A stretch of 62,207 bases of DNA, filler included, from Rhabdomonas costata (lineage: Eukaryota), in assembly GCA_019059605.1 (NCBI GenBank). It is 20 parts of 20 records of this genome, joined end to end, with 100 filler letters (N's around TTAATTAATTAA, not from the genome) between each part and the next. Parts side by side here need not be neighbours in the genome. Positions count along the whole stretch, not along the records: positions 52,981 to 55,989 come from JAHMHO010001554.1; 19 more parts are not named here. The stretch is one strand, 5' to 3'. Below are positions 1 through 62,207 of this stretch, piece by piece. The position numbers and the translations under genes are program-made. Below the pieces are notes generated by a model. The model did no database searches. It saw only the letters and a list, made by a program, of their open reading frames with translations, and was not told where the DNA came from. Numbering within the stretch: the stretch's first letter is position 1; the number at the start of each line of letters is the position of its first letter.

Positions 1-1584
1 TAATGACCGAATTGTCGGAGCAAGTCCGTTTGTCGGAGATCCATTTCTTCAGCAGCGAGACCCAGTCTTCCGATGGATCTTCGTACAAAATACTGGAATG
101 ACAAGTCCGATGCGGAGAGAATAGTGAGAACACTGGCTGGGAGGGAAGCCCCAAGGCAGCGGCGACAGCAGCGCAGCAGCACAGGGCGGAAAGATAAAGC
201 AGCACAGCAGTGGAGCAGTAGGATGGGAGAATTGATAAAGTTTGGTTTTGATAAAGCTGTGATAAACTGGGCTGCAAAAGCGGCGGAAAAATTCATCCCA
301 TTGTGTTCTCTGTTCTCCCAATTTCAGCAGCAGAGATTACCACAAAGAAGCAGCAGAAGAAAAGGATCACGGTTGGTTTTGTTAAGGAACGCAGGAAGGA
401 CTCAGGAGGACAAAGAGGCAGAGGGCAAGGATTGCTGGTTCTGGACCCCTGTGCACTGTGTGTGTTTGCGGCGGTGTGGTTGCCTTCTGTTTGGTGCCTT
501 AGCTTTTGGCTAGGTGGGAAAAGGGCAGAGTAGGCTAGGCCACCCCCATTTCGTCCCCAATTGCCCAGCAGCATGCAGGCATGCAAACCAGGCAAGGCCA
601 CACCAAGGTGCGACAGGTGGTAAACCAGACCGGCAGAGGCCCAGTAGCCAATCAGGTCCGTCATGGTATAGTCCTGCAGTTAGGCCCCAAAGGAAGTCCA
701 GGAGGAATGTCCCGCGAAGCGAGATGAAAGGGGCAAAGCGAGCGAGCGTCATTTTGCGCACTTGGTAAACACCAAGTTCAGACGCTACAGTGCCCACTGT
801 GTAAAGTAAAGTCGGGAGCGGCTGCCTGCGAGCCAGCCAGGTGTCCCACCCTTGGTAGAAGCGTCGAGACATGCAGGAGGGCCACTTGAGGGCAGGTCAT
901 TGTCAGGTTCGATTGGTCCCGCAAGTGGAGAAGAGAAAAGTGAATTACAACCTGCCACTTCATGTCTGGTGGTAGTACAGGTTTGTTTTAGATTAGTGGA
1001 GAATGTTTGATCTCAGAAAGAGCGCGGAGAAGAGTCAATTACCGGATTACACTTCCGTTTCCCAACCCCCCTTTTTCTTTTGGAACCACTACCGGGTTTC
1101 TACTCAAAGAACTAAGGCTAACAGCATTGTTTCATGAACAGGTGGTACCCGGAGTGAAGGTTTCCAGTGAAGAATGAACAGAACCCCGCCGCCGAGGCCA
1201 CTGCTGTTTCTGTCACTTACATTTGGGAAACATTTAGTGCCCGCCCTGTTGGATTCAGACTGCTGCTGAATGCTTCGTGGGAGAACCGAGCATGAGTCAA
1301 AAGCAGTTGATATCAGTTAGAGTCTCTAACGGAACCACCTTGGTGGTCGACACCTTTGTCAAAGTGTCCGCGTCCGTCCTTCCGTGTGATTTCCACATCC
1401 ATTTCTGCAGTCTTGGGCTACGCATTCTCTTTGCAGACATCAATATTGGGTGGACTGGGGAAACAGCCAAGTTCAGATTGTAAGGCGTGAGGCCACCTAC
1501 GTGATCAAAGTCCTACCTGTGTCATTTGTTTTGATATGATACCGAATAAAGAACTAAAAGCCCGTTTCACTAAACGGTCCAAAC

Positions 1585-2363
1585 CCAAATGATTCGCACA
1601 CAGCTTCAGAGTGCCATCACGACGCATCAGGAGACGGATTTTCTTGGAAGCCGTGTTGCACAGAAACTTGACCTCCCCCGTCCCACGCTCCTTCCATTGG
1701 TTGGATTCCTTGTCAAAGCGGTAAAGCTTGGCGCGCCTATAGCAGCAGAGGGCAAAGAACGCGCAAAATCAAAGCAGCGTTGTTCCCTGGAAGAACATAA
1801 CGACGGAACATTGGTGCGTGGCGTGGACACCGTTCACCATTCAGAAAAAATGGCAGAATGACAACACTTGCACGGTTGCACCGACTTCAAAGTTCAATGT
1901 GGGGGTGCTCTACTCAATGTCAACAGTTCAAAGTTCAACGTGACCAGTTCAAAGTTCAATGTTCTGACCGTAATAAAAACGCCAGAAAAAAATTCAAGGA
2001 TATTCTTGACGACCCGAAAAAAACCGGCCCGAAATTCAACGTCGAAGTTCAGAGTTCAAAGTTCAATATGGAGCAGTTCAAAGTTCAATTCGTTTGAATT
2101 CAAAGTTTAATTCAACCCTGCACATGCGAAAGATATAAACACCGAAAAACTGCAGCACGCAAAATGAAAGGTAAGCAAGCAGACTTCTTCCAAAGAACGT
2201 CCTCGTTCTCCTCGCCCGTTGCCGTTTCCACGGCGGAGAACTTTGCCTCTCCCTCGATCTTGGGACCATCCTCGCCATCGCCCGGTGCGGCGGCACCAGA
2301 GTGTTCTTCAACCTTCTCGGCCTCCGCGGAACTGCTTGAAGGTGCAGGCTGAGGCTCCGTCAT
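1585..2363 (-). CDS. RANBP1: Ran-binding protein 1 (RanBP1/Yrb1 domain); exons 2363-2185 and 1736-1585, later exons unresolved
   Basis: Spliced GT-AG join gives [66 protein letters not shown], the canonical RanBD sequence (WKERG motif). Confidence 0.93.
1869..2122. repeat. Degenerate AAGTTCA/GTTCAAA repeat array inside RanBP1 intron 1, bounded by a short imperfect inverted repeat
   Basis: More than 12 copies of the (A)GTTCAA core at 1886-2115; ends TGCACGGTTG and CAACCCTGCA. Confidence 0.65.
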
Positions 2364-2428
2364 TGTGGAAAAGAAATACAGCAGCTGCAAAGGAAGCGGG
2401 CACCGCCTAGGTGCTTGCGAAGGCAACC

Positions 2429-2431
<3 letters not shown>

Positions 2432-2472
<41 letters not shown>
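2432..2472. repeat. (GA)n microsatellite upstream of the RanBP1 start (polypyrimidine tract on the coding strand)
   Basis: Seen directly. Confidence 0.95.
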
Positions 2473-2474
<2 letters not shown>

Positions 2475-2861
2475 GGCGGAATGTGCAGTGAGCAGGCTTT
2501 GGAGGGAGTCTGGCATGAACACTTTCCAACCTTGTCAGACCTGGAAATAAGTTTTTAAAACCGAGCCCTGCAGAAAAGCAACTCCCAGAGAACAGTCCCC
2601 AAGACTGGGAAACCCCTTAACTGAGAGCGCGTCTTTTAACATCTTTCAACTGTCAAGCCCCCGCCCAAGGTAAAGCAAGAACGGAAAACGGCAAAAAGGG
2701 TTTAACGACAGGGCTGGTTGGGGTAATATCTCCTGATGTGGTTTGGCCTGGTTTTGGATGCGGAAGTGTGGTTTTGACGTGGTTTTGAACTTGTGTGGGA
2801 GTGGGCGAAAATCAGGGGGAAACCAGGGATAGCTGAACAAGAATCTAGGTGCAAAGGGAGA

Positions 2862-3026
2862 GGTGGGCGGAGTGATGATTAAACTCGGATGAAGGATGCA
2901 GTAAAAAGAAGGATGAAGGAAGACGGCCTGAAAGTGAAAGCGACAGTTATGAAATTTAAGGCCGTCTTCCTTCATCCTTCTTTTTACTGCATCCTTCATC
3001 CGAGTTTAATCATCACTCCCCCCACC
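2862..3026. repeat. Long hairpin/inverted repeat at a contig end
   Basis: 61-bp perfect arms (2869-2929 and 2959-3019) with a ~29-nt loop; mirrored ORFs MKDAVKRRMKEDGLK on both strands. Confidence 0.9.
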
Positions 3027-3029
3027 ACC

Positions 3030-3129
3030 NNNNNNNNNNNNNNNNNNNNNNNNNNNNNNNNNNNNNNNNNNNNTTAATTAATTAANNNNNNNNNNNNNNN
3101 NNNNNNNNNNNNNNNNNNNNNNNNNNNNN
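3030..3129. other. Artificial contig linker (44N-TTAATTAATTAA-44N). The same linker recurs 19 times, starting at 3030, 6146, 9260, 12375, 15492, 18620, 21738, 24857, 27975, 31089, 34204, 37318, 40437, 43549, 46661, 49771, 52881, 55990 and 59100
   Basis: Identical 100-bp spacer with stops in all six frames separates contigs of near-identical length (~3008-3029 bp). Confidence 0.98.
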
Positions 3130-6100
3130 TGTGTTGTGGGATCATCACCCGGGGCACTTCGGCCAGTCATGGGCTCCCTCTTCTTTTTTTTGAAGTTAAC
3201 CGCGTTAATTTTTTGTCCCTACAGTTCATTTCCGTATCGCTGTTCTGGGAGCCTTGGCCTCCGTTGGGCTCCGGGCCCTCACCCAGTCTTCAGTGGCCGC
3301 AACGAACATGGGGGGCAGTAGGACCACTAAACTATATATATCCAGAATGCTTCGGATTGCAGCTTCCGCCGAGCCTTTCAAACCTTTTTTGGACACTTTT
3401 TTGTGTTTGGGGGCCAATTCTGAGTAGCCCGTGAAAGAACGATAGGCTGGCGTACCGTCCACCTGAAGCCATGGATATGCGCGAGCAAGAATTTCTATTG
3501 TTCAAGTTTTCCTCCAGAGGTGATGCAAACCCTGGACAAGTCTCACCTCTGTTGTGTTCTCACATCCGTTAACATACAATGTCTGTGTGTGGTGACAACT
3601 TGTTTAGTACTCTTTGTGGGCAGAAGGCTGGCGTTGAAATAGACGAGTTCGAACAAAGCGCGGGTGAGCTGTGTATTGCCTCGTCTTCGTCCTTTGTCTG
3701 TAGGCCCATGGGGAACCCTTTTGCCTGTGCTGCGGAGCCCGTCCATTTCCGCCGTCTCTACCCGCGAAGGATTAGTTCCCTCCGCCAACTCACTGCACCG
3801 GACTCCGAGTTCCAGACGCAAGGCTACCGTCCGCCACCGCGCCACCGCTGGGGGCATAGAAGGTCCCCCACGAAAACCACGCCCCCCGGTCTCGCGGCTG
3901 TTTATGGCATCGTGACGTGAATGTTTGAATGTTCGTGGTACCACATGTGATGTACTTCCAGACGTGCTTGCTTGACTCATGCGTGATCGCCGCTTGGGAT
4001 CCTGTCGGAAGGACAATTCAGAGAACACCATTTTCACACATGGCTGTGGCGTAACACGTTGCCATCACCTCGGTATGTCTGGTCGGAGCATTCTGCGCTC
4101 CACTTTTTGAGGAGGGCTGGATGGCAGTGGTGTCAACTTGTTTTTGTGCAGCTGCAGCGGATTCCTGCAAATCATCGTGCGAAACTTGATTTGGGAGTAG
4201 GACAGTTTAAGCTATTGCCACGGACCCCGCTTCGTACGGTAATCCGGGGGGGGGGGCTGCTCCACATCCCAATCCGCTTGGGCGCTGGCGCCTACGGAAA
4301 TCAGCCATGGCGGGCCACCCGCCGAATCCACAACCTTTCGGCCACGAGGCCGAACCCAGAACGCTCTTACGTCGGAGCGGCGATGCGCCATGCGCCCCTT
4401 TTTGGTGCGTCGTCTCTCCCGCTTTTGTGCGGTCTACCTTCATGGTCCTGGCCTATCCCCCAAAGCGTTTTTTCGTTCCTTCCGGCCGGTGGGTGTTTTC
4501 CCTCCTTGAACTTTGCCGTCATTAGGCATCGCGTTCTCATCCGGATTTGGTTTGGAAGGGAATGACCTATAAAAAACAAGAAACTGCGGTGGCAAAAGGC
4601 ATGAAAGCACACCCGATCTAAACCCTGTATTCGGGAATTTTTAGAAAGGCTCTATCGTGCTTCTTTCCCGGTTTATTCTGCGCAAAATAGCACCGGAAAA
4701 GCAGGGCAGTTAACGTTCCGGAACTCGGAATTTAGTATTTCTTGGGTTTCTTTTTGCTGCATTTTGGCCGGGTTATGGGGCGGTGCAAAGCAGTTGGGGC
4801 GGGCCGCGCAGGCGGTCAGCAATTGGGTTCGGGTATGATTGCGGTGCGGTGGCCGGGTGGGGGGCCTAGACGGATGGAAACCGCTCCTCTGCTATTGTCA
4901 ACTTTTGCCCGGCTGTTAGCCGACCACGTTTGAAACAATTCTATTTCTTGGGAAGGCGCTGCACGTTTAGCGGGGTTAAACTTTCTGGGCCTTGTGTTGA
5001 GTCGCGGCGGTCAGCCCGGGGCCCGGTCGGAGCGTACAAAAGAGGGGTGGAAAGTGCCATGGTGTGCGCGGCTACTTTGTTTGATAAAAGGCAAAAACAT
5101 CGTTCAAATCTTCAAATCGTTCATATTCCCTGCGAAGGGGTCAGTTTAACGGGGTGAATCCGTTGGTGATCAGCTATTTCACTTCCCGAGGCAGGTGGTT
5201 TTCTGGAGCCTCGATGGCGCATATTTGGCAATCCCCACCTGGCTCGGTCGCATGGCAAATCTGATGGCGGACAGCTGGGCTGACTTCGACACTCGATCAT
5301 AAATAATGACATGTTCATCCAGCAAAGGTGAAAGATACGTAAGAACTTCAAGCAAGCCTCCTCCCAGCGTACTATGGATGATTACACCCACACTGGTGAT
5401 GCTTTCAGTAGCGCTAGTAATTTCCTACATCCCTCAACGGGCATATCCATGGCAGCAAACCACACGGCTTGGCCCCAGTGCCCGGCGCTGCCAACAACCC
5501 CACCTTTGCACGCACGAACTTTCCAGCAAATCCAGCATTTCCAGCAAAGCCTTGAACAGTCCACGCCGGTACACGTGAACACCAACACCGACCTTAGCCA
5601 CGTGAGTGCCACGCCGTGCTCGCCGCCGAGGTGGGTAGCCGTTTTAAAGTCTCACACCGCACCGGACACACTTCTCCCAGGGACCGTACCCGTTAGGTTG
5701 CCCAGCCATCTGCACAAGTGAAACACCAGACCCGAGTTGCTGTGAAGGAAGCAACCGCATTGGATTCATCCGGAACATGGGTGGTAATCAGCCGAATTTC
5801 CAGGGCAGGCATAAAAGATGTTTGGAACGCCCAAAGTAAACCACCAGCACAACGCAGCCGCCACAACCGGAGTCTGCAGCTCAAGTCCAACCCAATGTTT
5901 CCAACGGGCGGTCAAGTGGCAGTGCGTCCTCTTGGGGGACCCGTGGAGCAGATTTACGGCCTGGGGATCCTGGCCGCCATAACGGCCTCAAGGATGGGGG
6001 CGGCCACCTGCAACGCACGGGGAGAACATACACAGAAGCCGGAAAGACGAAGCCCAGAAAAACAGGCAACCAGGAGGGTGCAACTGCTTTTACAAGGGTG

Positions 6101-9100
6101 GCGCCCGCCAGAAAACAATGCGCAAGGCGGCATGAGGCAAAAACANNNNNNNNNNNNNNNNNNNNNNNNNNNNNNNNNNNNNNNNNNNNTTAATTAATTA
6201 ANNNNNNNNNNNNNNNNNNNNNNNNNNNNNNNNNNNNNNNNNNNNTTTGTTGGTCTTGGACTCTCCTTTGAAGAGCCTTCTGTGGAGTCCCGCTTTGCGT
6301 TTGTTTTGTACTTCTTTGACTCTCGTGGTGTACAACTGTGGTGATCACTGGGACACTATGACACTGCGGGTCACGGGACAACGACTGCTGCGTTGTTTGT
6401 GGCGTGGAATTCCTCGACTGTAATGAGCGCTCACCGCTGCGCCGTTTCCCCCTTTTTCTGTGGTGGTTGCTGTTCATCGCACCCAAGCCTTCGCCCGAGA
6501 CAAGAAAACAGAACGAAAGGGCACGTTCTCAGCGAAATAGGGGAGTTCGACAGCGTCATATGCCGCTGGGTTATGTCCTCAGTCCGCACACAAGAACTTG
6601 TGCAAATGGTTCGCCTACAACTGGTGACTATCACCCCCACAGTCCGGTGGTCCCGCCTTTGCTGGCTTGTTTCGTAGACTGGGCTGCAGCACTGCGGGCA
6701 TTTGCCAAAATCATAAGCGTGGCTCTGTAGACATGCTTCTATTGAAATGAAAATCCCTCCAGTGTTTATCTCATGTATTCACTGGTGCAAGGGAATTTTC
6801 GTGGCGTTGAATGGGCACATGCACCGATAGATTCGATTTTTGAAGTGCGCATCACGACCATATAAGGCAATAGAGGACCATCCGAGAGACACCTGAGCAT
6901 CCATCCCTGCTTCGTCCTCCCTTCGCTTTTCAGGTCGCTTTCCATCGGTGTGCGTGTCCGTTTAACCTTGCCTGTTTTCAAGTGTGTTTCGTCAGTATGT
7001 CCTTGAGTGCCTCCCTGGATCTGGGCCGTCCTGTGGCCCGCTCCGCGTCCACCTCGCCTTATTATAGCGCCTCCCTGCGATCGTCCAGGTTGCTGAACCC
7101 CACCCCCTCCTGGTGCACTGCTGCCGTCTCTCTTACCGTTTGCATTTTTCCCGCTTGCAATCATTGCGCCCGGAACAGCAAGCTTTTTTTGTCCATATTG
7201 TTAGTCTCGGTTTTGCACCTTTGCCCGGTGCAGGGTTTTCCCACCAACGGCGTCCTCCCTGGAGAGAGCCGAGCGCCGGGCACGCGGACGTATCCTTCAG
7301 CCAGACCGCTGGTTCTCATTTTTGGGGACAGGAGAGGATAGCCTGTGCCCTTGCATTTTTAGGTGCCAAACATGCTGCGTTTCAATTTTATAGCTCAGAT
7401 CTTCCCGTGCCGTGGCACTTTCAAGTTGTTTTGGTCCTCGTTCACGGATTTAACTTTCGATCAGCATCGAGTTCAGTCCGTGCACATGTTATCGCCATGG
7501 GCACAGCCCTCTCAGGAAGCATGTTCTGCCAGGGCAGCTAGCATTACGGGGAAGCTACTCCAGAACAAATGAACAATTTGAAACACCTCTTTTGTTTTGG
7601 GCTGCTCTTCAATCCTGTTTTTGTTCACCATTGATTCTGCCAGCGCACAGCTGCGCGAATAAAGAAAATAAAGATTTCAAATGTTCGCCCTCAAATCCAC
7701 TTTGCCCGGGTTGGTGATTGCACTTGGGAGGAATACTCGTTTACAATGGAAGCGAGTGGTCACGTTTTGTCACTTAAACCCTTCATCGCAGAAGGGGTTG
7801 AAATCTCGGTGTTCTCAGCGGTATGTGTCATGGGTGCTGTTCTGTGGTGGTAGGGATCTTGGGGGCTCCCTAATGCCTCGTCCCCCGCCCCCACGGCGGC
7901 CACGGCAGGAGCCCCCGTGGCTTACACTGGCCTCGTCCTCCAACAGCGCAACCTCGCCGTACTCTGCGCCTTACACCGCCTCTGTCGGGCCCAGGGCGTC
8001 CACCTCCTCCTTGGGCGTGCCGGTGCAGCGTTTGTTTCTCCTCCCCTCTCGGAGTACGCCGGAGTACCTCCTCTTGGAGTACACCGTAGCAAATCAGCAC
8101 CATGCTATCAGATCTCTTTTCTGGTGAACCCAAAACATCAAAGTCTTGTCTACATATGCTCGAAGCCCGACGTTGTCAAGTTCTCATCAAGTCTTTGGTG
8201 CGCTGACAGCTAGCGTGTACATCCCGCTGGCGTTGCGCCGGAATAGGCCTAAATTCGGCTTTAAGGTGCACAAGAATCCTTTCTTGAGCCTTATTGTTCC
8301 CTTTTGAGAGGCCAAGTGCGGAGGTGTACATGTCCCTCTGTTTCCTTCTCCAGGACAAGCACAGACCCCCAGCCCCACCCGTGCTTTCTGGATCCTCGTG
8401 GAGCCCCGTGGTTGTGGACTACCCAGACCGGGTCTGGTCTGAGTCCCCGATGATAGTTGTCGGCTGGAGGCGAGCTGACCCCCAACACCCCTCGCCTCCA
8501 GCTGAGCCCGCTGCTCACCACCGCCGGCACAACTGGAGGTACCGTGGCACCGTCGACTCCGAGCCCGAGCCCGATCCTGAGTTGGACGCCGAGGGGGAGG
8601 AACAAAAAGGTGCGCATCGTTCTCTTTGCACTGATGATCAAACGTGGAAAGGTGTATGCACTGCATTTTTGGCGGGTTCGTTGCATTTAGGGGCGGTGGC
8701 GGGGGTGTTCAACGGTTCCATGGTTAAACGATTCGTTTGAGAAACGGAAGGCAATATCACATAATGATGGCCATGAGGCTATGACTACCCAAACTCGTGA
8801 ACAACCCCTTGGCAACGTCCTCGCCGCCCACTGACACTCTCCTCTCAAATAAGCCTGTTTGACTCGTCTCCAGAACCCAACGCGAAGTTCGTTCCATGGA
8901 CCACCGTGGGCAGGGTTGAACCAGGATAATCGTTACCCCCTCCCCCCGAATACTGCGTTGCAATTTGCTTGCCTTTGAAGGTGTGTTTCCTTCCTGGCAC
9001 TAACAGGGTACCAAGTGGTATCGGCCTTTGTTTCCACTGAACGCTTACTTGATTGAGAGAAGCCCTGAATCACCATAGTGCTATTTTGATCCTTTCCTGG

Positions 9101-10512
9101 GCATTGACAAACACCCTCGTTCCTTCAGAATCTCCGGGTACCCAGAGACAGACACCTCTGGCCAGCTCACCTGCGGACCTTCCCGGCCCATCCAGGTCGA
9201 CCGCACCCTCCAAACTCACGCGCGTTGAAACCGATTTTTTTTTGCCTGCCGTCGCGCTCNNNNNNNNNNNNNNNNNNNNNNNNNNNNNNNNNNNNNNNNN
9301 NNNTTAATTAATTAANNNNNNNNNNNNNNNNNNNNNNNNNNNNNNNNNNNNNNNNNNNNCCCCTCTCCCAGGTACTTCTGATGGGGACCGTTTGCTTGAG
9401 CCGTCTTTAGTGGGGAATTACCCCCTTCAATGACTCCGTTTGTTCGCTTGTTTGCTTGTTGGCATGTTTTCGTTCTCCTTTTAGGATCCTTCCTTCCTCG
9501 CCCGCTCTGATCACGTAACTCCGTACAATTCCATAATGAATGCGTCAGCACCCCCTCTCCCAGGTACTTCTGATGGGGACCGTTTGCTTGCACACAAACT
9601 TTTCCCATTGCTACCCCGTAAATTATTGCCTTTTTCCCTCGTCCAAAGCCGAGAACATTGCTGCTGTTTTGTGCAACCAAGATGAGACCTCGAAAACCCA
9701 ATTCCAATCCATCAAGGTCCAACCTGAGCAGCAGTGTTCTTTGGAAGCGGGTGATGAGTGCATCCGCATGGGGAGCAAACGGAATATGGAAATAGAATAA
9801 CGCAATGCCGAGGAAAACTGTGTACAATATGTAATGGGGCATCGGTGAAAACAAAGCGAATGGCAGCGGAAATCTGAAAACCCGAAACCAGACTCAAGGG
9901 CTTGTTAATCCATATCACTGTACAGAACATCACTTTATTAAACACCTTCACATTCGCTCGTTGCAAAGTTCTGCACTTATGAATACAAACCCTCTGCAGC
10001 CAAGCAAGGCGCACTTCCCGGTCCACCCCACATCCACCAAGGACTGCACGCGGGCTGGGGAGGACCGCCGCCGCGCAAGGTTCTTCATCGGACCCCGCGT
10101 GACAGGGCAGACGTCCACGTTTCTGCGACCAAGCACCACGGAGCGCGAACTCCCACAATGCAGTACAAATGACAGAAACTTTGGGGCTCCAAGCACACCA
10201 CTATTCCCAGCTTGAAATCAAAAATGACTTTTCAGGGCATAGAGGAAGGATCTCACTGTTCAGAGGCTCACCCATTCCACGCACTGCACTAATCTGATGT
10301 TGCTTACCCTTCTGTTTCAAAGGAAGCAGCTCTGAAAAGATAGCTGAAAACGGCGCTTGCGGGCGGCACAGGTTGGAGTAAGGCAATGCAACAAAAGCCC
10401 ACTAGCAGTCTTGCTGACCTTATCCATGTTCACATTCCTTCGAGTAAACGATTTCCTAGCGTTTTCTAGCGCCCCTCTTCTATTCTCTTCTCCTATTCCC
10501 ACACCCCCAGAC

Positions 10513-11108
10513 CTGTAGTAGATGGACTCGTATGACTTGACATCTCCGCGATCCAGAGGGGTCATGAACTCCACGGCGCGGTATTTCTCCATCTTACGAA
10601 GCTCGTCGCACGCGGCGCGGGTAGGGGGGTGGGTGTGGTATGCTTGGGCAGCAATCAGAATCTGGAACTTGATCCCTGGACACCCGAAACCCAAACAACG
10701 CAGAATCAGCGATCTAAAAATACTACCCGTGAACTTGACCACAAGGCAAGCATAAACGGTGTCGTTCTCCGCCTGTGTTGGCCGAAGCTGAAAGCCGCAA
10801 CGTTGCTGATGCAAAGCAAAGGCCCCCAGCTGCCTGCCTGCCTGCCTGCCTGCCTGCAGAAGGGGGAGCGGGGGGAAGTGAGAGAATCCAAACCCGCGAT
10901 CCATTTCGCCTTGTCCTCCAGGTTCAAAAGCGCTTCAAGTGATCCAATCACCTGCGCAGAAAAGCTTCAGCTCAAGGCGCAACTCCCCACCAATCACTCA
11001 AATCACTGCCACAACCTAGGCCTCTTGCGGGGGACACCCGGTGTTCCCAACATACAAGTGAGTTGGAGACCTACATACATAGGGATAAGGAGTAGGGGGA
11101 TTTCTTTT

Positions 11109-11160
<52 letters not shown>

Positions 11161-12141
11161 TTGCAGAATGGAAGTCAGCAACACTGACAACTAGAATGTA
11201 CATGGGATTGCTCAACTGAGCAGGCAAGCATGCGGATAAGTGTGCGAAAGGGGAGGGAGAGGGAGAAAAAGGGGGCATAGGATGAGACACCTCCAGGAGG
11301 CGGTTGACCTCCTCCTGCTCCTCCTTCTCGTGGATGTACGAGGTCACGAGGTGCCGCACAAACTTCCGGTAGTGCCACACGGCCTCGTTATCGGCGTTAC
11401 GACCCTCGGCGCGGCTCTGCAGGAAGGAAGGGAGGAGGGATTTAATAGGGGGGCGATGTTTCCTCTCTGCTCCAGTGACACACTATCACAGCATAACCAG
11501 TGCTCCGATGTGTGCAATAGGTTGGTGCGAAAAAGGGGTTCGTGCCAGAGCTTGTGCGTTAAAGTCACCCGAATATTCAAGCACCCCACCCCCAGCCCTC
11601 ACTGAATCTCTCGTCTCTCGCTAGTAGTTTACTTTTTACACAACGGAGACAATGAGAAGGAGAACAGTGAAAACCACTTCCATCACAAACGGAGAAAATT
11701 GTTTTTTTGGGGAGGGGGAGGGGGGCTAAACGTTTAAGTCAGAACGCAAGAGCGAGTATCGGGTCCTACAAATCGTTTCCCCATTACAAGGTGGTGGGGA
11801 AAAAGAAGCAGCCTTTTTTTAGCCACGGTTGTCCTTCAAGCCCGCAAAATCTCTTAAAAACACACAGGCACAGCAACATACGGTGTACACAAGATACATA
11901 CATACAATATCACCAAAGTTCGTAGCGTAGTCTCCAGTTGTGGGAGCATCAGATGAGCGCGGGGGATGAAGGAAAATCAATTGCCCTTTAGCCATAACCC
12001 AATCCCACACTAAAACCCCAAGAGAGAGAGAGAGAGAGAGACCCGGCCTTCGATGATTTGGCGCAGGGTGTAGCCCAAAAGGTCCTCCAGGGAGTGCCGT
12101 ACCGCCGCCGCAAGCCGGCCCAAGAGCTTGGACTTCCCGTC
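10513..12141 (-). CDS. Multi-exon gene fragment of unknown function (exons ~12141-12043, 11416-11291, ~10771-10730, ~10620-10513)
   Basis: GC-rich open segments bounded by AG/GT: DGKSKLLGRLAAAVRHSLEDLLGYTLRQIIEGR, SRAEGRNADNEAVWHYRKFVRHLVTSYIHEKEEQEEVNRLLE, AENDTVYACLVVKFT, AACDELRKMEKYRAVEFMTPLDRGDVKSYESIYYR. Confidence 0.6.
11101..11162. repeat. (TTTC)n microsatellite; a (CCTG)n run lies nearby at ~10830-10857
   Basis: Seen directly. Confidence 0.95.
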
Positions 12142-12775
12142 CTGGAAAGGGAAGGGAAAGAGTTCCAACATTACAGGAGCCCAATACTGGCAATGGCAAA
12201 AGAAGAGCAAGAATATGCCGCAGCAGTTAGCTACTGCCCCTCCCCTCCTCCGGGTCCGCAGCGAGTCATGGCACTGTTTCTTCGGACAGGATCTGGTCTC
12301 GCTGCTATTCACGATGCATGCGATGCACGCGGGTTGAAATGGTCAATTCACACGAAACAACAACAACAACATGGNNNNNNNNNNNNNNNNNNNNNNNNNN
12401 NNNNNNNNNNNNNNNNNNTTAATTAATTAANNNNNNNNNNNNNNNNNNNNNNNNNNNNNNNNNNNNNNNNNNNNTTGTGGTTTGGCTTGCAACATATTTT
12501 CTTTTGCACGTTTTCGCATTTACGAAGACCCGGGCCTGCTTCAGCTTCGCTTTTTGGCCCTTCTTTTTGACCCTAAATTGCGTTGTTGTCCTCCGGACTT
12601 GGATTGTGGGTCCCTACGGCCGAGAGAACGCACACATCTGCCATGGTGTCAGTGTATATCAGCGTTTTCGGTAGATGAAAGGAGAAATGTGCATATGCCC
12701 CTATGCGGAGATCTATGCTGCTCTTCGAACTCACCCTGAGTTATATATGTCTGTGTCGCTATCTTTTCCCCACAG

Positions 12776-14840
12776 CTCGACCAGGTGATGTGGTGCTGCC
12801 CACCTTGCCCTGCGATGGGATGCGAGCAAAGCAGTGTGAATGCGACTTCCGGAACGTTCCTCCAGTACTTGACACTGCACCGTGTTTGAAGGGCATTGGG
12901 CAGCGTCCGATTGTTCGTTGCCCTCGTTGCTTTCTGTTGTATGCCTGTCGCTGGCGTGGAGAGTGCGATGGGATTTGGTCTCCGACTTGATTTTCTGCTT
13001 GCTTTCAGAACTCACTGATGAGGGACCTGTGGGGGTTAAAAAAGGTGGCTCTGCCTTTTTCCTTGTAGTTAGGATTTATCAGTTTTTTTAGATGGATTGA
13101 AAGACAATCTGCCGCGATAGTAACATTGGTTGGGGGGTAGTTGTGCGTTGATGTTTGGCAATCGATTTTCTTTCTTTGAAGTACTTTTGCCGAGCTTTCG
13201 CGTTGCATCTGCTCCAGCCGTTCCTTCCGTTGTCACATTCTCCCCTACCCCTTTCATTGCCTCACTCCTTTTTCCTTGTAGCGGTGAAGGGTAGTAGGCT
13301 GGTATCTTCTTTTTCTCAGAATTATCAAACTCGGTTGTTTGTCGTTCTCAGGCGCACATACACTCTCTGTTCTAGTCCTGTTCGCGGGGAAAAGACCAGG
13401 GGAAATCGCATTAAAAAAGAAATTTTTGTCAGGTGCACAACCTGCAAGGAATGCAGGCCGGTCTCTGTCCGTCCACATGCACGCGCACCAAGGGAGCGCG
13501 TTGTGCGACCAACACCCACCCACCAAATCACCAGGCCGCCACCCTGTGAAGGACAAAAACTCCCCTGGAGAAGTCGTGGCGGTATCTCTCTCACTTTTAC
13601 ATTCGCCGTCGGAGTGGGAAGGGGGATTATTTCTTCCTGACCAGAAAGTTAAGTCATCGTCTATTTTTTCGGGTGTTTGCCTCTGCTCAACTGCCATGTG
13701 CTGCGTCCTCACGCGTCAGCGGTTTGTCTATGGTGCTGTGGTTGCTGATCTGGCACTGACCCACGGACCCTCTGCTTTTGTTTTGGCCGGCGGCAGCATT
13801 CCTTGGTGTAGGCAATGTGTTGACGGAGGATCATTTTGGTGGACTTTCTGCTGAGTGGTTTGTGGGTGGGGGGAACGCATGGCGTCTGTCCCCCTCAGAA
13901 CGACATGTATTTGTCTGACGACAGCAATTTCGTGGTGGTGACGGGGGCAAACATGGTGTGTGGTGTGGATTCCCATACCTCTGCCCTACCCCTTTTCTTC
14001 CCGTTGCGTTTGCATATGCCTATGCCTATATCTGGTTTGGCGCATCAAGGCATTGCCTCCTTACTCTCTCCCAACATTGTGTTGGCAACGGTGCGCAGTT
14101 CATTTGGGCATCATGGGCATCGTCTGAAAAGTGCTGTCCTTATCAAAAAAAAATACTCTGGAGATCTGGAAATTTTCTGCTGTACTGCCTCTGTAATGTT
14201 CCTGTTGCGAGCACCTGTGGACCAGAGCGCCTGCGCCCGTCCGTCCACAGCGATAAGCAACAGTCAGTCAGGCAACAGCGAGCGCACTATGTTACAAACC
14301 CATGCTCGCAGTCTGGAAAATCGCTGTACCTCGTCCAGTTGGCCCAGATCTGCGTGCTGGCACATATGGGTGTGCTGAGGCGGGGAAGGAGGAAGGGGTG
14401 TCTTCTCAGCACTCCAGCAATGGGCTGCTGTTATGGAGGTATTGGGAGATGTGAACTGAACTGAGCCACGAAAAGAGGTTTTCAGGATGTGGTTTGAAGG
14501 AGGAAAGCCGCCACACCTTGACGGTAAGATGATTTCATGTGTGTTTGTGTGTATGTGTGGAGAGTGGGGTTCTACTTTCAACTCTGCTCAGGCTGCTTCG
14601 TTCCCGCCGAGTTTGCGTCTTTGAGGTTGATGGACAAGATCTTCGCCAGAATGGGTAACAACCCTCCTTTGAGATAGGCAGTGGTGGCGGCGACAGTGTT
14701 TGGGGATGCCGTTTTCTTTTGTGTATCTGTGTCACCGTTTCGTTTTGCCCGTTTCCCGTTTTACAGGAAGCGATGACAGCATCGAGGCTAACACCAGCTC
14801 CTTTATGCAGGAAATGAGGGACGTCTCATTCATCGTGAAG
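12776..14840 (+). CDS. MSH4: MutS homolog 4 (meiosis-specific), ATPase domain, partial. Exons 12776-12784, 13009-13044, 13535-13581, 13899-13955, 14312-14369, 14592-14654, 14767-14840
   Basis: Phase-consistent GT-AG splicing gives xRPELTDEGPVGVKKGRHPVKDKNSPGEVVANDMYLSDDSNFVVVTGANMSGKSLYLVQLAQICVLAHMGCFVPAEFASLRLMDKIFARMGSDDSIEANTSSFMQEMRDVSFIVK. It has the MutS Walker A motif, and the DDSIEAN-SSFMxEM segment is MSH4-like. Confidence 0.88.
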
Positions 14841-15091
14841 GTATGCGCAGATTGCATCGCTTTACGCTTTCATTCCTTGTTGATGGCGCCCTGCCGTAGA
14901 ACCGGAAAACCGTTACCAAAAGGAAGAGAAGGTCTTCTTTAAAAGGGTCTTTAAAAGGTCGTGTTTTGTAAACTAGTTGCTTCTTGTGCATTGAAAGCTC
15001 CTGAATTCGGGGTACCTTTGTGGGGCATGCCGATGTTTTCCTATTCTTGTGACATTAGCTGTAATTTTTGGCTTTTAACTTTGGCTTGGTG

Positions 15092-15487
15092 CGGGCCTTA
15101 TTTTTGCGAAAGAGAGATGGGGGTGGGTTCATAGAGATGAGAGATAGGAGTGAAGGGTCTATAGGTTTTACAACCACTCCAAAAATGTTCCTGTATTGTG
15201 GGAATTGCCGGCACAGCTTGCGCTACTGTTTTCCTACCGCATTCCCCTTCTTCCCCCATTAAAGTGCATTCTAACCCCGTTGCAATGGTCTACCAGAGTC
15301 CTGAGAAATTAGCAGCTTCGGGTACACGAAAGCCAAGCTAAATGTTTAGCACTACTGAATGCACAGCAATACCCCATGATTATGAATAATAATAATAATT
15401 CCGGGCCTTATTTTTGCGAAATAGAGATGGGGGTGGGTTCATAGAGATGAGAGATAGGAGTGAAGGGTTCATAGGTTTTACAACCAC
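15092..15487. repeat. ~86-bp direct repeat (15092-15177 and 15402-15487), second copy at the contig end
   Basis: CGGGCCTTATTTTTGCGAAA..GGTTTTACAACCAC occurs twice with few mismatches. Confidence 0.85.
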
Positions 15488-18400
15488 CACCNNNNNNNNN
15501 NNNNNNNNNNNNNNNNNNNNNNNNNNNNNNNNNNNTTAATTAATTAANNNNNNNNNNNNNNNNNNNNNNNNNNNNNNNNNNNNNNNNNNNNGTTGTGGGT
15601 TGACCTTCACTTTCCCTGCTTCAACGTCAACCCGCAAAAATGACTGCAGGGATTCAAGCTGCTTACGGCTTTCAGCAGCCGCGGTTTCCCATCTCTGCAA
15701 AAGGGGCAACACTCGGAGAAAGCGAGTTCAAGGGTGCAGGGATAATTCCGACCCAAAGATGAAATGCAAGCTAACCTGACAGGTAGCCAAAATTGTCAGC
15801 AATTCTTCGCAAAGAAGATTTCTTTGACGCAGGAAACCCTCAATGGCAGACTCTACAAGGGCAGAAGGGGTGGCGGAAATTTAGGAAAAGGTCACGAACG
15901 TTTTCAGTGGAAGGCTGTTTTTGTGGAAGGACAAAAAGCCTAGGCCTTCAGCCGAAACTTCAAGCGTTTGTGAGTGCAGGCTTGAACCGAAGGATCGGCT
16001 GCCGTTAGCACTGGCAGGTCTCTTAGTTGCCACGCAGGTCAGTCATGCTCAATAAGAAACCTCTACCTGGAACCTCTACCTTTCCCTCCACAATTTTGCT
16101 TCCTTTGGATTCACAACGGGTGCACATCTCCCACGATATCTCTCCTTCACGCACACGCAACCCTTTCCCTCGCATCCAGGCTTTAGCTTTCCTCCTCCCC
16201 CCTTTTGCGCAGGTGCTGTCTCTCGGACCTTGGGCGCAGTTATTTCAATCAATTACTTGTAGGGGAAAGGAATCAAACAAACTGAACACAAGAACACAAG
16301 CATGCCTTCCTGTCGGCAGCTCGAGAGATTTTCTTCTGCCTTTTCTTTTAATTTCTGGGCAACAGCGGCACTTACATCAAGCCGGAGTTGCATCGTCTCC
16401 TCCTGAGTTTGGAGCGAAAATGCAGAACGCGTCCTTTGATGAAAGAGCGTTCGCAACAAAATCACACTGCACAAGAAACCTGTGCTTTCGCTTTACCCAA
16501 CTGCCCCATGAGTTCAGACCAATGATAATGAGAAAACTGTTGCTGCTCAAACAGTGAAACAGCCTCCACTTTGCGAATTTGAACATCACCTTCAAGAATC
16601 TCATCTCGCATTTGAAGTTCGGCCTTCTCCAGCAACAAACTTTCTAAAAAAGAAAAATAGGCTCAACCACGCCACCAAAACAACCACGGGGAAGGTCTCG
16701 CCCTCCACCAATGTGAAGGCTTTTTTGTATTGCTTGTTATGGGATCTTTGCCCCATCTGTCGCGTTGCTTGAGATTGTGTCCTTCTTTGAATTCATACGC
16801 TTGCAATATCCAGGAGATGTGTAGTTACTTGTGGTACACACTCAAACTGAAGTTTAGGAAGGAAACAGTTCATTATTCGGAGCTCTTGGGGGGACCCTCT
16901 CGGAAGAAATAAATTATTCGGGGAAGAGCCAAGAAAATAAATACGCACCGAAAATGCGCTGCAACTTCTCTATTTGACTGGCCATTGTAATAGTTTCGTG
17001 ACGTAGGTATGAAAAACCACACAGACACAGGTTCATGCTTATAAAAAATGATTGCAGTGGTGTAAATTCAGATGTGCAAAAGTTTTTTTTAATTAAAACT
17101 GGTTACCAGGGCGTGCAGGTGTCCATCTCTCAGGAATTGCAGATAGCTTGCTCGCGGCCCTTTTGAGAAAATCCCAATGTAGTGTCATTTTTTTCGTTTT
17201 CTTAGCACTAGATACCGCAGCCGGAGAGGTATTCAACTCCGGGACTAGGACCCGGTCAACAAGGGCATGAACTTCCAGGACACTTCAGCGAGTCAAGGCT
17301 GATTGATGATTTACGGCCTGTTCGCCTCGGGGGAGCCGCAGCCGCCAGCTTGTTGAGGGAGCATTTCATATGAAAATGGGCAGTACAGGGGACGGGTCTC
17401 GTCTCATTTGGGGGCTCTGCGAGACAGAGGAGGGTCTTGCAGGCTCTAAAGGCCTCGGTGCTTTGGTTCTCCTTGTCGTTTTGTCTCGGCCCTCTCTCCA
17501 CACCAGAACTAGTGACTCGGTTTTCCTCACCGCTCACCACCACTAATCGTTGCATGTACCATCCTTGTCTTAGCGCTAGATACATCACCCCTAACGAACC
17601 CTAGCGTCAGTGCGAACCCTACCTACCTACCCACCTACCTACCTACCCTGATGCCAACCCAGACCCCGAATTCTGGACCCCTGAACCCAATGCTCCGTAA
17701 GCTCCGTATGCTCCTAAATGTCTTAGCACCCCTGCGTTCCTCGCAAAGGGGCTAGTGATAGTTGCGAAGAGGACCGAGGCCGATCCTCAGAATTCCTACC
17801 GCAAGTGCCCAGGGAACGAGCCTACCGTTCACAGCACCCCGTAGCCCAAGAGCGAAGCGAACCAAGGCGTTCCAGCTGATTTGTCCAAGTCAAAGGTACT
17901 AGACACAGCTTCGTGCACTACATCCCTCCAGACTTTTTGGGAGGTCCAAGACTGCAAGGCCGGTTCCAGCTACCGGAGCGGAGTAGCGAATTCGGGAATA
18001 CAACCGCAAAGGGTCCAGAGCGGTGTGCAAGTGAGACGTACCACGAGTGAGAGGTACGGCGTTAGGACCAGCGCACGTGACAAAGAACGCAACAGTCGCC
18101 TGTGGGTGCACAGGTAACGTCCAGAGCGCATTGCGCCCAACACAAACATGGCGTCATGGCGCGGTGTGTCCTTCCGCAGCTTGTTCTGCACACCTTCACG
18201 CTGCTGGTGTTCGTGTTGGACGACACGACGGGCATTGGGGTGCGCCGTGCCCATCCACACACACACACACACACACACACGGGGAGCCCTGTGCTTTCTT
18301 GGGGGCCGGATGGCGCCCAAAGAATTGCGCGGTGGGGGTGGGGATGGGCGACGGCGCCGGCGGACCGGAGCCCACCCTTGGTGGGCTTCCGGTTCCCGAG

Positions 18401-19467
18401 GTGAAACCACCTCGCTTAAACTCATTCGCCTCCTTCACAACGTCGTCCCAGGTCAGGGCTTGGTTTGTTAGCAGGACCCCCCCGTTTATAGCGACGATAT
18501 GAAATTTTACCTTACAAGTATTCAATAGCAATTGCTGGAAAAAAATTATTTACAGCATCGCTATAAAATTTTATAGCGAAAAAAGAGCTGTCGGAATACG
18601 TGCAAACTCCCCTAACCCCNNNNNNNNNNNNNNNNNNNNNNNNNNNNNNNNNNNNNNNNNNNNTTAATTAATTAANNNNNNNNNNNNNNNNNNNNNNNNN
18701 NNNNNNNNNNNNNNNNNNNTGTGGGGGTGGGGAGAGCAGCACACCGGCCGCACGCTGAGCACGCGCACCACTCCTCCGATTTGGTGGACCTGCATCCCGG
18801 CCACAGGCGGGCGCTTCTTCACAACCGGGGTGCCGCCTTCCGTGTGCGGCGAAGTTCGGGCAGAGGAAAGCAGGGCAGGCGTCTCCATCGGGGGTGCGTC
18901 CAAAAGCTAGTGAACAATCCAAATAATTCATCACGTCGAAAATCCTCGGGAACCGCTTGAAGAAGAATACAGGGATGAAAATACCTCGAAAGGATCTGCA
19001 ACAACGGTGGGGATAGGTCCTTGCTCGTCAGCGGGACGTTGGGAATGATCCGGAGAGGGAGTGTCCTGCCGCTCACCACCTATCTGTTGAAACTCGGCAG
19101 GAATTCGAGACCTGTTAGAAAACGTTGAGAAAAGGAAAGAGAGTGTGAGGTGAAAGGGGTGAAACTTGAGCTGAACAGCTGAATGATCTGATGCCTCGAT
19201 GTAGCGAAGTGGTTGGGTCTTCTTCAGCAAGGCACCGCCTGACTAGGACGCTGTTCGTCGGGTTGTTTGCAACTGCGGGGTTTTCGTGGGAAGATATGCA
19301 CAGGGGCTGTGGTTGAGGTGGGGAGTCATGAACATGAGGATGAGAGTGAGAGAAGCGAGTCTTGGGAGAGAGCGTTCCCCTTACTCGGGCTTTGGTCGGT
19401 ACTACCCTTTTTCGTTGGTGTGGCAGATTTTGGAAGAAGAGAAAGAAAAAGAGGGTGGGGGTTCAAC

Positions 19468-21735
19468 TTGAGATATTCCAGCTGTCGGTTCGCAAGGCTC
19501 AGCTGCTCAGTGACGGCCCGGTGCCGTTCCATTTGGGTATTCGCTTGATGCTTTGCACGGTCTAGGCGGGAGGTTAGGTCGCCTTGCATTCGCTGGAGGG
19601 ATGCGACCGTGGACTTAAGGTCCTCCACCTGGTCTGCAAGTTGCCTGAAAACATTCAAAAGGGAGAAGTGCTCGGGAGGTTGGGCAAGCACACGAAGCAC
19701 GGTAAAGTTGCCTCATACGCCTCGGATGCCAGCAGCTCGTTTTCTTTCTCCCAAAGCTGCGGGCGGAGGGCACGAACTTCCTGGTCGCACATCCTGAGGC
19801 GATGAGCAGCAGGGAGCGAAAGCCCCTACCATATAACATACAACAAACAGAAAGAGAGCAAGAAAAGGCAGCGGAACCGAATGCCGTCGCATTGTTTCTC
19901 TTCCTCTTCCTTGAGAGCTTCAAGAATTTCCTTCAGTTTCTCCACAGGAGCCTCCTGAAAAGACAGTGACGTGTTGTTCTAACGTGAATATAGACAATAA
20001 CACAGTGAGACCAGGGTCAAGGGTCCACCTGGAACAGCCGCGCAGGCAAACAAAAAAGGGCACATAAACTAAGCTTTTGTTTTCTGCTGTGTATGTGCCG
20101 CGTGTATTTGTGACAGCAGTGTTGCAACTTCACACGTTTCGAGCCAGTTCTTTCACAAGAGCGTCTCGTTCAGTGATGTCCTGAACCCCTTGTTCCCGAA
20201 GACGACGAACCAGCGCTTCACGCTCTGCCCACTCCTGCAACAAAAAAAGCAAATGGGCAGTGCCATCACTTTGCAAACAGAGGGCAACCAACACCACCCC
20301 TCAATACCCCTGAAGAGAACCTGCTTGTCCAGTAGAAAGGCTTCAATTTGGTTCATCAGACCGTCCCTTCGTTCTCTGTCCCGCTGCATTTTCAGTTTAT
20401 GCGTTGAGGGCTCGCGGAATGCGCCGGCCACCAATGAGGAGGCAATGACAACATCAACATCCTCCCACCTGAAAGAAATGAAGACAAGAAACAAAGTCAC
20501 GGGCAAAGGAAAACCAAGAAGCGGCACCAATTGGTGGGAAGGTTCATAATCGTGCAGGTTGCAGAAACACAAGCCAGCCGACTACTCCACTACACGGTTC
20601 AAATGAAGGTGGTGTCTGGGAATCCAGGACATGACGGCGAATATGTGGGCGCGACGCAAAAACGTCTTGCCTACGTTCTACTATTTTCACAACCGTCAAC
20701 CGGTGGCCAAACCTGAGACTCGGCCCCACAGAGCGAGGTTCAGTTCAGAGGCGACAGCGGACAGACCCTCAAAAGCACCCACGACGGCCGAGAATCCAAC
20801 CTTCTGCGCACGGCGTCTTGCCAGGGGGCAACCCACAAAGACAGGGTGGTGACGGTGAAGGGTGGCTTCATGAGCATCACCACAAACGAATGAAATGAGA
20901 GTCAGGAAGGACTACAACCAAAAGCAAAAGAAGAGACAAAGAACTTACAAAGAACAAGCCACAGAACATACAGAGGCAGCGGCTGAACGGAAATTGGGTC
21001 GGTTTCCAAGGGCTGTTCTTGGGGCTGGGGCGGAGCAGGTTTCGGAGCGGAGTGCAGCGCTGCAGGCCTGCTGACTGCGTCGGAGGAGGGGACCGACGAA
21101 AACTTGCTGAAGGCACAAAAACGAAAACGAAACTTGCGAAATGACTTGCGCCTTTGTGCTGCTGAGGGCAACAAACGACAACCGTCCTGAGCCGTAGGCT
21201 GAACGTCGTGGAGGGGCTGGAAGAGAGGAAACCGTCGCAACGGTCGCCAACGACGTGACTGGCGGAACGGAAAGCGGCGATGAAGAAGACGAAGTACGGT
21301 TGGTAACCCCGGCCCATCCGCACTTACTTCCTCCAAATCTGGCTCTGGACAACGATGGTACTGCTCCGGTTCTACCGCTACAACCTCTTCACCTTCTGGA
21401 AGCTCTTCGTCATCAAACTCTTCATCTTCCGCTTCCAGATCGTATTCCTCTGGTCTGGCTGGAACCTCCAAACTCTGTGGAACTACTTCACCTTCCTCCT
21501 CGTCAGGACTCGACACCGGGTCAAGCCCTCGCACTTCCTCGACATCTTCGAAATCCGGTTTTCTCAACGGAGTATGCTCTCCGCTTGACTCTTTCTCTTC
21601 TACTGAACTTTCCGACAACCTCCGATTCACTCTTCTGGAATTTTCAGTCGGGCTCGCTGAACTTCTCTGTGGCCTGACATTCCGGTCTGCGGGTGGGGCT
21701 GAACCATCGTCGACATCATCGTCATCTGGTAACAA
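19468..21735 (-). CDS. Multi-exon acidic/coiled-coil protein of unknown function (partial)
   Basis: Long acidic open frame 21735-20902 plus AG/GT-bounded exons WEDVDVV..QIEAFLLDKQ, EWAEREALVRRLREQG.., EAPVEKLKEILEALKEEEEKQ.., MCDQEVRALRPQLWEKENELL.., QLADQVEDLKSTVASLQRMQ.. Confidence 0.65.
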
Positions 21736-22063
21736 ACNNNNNNNNNNNNNNNNNNNNNNNNNNNNNNNNNNNNNNNNNNNNTTAATTAATTAANNNNNNN
21801 NNNNNNNNNNNNNNNNNNNNNNNNNNNNNNNNNNNNNTAAATGCAGTCCCTACCGATGCATCCGTCGGTTCACCCCGACGTGGAATGCCAGCGCCCACCC
21901 CCCATCATCGTTTTAAGCAACAGCATTGCTGTTTTTTGTTGCCTACTGGGTTGCTACCACCGCCTCTAACGGAGATTTTAGCAAAACCCGTGTCAGCGGA
22001 CAACTGCAAAAGCACATTGCCCCATCGGTTAACCTACCGCGTTCCATTGCCCTCTTTTCAGCC

Positions 22064-22505
22064 AGAAGAGGATGTCATGTTAGCACCCCACATTTTCCAT
22101 GCCATCTGTCAAAATTTCTCCTTTGTTCCAGAAGTTGACTTTTCGCTTCTGCGACCCACCATCAGCTTCCATCCTACTTTTCCCCTGATGAAACAGACAT
22201 AAGTGCTACCGGTTTCAACGCTTTTAATTTCTACTGGGACCCTGACGTCGCCCTTTACGTTAACCCCCCCATGGTCACTCCTACCCCTTGTTTTGCATCA
22301 CATTTGTCAAGACCAAGCCAGAGTGCTTCTAGTCACACCAGATTGGCCTCGGGAGTCTTGGAGGAAAACTATAGACGCTATCACAGTCAAGCGTCAGGCA
22401 TGGACTAAATCCCTGTACGTCGCCCCTTCAGGCTTCCTACAACCACCACCCCGTTGGCACACTCTTTTCTCTCTTGTCGACGGTGCGTTGTCTCAGCGCT
22501 TTTGA
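22064..22505 (+). pseudogene. Dam-type (phage/DIRS-like) DNA N6-adenine methyltransferase domain with two compensating homopolymer frameshifts
   Basis: Frame-corrected EDVML..PEVD-FASATHHQLPSYFS..GFNAFNFYW..LYVNPPWSLLPLVLHHICQDQARVLLVTPDWPRESW..PPPRWHT. It has DxFAS (SAM binding), NPPW (catalytic) and PxW motifs; frameshifts at ~22141 (T run) and ~22268 (C run). Confidence 0.8.
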
Positions 22506-22872
22506 TTGCTTTTTCTGTTGTTCAGCTGCCAGATTTCCCAACGACCCAACGACTTCATCTGGCAGCAGCTGCGCAACTCAGCGTACCCTTCTTTCTCTTC
22601 TCTCGTGCGCAACTAACGGTTTTCTTTTTCCCTTGGTTTCATAACGCCATTCGACAACCAATGACATCGGTCGCTGTCATGGCAATCCTACCGCACTACC
22701 GGACTTGTGTGTGTGTGGTTTCCTTCGCTTTTGTTTTGGGATTGGTAAAGAGAGGACTTTTAAACTTAATCACCACAGAAATCAATGAAGTATTTTGTAA
22801 AGTAAGTAGGTATCAGTAAATCGGTCCCGGAGCCCGGGACGAGGATCGTGAGACCGAGCCCTCTCAACAACG

Positions 22873-23610
22873 CAGCGGCTGTTTTAGAAGTGGCCTAGGC
22901 AACGAATCAGCAGCCACTTCTAGGGCGGGGTTACCGAAAACTTCAAAGCCTCAACTGATCTTTGCTCTTTAAAACGATCTCCTCTGAGCTCCTCACCAAC
23001 TTCTGCGACTAACCAAGCTTCCAAACTACTACGAAAACATTGTCTGACTCACCAAGCTGTCGCTTTTATTTTCTACTCCAAAACGTTCTTACTACGTATG
23101 CTGATCCGTTACAGAATGGCCATAAAGGTCATTTGGCCAAAAGGAAATTTCGTTAGAAGGAAAATGTTGTTGAAAGTATTTTTTGTGGGAATATGTTTTT
23201 CCTTGCAAGGAGTGATCCTTGGACCTGGGTGAAGAATCGGTTTCTGACATTAGGAGGACCGTTGCACCCTCCCCCCCTAGGGGCGGAGGAGCTCCGAAAA
23301 AAAATGTAAGGGGCGCAGACTTCATGATGATTTTTGGCTCTCCTTGTACGACTTCATTGCCTTAGTGCGGGAAAACATTTGTGTTTTTGTTGAGCTGGGT
23401 AGCTTGATTGAAAGAGGGCCTTTGGAGAAGCCAGATTCTCTTCGCAAACCATGTTCTGGTAGGCCCCTTTGCGCGTGTTCATGAGGTTACGAATCCCGGG
23501 CGGTGTTAATGCTTTTTCCTTTTTTCCGGGAAACGGAGAACTCAGCGGCAGTTTTAGAAGTGGCCTAGGCAACGAATTAGCAGCCACTTCTAGGGCGGGG
23601 TCACCGCAAA
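22873..23610. repeat. 68-bp direct repeat (22873-22940 and 23543-23610), each copy containing a TAGAAGTGGC..GCCACTTCTA hairpin
   Basis: Seen directly; four substitutions between copies, 670-bp spacing. Confidence 0.9.
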
Positions 23611-24289
23611 ATGGTTCTGTGTCTCAGATACCGTTGTACCGCGAGTGTCTCCCATTTTTTGTGGTCTCCACTTTTTTCGGGTTTGCCTTTTTGGTTCGTT
23701 TTTTGGTTTTGGTTTGGCGGTGTCGGTGGAGGTCGCGCCGATGGCTGCTATTCTGTTTCGTCCGCTTGACCGGCGAGTTCCCAGGTCTTTCTTCACATCC
23801 CCACGCGGGGCGTCTGTCCCAATAACCGTACAAACATGAGATGAAACATGCAGCAGGTCTAACCATGAATTGATTTTGACAGTCGCGACCATAAAGCTCC
23901 CTTTTAAGGCGGACAATGCGGTACATCCCAGATATCCAGCTTGACACCAGACCTGAGGGACACCAACAGCAATAACACCCCAGACAGATCCCGTAGCTTA
24001 CCTTCTGATCCATTCTCTGGGGGAAAGAATTGGGACAGGCGGAGAACACGGCGAGTGTCAGCACGAGTGTCACGTTCGTATGTGTACTTGCACGTTGCTT
24101 GGATGGCTGCTTGGAAGGGGGTTTGTGCGTCATTGCTTGGGTTCTCTGCACAGGCACTCTAACAGACAAGAGGCAATAAGAGGGCTGGACATGCAAAAGG
24201 GATGGGGAGGAAGACGCCGGTCGAGGGCCGAACGAGTCGAACGGCTCGGCGGCACTGCGATTGGAGCATTCAGCTACCGGTTAGGACGC

Positions 24290-24856
24290 ATGTGGGAAGA
24301 CGATCGTATTGTTGTTCCAGCTTCCAGAATTGCGCAAAATCATTCAAAAGTATTCCCCTGCAGCTGGACATTGGGGAATTCACCTGACCGGAGCCATGAT
24401 CAAACGTCGCTACACCTTTCCTCACATCAAGCGAAGCGTCCGCGAGTATGTCAAAACCTGCCACCAGTGTCAACTAAGTAAGGCAGAGCACCATCTACCG
24501 CGTGGTCTACTGGAAGCTCTAAAGATCCCTAAACGGAAATGGCAGTCTGTCCCAATGGACTGGACAAACGTGGAGAAGTGCCAACTACCTGGCAACCCAA
24601 TGGTCTTTGACCAGATCCTAACGGCCCCAGACAGCGAACCAAAATGGTTCATCTGATTCCAACCGACAAGCACCACACTGCCGAGATGACAGCAGCCCAG
24701 TTTTTGGATGCTGTTGTCAAGTACCATGGGCTCCCGCGAAGTGTGGTCTCCGACAGGGATCAGCTTTTTATGCGCACCTTTTTGCAGACAGTATGCAGAG
24801 CCCTGGACATCAAAATACGAGCTTCAACCACGTACCATCCGCAGACTAACGGATAA
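24290..24856 (+). mobile_element. Ty3/gypsy LTR retrotransposon integrase fragment (frameshifted, truncated by the contig end)
   Basis: GHWG..VREYVKTCHQCQ zinc-binding region, GLLEALKIPKRKWQSVPMDW, KMVHLIP..HGLPRSVVSDRD..STTYHPQTNG; frameshift near 24640. Confidence 0.93.
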
Positions 24857-25033
24857 NNNNNNNNNNNNNNNNNNNNNNNNNNNNNNNNNNNNNNNNNNNN
24901 TTAATTAATTAANNNNNNNNNNNNNNNNNNNNNNNNNNNNNNNNNNNNNNNNNNNNCCCCCCCCCCATACAATTGTTCCCTTCCTGTGCACCCTGCAGGT
25001 AAGCCATACTGTGCAAGCAGAACGGGGTGAACA

Positions 25034-27955
25034 TCATACCGAATGCCCCGGTCCGACCACGGGTGGTTCCGGAGAGCCCAGTTCCGACCCGGTCCCGTGG
25101 TGCGGGGAAGGGAGGCCCTCGGCCGCAACCTGCACGAACAGGGACTCCGGCATAAACTTCCTGTACTCTCTCAGGCTGCAGGTCAACGCGTTGAAGGCCT
25201 GGGTCAGGCTGTCCACCTCGGAAAAGATGAAGCGCGGGAAGGTTTGTACCTGCCCCAAGTCCATCGAGCACAGCAGCTCCACCTCTTGCACCATGCGGCG
25301 CAGGGGGGCGGTAAATAGCCGCACCAGGGCGACCGTCAACAGCTGAACTCTACAAGCGGCCCAGCAAACGTTAAGGTTAGGACACGACGAGCATGGTACT
25401 CACCACACAAACCAAATTTCCCAGTTTCCGCTTCCCAAGAGCCAGAGAGCCGAAGGCGAGCCGTTATAATTCCCTTGTTTCCGTCATCACCCCTTCTCAA
25501 ATAACAATGTGAGCGTGGTCACCCTACATCGGATTGACAAGACAAAGTTGGCATTTCGGAGGCGACGAAACAAGTGGGCAGGGATGGAGGTGGGCAAGGG
25601 ATGCGCCAATGACGGGGATGGGCCAAATAGCTATCTCCCCACGCTTCCACACAACTCGTTGCGGGCTCTGAGAAACCCTTGCATTGCAGCTTCAGAAACA
25701 GTGGGGAAAAAGAGACAAAAAGCCACACCCAGCCACAAGAAGCGTCCCCAGTCCAATCGCAAGAGACAATCCGTTGCCCAATGAGTTCCACATGGCAACG
25801 TTTGTGCCGACCACCACCATCCACTGCAAGTCCTGCAGTAGAAAAGCGGCAAGCGGTGGCGGGGCAAGGTGGCGTACAACGTTATACCTATATCAACATT
25901 ATGCGCTTTGAACCACAATGTGTGCTGGGAGTTGCTTTTTTCGAAAGTACGGTGAAATAGTTGGTTAAAAAAAGGGCGACGCAAGCGACGCTGTGGCACC
26001 TGTAAAAATAGCCACCAACAAGGAGGACTGACACACACGAGCAACACATAAGCCGACAATCAAGAGAACTCCGAACTCAACGAGGAAAGGAAAACAATCG
26101 CAACCACGTTGGCGAAATAAGGCACAAAACCTCAGCCAGAACCCCTCCCCCCGTCAACAAAATAGGTGCAAAAGAAGAAAAACAACACCTTATAGATAAT
26201 TGCTCGAACGTCAACGATATACCCGCCAACAGCACCAAAACTCTCTTGGCGGCCCATCTCACGAAAGGAAGCCCATTCGCCCACAGGGTCTGTCACGCCC
26301 CGAGAGATCGCCCGGATGGCCTCGCTGCTGGCCTCCACCGCCAGAACCCGCACCGCCTGCCCGCTGGGGGTGAAGGCAGAGACCATCTGCTGCCCAGCGA
26401 TGGAGCTGGCCAGGAGGTACCCCGTGTCGATCTCGACCAGGAAGGCGACGGTGCCCTCGAAGAGCGTGGCCGAGATCTGCAAGACCAACCNNNNNNNNNN
26501 NNNNNNNNNNNNNNNNNNNNNNNNNNNNNNNNNNNNNNNNNNNNNNNNNNNNNNNNNNNNNNNNNNNNNNNNNNNNNNNNNNNNNNNNNNNNNNNNNNNN
26601 NNNNNNNNNNNNNNNNNNNNNNNNNNNNNNNNNNNNNNNNNNNNNNNNNNNNNNNNNNNNNNNNNNNNNNNNNNNNNNNNNNNNNNNNGATGACAGCAGG
26701 CAAATGTAATTAAAGAAAGCAAGTTTCGCTCTACCAGCACAAAAACAGCGCATTGATGCTCTAGAGCTGGCTCACACACACACTCTCTCTGTGACTTGGC
26801 GATCACAATGACCCAGTCTGACCATTCGGACACTTTGGGGGGCGCTTTCTAAATCGAAACAACAATTTAGCTCACCTCTTTTAAGAAGTCGTCCAGGTGA
26901 TCGACTGTGCACTGGCTTCCAGCAACGGCAGTGAGCTCACCAATGGACGACCTCACAGGGGCCACCACTGGCAGGGCCAGGGAGACCGAACCGACACCCT
27001 CTGACGGCACCAGAGAGGCATACACAGGGGCGAAGGTCACGGCCTTGCTTGTCTTCGCGGCACTTTGGTACCACAACTGCAGAAAAAGAACAGCGCACCT
27101 TTCTCCCACTTGGTTCTATGAAAAACTATTGCTCGTCGTAGCCGAAAGGGAGTGTAGTGCCCAATGCTTTAATAAGCCTTCCTAAATCAATTCACCCTTG
27201 ACGGTTGCCAAGAAGTTGTGTTTCCAGGAAGTTTCAGCAGAATTTGGAGAGCTTTGGAATATACTCTCGAACTAAAACAGAGAGGGGGTTCAGGCACCCA
27301 CCCACCCACACGCACACACAAAAATGGGGGGAACGCCAATACTTTGTCCTGACAGTTAAGATCAATCAAAAAGGAAAAGGTTGTGCAAGTCTCCAGACAC
27401 CTGGAACACCCTTGGTACACAGATCTTTTAAAGAATTGAGGTTGGGGGTGGGAAGAAATGTACCCGAGCAGAGGCGTTAAACAGCTCGCTGCTCAAACTG
27501 ATCTCCCCGATCCTGCTCCGCCACAGGGCGTCGCTCCAGAGGATCACAGTGGTACACGCTTCAGAGCTGCCTTGAAGTCCGACGGTCGAGGAGACACTGC
27601 TATTATGGCAGCTGGCGGGTATAGCCCGGGTGGCTGGGAAGCTCCCAAAGCGAAAATTCGTCGTCGCATCGCTGAGGTCCCAGAACAGAGCTCCTGTGGC
27701 AACGTCCCTGTCCATGGACAAAACGTTCCCATTGGGAAGCCCGTAGTAGAGCCCCGTGAGTCCACTGCCTGCCAGCGCAGACATCGCCAGGCCCATCTGC
27801 TTGCGCAGGTCCAGGGGAGTGGGATCCGCTGCGGAAATAGAGAACGGCCGTTCCATAGCAGATGTTCTCTTGAGCAAGGAGAAACCAAGCTTTGGACTCC
27901 ATGATGGACATCTGCCAGATGTATTCAGTACCATCACCTCACTCACCAGAGCCAC
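25034..27955 (-). CDS. Cache-TM-HAMP receptor, probably a receptor adenylate/guanylate cyclase (catalytic part outside the contig). Exons ~27955-27464, 27076-26876, <=26490-26285, ~25345-25040
   Basis: LYYGLPNG, LWYQSAA..APVY..SLALPV..GELTAVAG..LDDFLK and AFLVEIDTGYLLASS (Cache-like); TM end plus HAMP TAPLRRMVQEVELL..SEVDSLTQAFNALTCSLREYRKFMPESL, the typical linker before class III cyclases. Confidence 0.72.
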
Positions 27956-29037
27956 CCCACAACACCAAACCCCCNNNNNNNNNNNNNNNNNNNNNNNNNN
28001 NNNNNNNNNNNNNNNNNNTTAATTAATTAANNNNNNNNNNNNNNNNNNNNNNNNNNNNNNNNNNNNNNNNNNNNGGGTTTGTGTGACATGGGTACAGAGT
28101 TGACCCCTACGAAGGCTGGCAAGAGAGAACCTGAGCACTGCCTCGTGCCAGCCTTTCAAGCAACTGCGCGTGCATGTGCATGGGTGGGTATGTGCGTGCG
28201 ATCATGAGCCGAATCTTAACCCCGGCACAAGAACATCCAGCGAAATGAGTCGCCACCACCACCACCAGATGAAGACGAACCATGCAATGCCGAAGAGGTT
28301 ACCTGTTGAGGCTGCCTCGGGGCCGCACAGCACATCCTCGGCAAGCCTATGGGAAAATCGAGCCTTAGTCCAAAGCAAAAAAAAATAGAAAAAGAATAGA
28401 AAACGCAACTTTTGGCTGACTCTCCCTCAGGATAATGCAAACGCAACCCAATGCATTCGGCCAAATACTTAATATTCTAGCCACCCTCCTCGCATCACTT
28501 TGTTTCTGTAAAAGCGGGAGGGAATAATTTCTGAGTGTAATAATATTTCTTTCGGTTGTCGCGGCCGGTTGAAGTTGTGCTTTTCCCATCCCCTTCTTGT
28601 GAGTTGGTAATTGCCCTCTCGTCGTAACCCTGAGCACTCCCCGCGCCGCAACGCGGGAAGCAAGGACCCATTTATGCACCTCTTTTGTGGACACGTGTAT
28701 TCGAATTACTGCTTGCAGCTAGGGGTGCATGTCACTGCCAAATCTGAGACGTTTTGATAATCAACGGAGTTTTTGCGGGGTGGGGTCACAATAAATATTT
28801 CAACACCACCTAGCTCGTTATTTCCCATATTCGCATATTGAATGTTGGCAGCGAAATGGAGGGCGGCGGCTTGATGCAATCGAACGCTTAACTTTTTGGC
28901 CTGTTATCAAAATATACTTGGTCCTGGCGATCTTAAGGGTCGAAGTGCGGACTTTTCGCGGCAAGGATGCCGCAAGTGGGTCAGGTGTGAGTGTGTGTGT
29001 GTGCATGCGCCAATTTGAGAGGTGCACGACACACGAC

Positions 29038-30315
29038 CTAGCGGTGTAGTGCCTCGACAGCAAGGCGGCCAGGGTTCCGTCCAGGGCCTCACACACCGTC
29101 GGGAGGTGCTCAAAGGGGCCACGGCAGAAGGGGCAGCACGAGCAAGGACCATACCCGTTCATTGACCTTTGACCCCACATCCCCACTAAATCACCTCGGT
29201 CACCACCGTGGTGCGTCAAATCTCATGTACATCTTTCGTCAGACCCCTTTCTGTTTGCACAACCTTCGATTTCATCTCAGACGCAGCTCTTCATCGGCTT
29301 AAACTCATAAAGTTTCCCAAATTAACACCACGTGACACCGTAAACTCAGAACACATGGTTTTTGAATGCAATAACATCAGAACGTTTGAAACATGTCAGA
29401 TGCATGAGTGCCAGCCTAGCGGCATTTTACAGCGTTCCCTTCAACATTGTACCACACCTTCTAACATAGTAAACTCTTAGGTTCAGGATATAACTTGCAG
29501 CACTAATTCCGGCTATCCCCCATGTTCGATCAAAACGCCTTGCAATCAGAAGCTGAAGACATTAGGGTGAGCTAGTCGTGCGCCCCCCCCCGTAATACGG
29601 CACCCCCATGAAAAGGGAAAACCAGCCAAAACCCTCAGAAAGCGTTATACAGTACGTTACGCCGGAAACTCAGAATCACGGAATTCTTGGTTTTTTCTTC
29701 AGGGTTATGCTCCCCAAGCAGAAAAACCTAACCATCAGAGTACCAAACTCTACACAACCCGCATGCGTGATGTGCCAGCATTCCCGCTGGGTGCAAAAAT
29801 CGAAATTAGCAACACAAAACAAGACCTTTCCTTGATTTGGGTACGAGCCAAGATGGCAGGGGGAGTCGCAGGGGACCATATGATCATCCTGCTGAAGACG
29901 ATGGCTATTATATGGGGTCTGACGACTCCAGTTCGAAACACGCCGCATACGTTCCTCTGAGTTTCGGGGTGTAACTACCCTTGTATAGGAGGCACTGCAC
30001 AGCACACCCAGCTGGTGTTAAACAAACACAACACTTGGGAAGGAGACAACATCCCCAATCCGCGTGCTGGAAGAAAACACCAGAGAGAGAGAGAGACCTG
30101 AACAAACACGTTCGGCAGGCTGTGTGGCCACACAGCAAGGCCACGGGCCGGCACAGCAGCTCAAAGCAGATTCCACACTGCAGGACCCCTCCCGAGCCCA
30201 CCCATGGGGCGGGTGGACCCTGGGACACCTCGGAGGACGAGGTCGAAGGCTCCGTTGGGGTTGTTGAGGAGACAGCAGCGGAGGGGGCCCGCTCAGATGG
30301 ATCACTAGATGCCAT
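29038..30315 (-). CDS. C3HC4 RING E3 ligase, PRT1-like N-terminus; exons 30315-30098 and 29166-29038
   Basis: Spliced LQCGICFELLCRPVALLCGHTACRTCLFRSMNGYGPCSCCPFCRGPFEHLPTVCEALDGTLAALLSRHYTAR. Confidence 0.8.
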
Positions 30316-31221
30316 CTTCTTCAAAGGCAAAAACACAAATCAAAGAGTTTTTCACACGTCACAAGGAACACATCCTTCCTAAAAAGAAAAGGATGGTACA
30401 TCGGCAACAAACTAATGCAGAAGGAAGACCGCCCTAAAAATGGGTAGACGTCCCAAAGCGGCGCGGTTCTTCTCGCCACTCCCCGTGTCTAACAGGAAGA
30501 AAAGACCCCTGGTAAGAGCATCGCTGGGACCACAAAACCAAAGCCCCCGCACCAGGAGATTGTTGAGTGATGAGTGAAGTGTTCGTGCAGGTTAATAGTA
30601 GCCTCCTTTCGGAGAGGTGAAGAGCCGAGTACTGTAAATCATTCAGGGACCCCACCACCAAACGAGAGTGGGATAACAATGGGACAATTGCAACGATTAC
30701 GTTTGGACATGACAAAAAAGACGAAAGATTTTCCAGCAAGAAGGCCAGAACACTCGTGAACGATGTCGGTGTGAAGAGAGGACCCCTCATTGTTCAACGC
30801 TGATGACTGCAAACGTAGCTCACGACAAAAATCAGTGCCAGTCTCTATGAGCTACTTCATTACGGACATCTGCTTTGCAAGGGCTCGAGGCTGACAACTG
30901 CCTGACCTCAGTCCCAACCGGATTAACGTCGAAGAGACGATCAAAGACGCCCCCGAGATCGACCCACACTGTGCAAAAACGAACATAAGGCAAAGTGTAA
31001 TGCCCCCACCTGCCGCGCATTGGCACATCCACGCGCGTGTGCACGACATACGGGAGCCTCTCGTGGTCCTTCACACACACACCACCCCNNNNNNNNNNNN
31101 NNNNNNNNNNNNNNNNNNNNNNNNNNNNNNNNTTAATTAATTAANNNNNNNNNNNNNNNNNNNNNNNNNNNNNNNNNNNNNNNNNNNNATTGATTTTTTC
31201 CTTCCCTGCCTCCTGTGCCGC

Positions 31222-32691
31222 GCAGGTACAGCGGGGTTGTGGGCAGGTTGTTGGTGGGAATCTTCGGCGCAGCGAAGTCCAGAAGAGGCTGCAGAAGGCT
31301 CGCTGCACACGGAAAAAGCGGCAACGGAGTAAAGGCGGCACAGGAGGCAGGAAAGGAAAAAATCAATAAAAATAAAACGGATCCAAAATCGGCAAAATTG
31401 AGCATCTATGCTCTTCCCCTCAAGGGGTATTGTTGGAAGAAAATCTGAGTAAAAGCAGGGTCTTTCTCGGCATTGACTTTTTCGAGGATAGGGAGGTGCT
31501 ATTGAAGGCATAAGCAATGTAACCGCATAGTTGCCAGCTTTTGCCAACTTTTGACAATTTTCCGGGCACCTTTGGCCAAAATGACCACTCTTTCAGTTCT
31601 CCTGGAGACTGCACAAGCGAGCAAGGCGAGGTCAGGTTGCAGTAAAGAAGTTCTGAGGGAGGACTATGTCCTGGGGTCCAAGGGGGCACTAGGCAGTGAG
31701 TCCGAGAAAGATCTGGAATTGTTCGGCTTTTTTTCTCGCGAAATTAACAGTACTTTCAATTGAGTATTATTGCATTGTCCGCGATAGTGATGGTGTTTCT
31801 GCGTGTTAAGTGGCTCAGCTGAGTAAATCACATGGACAATTGACCCAGGACAATCGTGAAGCAAATACTTCCCATGCCCGTAAAAGGATGTTGCTTTGCC
31901 ACTGAGAACTAACCGTAATCTGGACCATAACAAGCGCAACGGTTAAGCTCTTCGCTTGTTTTTTAAGAGTTTTTGAAGCCCCTAAAAAATACATGTCGTT
32001 TTCACCTTTTTTTTAAACGAATTCCATTCCATTCCAAAGTGTTCTCGTAATTTTTTACATGTGGGCGGGTGCATGGGGTGGGGGCTGAGGCTCGGACCGA
32101 GAGTAGTGGTGTCCACAGCTGGGCCAGCGGTGAGGACGCTGGAGATGCCCGGGGTGGTAGTAAGGGTCCACGGGGGCAGCCCCACGGGGCCAGGGAAGAC
32201 TTTCGGGAAGGCCTGGGTACTGGTCAGGGTGTTCCACTCGTAGACGTACACCGTGGTCTGCAGCGCGCCGGCGTCGATCACAACACTGTTTTGTGGGGTG
32301 CAGAAAAATGGAGAGAAAGTGGGTGCGTGGGGCAGTGTTAGCATTTGTTAACACCATCCTGTCAGCGCCTGCTACAGATTAGTAAGAGACGGGGCGGGGG
32401 AAGTTGCTGACGACTGGAACGTAATGCTTCTGAAGCACTGGCGAGAAGGAGTGAGGCAAGGAGTGGGAGCCACGTGTTTCCAGCAGTAGAGGCAGCAATA
32501 CTAGGACAGCCTCTGTGCGAAACCGTGCTGAAAAATATAGAAAAATATAGATTCGCATGCCCGTAGCTCACGTAGAAGGGCGTCAGTGGGGCCCCATCCG
32601 CTCCCCGGGCGCCCAGCAGAGCGAGCCCCACAAGGCAGACCATCACCGCACGCGCCATGGTGCCACCACGGCACCCCTCAGCGAAGCCCAT
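31222..32691 (-). CDS. Secreted/membrane GDA1/CD39 (apyrase/NTPDase) family protein, N-terminal exons
   Basis: Signal peptide MARAVMVCLVGLALLGARG; ACR1-like SVVIDAGALQTTVYVYEW; TPGISS; LLQPLLDFAAPKIP..TPLYLR (ACR2 approach). Confidence 0.82.
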
Positions 32692-33830
32692 CGCTCCAAG
32701 CAGCTCCGATGTGCAAGGTTTTTTTTGAGAAAGATGGGAGAGAAGAGAGAGAAAGAAAAGCAACTCGCGAAACTGTCAAGATCCTAGTGAGAAAACAGGC
32801 ACCAAGATAAACGCGGAGTGGGGCTCAGGAAACTGGCTCAACTGCATTACGGAGGTGTGGGCAGTGGCCAACCTCAGAATACTGTCGATGGCAACGTGCC
32901 TGGGGTTTCAAAAAGGTCTCCAAGCCATTGAATCCGTTCACAAATACTACGGTACGGTTTTGATCAAGGCATTTTAACAGGGGGTAGAACCACAACAGGC
33001 TAAGAGGGGCTTCCTTGTCAACCCCTCAGAAAGAGATGGAGAGCAGAAAGCCTCGGTCGGCGAAGGAGACTCACCGCTGCTCGGCTTTGCATCCGAGGCT
33101 TGGGGAAGACAGGGCGATGCCGGATTTCAGGGCCTCTCGATCGCCAATCCCTCAACGGCCACCCGAACGGACCCAGAAGAGGTCCCACCAGCCTAAACGC
33201 AAAAAGTAGGACATCTAACACATACCTCTGAGACATACTTCTAAAAAGAACACGACCATATGCACAGAGCTTCCTCGTCAGATCGCCGCCGACATCAGAA
33301 ATTATTCATAGAACATCCTGTCCCTATCCCAGTGGCACAGAAGAAGCTTTTTCAGTCAAAGGAAACACGGAAGGCTTTCCCGCACGCAAACGGAGCCGAT
33401 GTTCGTCCAAGCAAGGCGTGCGCCATCTTGGGTCCCTAAAGCTCCACAGCGGACACGGACAAAGGCCCCAAACGCAAAACCCACGAGCGGAAAAAAGGGT
33501 CACAGGGCACGAGCACGGACGCCACCACACAGCACAAGCGCAGTATGCAGAACCATAAGGACGAGAAGAGAGCGAGCGAGCGAGAAGAAGTACGGAGGAA
33601 AGGAGACAGTTTCTGACAGTAGAGTCCCCAAAGGTTGAAGCCCAAAGATGGACATGGGGGCATCGCACCCACTCACCCGGAAGCAGGTGGGGGCATCTGT
33701 ACCCTGAACGCCCTTCCTTCTGTTGACACCCCAACACCCCTGTTCTTTGCACCAGATGGGAAGGAGAAGTGAGTGGGGAGGGAGGAGCGATGCCACCAGC
33801 AGGGACGCTAACCCCTCTAGACCTGATCCC

Positions 33831-33863
33831 GTTACAAGTTACGTTACGTTACGTTACAAGTTA
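33831..33863. repeat. GTTAC pentamer repeat
   Basis: GTTACAAGTTACGTTACGTTACGTTACAAGTTA. Confidence 0.85.
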
Positions 33864-34593
33864 ATGTCAAAAAGCAGCACGCTGGGGACACAGCTGCGGC
33901 ATGCCAATCACTTCATAAGTCGACCTTATTATATACTGGAATTCACAGATAAGGTATTTATCATAACGGCCAAAGGCAGGACATGGACGGGCCACGATAA
34001 TCCATAAGAGCCCCTTTTAATGCTGATGCGCGACGAAACCTATCATCGCATCTATCCTGTTGATATTGATGGTCCATCGCCCAAGACGCAAAATACAAAA
34101 ACCATGAAATCTCCAAGCATCCGATCAGTTCCTGGAGAGGCCTGGAAGTAGATAGCATTTCCGGCACCTGCCTCACGAGCATCGTACTTCGCCACCCCCC
34201 CACNNNNNNNNNNNNNNNNNNNNNNNNNNNNNNNNNNNNNNNNNNNNTTAATTAATTAANNNNNNNNNNNNNNNNNNNNNNNNNNNNNNNNNNNNNNNNN
34301 NNNGTGGTGTGGGGGGGGTGCCTGCCACAAGGTCAGCAAATACCCCTATGGGTAAAAAGGAAAACAGTGACCGCAAGACGGGTATCTGATAACATACGAC
34401 GCAAAGAAAAAACCAAAAATGGTCGAAAAAAACCCAGCAAGTGAATAGGATTGATGCCACTTTTGAAAATGGCCACGGAGGAGGGCTGCCGGCATGCCAA
34501 ACTGACACAGAGGGGATGGGCCAATCCGAAGCAATACGAACTGCTCAGTAAACGAAAACCTCAGTGTCATGTCTGCCTTGAACATGCACACAC

Positions 34594-34704
34594 GCAAGTC
34601 CACACCGCGCCGCAGCAGCAGCTCCACCACCCTCCGGTGGCCTTCCTGGCAGGCAGTGTACAACGGGGCACACCCGCTCGCCTTGGGCTGGTCAATGACG
34701 GCGC
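34594..34704 (-). CDS. Ankyrin-repeat exon
   Basis: AG/GT-bounded GAVIDQPKASGCAPLYTACQEGHRRVVELLLRRGVD matches the ANK consensus. Confidence 0.85.
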
Positions 34705-36081
34705 CTAAGGAACCGTTTGTGCTTGTGTGCAATGAGAAAGCTGGGTGAACACCTTCTCCCCAAAATACAACTGAATAGGCCGAACTGCAGGTTTCCTTCC
34801 AAGGCACCAGCGGGATTCCCGACCGAAGAGACTCCCACTTTCCGTCACACCTCCATACATCACGCAGTAATATGCTGCCGACAGAGTGTCCTTAACTGCG
34901 CCCGTGAGGAGGCTACACACCAGCGTTCCCTCGGGGCGCTAATGTCAATTTGCCATCCTCACACAATTACTTTGCACCACCACGTTGGACGACACGCGGG
35001 TGTGCTTCTGCTGAAAACACACAATCTCGAACACCAAGAGAAACAACGAAAGGCACAAAATTACGAGTGCACGCAACAAAAAAAAAGGAGTCTGGTGTGA
35101 TGAAACCATCCATAGAGCAGAACAGCGAGCATATCCAGTGGTCAATCATGAAAAAGGAGACAAAACCAAAACGATCCGAACACTGCGGCAAGGGGGTACT
35201 AACTCAGGCCACAGACAAGCCCCTTCAGTTGCGGTGAGCAACAACGCGAAAACACGCACAACACAAACGGGAAATACAAGTGCACAAAAGGAGTGCAATA
35301 CAAAACCCCAAGGAAATTATGAGATGCACACAGGCGTAGTGCAAACAGTTTGAGTGGAAACTGGAGAGTAACCACCACTCTAAAAAGATGAAGGAATGCA
35401 CATAAAAACTAGGAACACAGCGAACCAAAATTACATGGGGTTCCCCAGAAAAAACCAAAATAAAAAGTAAATCGGCGAACGGCAAACGGCAATGGAATGC
35501 CCCGACTCATCCAACACATACCCTCGCACAGCTAACCGCCCTCACCTCAACAGTTACAACGTCATGGACAACGGGAAAGCAAAAGTGCACGCGGGCATAT
35601 GTAGAGCACCGACAGTTTTCCAAGAAATCTGGTGCTCGAAAGAAGCGGTTTGCCACAACCGGGGGGGGGGCATACCACAAATGATTCGACATCCCTACAC
35701 AAACGGCGTCCCTTCAGCATATGACAGGAATGCAAGCCCACACAGGACTGCAAAGCAGGAAGAACAGCGGCAATTGTCCTTGCTCTTCATCCAATAGGCT
35801 TCGGCCTCCCATACGGCTCCGCCTCAGCGGAAATCATAGAAGCACAGCCACTGACCACACCAGAAAGCCAGAATACATCGACCCGCAGCCTCGCGAAAGG
35901 GCGAAAGGGTACTACCTCAATACCTCAAAAGGATAAACAGCAACGCAGCACCCAAGGACATTAAAAAATGTTTTCGTAGCCACACACGCAATCACAGAAA
36001 CAGGCGCGGATATTGTGAAGCGTGTACATCCGCACAGTGGCAGTGGTCCAAGAGAGAGTATGGCCATTCACAGGAAATACA

Positions 36082-36687
36082 GGACTATGGACTCCTTTTC
36101 CCCCCACCCCACCCCACACTGCTATTCACTTTTGAGTAGCGGCGCTATTCACGTGATGAATAGCGTTAGCCACTCAAACATGCGCATATAAATGCGCGCA
36201 TAAATGTTTTCCATCACCTTTGTCTCTTCCATCTAACAGAAGCTTAGGCGAAACTGGCGCTCAGGTGTTTGGCTCAGGCCGCGCCGCGGCTGGCTTCGCC
36301 GCCGCGACACTGCCTTGCGCGAAAATTATGTCCCAGGGGTTCCGTGATCGCGTGGAAGCGTTTTACATATGGTGTTGGGTACATTCTCTCATGCACTTTT
36401 GTCAAGTTGCTCTCATTTGAGCTCTGTTTCACACAGGTACCCCCGCAATTGCAACAGAAGGCCAGCACGGGGTTAGGAGGGGACGGGGTGTGCCCAGCAC
36501 TACGCTTAAAACGCCTCCATGCGATCACGGAACCCCGTTAGGTCCATTCCGAAGTTTTTGCGCAGCGGACGCTACTCAGCCGTGAGTAGCGAACACTACT
36601 CGTGAATAGAGTTCACTATTCATGAGTGAATACCGTAGGGAAGGGCATGAATAGCGGGAGGGAGGGGGGACAAAAGAGTCCAAGACC
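36082..36687. mobile_element. MITE-like non-autonomous element with a nested ~200-bp inverted-repeat element (36336-36536)
   Basis: Outer imperfect TIR TGGACTC(C)TTTT-CCCCC..GCTATTCA with repeated GCTATTCA/TGAATAGC/GAGTAGC subterminal motifs at both ends; inner 29-bp TIR GGGGTTCCGTGATCGCRTGGARGCGTTTT. Confidence 0.65.
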
Positions 36688-37499
36688 GAAGCAAAGTGAA
36701 AGAATGGCCAGTCAAAAAATGCTCTTCCAAAAAGCTCATACGCTTACCATAAGCAAGCAAAACAAAACTGAAGAAAGCCATTCATAATAAGGAGAGACCT
36801 CTAAAGAAGAAGTTCAGTCTCACGCTTTTCTGAGAGAAAGCGGGGAACTCTCAGGTTTCACCCCCTGCAGGATCTGGATCGCAAGTCAAGGGAATGTGCG
36901 CCCCTCCATATGCAATTAAAAATGGGAGAAAATATAGAGACGGATGCAATACAAGATAAATAATGGCATTGAGGCGTACAGAGGCAACACGTCAAAGAGA
37001 AAAGAATATCCCTCTTCGACAAGAAATCACAAAGGCAGTCATTGCAACAAGGCCAAAGAAAAAAAAATGGGGGGGGGCACCCCCAAAGAACGCGAGAGGG
37101 CCCCCGCAGCCTCTCCCCACGGCCCCCGCCAGCCAAGCGGGTCCGTCTCAGCCCGGGAACCTTGGGGCCTACCACACAGTGACCGACCGGCCCGTCCCCT
37201 CTGCCGTTGCAGAATTAGGCTCCACGGCGGGCACAGAGCGCCGAGTTCGCCCCACGTACCCACTGGAGAGCTTGAGGGAAAGACCAACCACCACAGAAAA
37301 AGAAAGGCAAAAAAAAANNNNNNNNNNNNNNNNNNNNNNNNNNNNNNNNNNNNNNNNNNNNTTAATTAATTAANNNNNNNNNNNNNNNNNNNNNNNNNNN
37401 NNNNNNNNNNNNNNNNNGTTGTGTTGGACAGTCAGTTTAGCGGCTCTGTTTCAAACAGATAGTCTAATGGCGGCGGCGCGGCGGCGAATGAAAGTGAAC

Positions 37500-37590
37500 G
37501 TAAGTTGGGCGCAACGTCCTAGTTTTTCGAAGCCGCAGGCTTCGTAAAACTGGGACGGTGCTCCCAACTTACTATACTACTACTACTACT
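37500..37590. repeat. 35-bp-stem hairpin with a GCA triloop followed by (CTA)n
   Basis: GTAAGTTGGG..CGAAGCC-GCA-GGCTTCG..CCCAACTTAC, four mismatches. Confidence 0.85.
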
Positions 37591-40537
37591 ATTAATATAT
37601 ATTTCTGGTAATCACCAGGTTCTCTGAGCGTGAGCGTGCTTGAGAGCTTAGCGGAAGCCATGGGGAGCTTTCCAGACTCCACGAGTGAGTAGTTGCTAAT
37701 GAGGTGCGGAGGCAAGTCCATTTTCTATAACAATCCACTGAACTGCTTAGTAATAGTGTGTATGGTTTAAGTAAACTTATAATATTTGCACAAATGCCGC
37801 TGCGTACACGCAAATGTATACAGGATGTTACACCAGCGCTTATCCCACAAATAAGTCTGAGATCTCTTTCCATAATGAACACTACAAATCATTACAAAGT
37901 TCTTGCAGCCAAAGCGCGAGCCAACGAAGAAGTCAAATCAATACTTTGGCGTGACTTTGGAGTGAATGCTGCTAGTGAAGACATGTTGTTATGTGCCATG
38001 CGGTATACTGAAACTATTCCACTACTTATGCTAAAACGTGCTACATTTTAATAGCGTTAAGCAGTAAAACATTTAAATACACAAAAGAGTTATTTTTCGG
38101 CACAAATGTTGCATTATTGTGCATGTAATTAATAGGAGATGTTAAGTAAGTGTGACGTGGCAACGTTTACAACCTATTGTTGGCAAGGTTTCATCAGCAC
38201 TTTTGAAAGCACTTTTTAGAATCAGAGCAATCCTACAACGCAGAATGAGTCAGTTTTTAAACGCGGTAAATTCTTTAATATATATTGCCATCACTGCGTC
38301 TTCTCATTTTATACCTGGTAAAGATACCTTACATGATACTTCTTGTATCACGTCAAAAATAAAATAGCGTTTATTGTTAGTGAAGTTAAATTTGTAGCTC
38401 TTACGTAAGATCTACAAAAACCTCATGAAACCAGCCATTGTATACGCGTGCTCTACAATTTTCCTCGGAGCCAGTGTATCACGCATGTCCGCGCACAGCG
38501 TTCGCCTACTTATGTGCACCTTATTGTTAGCTCTTTTTTTTAGCGCAGATCATGTACTACGATGGATTGAAGTAAAATTGCAAACGCTTTTGCATAATGC
38601 ACAGGACATGATGTATAATTTAAATTGGCTATATGACATTAAAAACTGTGCAATGACGTTGACTTCGCGTTCACAAGTTAAACCACAAGTATGTATCACA
38701 TCAAAACTGTAAAAAAATATACTGTCTTGCATATTTGACTTCATGTGCTACGCAATTCGGTTATTTTGTATGACACGTTATCATATCACCAATAATGTGA
38801 GAAAACAAGAAGCACAAGCGCAAAGTGCATTTTGCACGTGATAAACGATGGAACTAAAGTACACNNNNNNNNNNNNNNNNNNNNNNNNNNNNNNNNNTGA
38901 CACGTTATCATATCACCAATAATGTGAGAAAACAAGAAGCACAAGCGCAAAGTGCATTTTGCACGTGATAAACGATGGAACTAAAGTACACTGAATGAAA
39001 GACGACAATAGAAAGAGCATAACAAACACCCATAAACTTCCCTCCACTAAATTTCTATGAACAGAGCAATATTACAAAGAAACATTTATGACTCCAAACA
39101 ATTAGAAGTTATCCAGCTGTTTTCGTACACAGTGCTGTGGACACTGTGGTGCAGATCACTCCTGTTGTTCACAAAGTTTCCTAATTTCGACGTAAATTGG
39201 ATGTAAGGGAAGTTTCGTAATTTTTTGATTTGTGCTTTGGATTTCTAATGAGGTGTGGTGTGTGTGTGTGTGTGTGTGTGACGAAATATCATTCATGTAA
39301 ATCAACGGTTTAAGTATTTATCATTTTGGTTGCTCCATTTCAAAAACATCTAACGCGGTGTTTTATTCACAAGCCAATGTCAACATCCGTGACGTATGGT
39401 ATCCTCGGCATTGGTAGCGCCCGACCAGCATCGATTGTATGCGTTTTGTATCCAGGGCAAGGTGGTGTTTTCCAAGAAGCCGAACCACGGTTTCACCCAA
39501 CAAAGCGCATATTTTAGCCCATATTGTTGGAATTGTGTGTCGAAAGTTCTGTTGGAATGACACACGGCACCAGTGGTGAAAATTAACTGTGAAAATGCCG
39601 ATCGGGATAGCCACTAAATCATGTGCCATTTACCAGCCCAGGTCCAACGTCTGCTATCTTCTGTCCGGCGGCCACGGAGCAGGATATTCAACGATATTGC
39701 GGGTAAAATTACGTGGCTTCTACTTTGGTAAGTGGTTATGACGCTGGATTCCCACGGAGGACTGTATCACAACCTTGCTTGCACAAGGTGGGCGCTGACC
39801 CCACTCACTGATGAGACTTCCACCTAGACACTTCCCTTCTTCACTTCCCGGCGGGAAGGCTCCGAACACTTGCCCTCACCACATCGGATCCATTAGGGGT
39901 GTTGAATTCCTGCCGAATCTTAAGGTCGGTTTGGAATCTCGAAATATTTTTTTTTGGGTGGTAGGATGCACGTGTGGCTCCGGGAAGCTGCCATAAACAA
40001 AGCTGGAGTCGAATTGTCGCGCCTTGGGGCTCACCATTTGTCGTTTTTGTGGGGGTTTCCCTGTGGGGGTCTCGCCACTCATGCCTTTTTACCTACTTCC
40101 ACCCAAAGAAAAGGATGTGGAAGGGGCAAAAGACTTCGCACTAACTCTGTCTTGTTTAAATTCGGTTTAAATTCCCCCCTCTCTCTCTCCCTCTGTATCA
40201 AGCTCATTCTCCCTCCCTCCCTCTATCCCTCTCTCCCTCCCTCCATCTCCCGCTCTTGCACGCTCATTCTCTCTCTCTTGTCTGTCTCTCTCGGCCACTA
40301 TACCACCCGCTCGGCTCTGGCCTGCGGCTCTTCTGTGTTCTTTCAGGCCGCCGCGTGAGCAGAAAAAGCCGAAAATAACGAATACTAGACAAACGAAGGT
40401 GCAATCACACACACCCCACCCAACCACACCCAACACNNNNNNNNNNNNNNNNNNNNNNNNNNNNNNNNNNNNNNNNNNNNTTAATTAATTAANNNNNNNN
40501 NNNNNNNNNNNNNNNNNNNNNNNNNNNNNNNNNNNNT

Positions 40538-43354
40538 GTGGTTTTTCAAGTCACCGGCCGGTCCTCTGCTCGGATCGAGCAGCTTCCCATTGTGTTTACT
40601 ACCGATGGAATGCTTGTCAAGCGAGCTCAGAGTGAACCTTTGCTTGACGCTGTGGACGTTCTGATGATTGACGAGGCTCACGAGCGAAGCCTGCAGACAG
40701 ACCTGGTGCTAGGAATCGCGCGAAAGATTGTCAGGGCTCGCTCGGACTTTAGGGTTGTGATTGCATCAGCCACCATCGATGAGCAGAAGTTTCTGGACTT
40801 TTTGGGCTGCAGCGGAGGGCCGCTTTGTGTCCCTGGGCGGACTTTCCCGATTACAGATCTTGAGCCGCCCATTTCCCAAAAGGCCGGGGTGGCGGCGGTT
40901 GTTGAAGAGGTTATCAAAGGGGTGGACGAGTTCCCAGGGCATACTCTTGTATTTCTATCTGGGCAAGCCGAAATTGAAAAAGCAGTGAGGGCTTTTCGTT
41001 CCCAAAAACCAGAACCGGAATTTGTGACCTATCCGCTGTACGCCGCACTCCCGCCCGAAGAGCAGCAAAAGATCATGGCACACTCCCCAGATGATTCTGA
41101 TGGTCGGATGGTGGTTTTCTGCACGAACATTGCGGAGACCTCGCTGACCGTGCCTGGAGTGCGGATTGTGGTGGACTTCGGGGTGGCGAAGGAGGCGAAG
41201 TTTGACCCCCGCAGGGGAATCACTGTCATTGAAGAGTTGCGAGTCTCCAGGGCATCTGCGAGTCAGCGCCGTGGGCGAGCAGGACGTACCTCCCCGGGTG
41301 TGTGCATTCGCCTTTATCTTAGTGAGGAGCTTGTTCGATCTTCCACGGTGCCCGAGATTCTGCGAAGCTCGTTGGACATTGTGGCCCTTCAGCTGCTTTG
41401 CTTGAACCACAACCCTTTGGTCTTTGACTTCATTGACAGGCCTGACGATGATGTCGTCCGTTCCTCGATGTTGCGTCTTGAGAAATTGGAATGCATCAGT
41501 GCGCCACTTCAGGTCACAAAACTGGGAAAGCTATTCTGCCAGTTACCCTTTGAGCCCTGCCTTTCCAGTTTTGTGGTGAGCTGCCATTCGGAGTATGGCC
41601 AACTGCAGGATGCCGCCGCCATTGCCTCGGTGATCAGTGCTCCGGGATCAATCTTTTTCATGGGAGGGGGAGCGGAAGACCGTTCTGCAGCGAAGCGTAA
41701 AGTTGCCGAAGATGCCGGGCAGCATTCATCAGATTTGCTCCACCAGCTCAGTGTTTTCCGAAGTTGGGAGAGGGCTGCCCATGGGAGCTGCCCTTGCAAA
41801 GGAGATAACCCACGCTGCAGCCAGTGCCGCCGCTTCCGAGCCACGTATGCAACGCAACACAGCCTGAACAACAAGGTGTTGCAGAGTGCCCTGGATACCA
41901 TGCGCACCGTGTTGGACACCGTCCAGAAAGCCCGAGTTCCTGCGGGTCCTCCTACGTCGCTTGACTTGGAGGAGGTAGTGGGTAGAGTTCTTTCTCGGTG
42001 TTTCGGAGATTCGCACGTCGCGGAAGTATTGGTTCCCAGGTTTCCGAATTTGGGCGCCCGAGCCATTGGCCGGCGGGTTTGCTTCGGCTCTCAAAGCTAC
42101 ATCTTGCAGCGCAGCAGGGCGGACCCTCCGGAGTTGGTGCTTTACTTGGAGGCTATGGAGTCTGCCAACGGCGGGTTTTTGAACAAGATTCATCCGATTC
42201 AAAAGTCCTGGATCGCGCCTGCGGAAGCTGAGAAGCTTGTTGGACCGCTTCCGCTGGTATTTCAGCAGTCGGGTTTGGGCCGGTTGTTTGAAAAGCCCAT
42301 CAGAATGGCGGTGCAGACTGTGGACAAGGAGTGGAGTGCAGTCACGTTTGATCGGGTGACGGCGACCGTCGCCGTGTACGGAACCAACCCTCAACTTGGA
42401 TCCGTTGTTGCAGCGGCGGTGGCCAAGGAGCGCAAAAACTTGGAGGAGTATGAAAGTGAGCCCATCTGGTTTGGCGGGGGCAGTGCTACCGCCACACTTT
42501 GCGCGGGCGGAAAAGTAGTTCGAGTAGAACGCGTTGGCTCCGCATTTCGTTTAGAATGTGAAGTCCAAGTTTCCAGCAAAGAGGAACTCGGCCATTGGCT
42601 GGATCAGCGCGGCATTAAAAACATTCGCTGGTCGCTGTTCACCCAATCTAAGGAAGACGCAAATGGTGGTACTGCTGTGCTGGTGTTTGCGAAAGAGTCT
42701 GCAGCAGAAGATGCGCGCAAAAAACTCGCCGCTGAAGGGATCAAAGCACGTGAGCAGCAGCGTGGAAAGGGGCTTTCTAACAGCGGCTACCGAGTCGAGA
42801 TCACCTTTCCCAGCAGGCTGTCGGAATCCGATCTGCTTGCTCGCTTTCCCGGAGCGGAATTATATGGCCACCCTTTCCCCCCAAGCTATGGGGTGCTTGT
42901 AAAGCGACTTCCACATGGTGGCTTGGCAAGGTTGCAGGCGGCGATACGACCGGCTCCGGCATCGATCAAGCTGAACGAAAAGGAAGACTTCTGTGTGATG
43001 TTTTTTGACACCAAGGAGGAAGCGGATGCCGCCGAGATGTTTCTTCGTGGGTTTCGATTTCCTTTGGTGGAACGATGCCCAGAATGTGATGGTCATGGGC
43101 GCAAGCCTTGCCAGCATCCAGGATGCCGTGGGGGAACGATTACTTGCCCCTACTGCAAAGGCGATGGGGGACGAGGGGGTCGGCCTTGCAAAGTCTGTTC
43201 CAATGCCTTGAGGGTGCCTCACACGCCCTGCCAAGGGCTCGGCTCGTTTTCCTGCAAGCGCTGCAATGGTGGCGCTGGGTTCACCATTGACGTTAAAAGA
43301 GATCCTGCGAAACACCACCCCGGCACTGCGAACCTCCGCTTCGCCACACTGCAG
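40538..43354 (+). CDS. DEAH-box RNA helicase (DEAH, HELICc, HA2) with C-terminal RRM-like folds and a DnaJ-type CxxCxGxG zinc finger; single ~2.8-kb exon, 5'-truncated
   Basis: TTDGML, IDEAHERS, SAT, VFLSGQ, TNIAETSLT, QRRGRAGR, PEILR; C-terminal CPECDGHG, CRGG, CPYCKGDG, CKVC, PCQGLG, CKRCNGG; probable donor CAG|GT at 43354. Confidence 0.92.
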
Positions 43355-43648
43355 GTGTTTAGTTTTGTATTTCTTGTGGTTTATGTGGTTTAAGCAAATC
43401 ATACGCGGAGCCCAGATAATAGGAATTGCGGTTGGAAGCTGGGAAATCGGTGAGAACTGTTATCTGCTTCAATACTGTTTCCAACAGTGGGAAAGCAGAA
43501 AAGCCCGACGGTGGGGGGTGCTTTGTTGGAAAAAAAACACTGATATAANNNNNNNNNNNNNNNNNNNNNNNNNNNNNNNNNNNNNNNNNNNNTTAATTAA
43601 TTAANNNNNNNNNNNNNNNNNNNNNNNNNNNNNNNNNNNNNNNNNNNN

Positions 43649-44615
43649 GTGTTGATGCGCTCTGTTGTTACGCTTTGTTAGTGATGTGCTGCTGTTCCTT
43701 GTAGTGCTTGTTTAGTGGTAGTGTCTGCAAGTTGGGGATGTTGGTGAGTCGAGGGGTTGAAGAATTGAGTAAGGGGTTGAGTATGCGTATTTCTACCAGG
43801 TATTCCTATGCTACTCCGCTCCGCTCCGTGCCCTTCCATCCTTCTACGGGCATGCCTCTTGACGTAGACATGCCCTCCGACCTCTAAAGCGTAGTCTCTC
43901 TTGATATTCCTGTGTGTCTACGCCAGGACGGATCTCACGTACCGGTTTATGCCGGGAGTGAGAAGAGTGACATGTGGGTAAGAAGTTGATGCTTTGTCGG
44001 GATGTCCTTCACTACGTTACGGCCATCCCTCCAGTATTCTTGTATCCTAATCGCTATGCCCTCATGTTCTACTACTACGGCATGCCCGCGTTGCTCGACA
44101 GGCCTACGTGATGGAAGGATAGAACGATAACGATACGATGCGATACGATTCATGGTTACGTTTTCGTTCTATTGGTCACGTAGCGTCGCATGCTCCAGCG
44201 CTGTCATGTCAACGCATGCTCGGTACCTTGAATGCTTTGTAAGAGAATGACGTCACTCCGCTGCGGTCCGCTCCTCTGCATAAGTTCTTCTTTCGGTATG
44301 CTCAGTACCTCGAATGCGTCCGTGTATTTTTTTTTACGTCCTCAGTCGCTACGCTCCTTCGTCCTGACGTCAGCAGTCTAAGGTCTTTAGAATCCTTTCT
44401 CATACCAACATAGGTCGGTACGTTCAAAGAAGTTCTTCAGTCAGTCACGGCGGGCAGTGGCAGCGCATATCCGAAGCGCCGGTGCTCGAGCAAGCGAGAT
44501 TGTTAAGGGGAAAGCGGTTTAGTTACCTTCCGAGTGGATCGGGTCGAAGCAAAGGCGGTCAATTCCCCTTCGAGGTGGCAACGCGCGAGGTCGGGGAGTC
44601 GGGCGAATTTAGACA
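43649..44615. repeat. Left arm of a ~967-bp inverted repeat
   Basis: Reverse complement of 45695-46660 with ~7 substitutions and one homopolymer indel. Confidence 0.95.
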
Positions 44616-45694
44616 CAAACACACAAGCTACACACAACTACGCTATAAGAAGAGAACGCGAACACCACCAGGCCACAGAAACAGACACCCCTCCAGCATC
44701 AACACACACAGCATCACACAAGGAACGCAAGAACACCACCAGCATCGACAACCACAACACCACCACGAACCCCAAGACGCCTTGAAACCACACCCCAACA
44801 TACGGGAACAATTACACACCATACAACCACTAACAGAGACAGAGACAGAGACACACACTACAAACATAGACAGAAACAGAGAGCAAGGTAGAAAGAGAGC
44901 ATGGCTACAGAAGCCTACAGCAAGAAAAGCACACACCATGAATTGTTTTCGTCCGGGCGCCCCCTTTGTAACAGCTGGTGCTCTCTCTTCGCGTGCCTTT
45001 GTTTTTTGCATCGTCTTGCTTGCTGTTCTCCTCGTGCGTGGCCCCGTGGTGGGCTTTGTTTTTTTTCTCGCTCTCCGCGGCTTGGCGCGAGACTTGCGGC
45101 TTCCCCCCAACCCGTTTTTTTTACGCGTAACCCGGTGGTCCGGACATTTCAATATGCATGCGCCTTTCTCGGACCGCCCCCCTAAACCAAGCCCGCCTTC
45201 CACCCCATGTTTGGCCCCGGGCCATATGCCGCTATGGGCAACCATTTTTTTTGGATTTCTTGCCGCCGCTCCGACGTGACCAACCTAATTTTTCTCAACA
45301 TCACCTCGACACTTTTGCTCGCCGCCCCTGTGTGTCGAGGGCCTGCGCCGACCAGCGCCCAGGACCGCACATCCTGCGCGCGCGGTTTCTTTGATAGGGC
45401 ACGTACTCGGACGGATGCGGCTATAGAGGAGGAAATGCAACCCTCCCGGGGTGTAAGACGGCACGGCTTCCGACTTCCCCACACGATCCGCTCCACTCCG
45501 CGGTGCCTCCCGACAAAGCTAACCTAGGTGAGAAGAACTTTCTTTCCCCCGGGTTGGCCTCGCTTTCGCCGCGGGCCCGGTAGAGCCTGGCCGTCCCCAC
45601 TCTTCGCGGTTGGCCTCGCCTTTGGCCTATTGTTTGAACCCACCCCTCCGTCACACGGCCTCTTCTCAATTCCACGCAACTTACCTCCGCAACT

Positions 45695-46660
45695 TGTCTA
45701 AATTCGCCCGACTCCCCGACCTCGCGCGTTGCCACCTCGAAGGGGAATTGACCGCCTTTGCTTCGACCCGATCCACTCGGAAGGTAACTAAACCGCTTTC
45801 CCCTTAACAACCTCGCTTGCTCGAGCACCGGCGCTTCGGATATGCGCTGCCACTGCCCGCCGTGACTGACTGAAGAACTTCTTTGAACGTACCGACCTAT
45901 GTCGGTATGAGAAAGGATTCTAAAGACCTTAGACTGCTGACGTCAGGACAAAGGAGCGTAGCGACTGAGGACGTAAAAAAAATACACGGACGCATTCGAG
46001 GTACTGAGCATACCGAAAGAAGAACTTATGCAGAGGAGCGGACCGCAGCGGAGTGACGTCATTCTCTTACAAAGCATTCAAGGTACCGAGCATGCGTTGA
46101 CATGACAGCGCTGGAGCATGCGACGCTACGTGACCAATAGAACGAAAACGTAACCATGAATCGTATCGCATCGTATCGTTATCGTTCTATCCTTCCATCA
46201 CGTAGGCCTGTCGAGCAACGCGGGCATGCCGTAGTAGTAGAACATGAGGGCATAGCGATTAGGATACAAGAATACTGGAGGGATGGCCGTAACGTAGTGA
46301 AGGACATCCCGACAAAGCATCAACTTCTTACCCACGTGTCACTCTTCTCACTCCCGGCATAAACCGGTACGTGAGATCCGTCCTGGCGTAGACACACAGG
46401 AATATCAAGAGAGACTACGCTTTAGAGGTCGGAGGGCATGTCTACGTCAAGAGGCATGCCCGTAGAAGGATGGAAGGTCACGTAGCGTAGCGGAGTAGCA
46501 TAGGAATACCTGGTAGAAATACGCATACTCAACCCCTTACTCAATTCTTCAACCCCTCGACTCACCAACATCCCCAACTTGCAGACACTACCACTAAACA
46601 AGCACTACAAGGAACAGCAGCACATCACTAACAAAGCGTAACAACAGAGCGCATCAACAC
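45695..46660. repeat. Right arm of the ~967-bp inverted repeat
   Basis: Mirrored ORFs 43947..44153(-) and 46156..46362(+) differ by one residue. Confidence 0.95.
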
Positions 46661-47113
46661 NNNNNNNNNNNNNNNNNNNNNNNNNNNNNNNNNNNNNNNN
46701 NNNNTTAATTAATTAANNNNNNNNNNNNNNNNNNNNNNNNNNNNNNNNNNNNNNNNNNNNTGTGTTGGGTGTCTTTGTCTTTGTTGAGCGACCTTGATTC
46801 TTGTTTGCAAGTTTAGGGCCGAAGTGGTTGGATGTGGGAAGCTTTCTTCGGTGGTGAGATGTCAGGCTCACCAGTTGTAAGCGGTCGCGTCTCCAAAGTC
46901 AAGAAATGATTAAAGGTTTGGTGACGCGCATTCGGAGCACTGGGGTGGATGGAACTGTACCAGCGAATTGGAAATACATCTACTCGATTCCAGAAGAAGT
47001 ATTTCCGTTTGTACTGTTGCCACATCTCACGCTCCAGTTTTGGCGTCTCTGTGTCTTGCATTTGTATGTGCTGCATCGTCACAAATAAAAGGAGTTGTCG
47101 CTTGCAACCCAAG

Positions 47114-49435
47114 TTGCGGAAACCGCACTCAAGGAGCGCTCCGAGGTCATGGCGTGGATGTCTCACGAGGTTTTCAACCCTGCCCCGTGCCTGTGCATCT
47201 TGCGCATCTTGTGCATCTCTTTCCCTCGATTTTCCATGTTCCCATTTGCTTTTCTCCGAACCCCATGGGAAGTTTTGTTTCTAAAACAGAATTTTGGATC
47301 GCCGATTTTGTCTTGCTCCGCACAGATTCGAACTCCGCTGAACGGGATTATTGGAATGATTGAGCTGCTGCACTCAACAGGCATGTCCTGCAGAGTTCGA
47401 TGGCAATACTTTTCTGATAGAGATCGGCTGCTTCTTGTTTCTGCCCCTTCTGTATGCTACTCTCCTTTTGCACCGTTCGCACGCTTTTCTCGCACGCCAG
47501 CGATGTCGGATGAGCAGCTTCGAGTAGTTAAGGTGATGGAGGGCGCATCCTCCAACCTGCTGGTGGTCATCAACGATATTCTGGTGGGCAGACTATCTCC
47601 CCACCCCCAATCCTCTTCCCACAAGGGGTGTTTGGGGGAGGGAAGGGGAGTGTTGTCTTCTGGCGAGCGGTGTTACGATGAATTCAAATGGAAGCGGACG
47701 ACTCATGGGGGTCGCATAAACGGTGAGATGGGTTTAGTTTAGTTTGGAGCCCAAACTCCTCCTCAAAGTGGGTTCAGTGTGTACCCCTTTGTCCTGGATA
47801 CTCGTGCCCAACGTGCAATTGCAGGAGAGGGATTTTCTTGTGCCCGTACGGATGCTTCAACCGTGTAATGTCCCACTACTGGGCAACGCCTTACTGCGAA
47901 ATCGTGGATCCCGTTTCGCTCTTGGAATAGGCTCTCCCAATTATATGGGCTTGCGCCATCATCGAGCGTGATTCTGATTTTCACTTAGGATTTTTTCAAG
48001 CTCGATGCGGGGAAGATGACCCTCGAGCTCGTTCCCACGGATTTAGCTGAGCTGGCCCGCAGTGTGATGGCGCTGTACCAGCCCAAGATGGCGGAGCGTG
48101 GGGTCAACCCTGTGGTGGTGCTTCCTCCGGAGCTTCCGCGGCTGCTGCTGTGCGACCCGACGCGGGTGCGGCAGGTGCTTTCGAACCTGGTGTCCAACAG
48201 GTGGGCTTCTCTTGGATCTTGGGAAGTAAGGGGAGCTTTCTTTTCGGTGTAAATCAGAGTTCCACTTGGGGGATGGCCGCTGTAGCGCAATTTTTTTGTC
48301 GTTGTCCTCGTTGTTTAAGAAGGATTCTCGTTTTTTTTTCTGAGCAAGTCTCTGGTGGTCTCTGTGTCGACCGGATGGATTGTACTCGACCGAGCAGCCG
48401 GGATTGTCGCATTATTCAGCGACCGACTCGAGGTGCAAAAATAGGGAAAGGACATGCTCTGCCCCCTGTTCTGTTTGCTTTTTCTGCTGTGCAGCGTGAA
48501 GTTTACGCGGCGAGGTTCCATATGTCTTGAGATCAGTCTCCGTGAGGTGCGATGTTCGCCTTGTTCGCCCCCTCCCCACTCCACCCCTTTTGGACTCACT
48601 TTTCACACTTTTCCTTCTGTTCCGATGAAATTTTGCGGCAGAGGCTAAACCTCTCTGCCCTGTTCAGACTTTGCTCCTCAATCCTTTGTTGAATGAAAAT
48701 GCCAAGGACGTCGCCGTTGACGCATGCGTCTAGAAGGTGACCATAATTCAATTTTTCTCCTTTTCTGAATGTCAAATTTTTGCCAAGGAAAAAACTTGGG
48801 CCATGGATAACATTTTTCCAAACGTCCCAAGACCAAACTTTAGTCAAGTTCAAACTGCTCCACACTTCTCAGCATTGGCTTTTTGGTAACTGCTATTGCC
48901 GTTCAGCAATGCTGTAGCGTCCCCCCCACCATGTACAAGCGCTGCCGCACGGCCCTATCAGCCGTGACCAATACGCCGAGTACATGTTCACACACACACA
49001 TTTTCAGTAAGAGTTACCGCTGAGCTCTGCCGCAGAGGGACGCCCCCAAAGGCGTCTCGTTTTGGTTTACCGTGGTTGTCTTGACAGCACTTCTATTGAC
49101 CATACGTTCCGCAAGACAGCAGGTAACTGATGGGGTTCTGCTCTTTCTTTGCCCTGAACCCCTGGCCTTTTCTATTCCCTTTTTTGAGGTGACTCAGTTG
49201 TAACAACTGTCCTTGTTTCCCGTTTCCCGAGTGTCCAAACCGAACTTCCCAGGCGCTTTGCTTTTCCCGGCCTACCTCAAAGATCGCAGAAACCTCCGTG
49301 ACCACGGTGGCCTCGGTGGAGTTCTTGGTGCGCGACACGGGCATCGGCATCCCCGCAGAAAAGCAAAGGGACTTGTTCAGCCCCTTCTCGCAGATCCACG
49401 CCTCCACAGCTCGGCTGTACGGAGGCACAGGGTTG
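47114..49435 (+). CDS. Two-component (probably hybrid) histidine kinase, HisKA + HATPase. Exons ~47114-47169, 47326-47380, 47501-47583, 47989-48200, 48496-48546, ~49282-49431
   Basis: H-box [37 protein letters not shown]-box [21 protein letters not shown]1 [10 protein letters not shown]2 LFSPFSQ..RLYGGTG. Confidence 0.93.
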
Positions 49436-49600
49436 GTTTGTGTGTCGCTGTGTCTTTGCGCATGTCTCTGGGTTGTTTTAAATGAAGCCTGCACTTTCAT
49501 CTTTTCTGTGTGTTTTGTGCGTTCTGGCCCTGCTGTAACTGCCAGCGCCAGCGGAAGTAGCGCTCCGGAAACCCTGAACCTGAAACCCGGAATTCCGGTC

Positions 49601-49745
49601 TAAAACCAGTCAAAACCACTGAGAAACTAGTCAAAACCACCGCAAAACCAGTTAAAACCCTTTGAAATTACAGATGTAGATAAAACCACTATAAAACCAT
49701 GCAAAACCAGTGACAGATCAGTCAAAACCACCATTGAAAACCCAC
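49601..49745. repeat. Degenerate AAAACCA(G/C) repeat array
   Basis: About 10 copies; the reverse motif TGGTTTTG also clusters at ~2740-2790. Confidence 0.7.
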
Positions 49746-50117
49746 TCCGAACCATACACACTGACACCCANNNNNNNNNNNNNNNNNNNNNNNNNNNNNN
49801 NNNNNNNNNNNNNNTTAATTAATTAANNNNNNNNNNNNNNNNNNNNNNNNNNNNNNNNNNNNNNNNNNNNTTGTTTTGTTTTTGTTTTTCCCACTCAACT
49901 TTCCCTTTGTTTTACGCCAGATCCTCTCATTCGCAATTGCCTTGGCTTCCATGCATGCTGCCGCCGTTGCCTATGTCTGGCTTCCTGCTTTCCCATTACT
50001 TTGAACCAGCGTGTTCTGATCGACCGTTTCTGCTTGGTTTGTGTGTATTCGGGAGCCCCCCCACCTTCTTCCTTGAACTCGATACAGATGTAGGGTAACT
50101 GCTCACGTGAAGAGCAA

Positions 50118-52424
50118 GTTTACGAGTACATGCTAAGGAAGGAAGCGACCTGCCTTCGTCCCTCCGTTTTCCCAGACGGCGTGGATAGAGAATGGGTGTG
50201 GGGTTCGGGGCAACAGCTAAGGCGAGCCTCCGGGGGAAAGCTCCTGCTGGAGGGCTTGGAGTACACCGAAGAGGCCTTCCGCCACCGTGAGCAGCACCGC
50301 TTTCGTTGCCGCAGCTGTGCCACGGAGTTTTGCGCAGCGTGCGCGGCGGTGCCTTACCACTCCGCAAAGACGTGCGAGATGGTTGGAGTGGGGGTTCCCT
50401 CATCTCCTCTTTGCATATCTGGGGCAGAAAAATGTCTGCGGCTCCAAAGGAAGGCACCACAGAAGCTGCTGGTTCCACCCCTCTCGCATCGAGGTCACCC
50501 AGAGTCCATAAGTGGCTCTAATCGCTGATTTCCTCAAGTGTGTGTAATTATGTATTTTCGCACTTCTGGGATTGAAATAAATCGCTGGCTGAAATGTGTG
50601 CATCCCTTTCCCGTTATCCAAATATCTTCACCTTCATTGCCTTTCTTCTCTTCTCTCTCTCTCTCTTCTCAGTTTAGAAAGTTCCAGGAGGGGGCCTGGC
50701 ATTGCCGGTTCTGCAACGAGCCGGTGGATGAGCCCCCGGGCTCCTCCAAGAAGCGGGCATGCGTGCCCTGCCATCTTCCTGCGCGTTTCATGTTTTTGCT
50801 GTCGTCGTCACAAAGCTGCTCTAGCCTCCCTACCTGTGAACGGTGGTTTCAGCGGATTTCTCAACCGAGTTGTCTCAACCCCCACCTCCCCGCTTCAGGC
50901 AATTCGCAAGTTGGACCACCTGAGGTCAACTGGGCAGCAGTCCACCTTTTGAGTTTTGAAGGCTGTTAGCTCCGGACGATCAGACCCCTTATCAACGGCG
51001 CCGTCAAAGGCCCACTGTGTGGGCGGTGGCAACTTGCTTCTATCGCGATTGCTTTCAAGGCTCACACTTACAAGAAGAGAACGGGGGAAGAGATGGGCCC
51101 GGGCTGGAAATCACTTTCGGGTTCCTGGAGAGTCCCTAATGAACTGCTTCACATCCCCTTCTTCGAACACACCGCTGCGCTTTTCTGCGTGTGGTGTGCA
51201 TGCGTGAGTTTTGCACTTCCGACAGTCCAGCGGCTCTTCCTGGCGTCACGCCTCCTCGACTCCCATCCTTCACTTCCTTTTCACTTTCACCCCACGCCGC
51301 ACACAGAAGTCTGGGCAATGCGTTTGCGCCGCGCCGGAGTGCCAGCAGCGGAGCGAGATGGTCCGTGCATCTCACGTGCCTCTCCCTGCTTTCTGTGCTT
51401 GTAGTTTTTTTGTCATCCTGCGGCCTTCTATGCCGCGGCCCCAAGCTAGCTCTGCTGCGCTTTGTGCTGTTTCGTGTTTGCTGTGGAAAATTTGCATGGA
51501 GACGAGATTTTGAATTTGTGTTGCTGCATCGTCGACCACTTTTTTGTTGTGCACCCTTCGCCAACATCCAGGATTTCACTGCTCCTTTCACTGCTCCTGA
51601 TGCATTTGGCTCACCATTCTTTCCCTTCCGTTGTCTTCGGTGACTGCGGGCTGGTCTGACCAGCGATGTAGTGCTGCTGTGATGCTTTTTGGATAAATGG
51701 GGGGAGGGGGCGTTGGGTGCGTGCAGGCCTGCCCTAAGACCCTGCGGTGCGGGCACCTATGCGGAGGTGCCCATGGGGAGAAGAAGTGCCTGCCCTGCCT
51801 ACACGAGGACTGCAAGCGCCACCTCAGCTCATCTCTGAAGCAGGTTGGGGTGGTGAGGAGGACTGAATGAGGCAGAGGATTTTTTTCTCAGTTCTCTGGC
51901 AACTTGATTATTCTCGATCGGCCATGAAAGTCTCAGCCAAAGATCATAATAGATAAAGGAACAACACTCATAATACAGTACCGAGGCTGAGCGCGAACCT
52001 GGTGAACGGGAATCGCTAGACCAGGAGTCGCTTTCTCCTTACGGGTCCGCCAAGCATTCCGAAACCTCTAATACTCTGAAAAGTCTTGATTTGCAGACAA
52101 GTATCTTCGCCTCCTGTACAGCTGCAGCGAGCGTTTGGTCACTCTAAGTGCAATCCCAGTGCAATGGTTGAAACTGTGATCGACACCCCAATTCGCTCTG
52201 ACCTGAGAAAAAGCCTAAACGAAAGCGAAGGTTACTGTGTCAGCTCTACCCCCTCCCCCTCCTGGGCAGCATGCGGCAACACCATTTCCACATACAGGGT
52301 GGCTCCGACTACTGCGCAATCTGTTACGTGGAGGCCCTCTCCAGTGCGCCCTGTGTGCAGCTGACCTGTGGGCATGTTTTTCACTACCACTGCATCGAGA
52401 AGAAGCTGGCCAACCGGTGGCCCG
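50118..52424 (+). CDS. MYCBP2/Highwire/RPM-1-like C-terminal RING module protein, partial. Exons ~50118-50381, 50673-~50757, 51307-51360, 51727-51843, 52298-52424
   Basis: FRCRSCATEFCAAC..PYH..KTCE; HCRFC; VCAAPECQ; ACPKTLRCGHLCGGAHGEKKCLPCL; DYCAICYVEALSSAPCVQLTCGHVFHYHC..LANRWP. Confidence 0.85.
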
Positions 52425-53439
52425 GTCTGCCGCACATTGCATGCCGCACTCTCAAATCTCTCGACAGAAACCGGACAGAAACCGGCACTCTTCAGCACCC
52501 CCACTCCCCTACCTCACAGAGAACAAGATAGATGGAGAGAAAAATCGCTCATACGAACCGATTGAGGAAAGCCCTTGGCTCCTGACAAACTTTCTCCAGC
52601 ACTTAGGCGATAATGCTCTTCGGCGGATTGACATACAGACACTCATCTGGACCCATCTGGACCCCATGCATGCAAAAAAATCGTTGTGAACAATGCTTCT
52701 GCACTAGTCTGCTGTGATACAGCGTGGCAACTGGTGGCGCCCTGCTGACGCAGGTCTATGGGTCACGAAGGAAGCATCAACCTTCGTGAAACTTCGTGAG
52801 CGCCCAGTCATTTGGTCATGCCGTGCTGGAGTGGAGGGAGCAGGCTGGGTATGGTAGGAATGTCATATGCACCAACCCACNNNNNNNNNNNNNNNNNNNN
52901 NNNNNNNNNNNNNNNNNNNNNNNNTTAATTAATTAANNNNNNNNNNNNNNNNNNNNNNNNNNNNNNNNNNNNNNNNNNNNAGATCAAATGACCTCCGTTC
53001 ATGTCAAGAGGTGCACCAAGGGATTTTCGAGGGTGAGCTTTCTTCGAGACAGGCGTATCCTCTGGGAGGTTTTGGCTCGGCCGAATGACTACACCCGTTG
53101 AAAAAGAAGAGATCTGACTGTTGTTATTTTGCTGCTGTCCGACGACTGCACGATGCTGATTGTATGTTCCCAGGTTCTGGGGGATTTACAGAAGATTGGT
53201 ATGAGAGTTTGCTAGGTTGGCATAGACGCCTCGTGAGAAAATAGAAACACCGCACTGTGGCGTTGCTGCGCGAAGTGACACATGGGCATATTCCATATCA
53301 CGGATTCCAGCTGATATGGGTGGTTCGTACAGTTGACATCATGCCGGCTCTGGAATGATGGCGTGGTTCAGCTGTGCCTATTTAAGGGCAGGCACAATTA
53401 CCTATAATCGCTACCTTTCGACAGACAATGGTGGATCCG

Positions 53440-53475
53440 TTTTTCGTCTTTTTCTCTGCCTGTCTTTTTGCTCAG
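53440..53475 (+). promoter_or_regulatory. Polypyrimidine tract plus CAG acceptor just upstream of ATG 53513 (cis- or trans-splice acceptor)
   Basis: TTTTTCGTCTTTTTCTCTGCCTGTCTTTTTGCTCAG. Confidence 0.5.
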
Positions 53476-53512
53476 GGCTTTTAATGGTTTGGTTTATGTG
53501 CCCTCCTCAACG

Positions 53513-55482
53513 ATGCTCAGACTGTGTTGGGCAGCAGGTTTGCTCTGCGGAAAGGGACAGCTCCTCAGGCCTGCGTTGACTGGAATATTGTCTCGAAGTT
53601 GTTCCCGTGCCGAGGAGTATCGCCCCATGCGTTTCTATTCGCAGTCACTGGGCAGAAACAGGTCTGATGACGAGCAGCTCTCTTGGGAGCTTCACTGCCT
53701 TTTGCAAAGCCCTTCAGACAATCAAACCGCTGAGGATCGAGCCCGGGAGCTAATCTAGTAGAGACTTTGAGCTCTCGATCTCAGCAGGTCAGTGAACTGA
53801 CCGTGCTAAGGTGTGTGAGCGCTTTGTCCAAGTCATCGGAGCACCTTTCCAACCGAAAGCTGTGGGATGCGCTGGTGAAGGCAATTGTGTACCATGTGAA
53901 TAAAGGGCCGGGGTCATCCGAAATCCTATCCAGCAGTCGTTTTATCTCAACCTGTGTCAACAGCTTCTCTAAGGTAGGGAACCTCCCTGACAGTGCTGAC
54001 ACAGACGCTCTGTGGGAATCGCTCTCATCCGCCGCGATTGCTGCTTCGCCACGGATGAGCGCAAGAGAACTAGCAAGCTGTGTGAACGGATTTTCCAAGA
54101 TTCAAATGCTTTTTGACAACCAACGCCTCTGGATAGCCTTGGCGAAAGCTGTGTTGGCAGTGAACTCCCCGTTGGGGTCTCAGGACGTGGCGAATTTTGT
54201 GAATGGGTTCTCCAAAATTGAAGGTCTTTATGGTAGTCGCAAGCTATGGATGGCCATGTCAAAAGCATCTGTTGGTGTGATGTCACAAATGACGCCACAT
54301 CACGTGGCGACCTGCGTGAATGGATTATCCAAGATTAGCATCCTTTTCGGCGACCAGACACTATGGGACTTACTCGCCAAGACAGCCGTCTCTTTGGTGA
54401 ACCAGATGAGCTCGCAAAACGTTACAATCTGCGTGAATGGGTTCTCAAAAATTGAGCTCCTTTTTGACCATGGTGTTTGGGTAGCGCTGGCCAGAAGGAT
54501 GGTGATGGTCAGCCAGTGGACATGGAAACCTCAGCATGTGGCCAACTGCGTGAATGGCTTCTCGAAAGTCAAGACTGTTCTTACATCTCCGAGCCTCTGG
54601 GAAACTCTCGGAAAGGCAGCTGTCTCGTTGCGAAAGCAGATGAACTCGCAAGACGTTGCAAATTGCACAAATGGCTTCTCCAAGGTACCGGCACTGATCG
54701 GTAATCACAATCTGTGGAAAGCTTTGTGTAGGGCCGCCCTTTTAAACATGGAAGAAATGAGCGTGCAGCATGTCGCCAATTGCGTTAACGGTTTTTCAAA
54801 GGTTCAGCTCCTACTTGGGGAGGAACATTTATGGAAATCCTTGAGTACTGCGGCTGTATTTCTTGGGAACGAGATGAGTGCACAGCACGTTTCCAATTTC
54901 GTGAATGGGTTTTCCAAAACTAGGATTCTTACAGACAGAGAGCCGTTGTGGAAAACCCTGGCTCGGAGCACTGTCCTTCTCTCCAAGCAGATGACCTCTC
55001 AAGGCGCTGCAAACTGTGTAAACGGTTTTTCGAAGATCGAGCTCCTTCGTGATGACCGCAAGCTGTGGGGAACGCTTGAGCAATTGGTGATATCTCAGGT
55101 GGAGCGGATGAATGCACAGGAACTGGCGAATTGTGTCAGCGGTATTTCCAAGATCCCATACCTGTGTGAAAAGCGCGAGTTGTGGCAAGTTTTAAGGAAT
55201 GCGGCCCTCCCCTCCAGTCTCGAAAAAGCTATGAACATAACTCCTGTGCACGTGGCGGGGTTCGTCGACGGATTTTCCAAGGCTGATGGACTTGCGAGCG
55301 ATCAAATCCTGTGGAGGGCCTTGAGAGAGGCAGCCGTTGCTGTACAGAAGGAAATGAGCCCCGAGTGTGCGGCCGTCTGCATCAGTGGTTTTGCCAAGGT
55401 CGAGTTTCTGCTCAACCACCACGCTTTTTGGGGAGCGCTACGGAATGCTGCCAGTGGCAAGATGTCTTTTGAAGGAGCCTGA
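53513..55482 (+). CDS. 39-aa helical-repeat protein (OPR/HPR/SKWP-like) with a putative mitochondrial targeting leader; one frameshift at ~53752
   Basis: 13 clear and 1 degenerate repeats, consensus MxxQ[HDE]VANCVNGFSK[IV]xxLxxxxxLWxxLxxA; the upstream frame MLRLCWAAGLLCGKGQLLRPALTGILSRSCSR.. joins if one base is added in CTAATCTA. Confidence 0.8.
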
Positions 55483-58474
55483 AGAGGCTCTGGCTGTATC
55501 CATGGCTTGGTCGGTTTCGGGGTATGGACTGCATCCGGACGCCAGTTCGACTTTCCAAAGACGATAGTATTGACTCCATTTGAGTTTCCGGTGCAACTGG
55601 CGGCATGATACGGTCACACCAGTTTGTTCCAAATTCCGCACGAGAAAATATAGTGTAATCGGTTTTAAAATCCATGCGGGCCATGTCAAACGTGATTAGG
55701 ACACAACTGCAGTGAGCCACGCCCACGGAAAGCTCAGAGAAACGCCTATGCATCGCAGTAAAAGCACTCAACTTTGGCGTTAACGAGCTCACCTCTTGGC
55801 TCCAGTTCCTGAAGCGCTTCTGGAGCGTTTAATGTGGCACAGAAAGAGGAGGACGTCATCATGATAAATGTGCTCATGTTTGCTTGAGCGATGTCCCTTT
55901 CCATTATTGATCACCCATTCTTGTCTGGACAGTTGTTCTGTTTCTAGCTTCAAAGTCAGTCAACAAGTGCCTCCTCATAGCCCCTGCGTNNNNNNNNNNN
56001 NNNNNNNNNNNNNNNNNNNNNNNNNNNNNNNNNTTAATTAATTAANNNNNNNNNNNNNNNNNNNNNNNNNNNNNNNNNNNNNNNNNNNNGTGGTGTGGTT
56101 CAGTTAAGTTTTGTGTGCTTGTGCAGTGGTGTTGGAAAGCGTGGTGATGGGACTGGATGCTTGCGGAGGATGCGGTCAAGCGCAAAGTGGTGCACCAGGG
56201 AGGGGAGCGCTTCAAGCCCGGAGACGGATGGGAGCCCGAGGATGCCCAGAGTTAGGCACCGGTGGACGTACCGCGCTGGTGGCCAGCGGAGGGAAGCTTC
56301 CGCCGCGAGACGCTCCAGGTTGTGCCAAATGGCGCTGAATGCACAGGAGCGATGATGAAGAGAGGAGGGCTGCGGAGACGTGAGTGGGGGGCAGTACGTG
56401 GCGACCGTGGTGTGTTTGCGTGTGGGTGTTTTCGGGTTTCCTCACAAGGAAGCGCGCGAAGAGACAAATAACCAAAGGTGGGCCTCTTTAGCAATAAGAC
56501 AAGCATGACCGTAACAGTGGAAAGCGTCAGAAGCAGTCGGTTTCTGCATCACCTTTGTGTGCTCGCTGCTTCTGAAGGCGGTTGTTGGCAGTTTTGCGAA
56601 AAACAGCCTTTAGCGAAGACGGGGAAAAGCCTAAGAGAGCTCAGAAGCAGGAGAGGATGAGCCGAGGACAGTGAGGGAGGGATCAGCTGGGTTGGTTATG
56701 CTTCGGGTGGATCGACCCTCCAACCGACGAGTGGAAGTACTTCAAATTTTCCCAAATTATACACTGGTGCTTCCCTCACACGTTTCCATTTTCTTCCGTT
56801 TAAGTTAGCTCTCCATGGTTTTTCAGGTGGTCGAAATATTGCACTCTCTGGTACCTTGTAGTTGATCACCGCCCATGCACTCCCCCGCTCTTTTGCTGCC
56901 CTCAGATGCTGCCTTATGGACAAACTCTCCAAGTTATCTCGCGGAAGCTGCCTCCCCTGCAACCACCAGCCCTGCTGCCGAGCCTCTACGGCGGTCTCTG
57001 CTGCCTCCACTTCCGCCCCCGCCTGCCGGGCCCCCAGTGGCCTCCTCCGCCCAAACCCAGGCGGCGGCGTGGAGACGCCGCGCCAGCGCCAACAGTTCCC
57101 CAGGCAACCCTGCAGTGGTGCCCACCGCCAGGCCTGGCGTGGGCTTGGAAAAGAGCCACAGCGAGAGCATTGCCCGCCTTCCCACCACAGGTGTGCCAGG
57201 GGCCTACTTGGTGCCATGCCTTCCTCGCCCGTCCTTCTCACTTCCTCATCGCCATTCTCTCTTGCTTCTTCTTATCAAAGACAGGGTCAAGTTTTGACAT
57301 CAAAAGGAACACCTCCAATGTGCGCGTTGTCAGTCAGCGTAATTCCAACATTCTGTGAGTTGAGGAATGTGTGTTGTATTGGGGGATTGATAGCTGTTGC
57401 ATCATTGGTTTCGACGCACACGCCCGTACACACGCAGTTACACACACTGGCTTGTGTTCGTACTCGGTTGATGCCACAGTTAATGTGTCCATCGATGCCA
57501 CGGCGGCAAGTGGTGCTGGGCCCATCCTCTCTGCGTTGAGTGTTCGGCTCGGCTCGCGAGGATTCAGCTCCGAGCACAGCGCGAGTTCTGGTGCGTCAGC
57601 TTTTGGTGGGGTAAAGCCTTGTTTTGGGTGGGGGCGGTACGCTGAACAATTAGCCGCTGTTTGTGGCATGTATGGGCATTTGAATTTTTGTTTGATAAGG
57701 CGATAAAAGGAAAACAGTTGTTGGTGACACCAAATAAGGAAAAACGGAAGGCAAGTGGACATTTTGACCCGAACCGTCCCTCTTTCTGACAGTTTCTGGC
57801 ATGCCGCATATGTGAAGTCAAAAGTGCTTTCTCTCTCTGAGGTTTTCCGTGGGTTTTTTCCATTCAGAAGCGCGCGTGGCGATCTCGCGGAGGTCCTCGC
57901 GCTCCACAGAGACCGGAAGCCCTGTGCTGCCTCCCAGAGGCTCCCCACTCAGCGCTGGGCTTTGAGTTACGGCATTGCCCCCGTCGCCCTCGTCGGGGCC
58001 CTTCTCTCTTTCCCCATTCAACCAACCCAACCTCAAGACCTTCGCATCGCTCGCCATGATCCGTAGGCTGGCCCCCCGTCCCGTTTTTAGTTTCTTTGGG
58101 CCTCTCCCCACCTTCCCTTCAGCACTTGTGCCCCCTTTGTGGAAGCACATCTTAGCGTACTCATTGCTACCCTCTTGGAAAAAAGCATTAAAGAACAAGC
58201 TGGGGGTGAAGATAATGGTAAGAACAACGTAACAAGGACCTCGCAAAGTACCAAAAAAGACGTGAAAATGGTTAAGACCGGCACCCGCCACCAGAGTGGC
58301 CACGCGACAGGCCGCCTAAACCAGAACCATGTCTTTCGCCAGTCACCACTTGCTCATTTTTGTCAAGGTTCTGCTCGCTCGTGAACAGCGCGGGTGTTGA
58401 AAGGTCAACTTCAGCACTTTTGACGCTTAGCTCTGAAGCACAAATCTTGCCACTTCCGTTATGAATATGTAAAG

Positions 58475-58751
58475 GACCCTGACCACGGTGTACGCCCTGG
58501 AGAAGCAGCCGTCGTCCACCGCCACTAGCAGCTCGTTCCGCAGCGTGCGCTCTGCCGTGGGCCCCCGCTCCCGTAGCGGCGGTTCCGCATATCGCCTGAA
58601 GCCCTCCAAGTCGGTCGCTCCCACTGCCCCGGAGAGTGTCGCCACCACTGCCGAGGAATTATTTGCAGGGCTGCTTGTCGTAATCGTTGATGACAACGCG
58701 ATCAACCGTCTGCTGCTGCAGAAGCTGGTTCAGATATACTTCCCCTGCGAG
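58475..58751 (+). CDS. Response-regulator receiver (REC) domain exon preceded by a Ser/Pro-rich linker (hybrid-kinase-type C-terminus); more linker exons probable at 56875-58066
   Basis: FAGLLVVIVDDNAINRLLLQKLV..FPCE followed by GT. Confidence 0.8.
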
Positions 58752-59605
58752 GTTGTTCTGTTGCCTTTCAGCATTCCATGTCGCTTGGCTTCTGGATGTT
58801 CCCAGACTCATTGGTCCGGAAGGCAACAATCTTAGGAACAATCTTAAGAACAATATCAGGAAACGTGCGTCGTCCCCCGGATCTTAGTCGGTGTCGCTGG
58901 GTTTTCTGCTTATGCCGTGTGAATTAGTGTCTGGAGGACAGAGCACCAACACAAAGAAACGTTCATCGGTTTCCCGACACCTTGCATCCTTTCCATTGCA
59001 TCACAGGAGGGCTGGCAGTAATCTCCCTATGTAGACGAGGCGCATTGATGCCGGACTGCCCATTCACTTTATGGTCCCATTTTGCTCCCCACCCCCACCN
59101 NNNNNNNNNNNNNNNNNNNNNNNNNNNNNNNNNNNNNNNNNNNTTAATTAATTAANNNNNNNNNNNNNNNNNNNNNNNNNNNNNNNNNNNNNNNNNNNNC
59201 GGTACACATGGGCAACTGAACCTCCACACTTTTCATGGGAATGAGGCACAGGATACGAAGGAGTCTAACTTGAAGCCACTGGTAGTTCCTCCATAGTCCA
59301 TGATCTCCCGTATTTGGACTCTCACATTATTCCTGAGCTGGTTATTCACCATGTACCTTCACCCGTATGTTTACCGGCTACCTTTATGTCCATCATAGTC
59401 AGCATCGCCTTGTCATGGAAAAGATACGATTCACGCGGAGCACTCTCATTACACTCCGGGTGGCCTCAAAACCGGCTGGGCGTGTGATTGCAGTTGGAAG
59501 GAAGTGTTCCCCCTCAGTGCAGCACACACCACTTCTCATTTCCCCCGTGCCCAACAAAATCAGAGAAGTAACTGGGATGGTAACAGTCGGACAAAACCCC
59601 GTCAC

Positions 59606-62207
59606 CTGAGGTCCAGCTTCAGTTCTCCCAGCCACGAGGGGTGGACGATGGTGACTCCCTTCATGTACGTCCGCATGGCCGGAGCCTGGGATCCTTCCGC
59701 CGCCCCGCGCCGCATCCGGCGCATCCTTCGGCAAGCCTGCAGGGTGGCGTACACCAGGACCTCCGGGGCGGGGGTAGTCCGGGCCACGCTGGAAGAGGGG
59801 TGTACCCAAAGTAAAGTCCGGGAGGTTAGGTCGACATACGGGGAGCGGCTGGCGAGACTGGCGGAGGCTTCTCGGAAGCGCGCATGGGCCGCAATGCACT
59901 CCGCCTGTGTGGCTCGCCGGGCGATGTGGTCCACTGAGCACGCCGCAATGATCTGTGGTGGTAAGGAAGGGCGGCGGTTCCATACACGATGCACAGAAAG
60001 ACTAGGGATCTGCACTTGGGACTCGGAGAGACGCATCAGAGAAAGTTCCAAAGCGCTTTCTCACTTCGCGTGGCCCTTCTGTCAAGAACCATGAACCCGC
60101 TTTAAGGTTGAAAGATAATATTGGGAGACTCAGCGGCTGATTTTCGTGCAGCTTGATGCACCCACACCCACCTCTTCGCCTGATGGGTGACAAGTTCACC
60201 CTTGTGTCGCAGAAAGATATTTGAAATTTTTAGAAATCAGTGGGGGCTGTTGACCGTTCAGCATCCCCAAAGGGACAGCACTGCTTTGAGTATAACGACC
60301 TGCGCATAACCCCTTGTCAGGTTTGAGCACGAGTGCTGATACTGTATCAGACAACCAAATTGCCAAAGCTGCTCAGCAGGCAGCAGGGTGAGCCGGAAGG
60401 CCTATGGGAGCCCCCCACACACAAACCTTACGAATCAGCATCTCCTGAGTCATCGAGGGCTTGGGCGGGATTCGTATCAGCTCCTCCATCCGAAGCCTTT
60501 CTCGATCCTCCTCCTTGGCCCCCGGCCCTCCCAGCTCAGCTGCTGCTTCTTCGTCCTCAGGATGGACCGGAACCATGGAAGCTGTCCCACCGCCATTTCC
60601 CTTCTCCGGCTCACTGCAGCTGTGAGGGTTCCCGTCCGCCGCGGCGGAAGTGTGGCACAGCAGCCCAATGAGCTGCTGCCGCAGCAAGGCGACCTCCCGC
60701 ATCGTCTTGGACAGCAGGAAGTGCTTCGCACAGAACGCTGTGGGGTTCTTGGCGCCCAAGTAGGCCGTGGTCACCTTCACCAGCATAATCAGCAAAGAGA
60801 TTCACAGTGCTGGCAACGTTGGATTGGAGTTACGGAAGAGATTTGAGACACACACACACACAAACACCGAAATCCAGTTTCCATGCGACTCTTGCTTGAA
60901 TTTCTATGCGTCACGCACACATTGAGTTGGCTGCAAAGAGTGGACACATGTTCGGATACAGTGTGTGTGTTTCCTTTCAGTGTATTCAACGCATAAACAC
61001 ACACAGACGCGAACAAACAAGCTAAGTGAAAGACAAAACGGCCAGGCCACAAAATCGGCAGGAATCCATATAGTGGTATTCACGGTCTACCACGTTGGTC
61101 TCGCAGAGGCGTGATGGTGTGGGCTACACTTGCTCACCCCCACTACCAGACTTCCTCTGTGAGCCTGCTGCTTGGGGCCTGCTGCATCAGGTTGGGTGCA
61201 TGATTTGCCCAGTTCAGTAGCAAAACTTGAGATGAAGGTAGAAAAATCACACGCAGACATAAACACACACACACACACACACACCGCCAGGAAGGTCATC
61301 AAGTCCGAGCCCGCGGAGCTGAACTTTGCCACGACCTTCCTATGCCGCGTCGCCAGCGCACGCCTCCGCAGCTTCTGTAGCTTCGCCCGCCTCCGCTCCA
61401 GAGCCCGCGTCCTCCGCTCCTCTTCTGCTTCCGGCGCGGCTACCGTGGCCTTCCCCTCCTCGCCCGTCCGTGAAGAGTCACCCGCGCCCTCGCTCTTCGG
61501 GGGTGAGGGGTCCCCGGAGAGGCCCTCAGCCTGCTCCTTGGGGGCCTTCGCTCCCCTGCACGAAACATCACCGTAGCAAAGGAGCACCGTCACATGTTGC
61601 TAGGAGTGTGTGGGTGTGTCAAGTGACAGGCATGCACATGAAGCGCCAAAGAAGCGGGGCTACGCTTTGCTGGGATTGGGATGGAAGGAGGGAAACCGTG
61701 GGAAGTATTGGGGAAATAAAGTGAATCTCCCCCAACAGTCACTACGTTTCGGCATACCCTACCCTCTGAAATTGCTGCAACGCAAAAAATTAACAAAGCG
61801 GGGGCGGATGTTTCAAAGATTAGGAGCCCAAGCATCCCTTTGAATTGCCAATCATCGTGTGGAAATCATGATGCCCTACGCTCCTCGCATCAGACGGTCT
61901 CCAGGTGTTGGCGTTCATCTCCCCTAGCCCTCATCAACTATGCAGCAGTCGCTGTTAGCGAAAGCGGAAGCAAACTGAAGCCGAATCAGCACCACCATCA
62001 CCACCACAGGATGGAATTGGACACCTCCGAAGCTCGCTGGGGTCCCTGGGGAGGTGCATGAATATCTCCGTGACCAAGCTGAGGCAGCTCACGATGACCA
62101 CAACGTGGCCCAGCACGGAGCCCTCGGGGCACTGCTGTTGTGCCGCCAGAAGGAGCATCTTCGCAAACCTGTTATTGTTTCGACTCCTTATTACGCTCCA
62201 CACAAAC
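59606..62207 (-). CDS. DHX37: DEAH helicase DHX37/Dhr1 C-terminal half (HA2/OB). Exons ~62170-62055, ~61575-61286, ~60790-60429, 59952-59606
   Basis: RFAKMLLL..; SDLMTFL; FCAKHFLLSKTMREVALLRQQL; PPKPSMTQEMLIRK-IIAACSVDHIARR; WVHPSSSV..PEVLVY; YMKGVTIVHPSWL. Confidence 0.8.

Follow-up and report, generated by a model that had tools for sequence, protein, structure and literature searches.

The window, a stretch of 62,207 nt in which parts of 20 records of the Rhabdomonas costata assembly are joined end to end, contains only two reading frames longer than 303 codons in its 62 kb (966 and 582 codons). The 582-codon frame encodes P0001, a protein of tandem helical repeats, and is accompanied by an upstream leader ORF and, about 400 nt further upstream, by an orphan repeat unit that lies immediately after a masked stretch. 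The following features were annotated at this locus.

52982..53098, plus strand: orphan single repeat unit of 39 codons followed by a stop (tblastn E 1e-4 with P0001 and 9e-5 with P0003)
53513..53758, plus strand: leader ORF of 81 codons and a TAG stop, in a frame different from that of the repeat body
53662..53741, plus strand: alternative junction, a candidate 80-nt GT..AG intron read by eye, whose length (2 mod 3) restores the frame
53734..55482, plus strand: repeat body, one stop-to-stop frame of 582 codons and a stop, encoding P0001
53741..53748, plus strand: probable 1-nt deficit joining the leader to the repeats, spanning the CCCGGG run at 53742-53747 and deduced from collinearity with P0003
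53779..54045, plus strand: pair of degenerate units at the N-terminus, with spacings of 47 and 42, that are conserved in the homolog P0003
54046..55461, plus strand: twelve canonical units of 39 residues each (one of 43), in a 117-nt register, with two helices apiece in the structure model

Based on tblastn searches with 152 relatives, no further piece was found in the window except the orphan unit, which may be what is left of a paralog or the final exon of a different gene. The GC content of the repeat gene (~0.49-0.50) is the same as that of its flanks. RING and HisKA domains in the window are cut off at ORF ends, and this, together with the small number of long frames, gives indirect support to the statement in the earlier note that most genes here are intron-rich. 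A 951-residue helicase frame lies nearby, and its best matches, bdelloid rotifers among them, are only 36% identical.

An old 39-residue repeat maintained at the protein level

We identified 14 two-helix units in P0001, each anchored by a [NSD]-G/S/A-[FLI]-[SA]-K pentapeptide. Successive units are spaced by 47, 42, 39 (nine times), 43, and 39 residues, with exactly 39 in 10 of 13 cases and 37 in none, and the spacing obtained with a unit HMM agrees with that of the pentapeptide anchors. NGFSK is exact in 8/14 units, the second helix opens with W in every unit (14/14), and LW is found in 12/14. These counts bear out an initial description of 13-14 tandem units, mostly of 39 residues, with near-invariant NGFSK and LW. 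In the canonical unit, helix A bears Q-x-V-A-N-C-V-N-G-F-S-K and helix B opens with L-W. Within helix A of the 12 canonical units, the most variable columns are position 8 (H/D/E/N/G/C) and position 11 (Asn in 7/12 units, otherwise S/T/I/G/V), which reproduce letter for letter the two variable columns previously numbered 5 and 8; several loop and helix-B positions are more variable than these two.

At the DNA level, the repeat copies lie 117 nt apart and share 60-79% identity, their NGFSK codons differ synonymously, and no tandem array was detected in the window with TRF. Therefore, the 39-residue repeat is old and maintained at the protein level, and is neither a chance pattern nor the product of recent duplication. 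As had been proposed from a first reading, P0001 showed neither a RAP nor an enzyme domain: nothing in Pfam scored above cutoff, and the 152 relatives, used as tblastn queries, revealed no RAP-like piece in the rest of the window (RAP occurs in 24/68 relatives scanned for domains). Rows for Phage_glycop_gL, FlaF, and Phage_rep_O were obtained for P0001 under the Pfam cutoff and were treated as noise.

Leader ORF and the frame junction

The leader ORF is basic and rich in Leu, Ser, and Arg, its first acidic residue does not occur before residue 34, and by composition it looks like a presequence. Its stop codon (53756-53758) falls after the opening of the repeat frame at 53734, such that the two frames overlap at 53734-53758. 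The earlier note had described an intronless gene with an organelle-targeting-like leader: the repeat body is indeed a single open frame, whereas the leader starting at 53513 is out of frame with it, so that the description holds only with a 1-nt correction or a short intron.

Comparison with P0003, which is 38% identical to P0001 over 386 columns and includes the first two degenerate units, was used to place the junction. The last residue pair in a local alignment of the leader with P0003 is leader R76 and P0003 R145. The significant alignment further downstream opens at P0003 A149 in the same register, and the step from R145 to A149, four residues in P0003, takes up 11 nt of the window (53738 to 53749). 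The leader has no significant BLASTP match to the N-terminal part of P0003, and its local alignment score was reached by 108/1000 shuffles; this alignment was thus used for the register only. The collinearity probably indicates a one-base deficit near 53741-53748. Under this model, the leader ORF would be the true N-terminus, joined to the repeats across a 1-nt deficit in the assembly (a sequencing error or a polymorphism). The 80-nt GT-AG intron is a less likely model, because its excision would take the P0003-collinear sequence with it.

Because the leader is out of frame, the gene could also be broken, i.e., a recent pseudogene with a true frameshift and no remaining protein product. The different, overlapping frames of leader and body, the first ATG of the repeat frame not before residue 107 of the 582-codon translation, and the orphan unit upstream, which suggests decay of a paralog at the locus, all fit this explanation. 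However, all 582 codons are open, the degenerate first two units are shared with P0003, the deficit coincides with a CCCGGG run, a usual spot for base-calling error, and the GT-AG intron could also restore the frame. An intact frame of this length, in combination with synonymous differences inside an invariant motif, argues for selection on the protein, and we regard loss of the gene as improbable.

Sequence relatives and predicted fold

A total of 209 library proteins matched at E <= 1e-3. Only four close relatives were found. When 68 relatives were scanned for domains (E <= 0.01 for FAST_1), 49/68 contained FAST_1 and 27/68 contained DUF1601. P0001 itself has no match at E <= 1 to Pfam FAST_1 (PF06743; gathering cutoff 27.4 bits), and its score against DUF1601 (PF07671; 12.8 bits, E 0.11) is under the 25-bit cutoff. 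Searched alone against PDB sequences (phmmer), P0001 matched solely RESC6 of Trypanosoma brucei (E 2.2e-9). A profile of P0001 and 19 relatives also ranked RESC6 first (2e-54), followed by Chlamydomonas mL115 (3e-20, second-best) and RESC8 (1e-18), with further matches to Polytomella mL123, RAP-domain mitoribosomal proteins of Toxoplasma gondii, mL162/mL157, and FASTKD4. The Polytomella ATP-synthase subunits ASA3 (E 4.5e-9) and ASA2 (E 1.1e-6) were also among the profile matches.

The AlphaFold2 model of P0001 is all-helical, with two helices per unit (mean pLDDT 79.7, pTM 0.75) and low confidence at residues 399-437 and 540-582. A Foldseek search with this model returned RESC6 (E 2.6e-9), RESC8, and mitoribosome chains of T. 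gondii, Polytomella, and Chlamydomonas. In VIA-align comparisons, the model superposed on solved OPR, HPR, and RESC6 members clearly better than on generic helical repeats: Z was 25.4 for RESC6 (445 aligned residues, rmsd 5.3), 21.3 for 7pkt_Q, 20.1 for 8a22_Xd, 19.9 for 9i05_Xj, and 18.9 for RESC8, whereas generic ARM/HEAT/importin structures scored 11-14; ASA2 and ASA3 scored 16.6-16.9. The predicted structure and the sequence searches together support P0001 being an alpha-solenoid, with organellar RNA-binding repeat proteins as its nearest relatives in both sequence and structure (RESC6 and mitoribosomal OPR/HPR/RAP proteins), in agreement with the kinship suggested at the outset.

Proposed function and comparison with known repeat families

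As an explanation of the whole locus, we favor a nuclear gene that probably encodes a stand-alone organellar RNA-binding alpha-solenoid of 14 helix-turn-helix units; taken by itself, the role of P0001 as an organellar RNA binder, assigned by analogy with its relatives, is reasonably likely. The protein would be imported into an organelle, mitochondrion or plastid, where its inner groove would bind single-stranded organellar RNA, as in solved OPR proteins. The invariant Lys that ends each helix A would form a positive ladder along the groove, and positions 8 and 11, for which helical periodicity argues exposure to the groove, may contribute to the choice of target. Once bound, the solenoid may protect or position an RNA end, or be a structural component of an organellar RNP or mitoribosome. 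Published relatives offer precedents for such activities: the Lys/Arg-rich inner groove of the OPR proteins mL115-117 holds the single-stranded 3' ends of rRNA fragments (PMC8660880), RESC6 and RESC8 contact RNA on their concave surfaces (PMC12687428), and two mitochondrial small RNAs are stabilised by an HPR protein (bioRxiv 10.64898/2026.01.22.701003).

An appreciably less probable reading keeps the same fold and family but has P0001 act through protein-protein contacts, as a scaffold of an organellar complex, instead of binding RNA in a sequence-reading manner. ASA2 and ASA3 have this fold in the Polytomella ATP synthase without RNA, a scaffolding role that involves both of its surfaces has been ascribed to RESC6 (PMC12687428), and P0001 carries neither a RAP domain nor any other RNA-processing domain. 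Most of the top relatives in sequence and structure are nevertheless RNA-contacting proteins of mitoribosomes or of the RNA editing complex, and the invariant Lys and Asn that are predicted on the exposed face of helix A would fit a repeated polyanion-binding surface.

How an RNA-binding P0001 would select its target is a separate matter. A strict code of one nucleotide per repeat is unlikely, and it is at best slightly probable that P0001 is the most regular natural OPR/HPR member yet seen, with 12 near-identical units whose helix A varies at just two exposed positions, and may read RNA in this way, one nucleotide per unit. No amino-acid code for OPR or HPR repeats was found in literature searches or in the available passages of the reviews PMC8635915 and PMC12691811, and such a code is hard to derive because natural members are degenerate. 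With its very regular 39-residue array and few variable surface positions, P0001 would be a convenient model for binding-site selection and repeat engineering, and its helix A is a clean eukaryotic counterpart to that of the SKWP effector repeats. If one-nucleotide reading were true, OPR/HPR/SKWP-type repeats, among them the XopAD/RipS arrays with the same helix A, would gain their first decipherable recognition code; otherwise, P0001 adds a further lineage-restricted member to a family whose expansion in protists and algae is already known.

Among bacterial proteins, the SKWP/XopAD/RipS effectors of Ralstonia, Xanthomonas, and rhizobia have an almost identical helix A, the exact N-G-F-S-K included. 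The NCBIfam model NF041399 (XopAD/skwp) matches P0001 with E 4.9e-53, and rhizobial XopAD/skwp-family proteins occupy third place onward among the library matches (e.g., P0010, E 1.2e-44), so that the likeness noticed earlier is real and strong. The likeness of OPR repeats to SKWP effector repeats was published previously (PMC7729196), and the repeat part of these effectors is itself predicted to be an RNA-binding solenoid like those of PPR/RAP proteins (PMC13667924). Together with the intronless repeat body, these matches could point to a gene acquired from bacteria as an SKWP/XopAD-type array, or to bacterial contamination of the assembly. However, the match to NF041399 is confined to the repeats of the model, at positions 368-723 of 2133, and its 179.9 bits are far under the 2000-bit family cutoff. 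SKWP units align with the P0001 unit over helix A only (25 columns), whereas the whole P0001 unit aligns with 37-residue units of eukaryote type. SKWP units have a period of 42 residues, W-P after S-K, and another helix B; in P0001, S-K is followed by I/V/T/A/S and in 14/14 units never by W-P, as first reported. The effectors are secreted bacterial proteins, 2000-3000 residues long, that also contain enzyme modules; P0001 showed no RdRP-like, pyrophosphokinase, or shikimate-kinase module.

Members of the close subfamily were confirmed neither in prokaryotes (77 pattern matches, 0 confirmed; 185,579 species, one genome each) nor in JGI metagenome contigs (179 pattern matches, 0 confirmed); both scans were pattern-based, and distant relatives may therefore exist there. 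The GC content of the gene is that of its flanks, and its neighbors are split domain pieces of eukaryote type. A bacterial origin is thus highly improbable. No dinoflagellate spliced-leader relic was found (0 matches), which weighs little either way; with neither such a relic nor a confirmed close relative in prokaryotes, the earlier suggestion of a retroposed or horizontally acquired gene found no support.

RESC6, a component of the T. brucei RNA editing substrate-binding complex, is the best PDB match, with 445/453 residues aligned in the fold, but it is only 15-17% identical to P0001, is listed as RAP domain-containing, and works in a kinetoplastid-specific complex. RESC6 corresponds to PF26188 of Pfam 38 and RESC8 to PF26172, names that were taken from atlas neighbors (scores 0.92-0.94, of low recognition value) and serve as a lead only; PF26188 is seen in the precomputed annotation of the close homologs P0003-P0007. 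FASTK/RAP proteins differ from P0001 by their C-terminal RAP domain (PD-(D/E)XK-like). OPR proteins, which include mitoribosomal mL115-118 and mS107 of green algae (PMC8660880; PMC8635915), are defined by degenerate tandem repeats of 38-40 residues with paired helices (PMC8635915). The 39-residue period and paired helices of P0001 fall within this definition, and all units (14/14) retain the Trp that opens helix B. In contrast, PPPEW is found in 0/14 units, as already observed, with only its W left, although the motif is also missing from some accepted OPR proteins, as CCS2 shows (PMC8635915). Helix A differs as well, with N-G-F-S-K in P0001 and W-A-x-A-x-L in OPR-type units.

HPR proteins and the N-terminal repeats of FASTK proteins (FAST_1; Hillebrand et al. 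2018, PMC6212722) share with P0001 a two-helix unit, a helix A of the form Q-x-x-A-N ... N/W-A/G-F-A/S-K, and a hydrophobic start of helix B; they are mostly organellar, lack PPPEW, and some members have no RAP domain. They differ in their period (37 residues, compared to 39 in P0001 because of two extra loop residues) and in helix B, which has L-F in place of L-W, and the P0001 array is unusually regular and gives no FAST_1 match. When the unit profile was aligned (hhalign) to thirty-two 37-residue units of relatives, used here as a proxy for the published HPR motif, the probability was 98.5% (E 1.7e-15) over 35 columns with a single 2-residue loop gap. No earlier account of a 39-residue NGFSK repeat was found by literature search. 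Membership of P0001 in the OPR/HPR/FASTK-NTD/RESC6 superfamily is very likely. With a unit that appears to be of the 37-residue HPR/FAST_1 type, lengthened by two loop residues, and with the OPR-type W retained, the P0001 group is a small subfamily inside this known superfamily and not the new, lineage-specific repeat class that had been envisaged.

Repeat array and reading frame

The repeats lie in one 582-codon frame, open from stop to stop (protein P0001), whose start is overlapped by a presequence-like leader in a different frame.

53513–53758 (+): leader open reading frame (ORF), ATG at 53513, 81 codons, stop at 53756–53758
53734–55482 (+): repeat body, encoding P0001

Anchoring on the pentapeptide that closes helix 1 located 14 units with spacings of 47, 42, 39 (nine times), 43, and 39 residues. 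Exactly 39 residues thus separate the units in 10 of 13 intervals, in agreement with the 13–14 mostly 39-aa tandem units of an earlier note on this DNA. Of the two motifs that it gave as near-invariant, N-G-F-S-K is exact in 8/14 units and L-W is present in 12/14; Trp starts the second helix in all 14. Among the 12 canonical units, on which positions are numbered here, Gly15 and Lys18 are invariant and Ser17, Leu22, and Trp29 each occur in 11. The two variable columns noted earlier were reproduced residue for residue as positions 8 and 11, the most variable within helix A (Asn fills position 11 in 7/12 units); some loop and helix-B positions vary more. The DNA copies keep a 117-nt register at only 60–79% identity, invariant codons differ synonymously between copies, and Tandem Repeats Finder reported no tandem array; therefore, the repeat periodicity is old and kept at the protein level.

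The leader had been proposed as part of one intronless protein, but leader and repeats do not form one open frame. Because the two degenerate first units are conserved with P0003, the closest homolog (38% identity over 386 columns, from window position 53749 = P0003 A149), and the repeat frame has no ATG upstream of P0001 residue 107, the coding sequence must, on this alignment, come in from upstream. BLASTP found no significant leader match to P0003, and the best local alignment of the leader to P0003 residues 1–150, equalled by 108 of 1000 shuffles, is not significant alone. This alignment ends at R76 (53738–53740 = P0003 R145) and is in register with the downstream one, except that four P0003 residues span 11 nt of the window, which suggests that one base is missing between 53741 and 53748, the probable leader-to-body frame change; a CCCGGG run lies within these positions. 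A candidate 80-nt GT..AG intron (53662–53741) would also restore the frame, but its removal would delete a stretch collinear with P0003, and we therefore rank it second to the base deficit. The leader carries basic residues at positions 3, 14, 19, 28, and 32, and its first 33 residues include no acidic one, a composition that fits a putative presequence.

Genomic setting

The absence of a recognizable RAP or enzyme domain was borne out: P0001 alone reached no Pfam cutoff (sole related row DUF1601, 12.8 bits), and tblastn of 152 relatives against the whole window found no RAP-like or other family piece beyond P0001, apart from one orphan unit of the same subfamily.

34346–34888 (−): ankyrin repeat piece, farther off, cut at ORF end
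40538–43393 (+): DEAD/Helicase_C frame, farther off, intronless, 951 codons after masking, Cys-rich C-terminal part
47089–47739 (+): HisKA piece, farther off, profile 12–29 of 66, cut at ORF end
52271–52528 (+): RING-finger piece, upstream of the locus, profile 2–34 of 44, cut at ORF end
52982–53098 (+): orphan unit, 39 codons then stop, ~400 nt upstream of the leader

The orphan unit lies directly 3' of a masked stretch that hides its upstream extent, and it may be left over from a tandem paralog or be the final exon of the RING-finger gene. The RING, HisKA, and ankyrin pieces break off at ORF ends, as exons of intron-rich genes would, just two frames in the 62 kb are longer than 303 codons (966 and 582), and GC at the locus (0.49–0.50) is in line with that of the flanks, all of which fits a eukaryotic, intron-rich setting. 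The best relatives of the helicase frame, from bdelloid rotifers (Adineta, Rotaria) and other assemblies, are only 36% identical.

N runs recur with a strict ~3115-nt periodicity as pairs of 44 N with 12 bases between; one pair (52881–52924, 52937–52980) abuts the orphan unit. Two odd runs occur at 26491–26688 and 38865–38897, and the N runs look withheld or masked rather than like assembly gaps. A tetranucleotide microsatellite (~11000–11220, +) gives an SFFL or ERKK run, depending on strand, in long spurious frames.

Relatives and predicted structure

A scan of 1.84 billion representative proteins returned 209 that match at E ≤ 1e-3, of which 57 reach ≤ 1e-10 and 6 reach ≤ 1e-30. Pfam domains in 68 relatives (300–1300 residues, taken in rank order up to 50,000 residues in all) were FAST_1 (49), DUF1601 (27), RAP (24), and DUF6832 (15). 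By precomputed annotation the closest homologs carry PF26188, and P0003 and P0004 also PF26172, families that the Atlas names RESC6 and RESC8. Searching PDB sequences, phmmer gave a single match, T. brucei RESC6 (E 2.2e-9). A profile of P0001 and 19 relatives matched RESC6 (2e-54), Chlamydomonas mitoribosomal mL115 (3e-20), and RESC8 (1.4e-18), as well as Polytomella mL123, Toxoplasma RAP-domain mitoribosomal proteins, mL162/mL157, Tetrahymena mL101, and human FASTKD4. Members of the close subfamily are rare: the searches recovered four clusters only, each from ENA assemblies, and pattern scans of prokaryote species genomes and JGI metagenome contigs yielded none. Published HPR and OPR surveys may already include orthologs.

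The AlphaFold2 model of P0001 (20-row alignment; mean pLDDT 79.7, pTM 0.75) is wholly helical, with low confidence at residues 399–437 and 540–582. Helix A comprises unit positions 6–16 and is capped by S-K; a one-turn helix in the loop and a 17-residue helix B entering the next unit follow. Foldseek against the PDB placed RESC6 on top (E 2.6e-9), then RESC8 and Toxoplasma, Polytomella, and Chlamydomonas mitoribosome chains, with designed PPR proteins weaker.

Structural neighbors of the P0001 model (VIA-align)
RESC6: Z 25.4, 445 of 453 residues, rmsd 5.3
7pkt_Q: Z 21.3
8a22_Xd: Z 20.1
9i05_Xj: Z 19.9
RESC8: Z 18.9
ATP-synthase ASA3/ASA2: Z 16.6–16.9
Generic armadillo/HEAT/importin rows: Z 11–14

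Putative RNA binding and comparison with known repeat types

P0001 is predicted to bind RNA. Solved OPR proteins are described as gripping rRNA fragments by their single-stranded 3' ends within an inner groove rich in Lys/Arg (PMC8660880), RESC6 and RESC8 as contacting RNA on concave surfaces besides a scaffold role (PMC12687428), and a Toxoplasma HPR protein as stabilizing two small mitochondrial RNAs (bioRxiv 10.64898/2026.01.22.701003); the Toxoplasma mitoribosome is given five HPR and four or five RAP proteins (Results versus Discussion of PMC11652630). By these OPR, RESC6/RESC8, and HPR analogies, we take P0001 to be, most likely, an RNA clamp or part of an RNP in an organelle. Helical periodicity suggests that helix A buries V9, A10, V13, and F16 and exposes positions 8, 11, 14, 15, and 18 on the opposite face, so that, within the modelled helix limits, the invariant pair Asn14/Lys18 would lie on one surface together with the variable positions 8 and 11. 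A one-nucleotide-per-repeat code is possible.

From the third on, the library matches are giant proteins of bacteria in which the unit recurs every 42 residues and helix A is nearly that of P0001, with exact N-G-F-S-K followed by W-P. Cluster look-ups identified XopAD/skwp-family type III effectors of Mesorhizobium (including mlr6331) and Rhizobium etli, 'shikimate kinase'-annotated proteins in Bradyrhizobium and Sinorhizobium, one Bradyrhizobium DUF1601 protein, and WXG100-like giant proteins in Mycobacterium. The NCBIfam XopAD model matched P0001 in the repeat region only (E 4.9e-53; 179.9 bits, cutoff 2000). The SKWP likeness drawn in the earlier note is thus right; it is not new, since the OPR–SKWP resemblance was published previously (PMC7729196, section 18) and a PPR/RAP-protein-like RNA-binding solenoid was predicted for the SKWP array (PMC13667924). 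Two WXG100-like Mycobacterium library matches (P0011, P0043; M. simiae and others) consist in long stretches of 42-residue units with the same helix A (N-G/A-F/L-S-K), so putative type VII secretion substrates have this kind of repeat too.

Unit types compared with the 39-residue units by hhalign (units cut from stored proteins; anchor pairs at modal spacing only)
39-residue units (P0001, P0003, P0005): 13 distinct, query
37-residue Asn-type: 32 distinct, 98.5%, E 1.7e-15, 35 columns, one 2-residue gap in the inter-helix loop
42-residue SKWP-type: 17 distinct, 97.4%, helix A only (25 columns)
39-residue Trp-type: 12 distinct, 95.1%
38-residue Trp-type: 28 distinct, 94.6%
37-residue Trp-type: 93 distinct, 93.3%

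Given the match to the 37-residue units with only a two-residue loop gap, the P0001 unit is, by sequence profile, of the HPR/FAST_1 type with a loop two residues longer, and the new repeat class proposed earlier falls away. As in OPR units, helix B begins with Trp; the PPPEW motif, however, is absent. OPR is defined as 38–40 residues, with at least one accepted protein lacking PPPEW (PMC8635915), and HPR units as 37 residues long and devoid of PPPEW (PMC6212722). According to a 2025 review, repeats of 39 residues are 'apparently missing' (PMC12691811), which conflicts with the 38–40 definition; the clean 39-residue array is therefore a curiosity and not a new class. Apart from the frame break at the N-terminus, what the earlier note described holds; it was right on the kind of protein, and what is new concerns the subfamily: highly regular 39-residue repeats with N-G-F-S-K and L-W, no RAP domain, and very few relatives.
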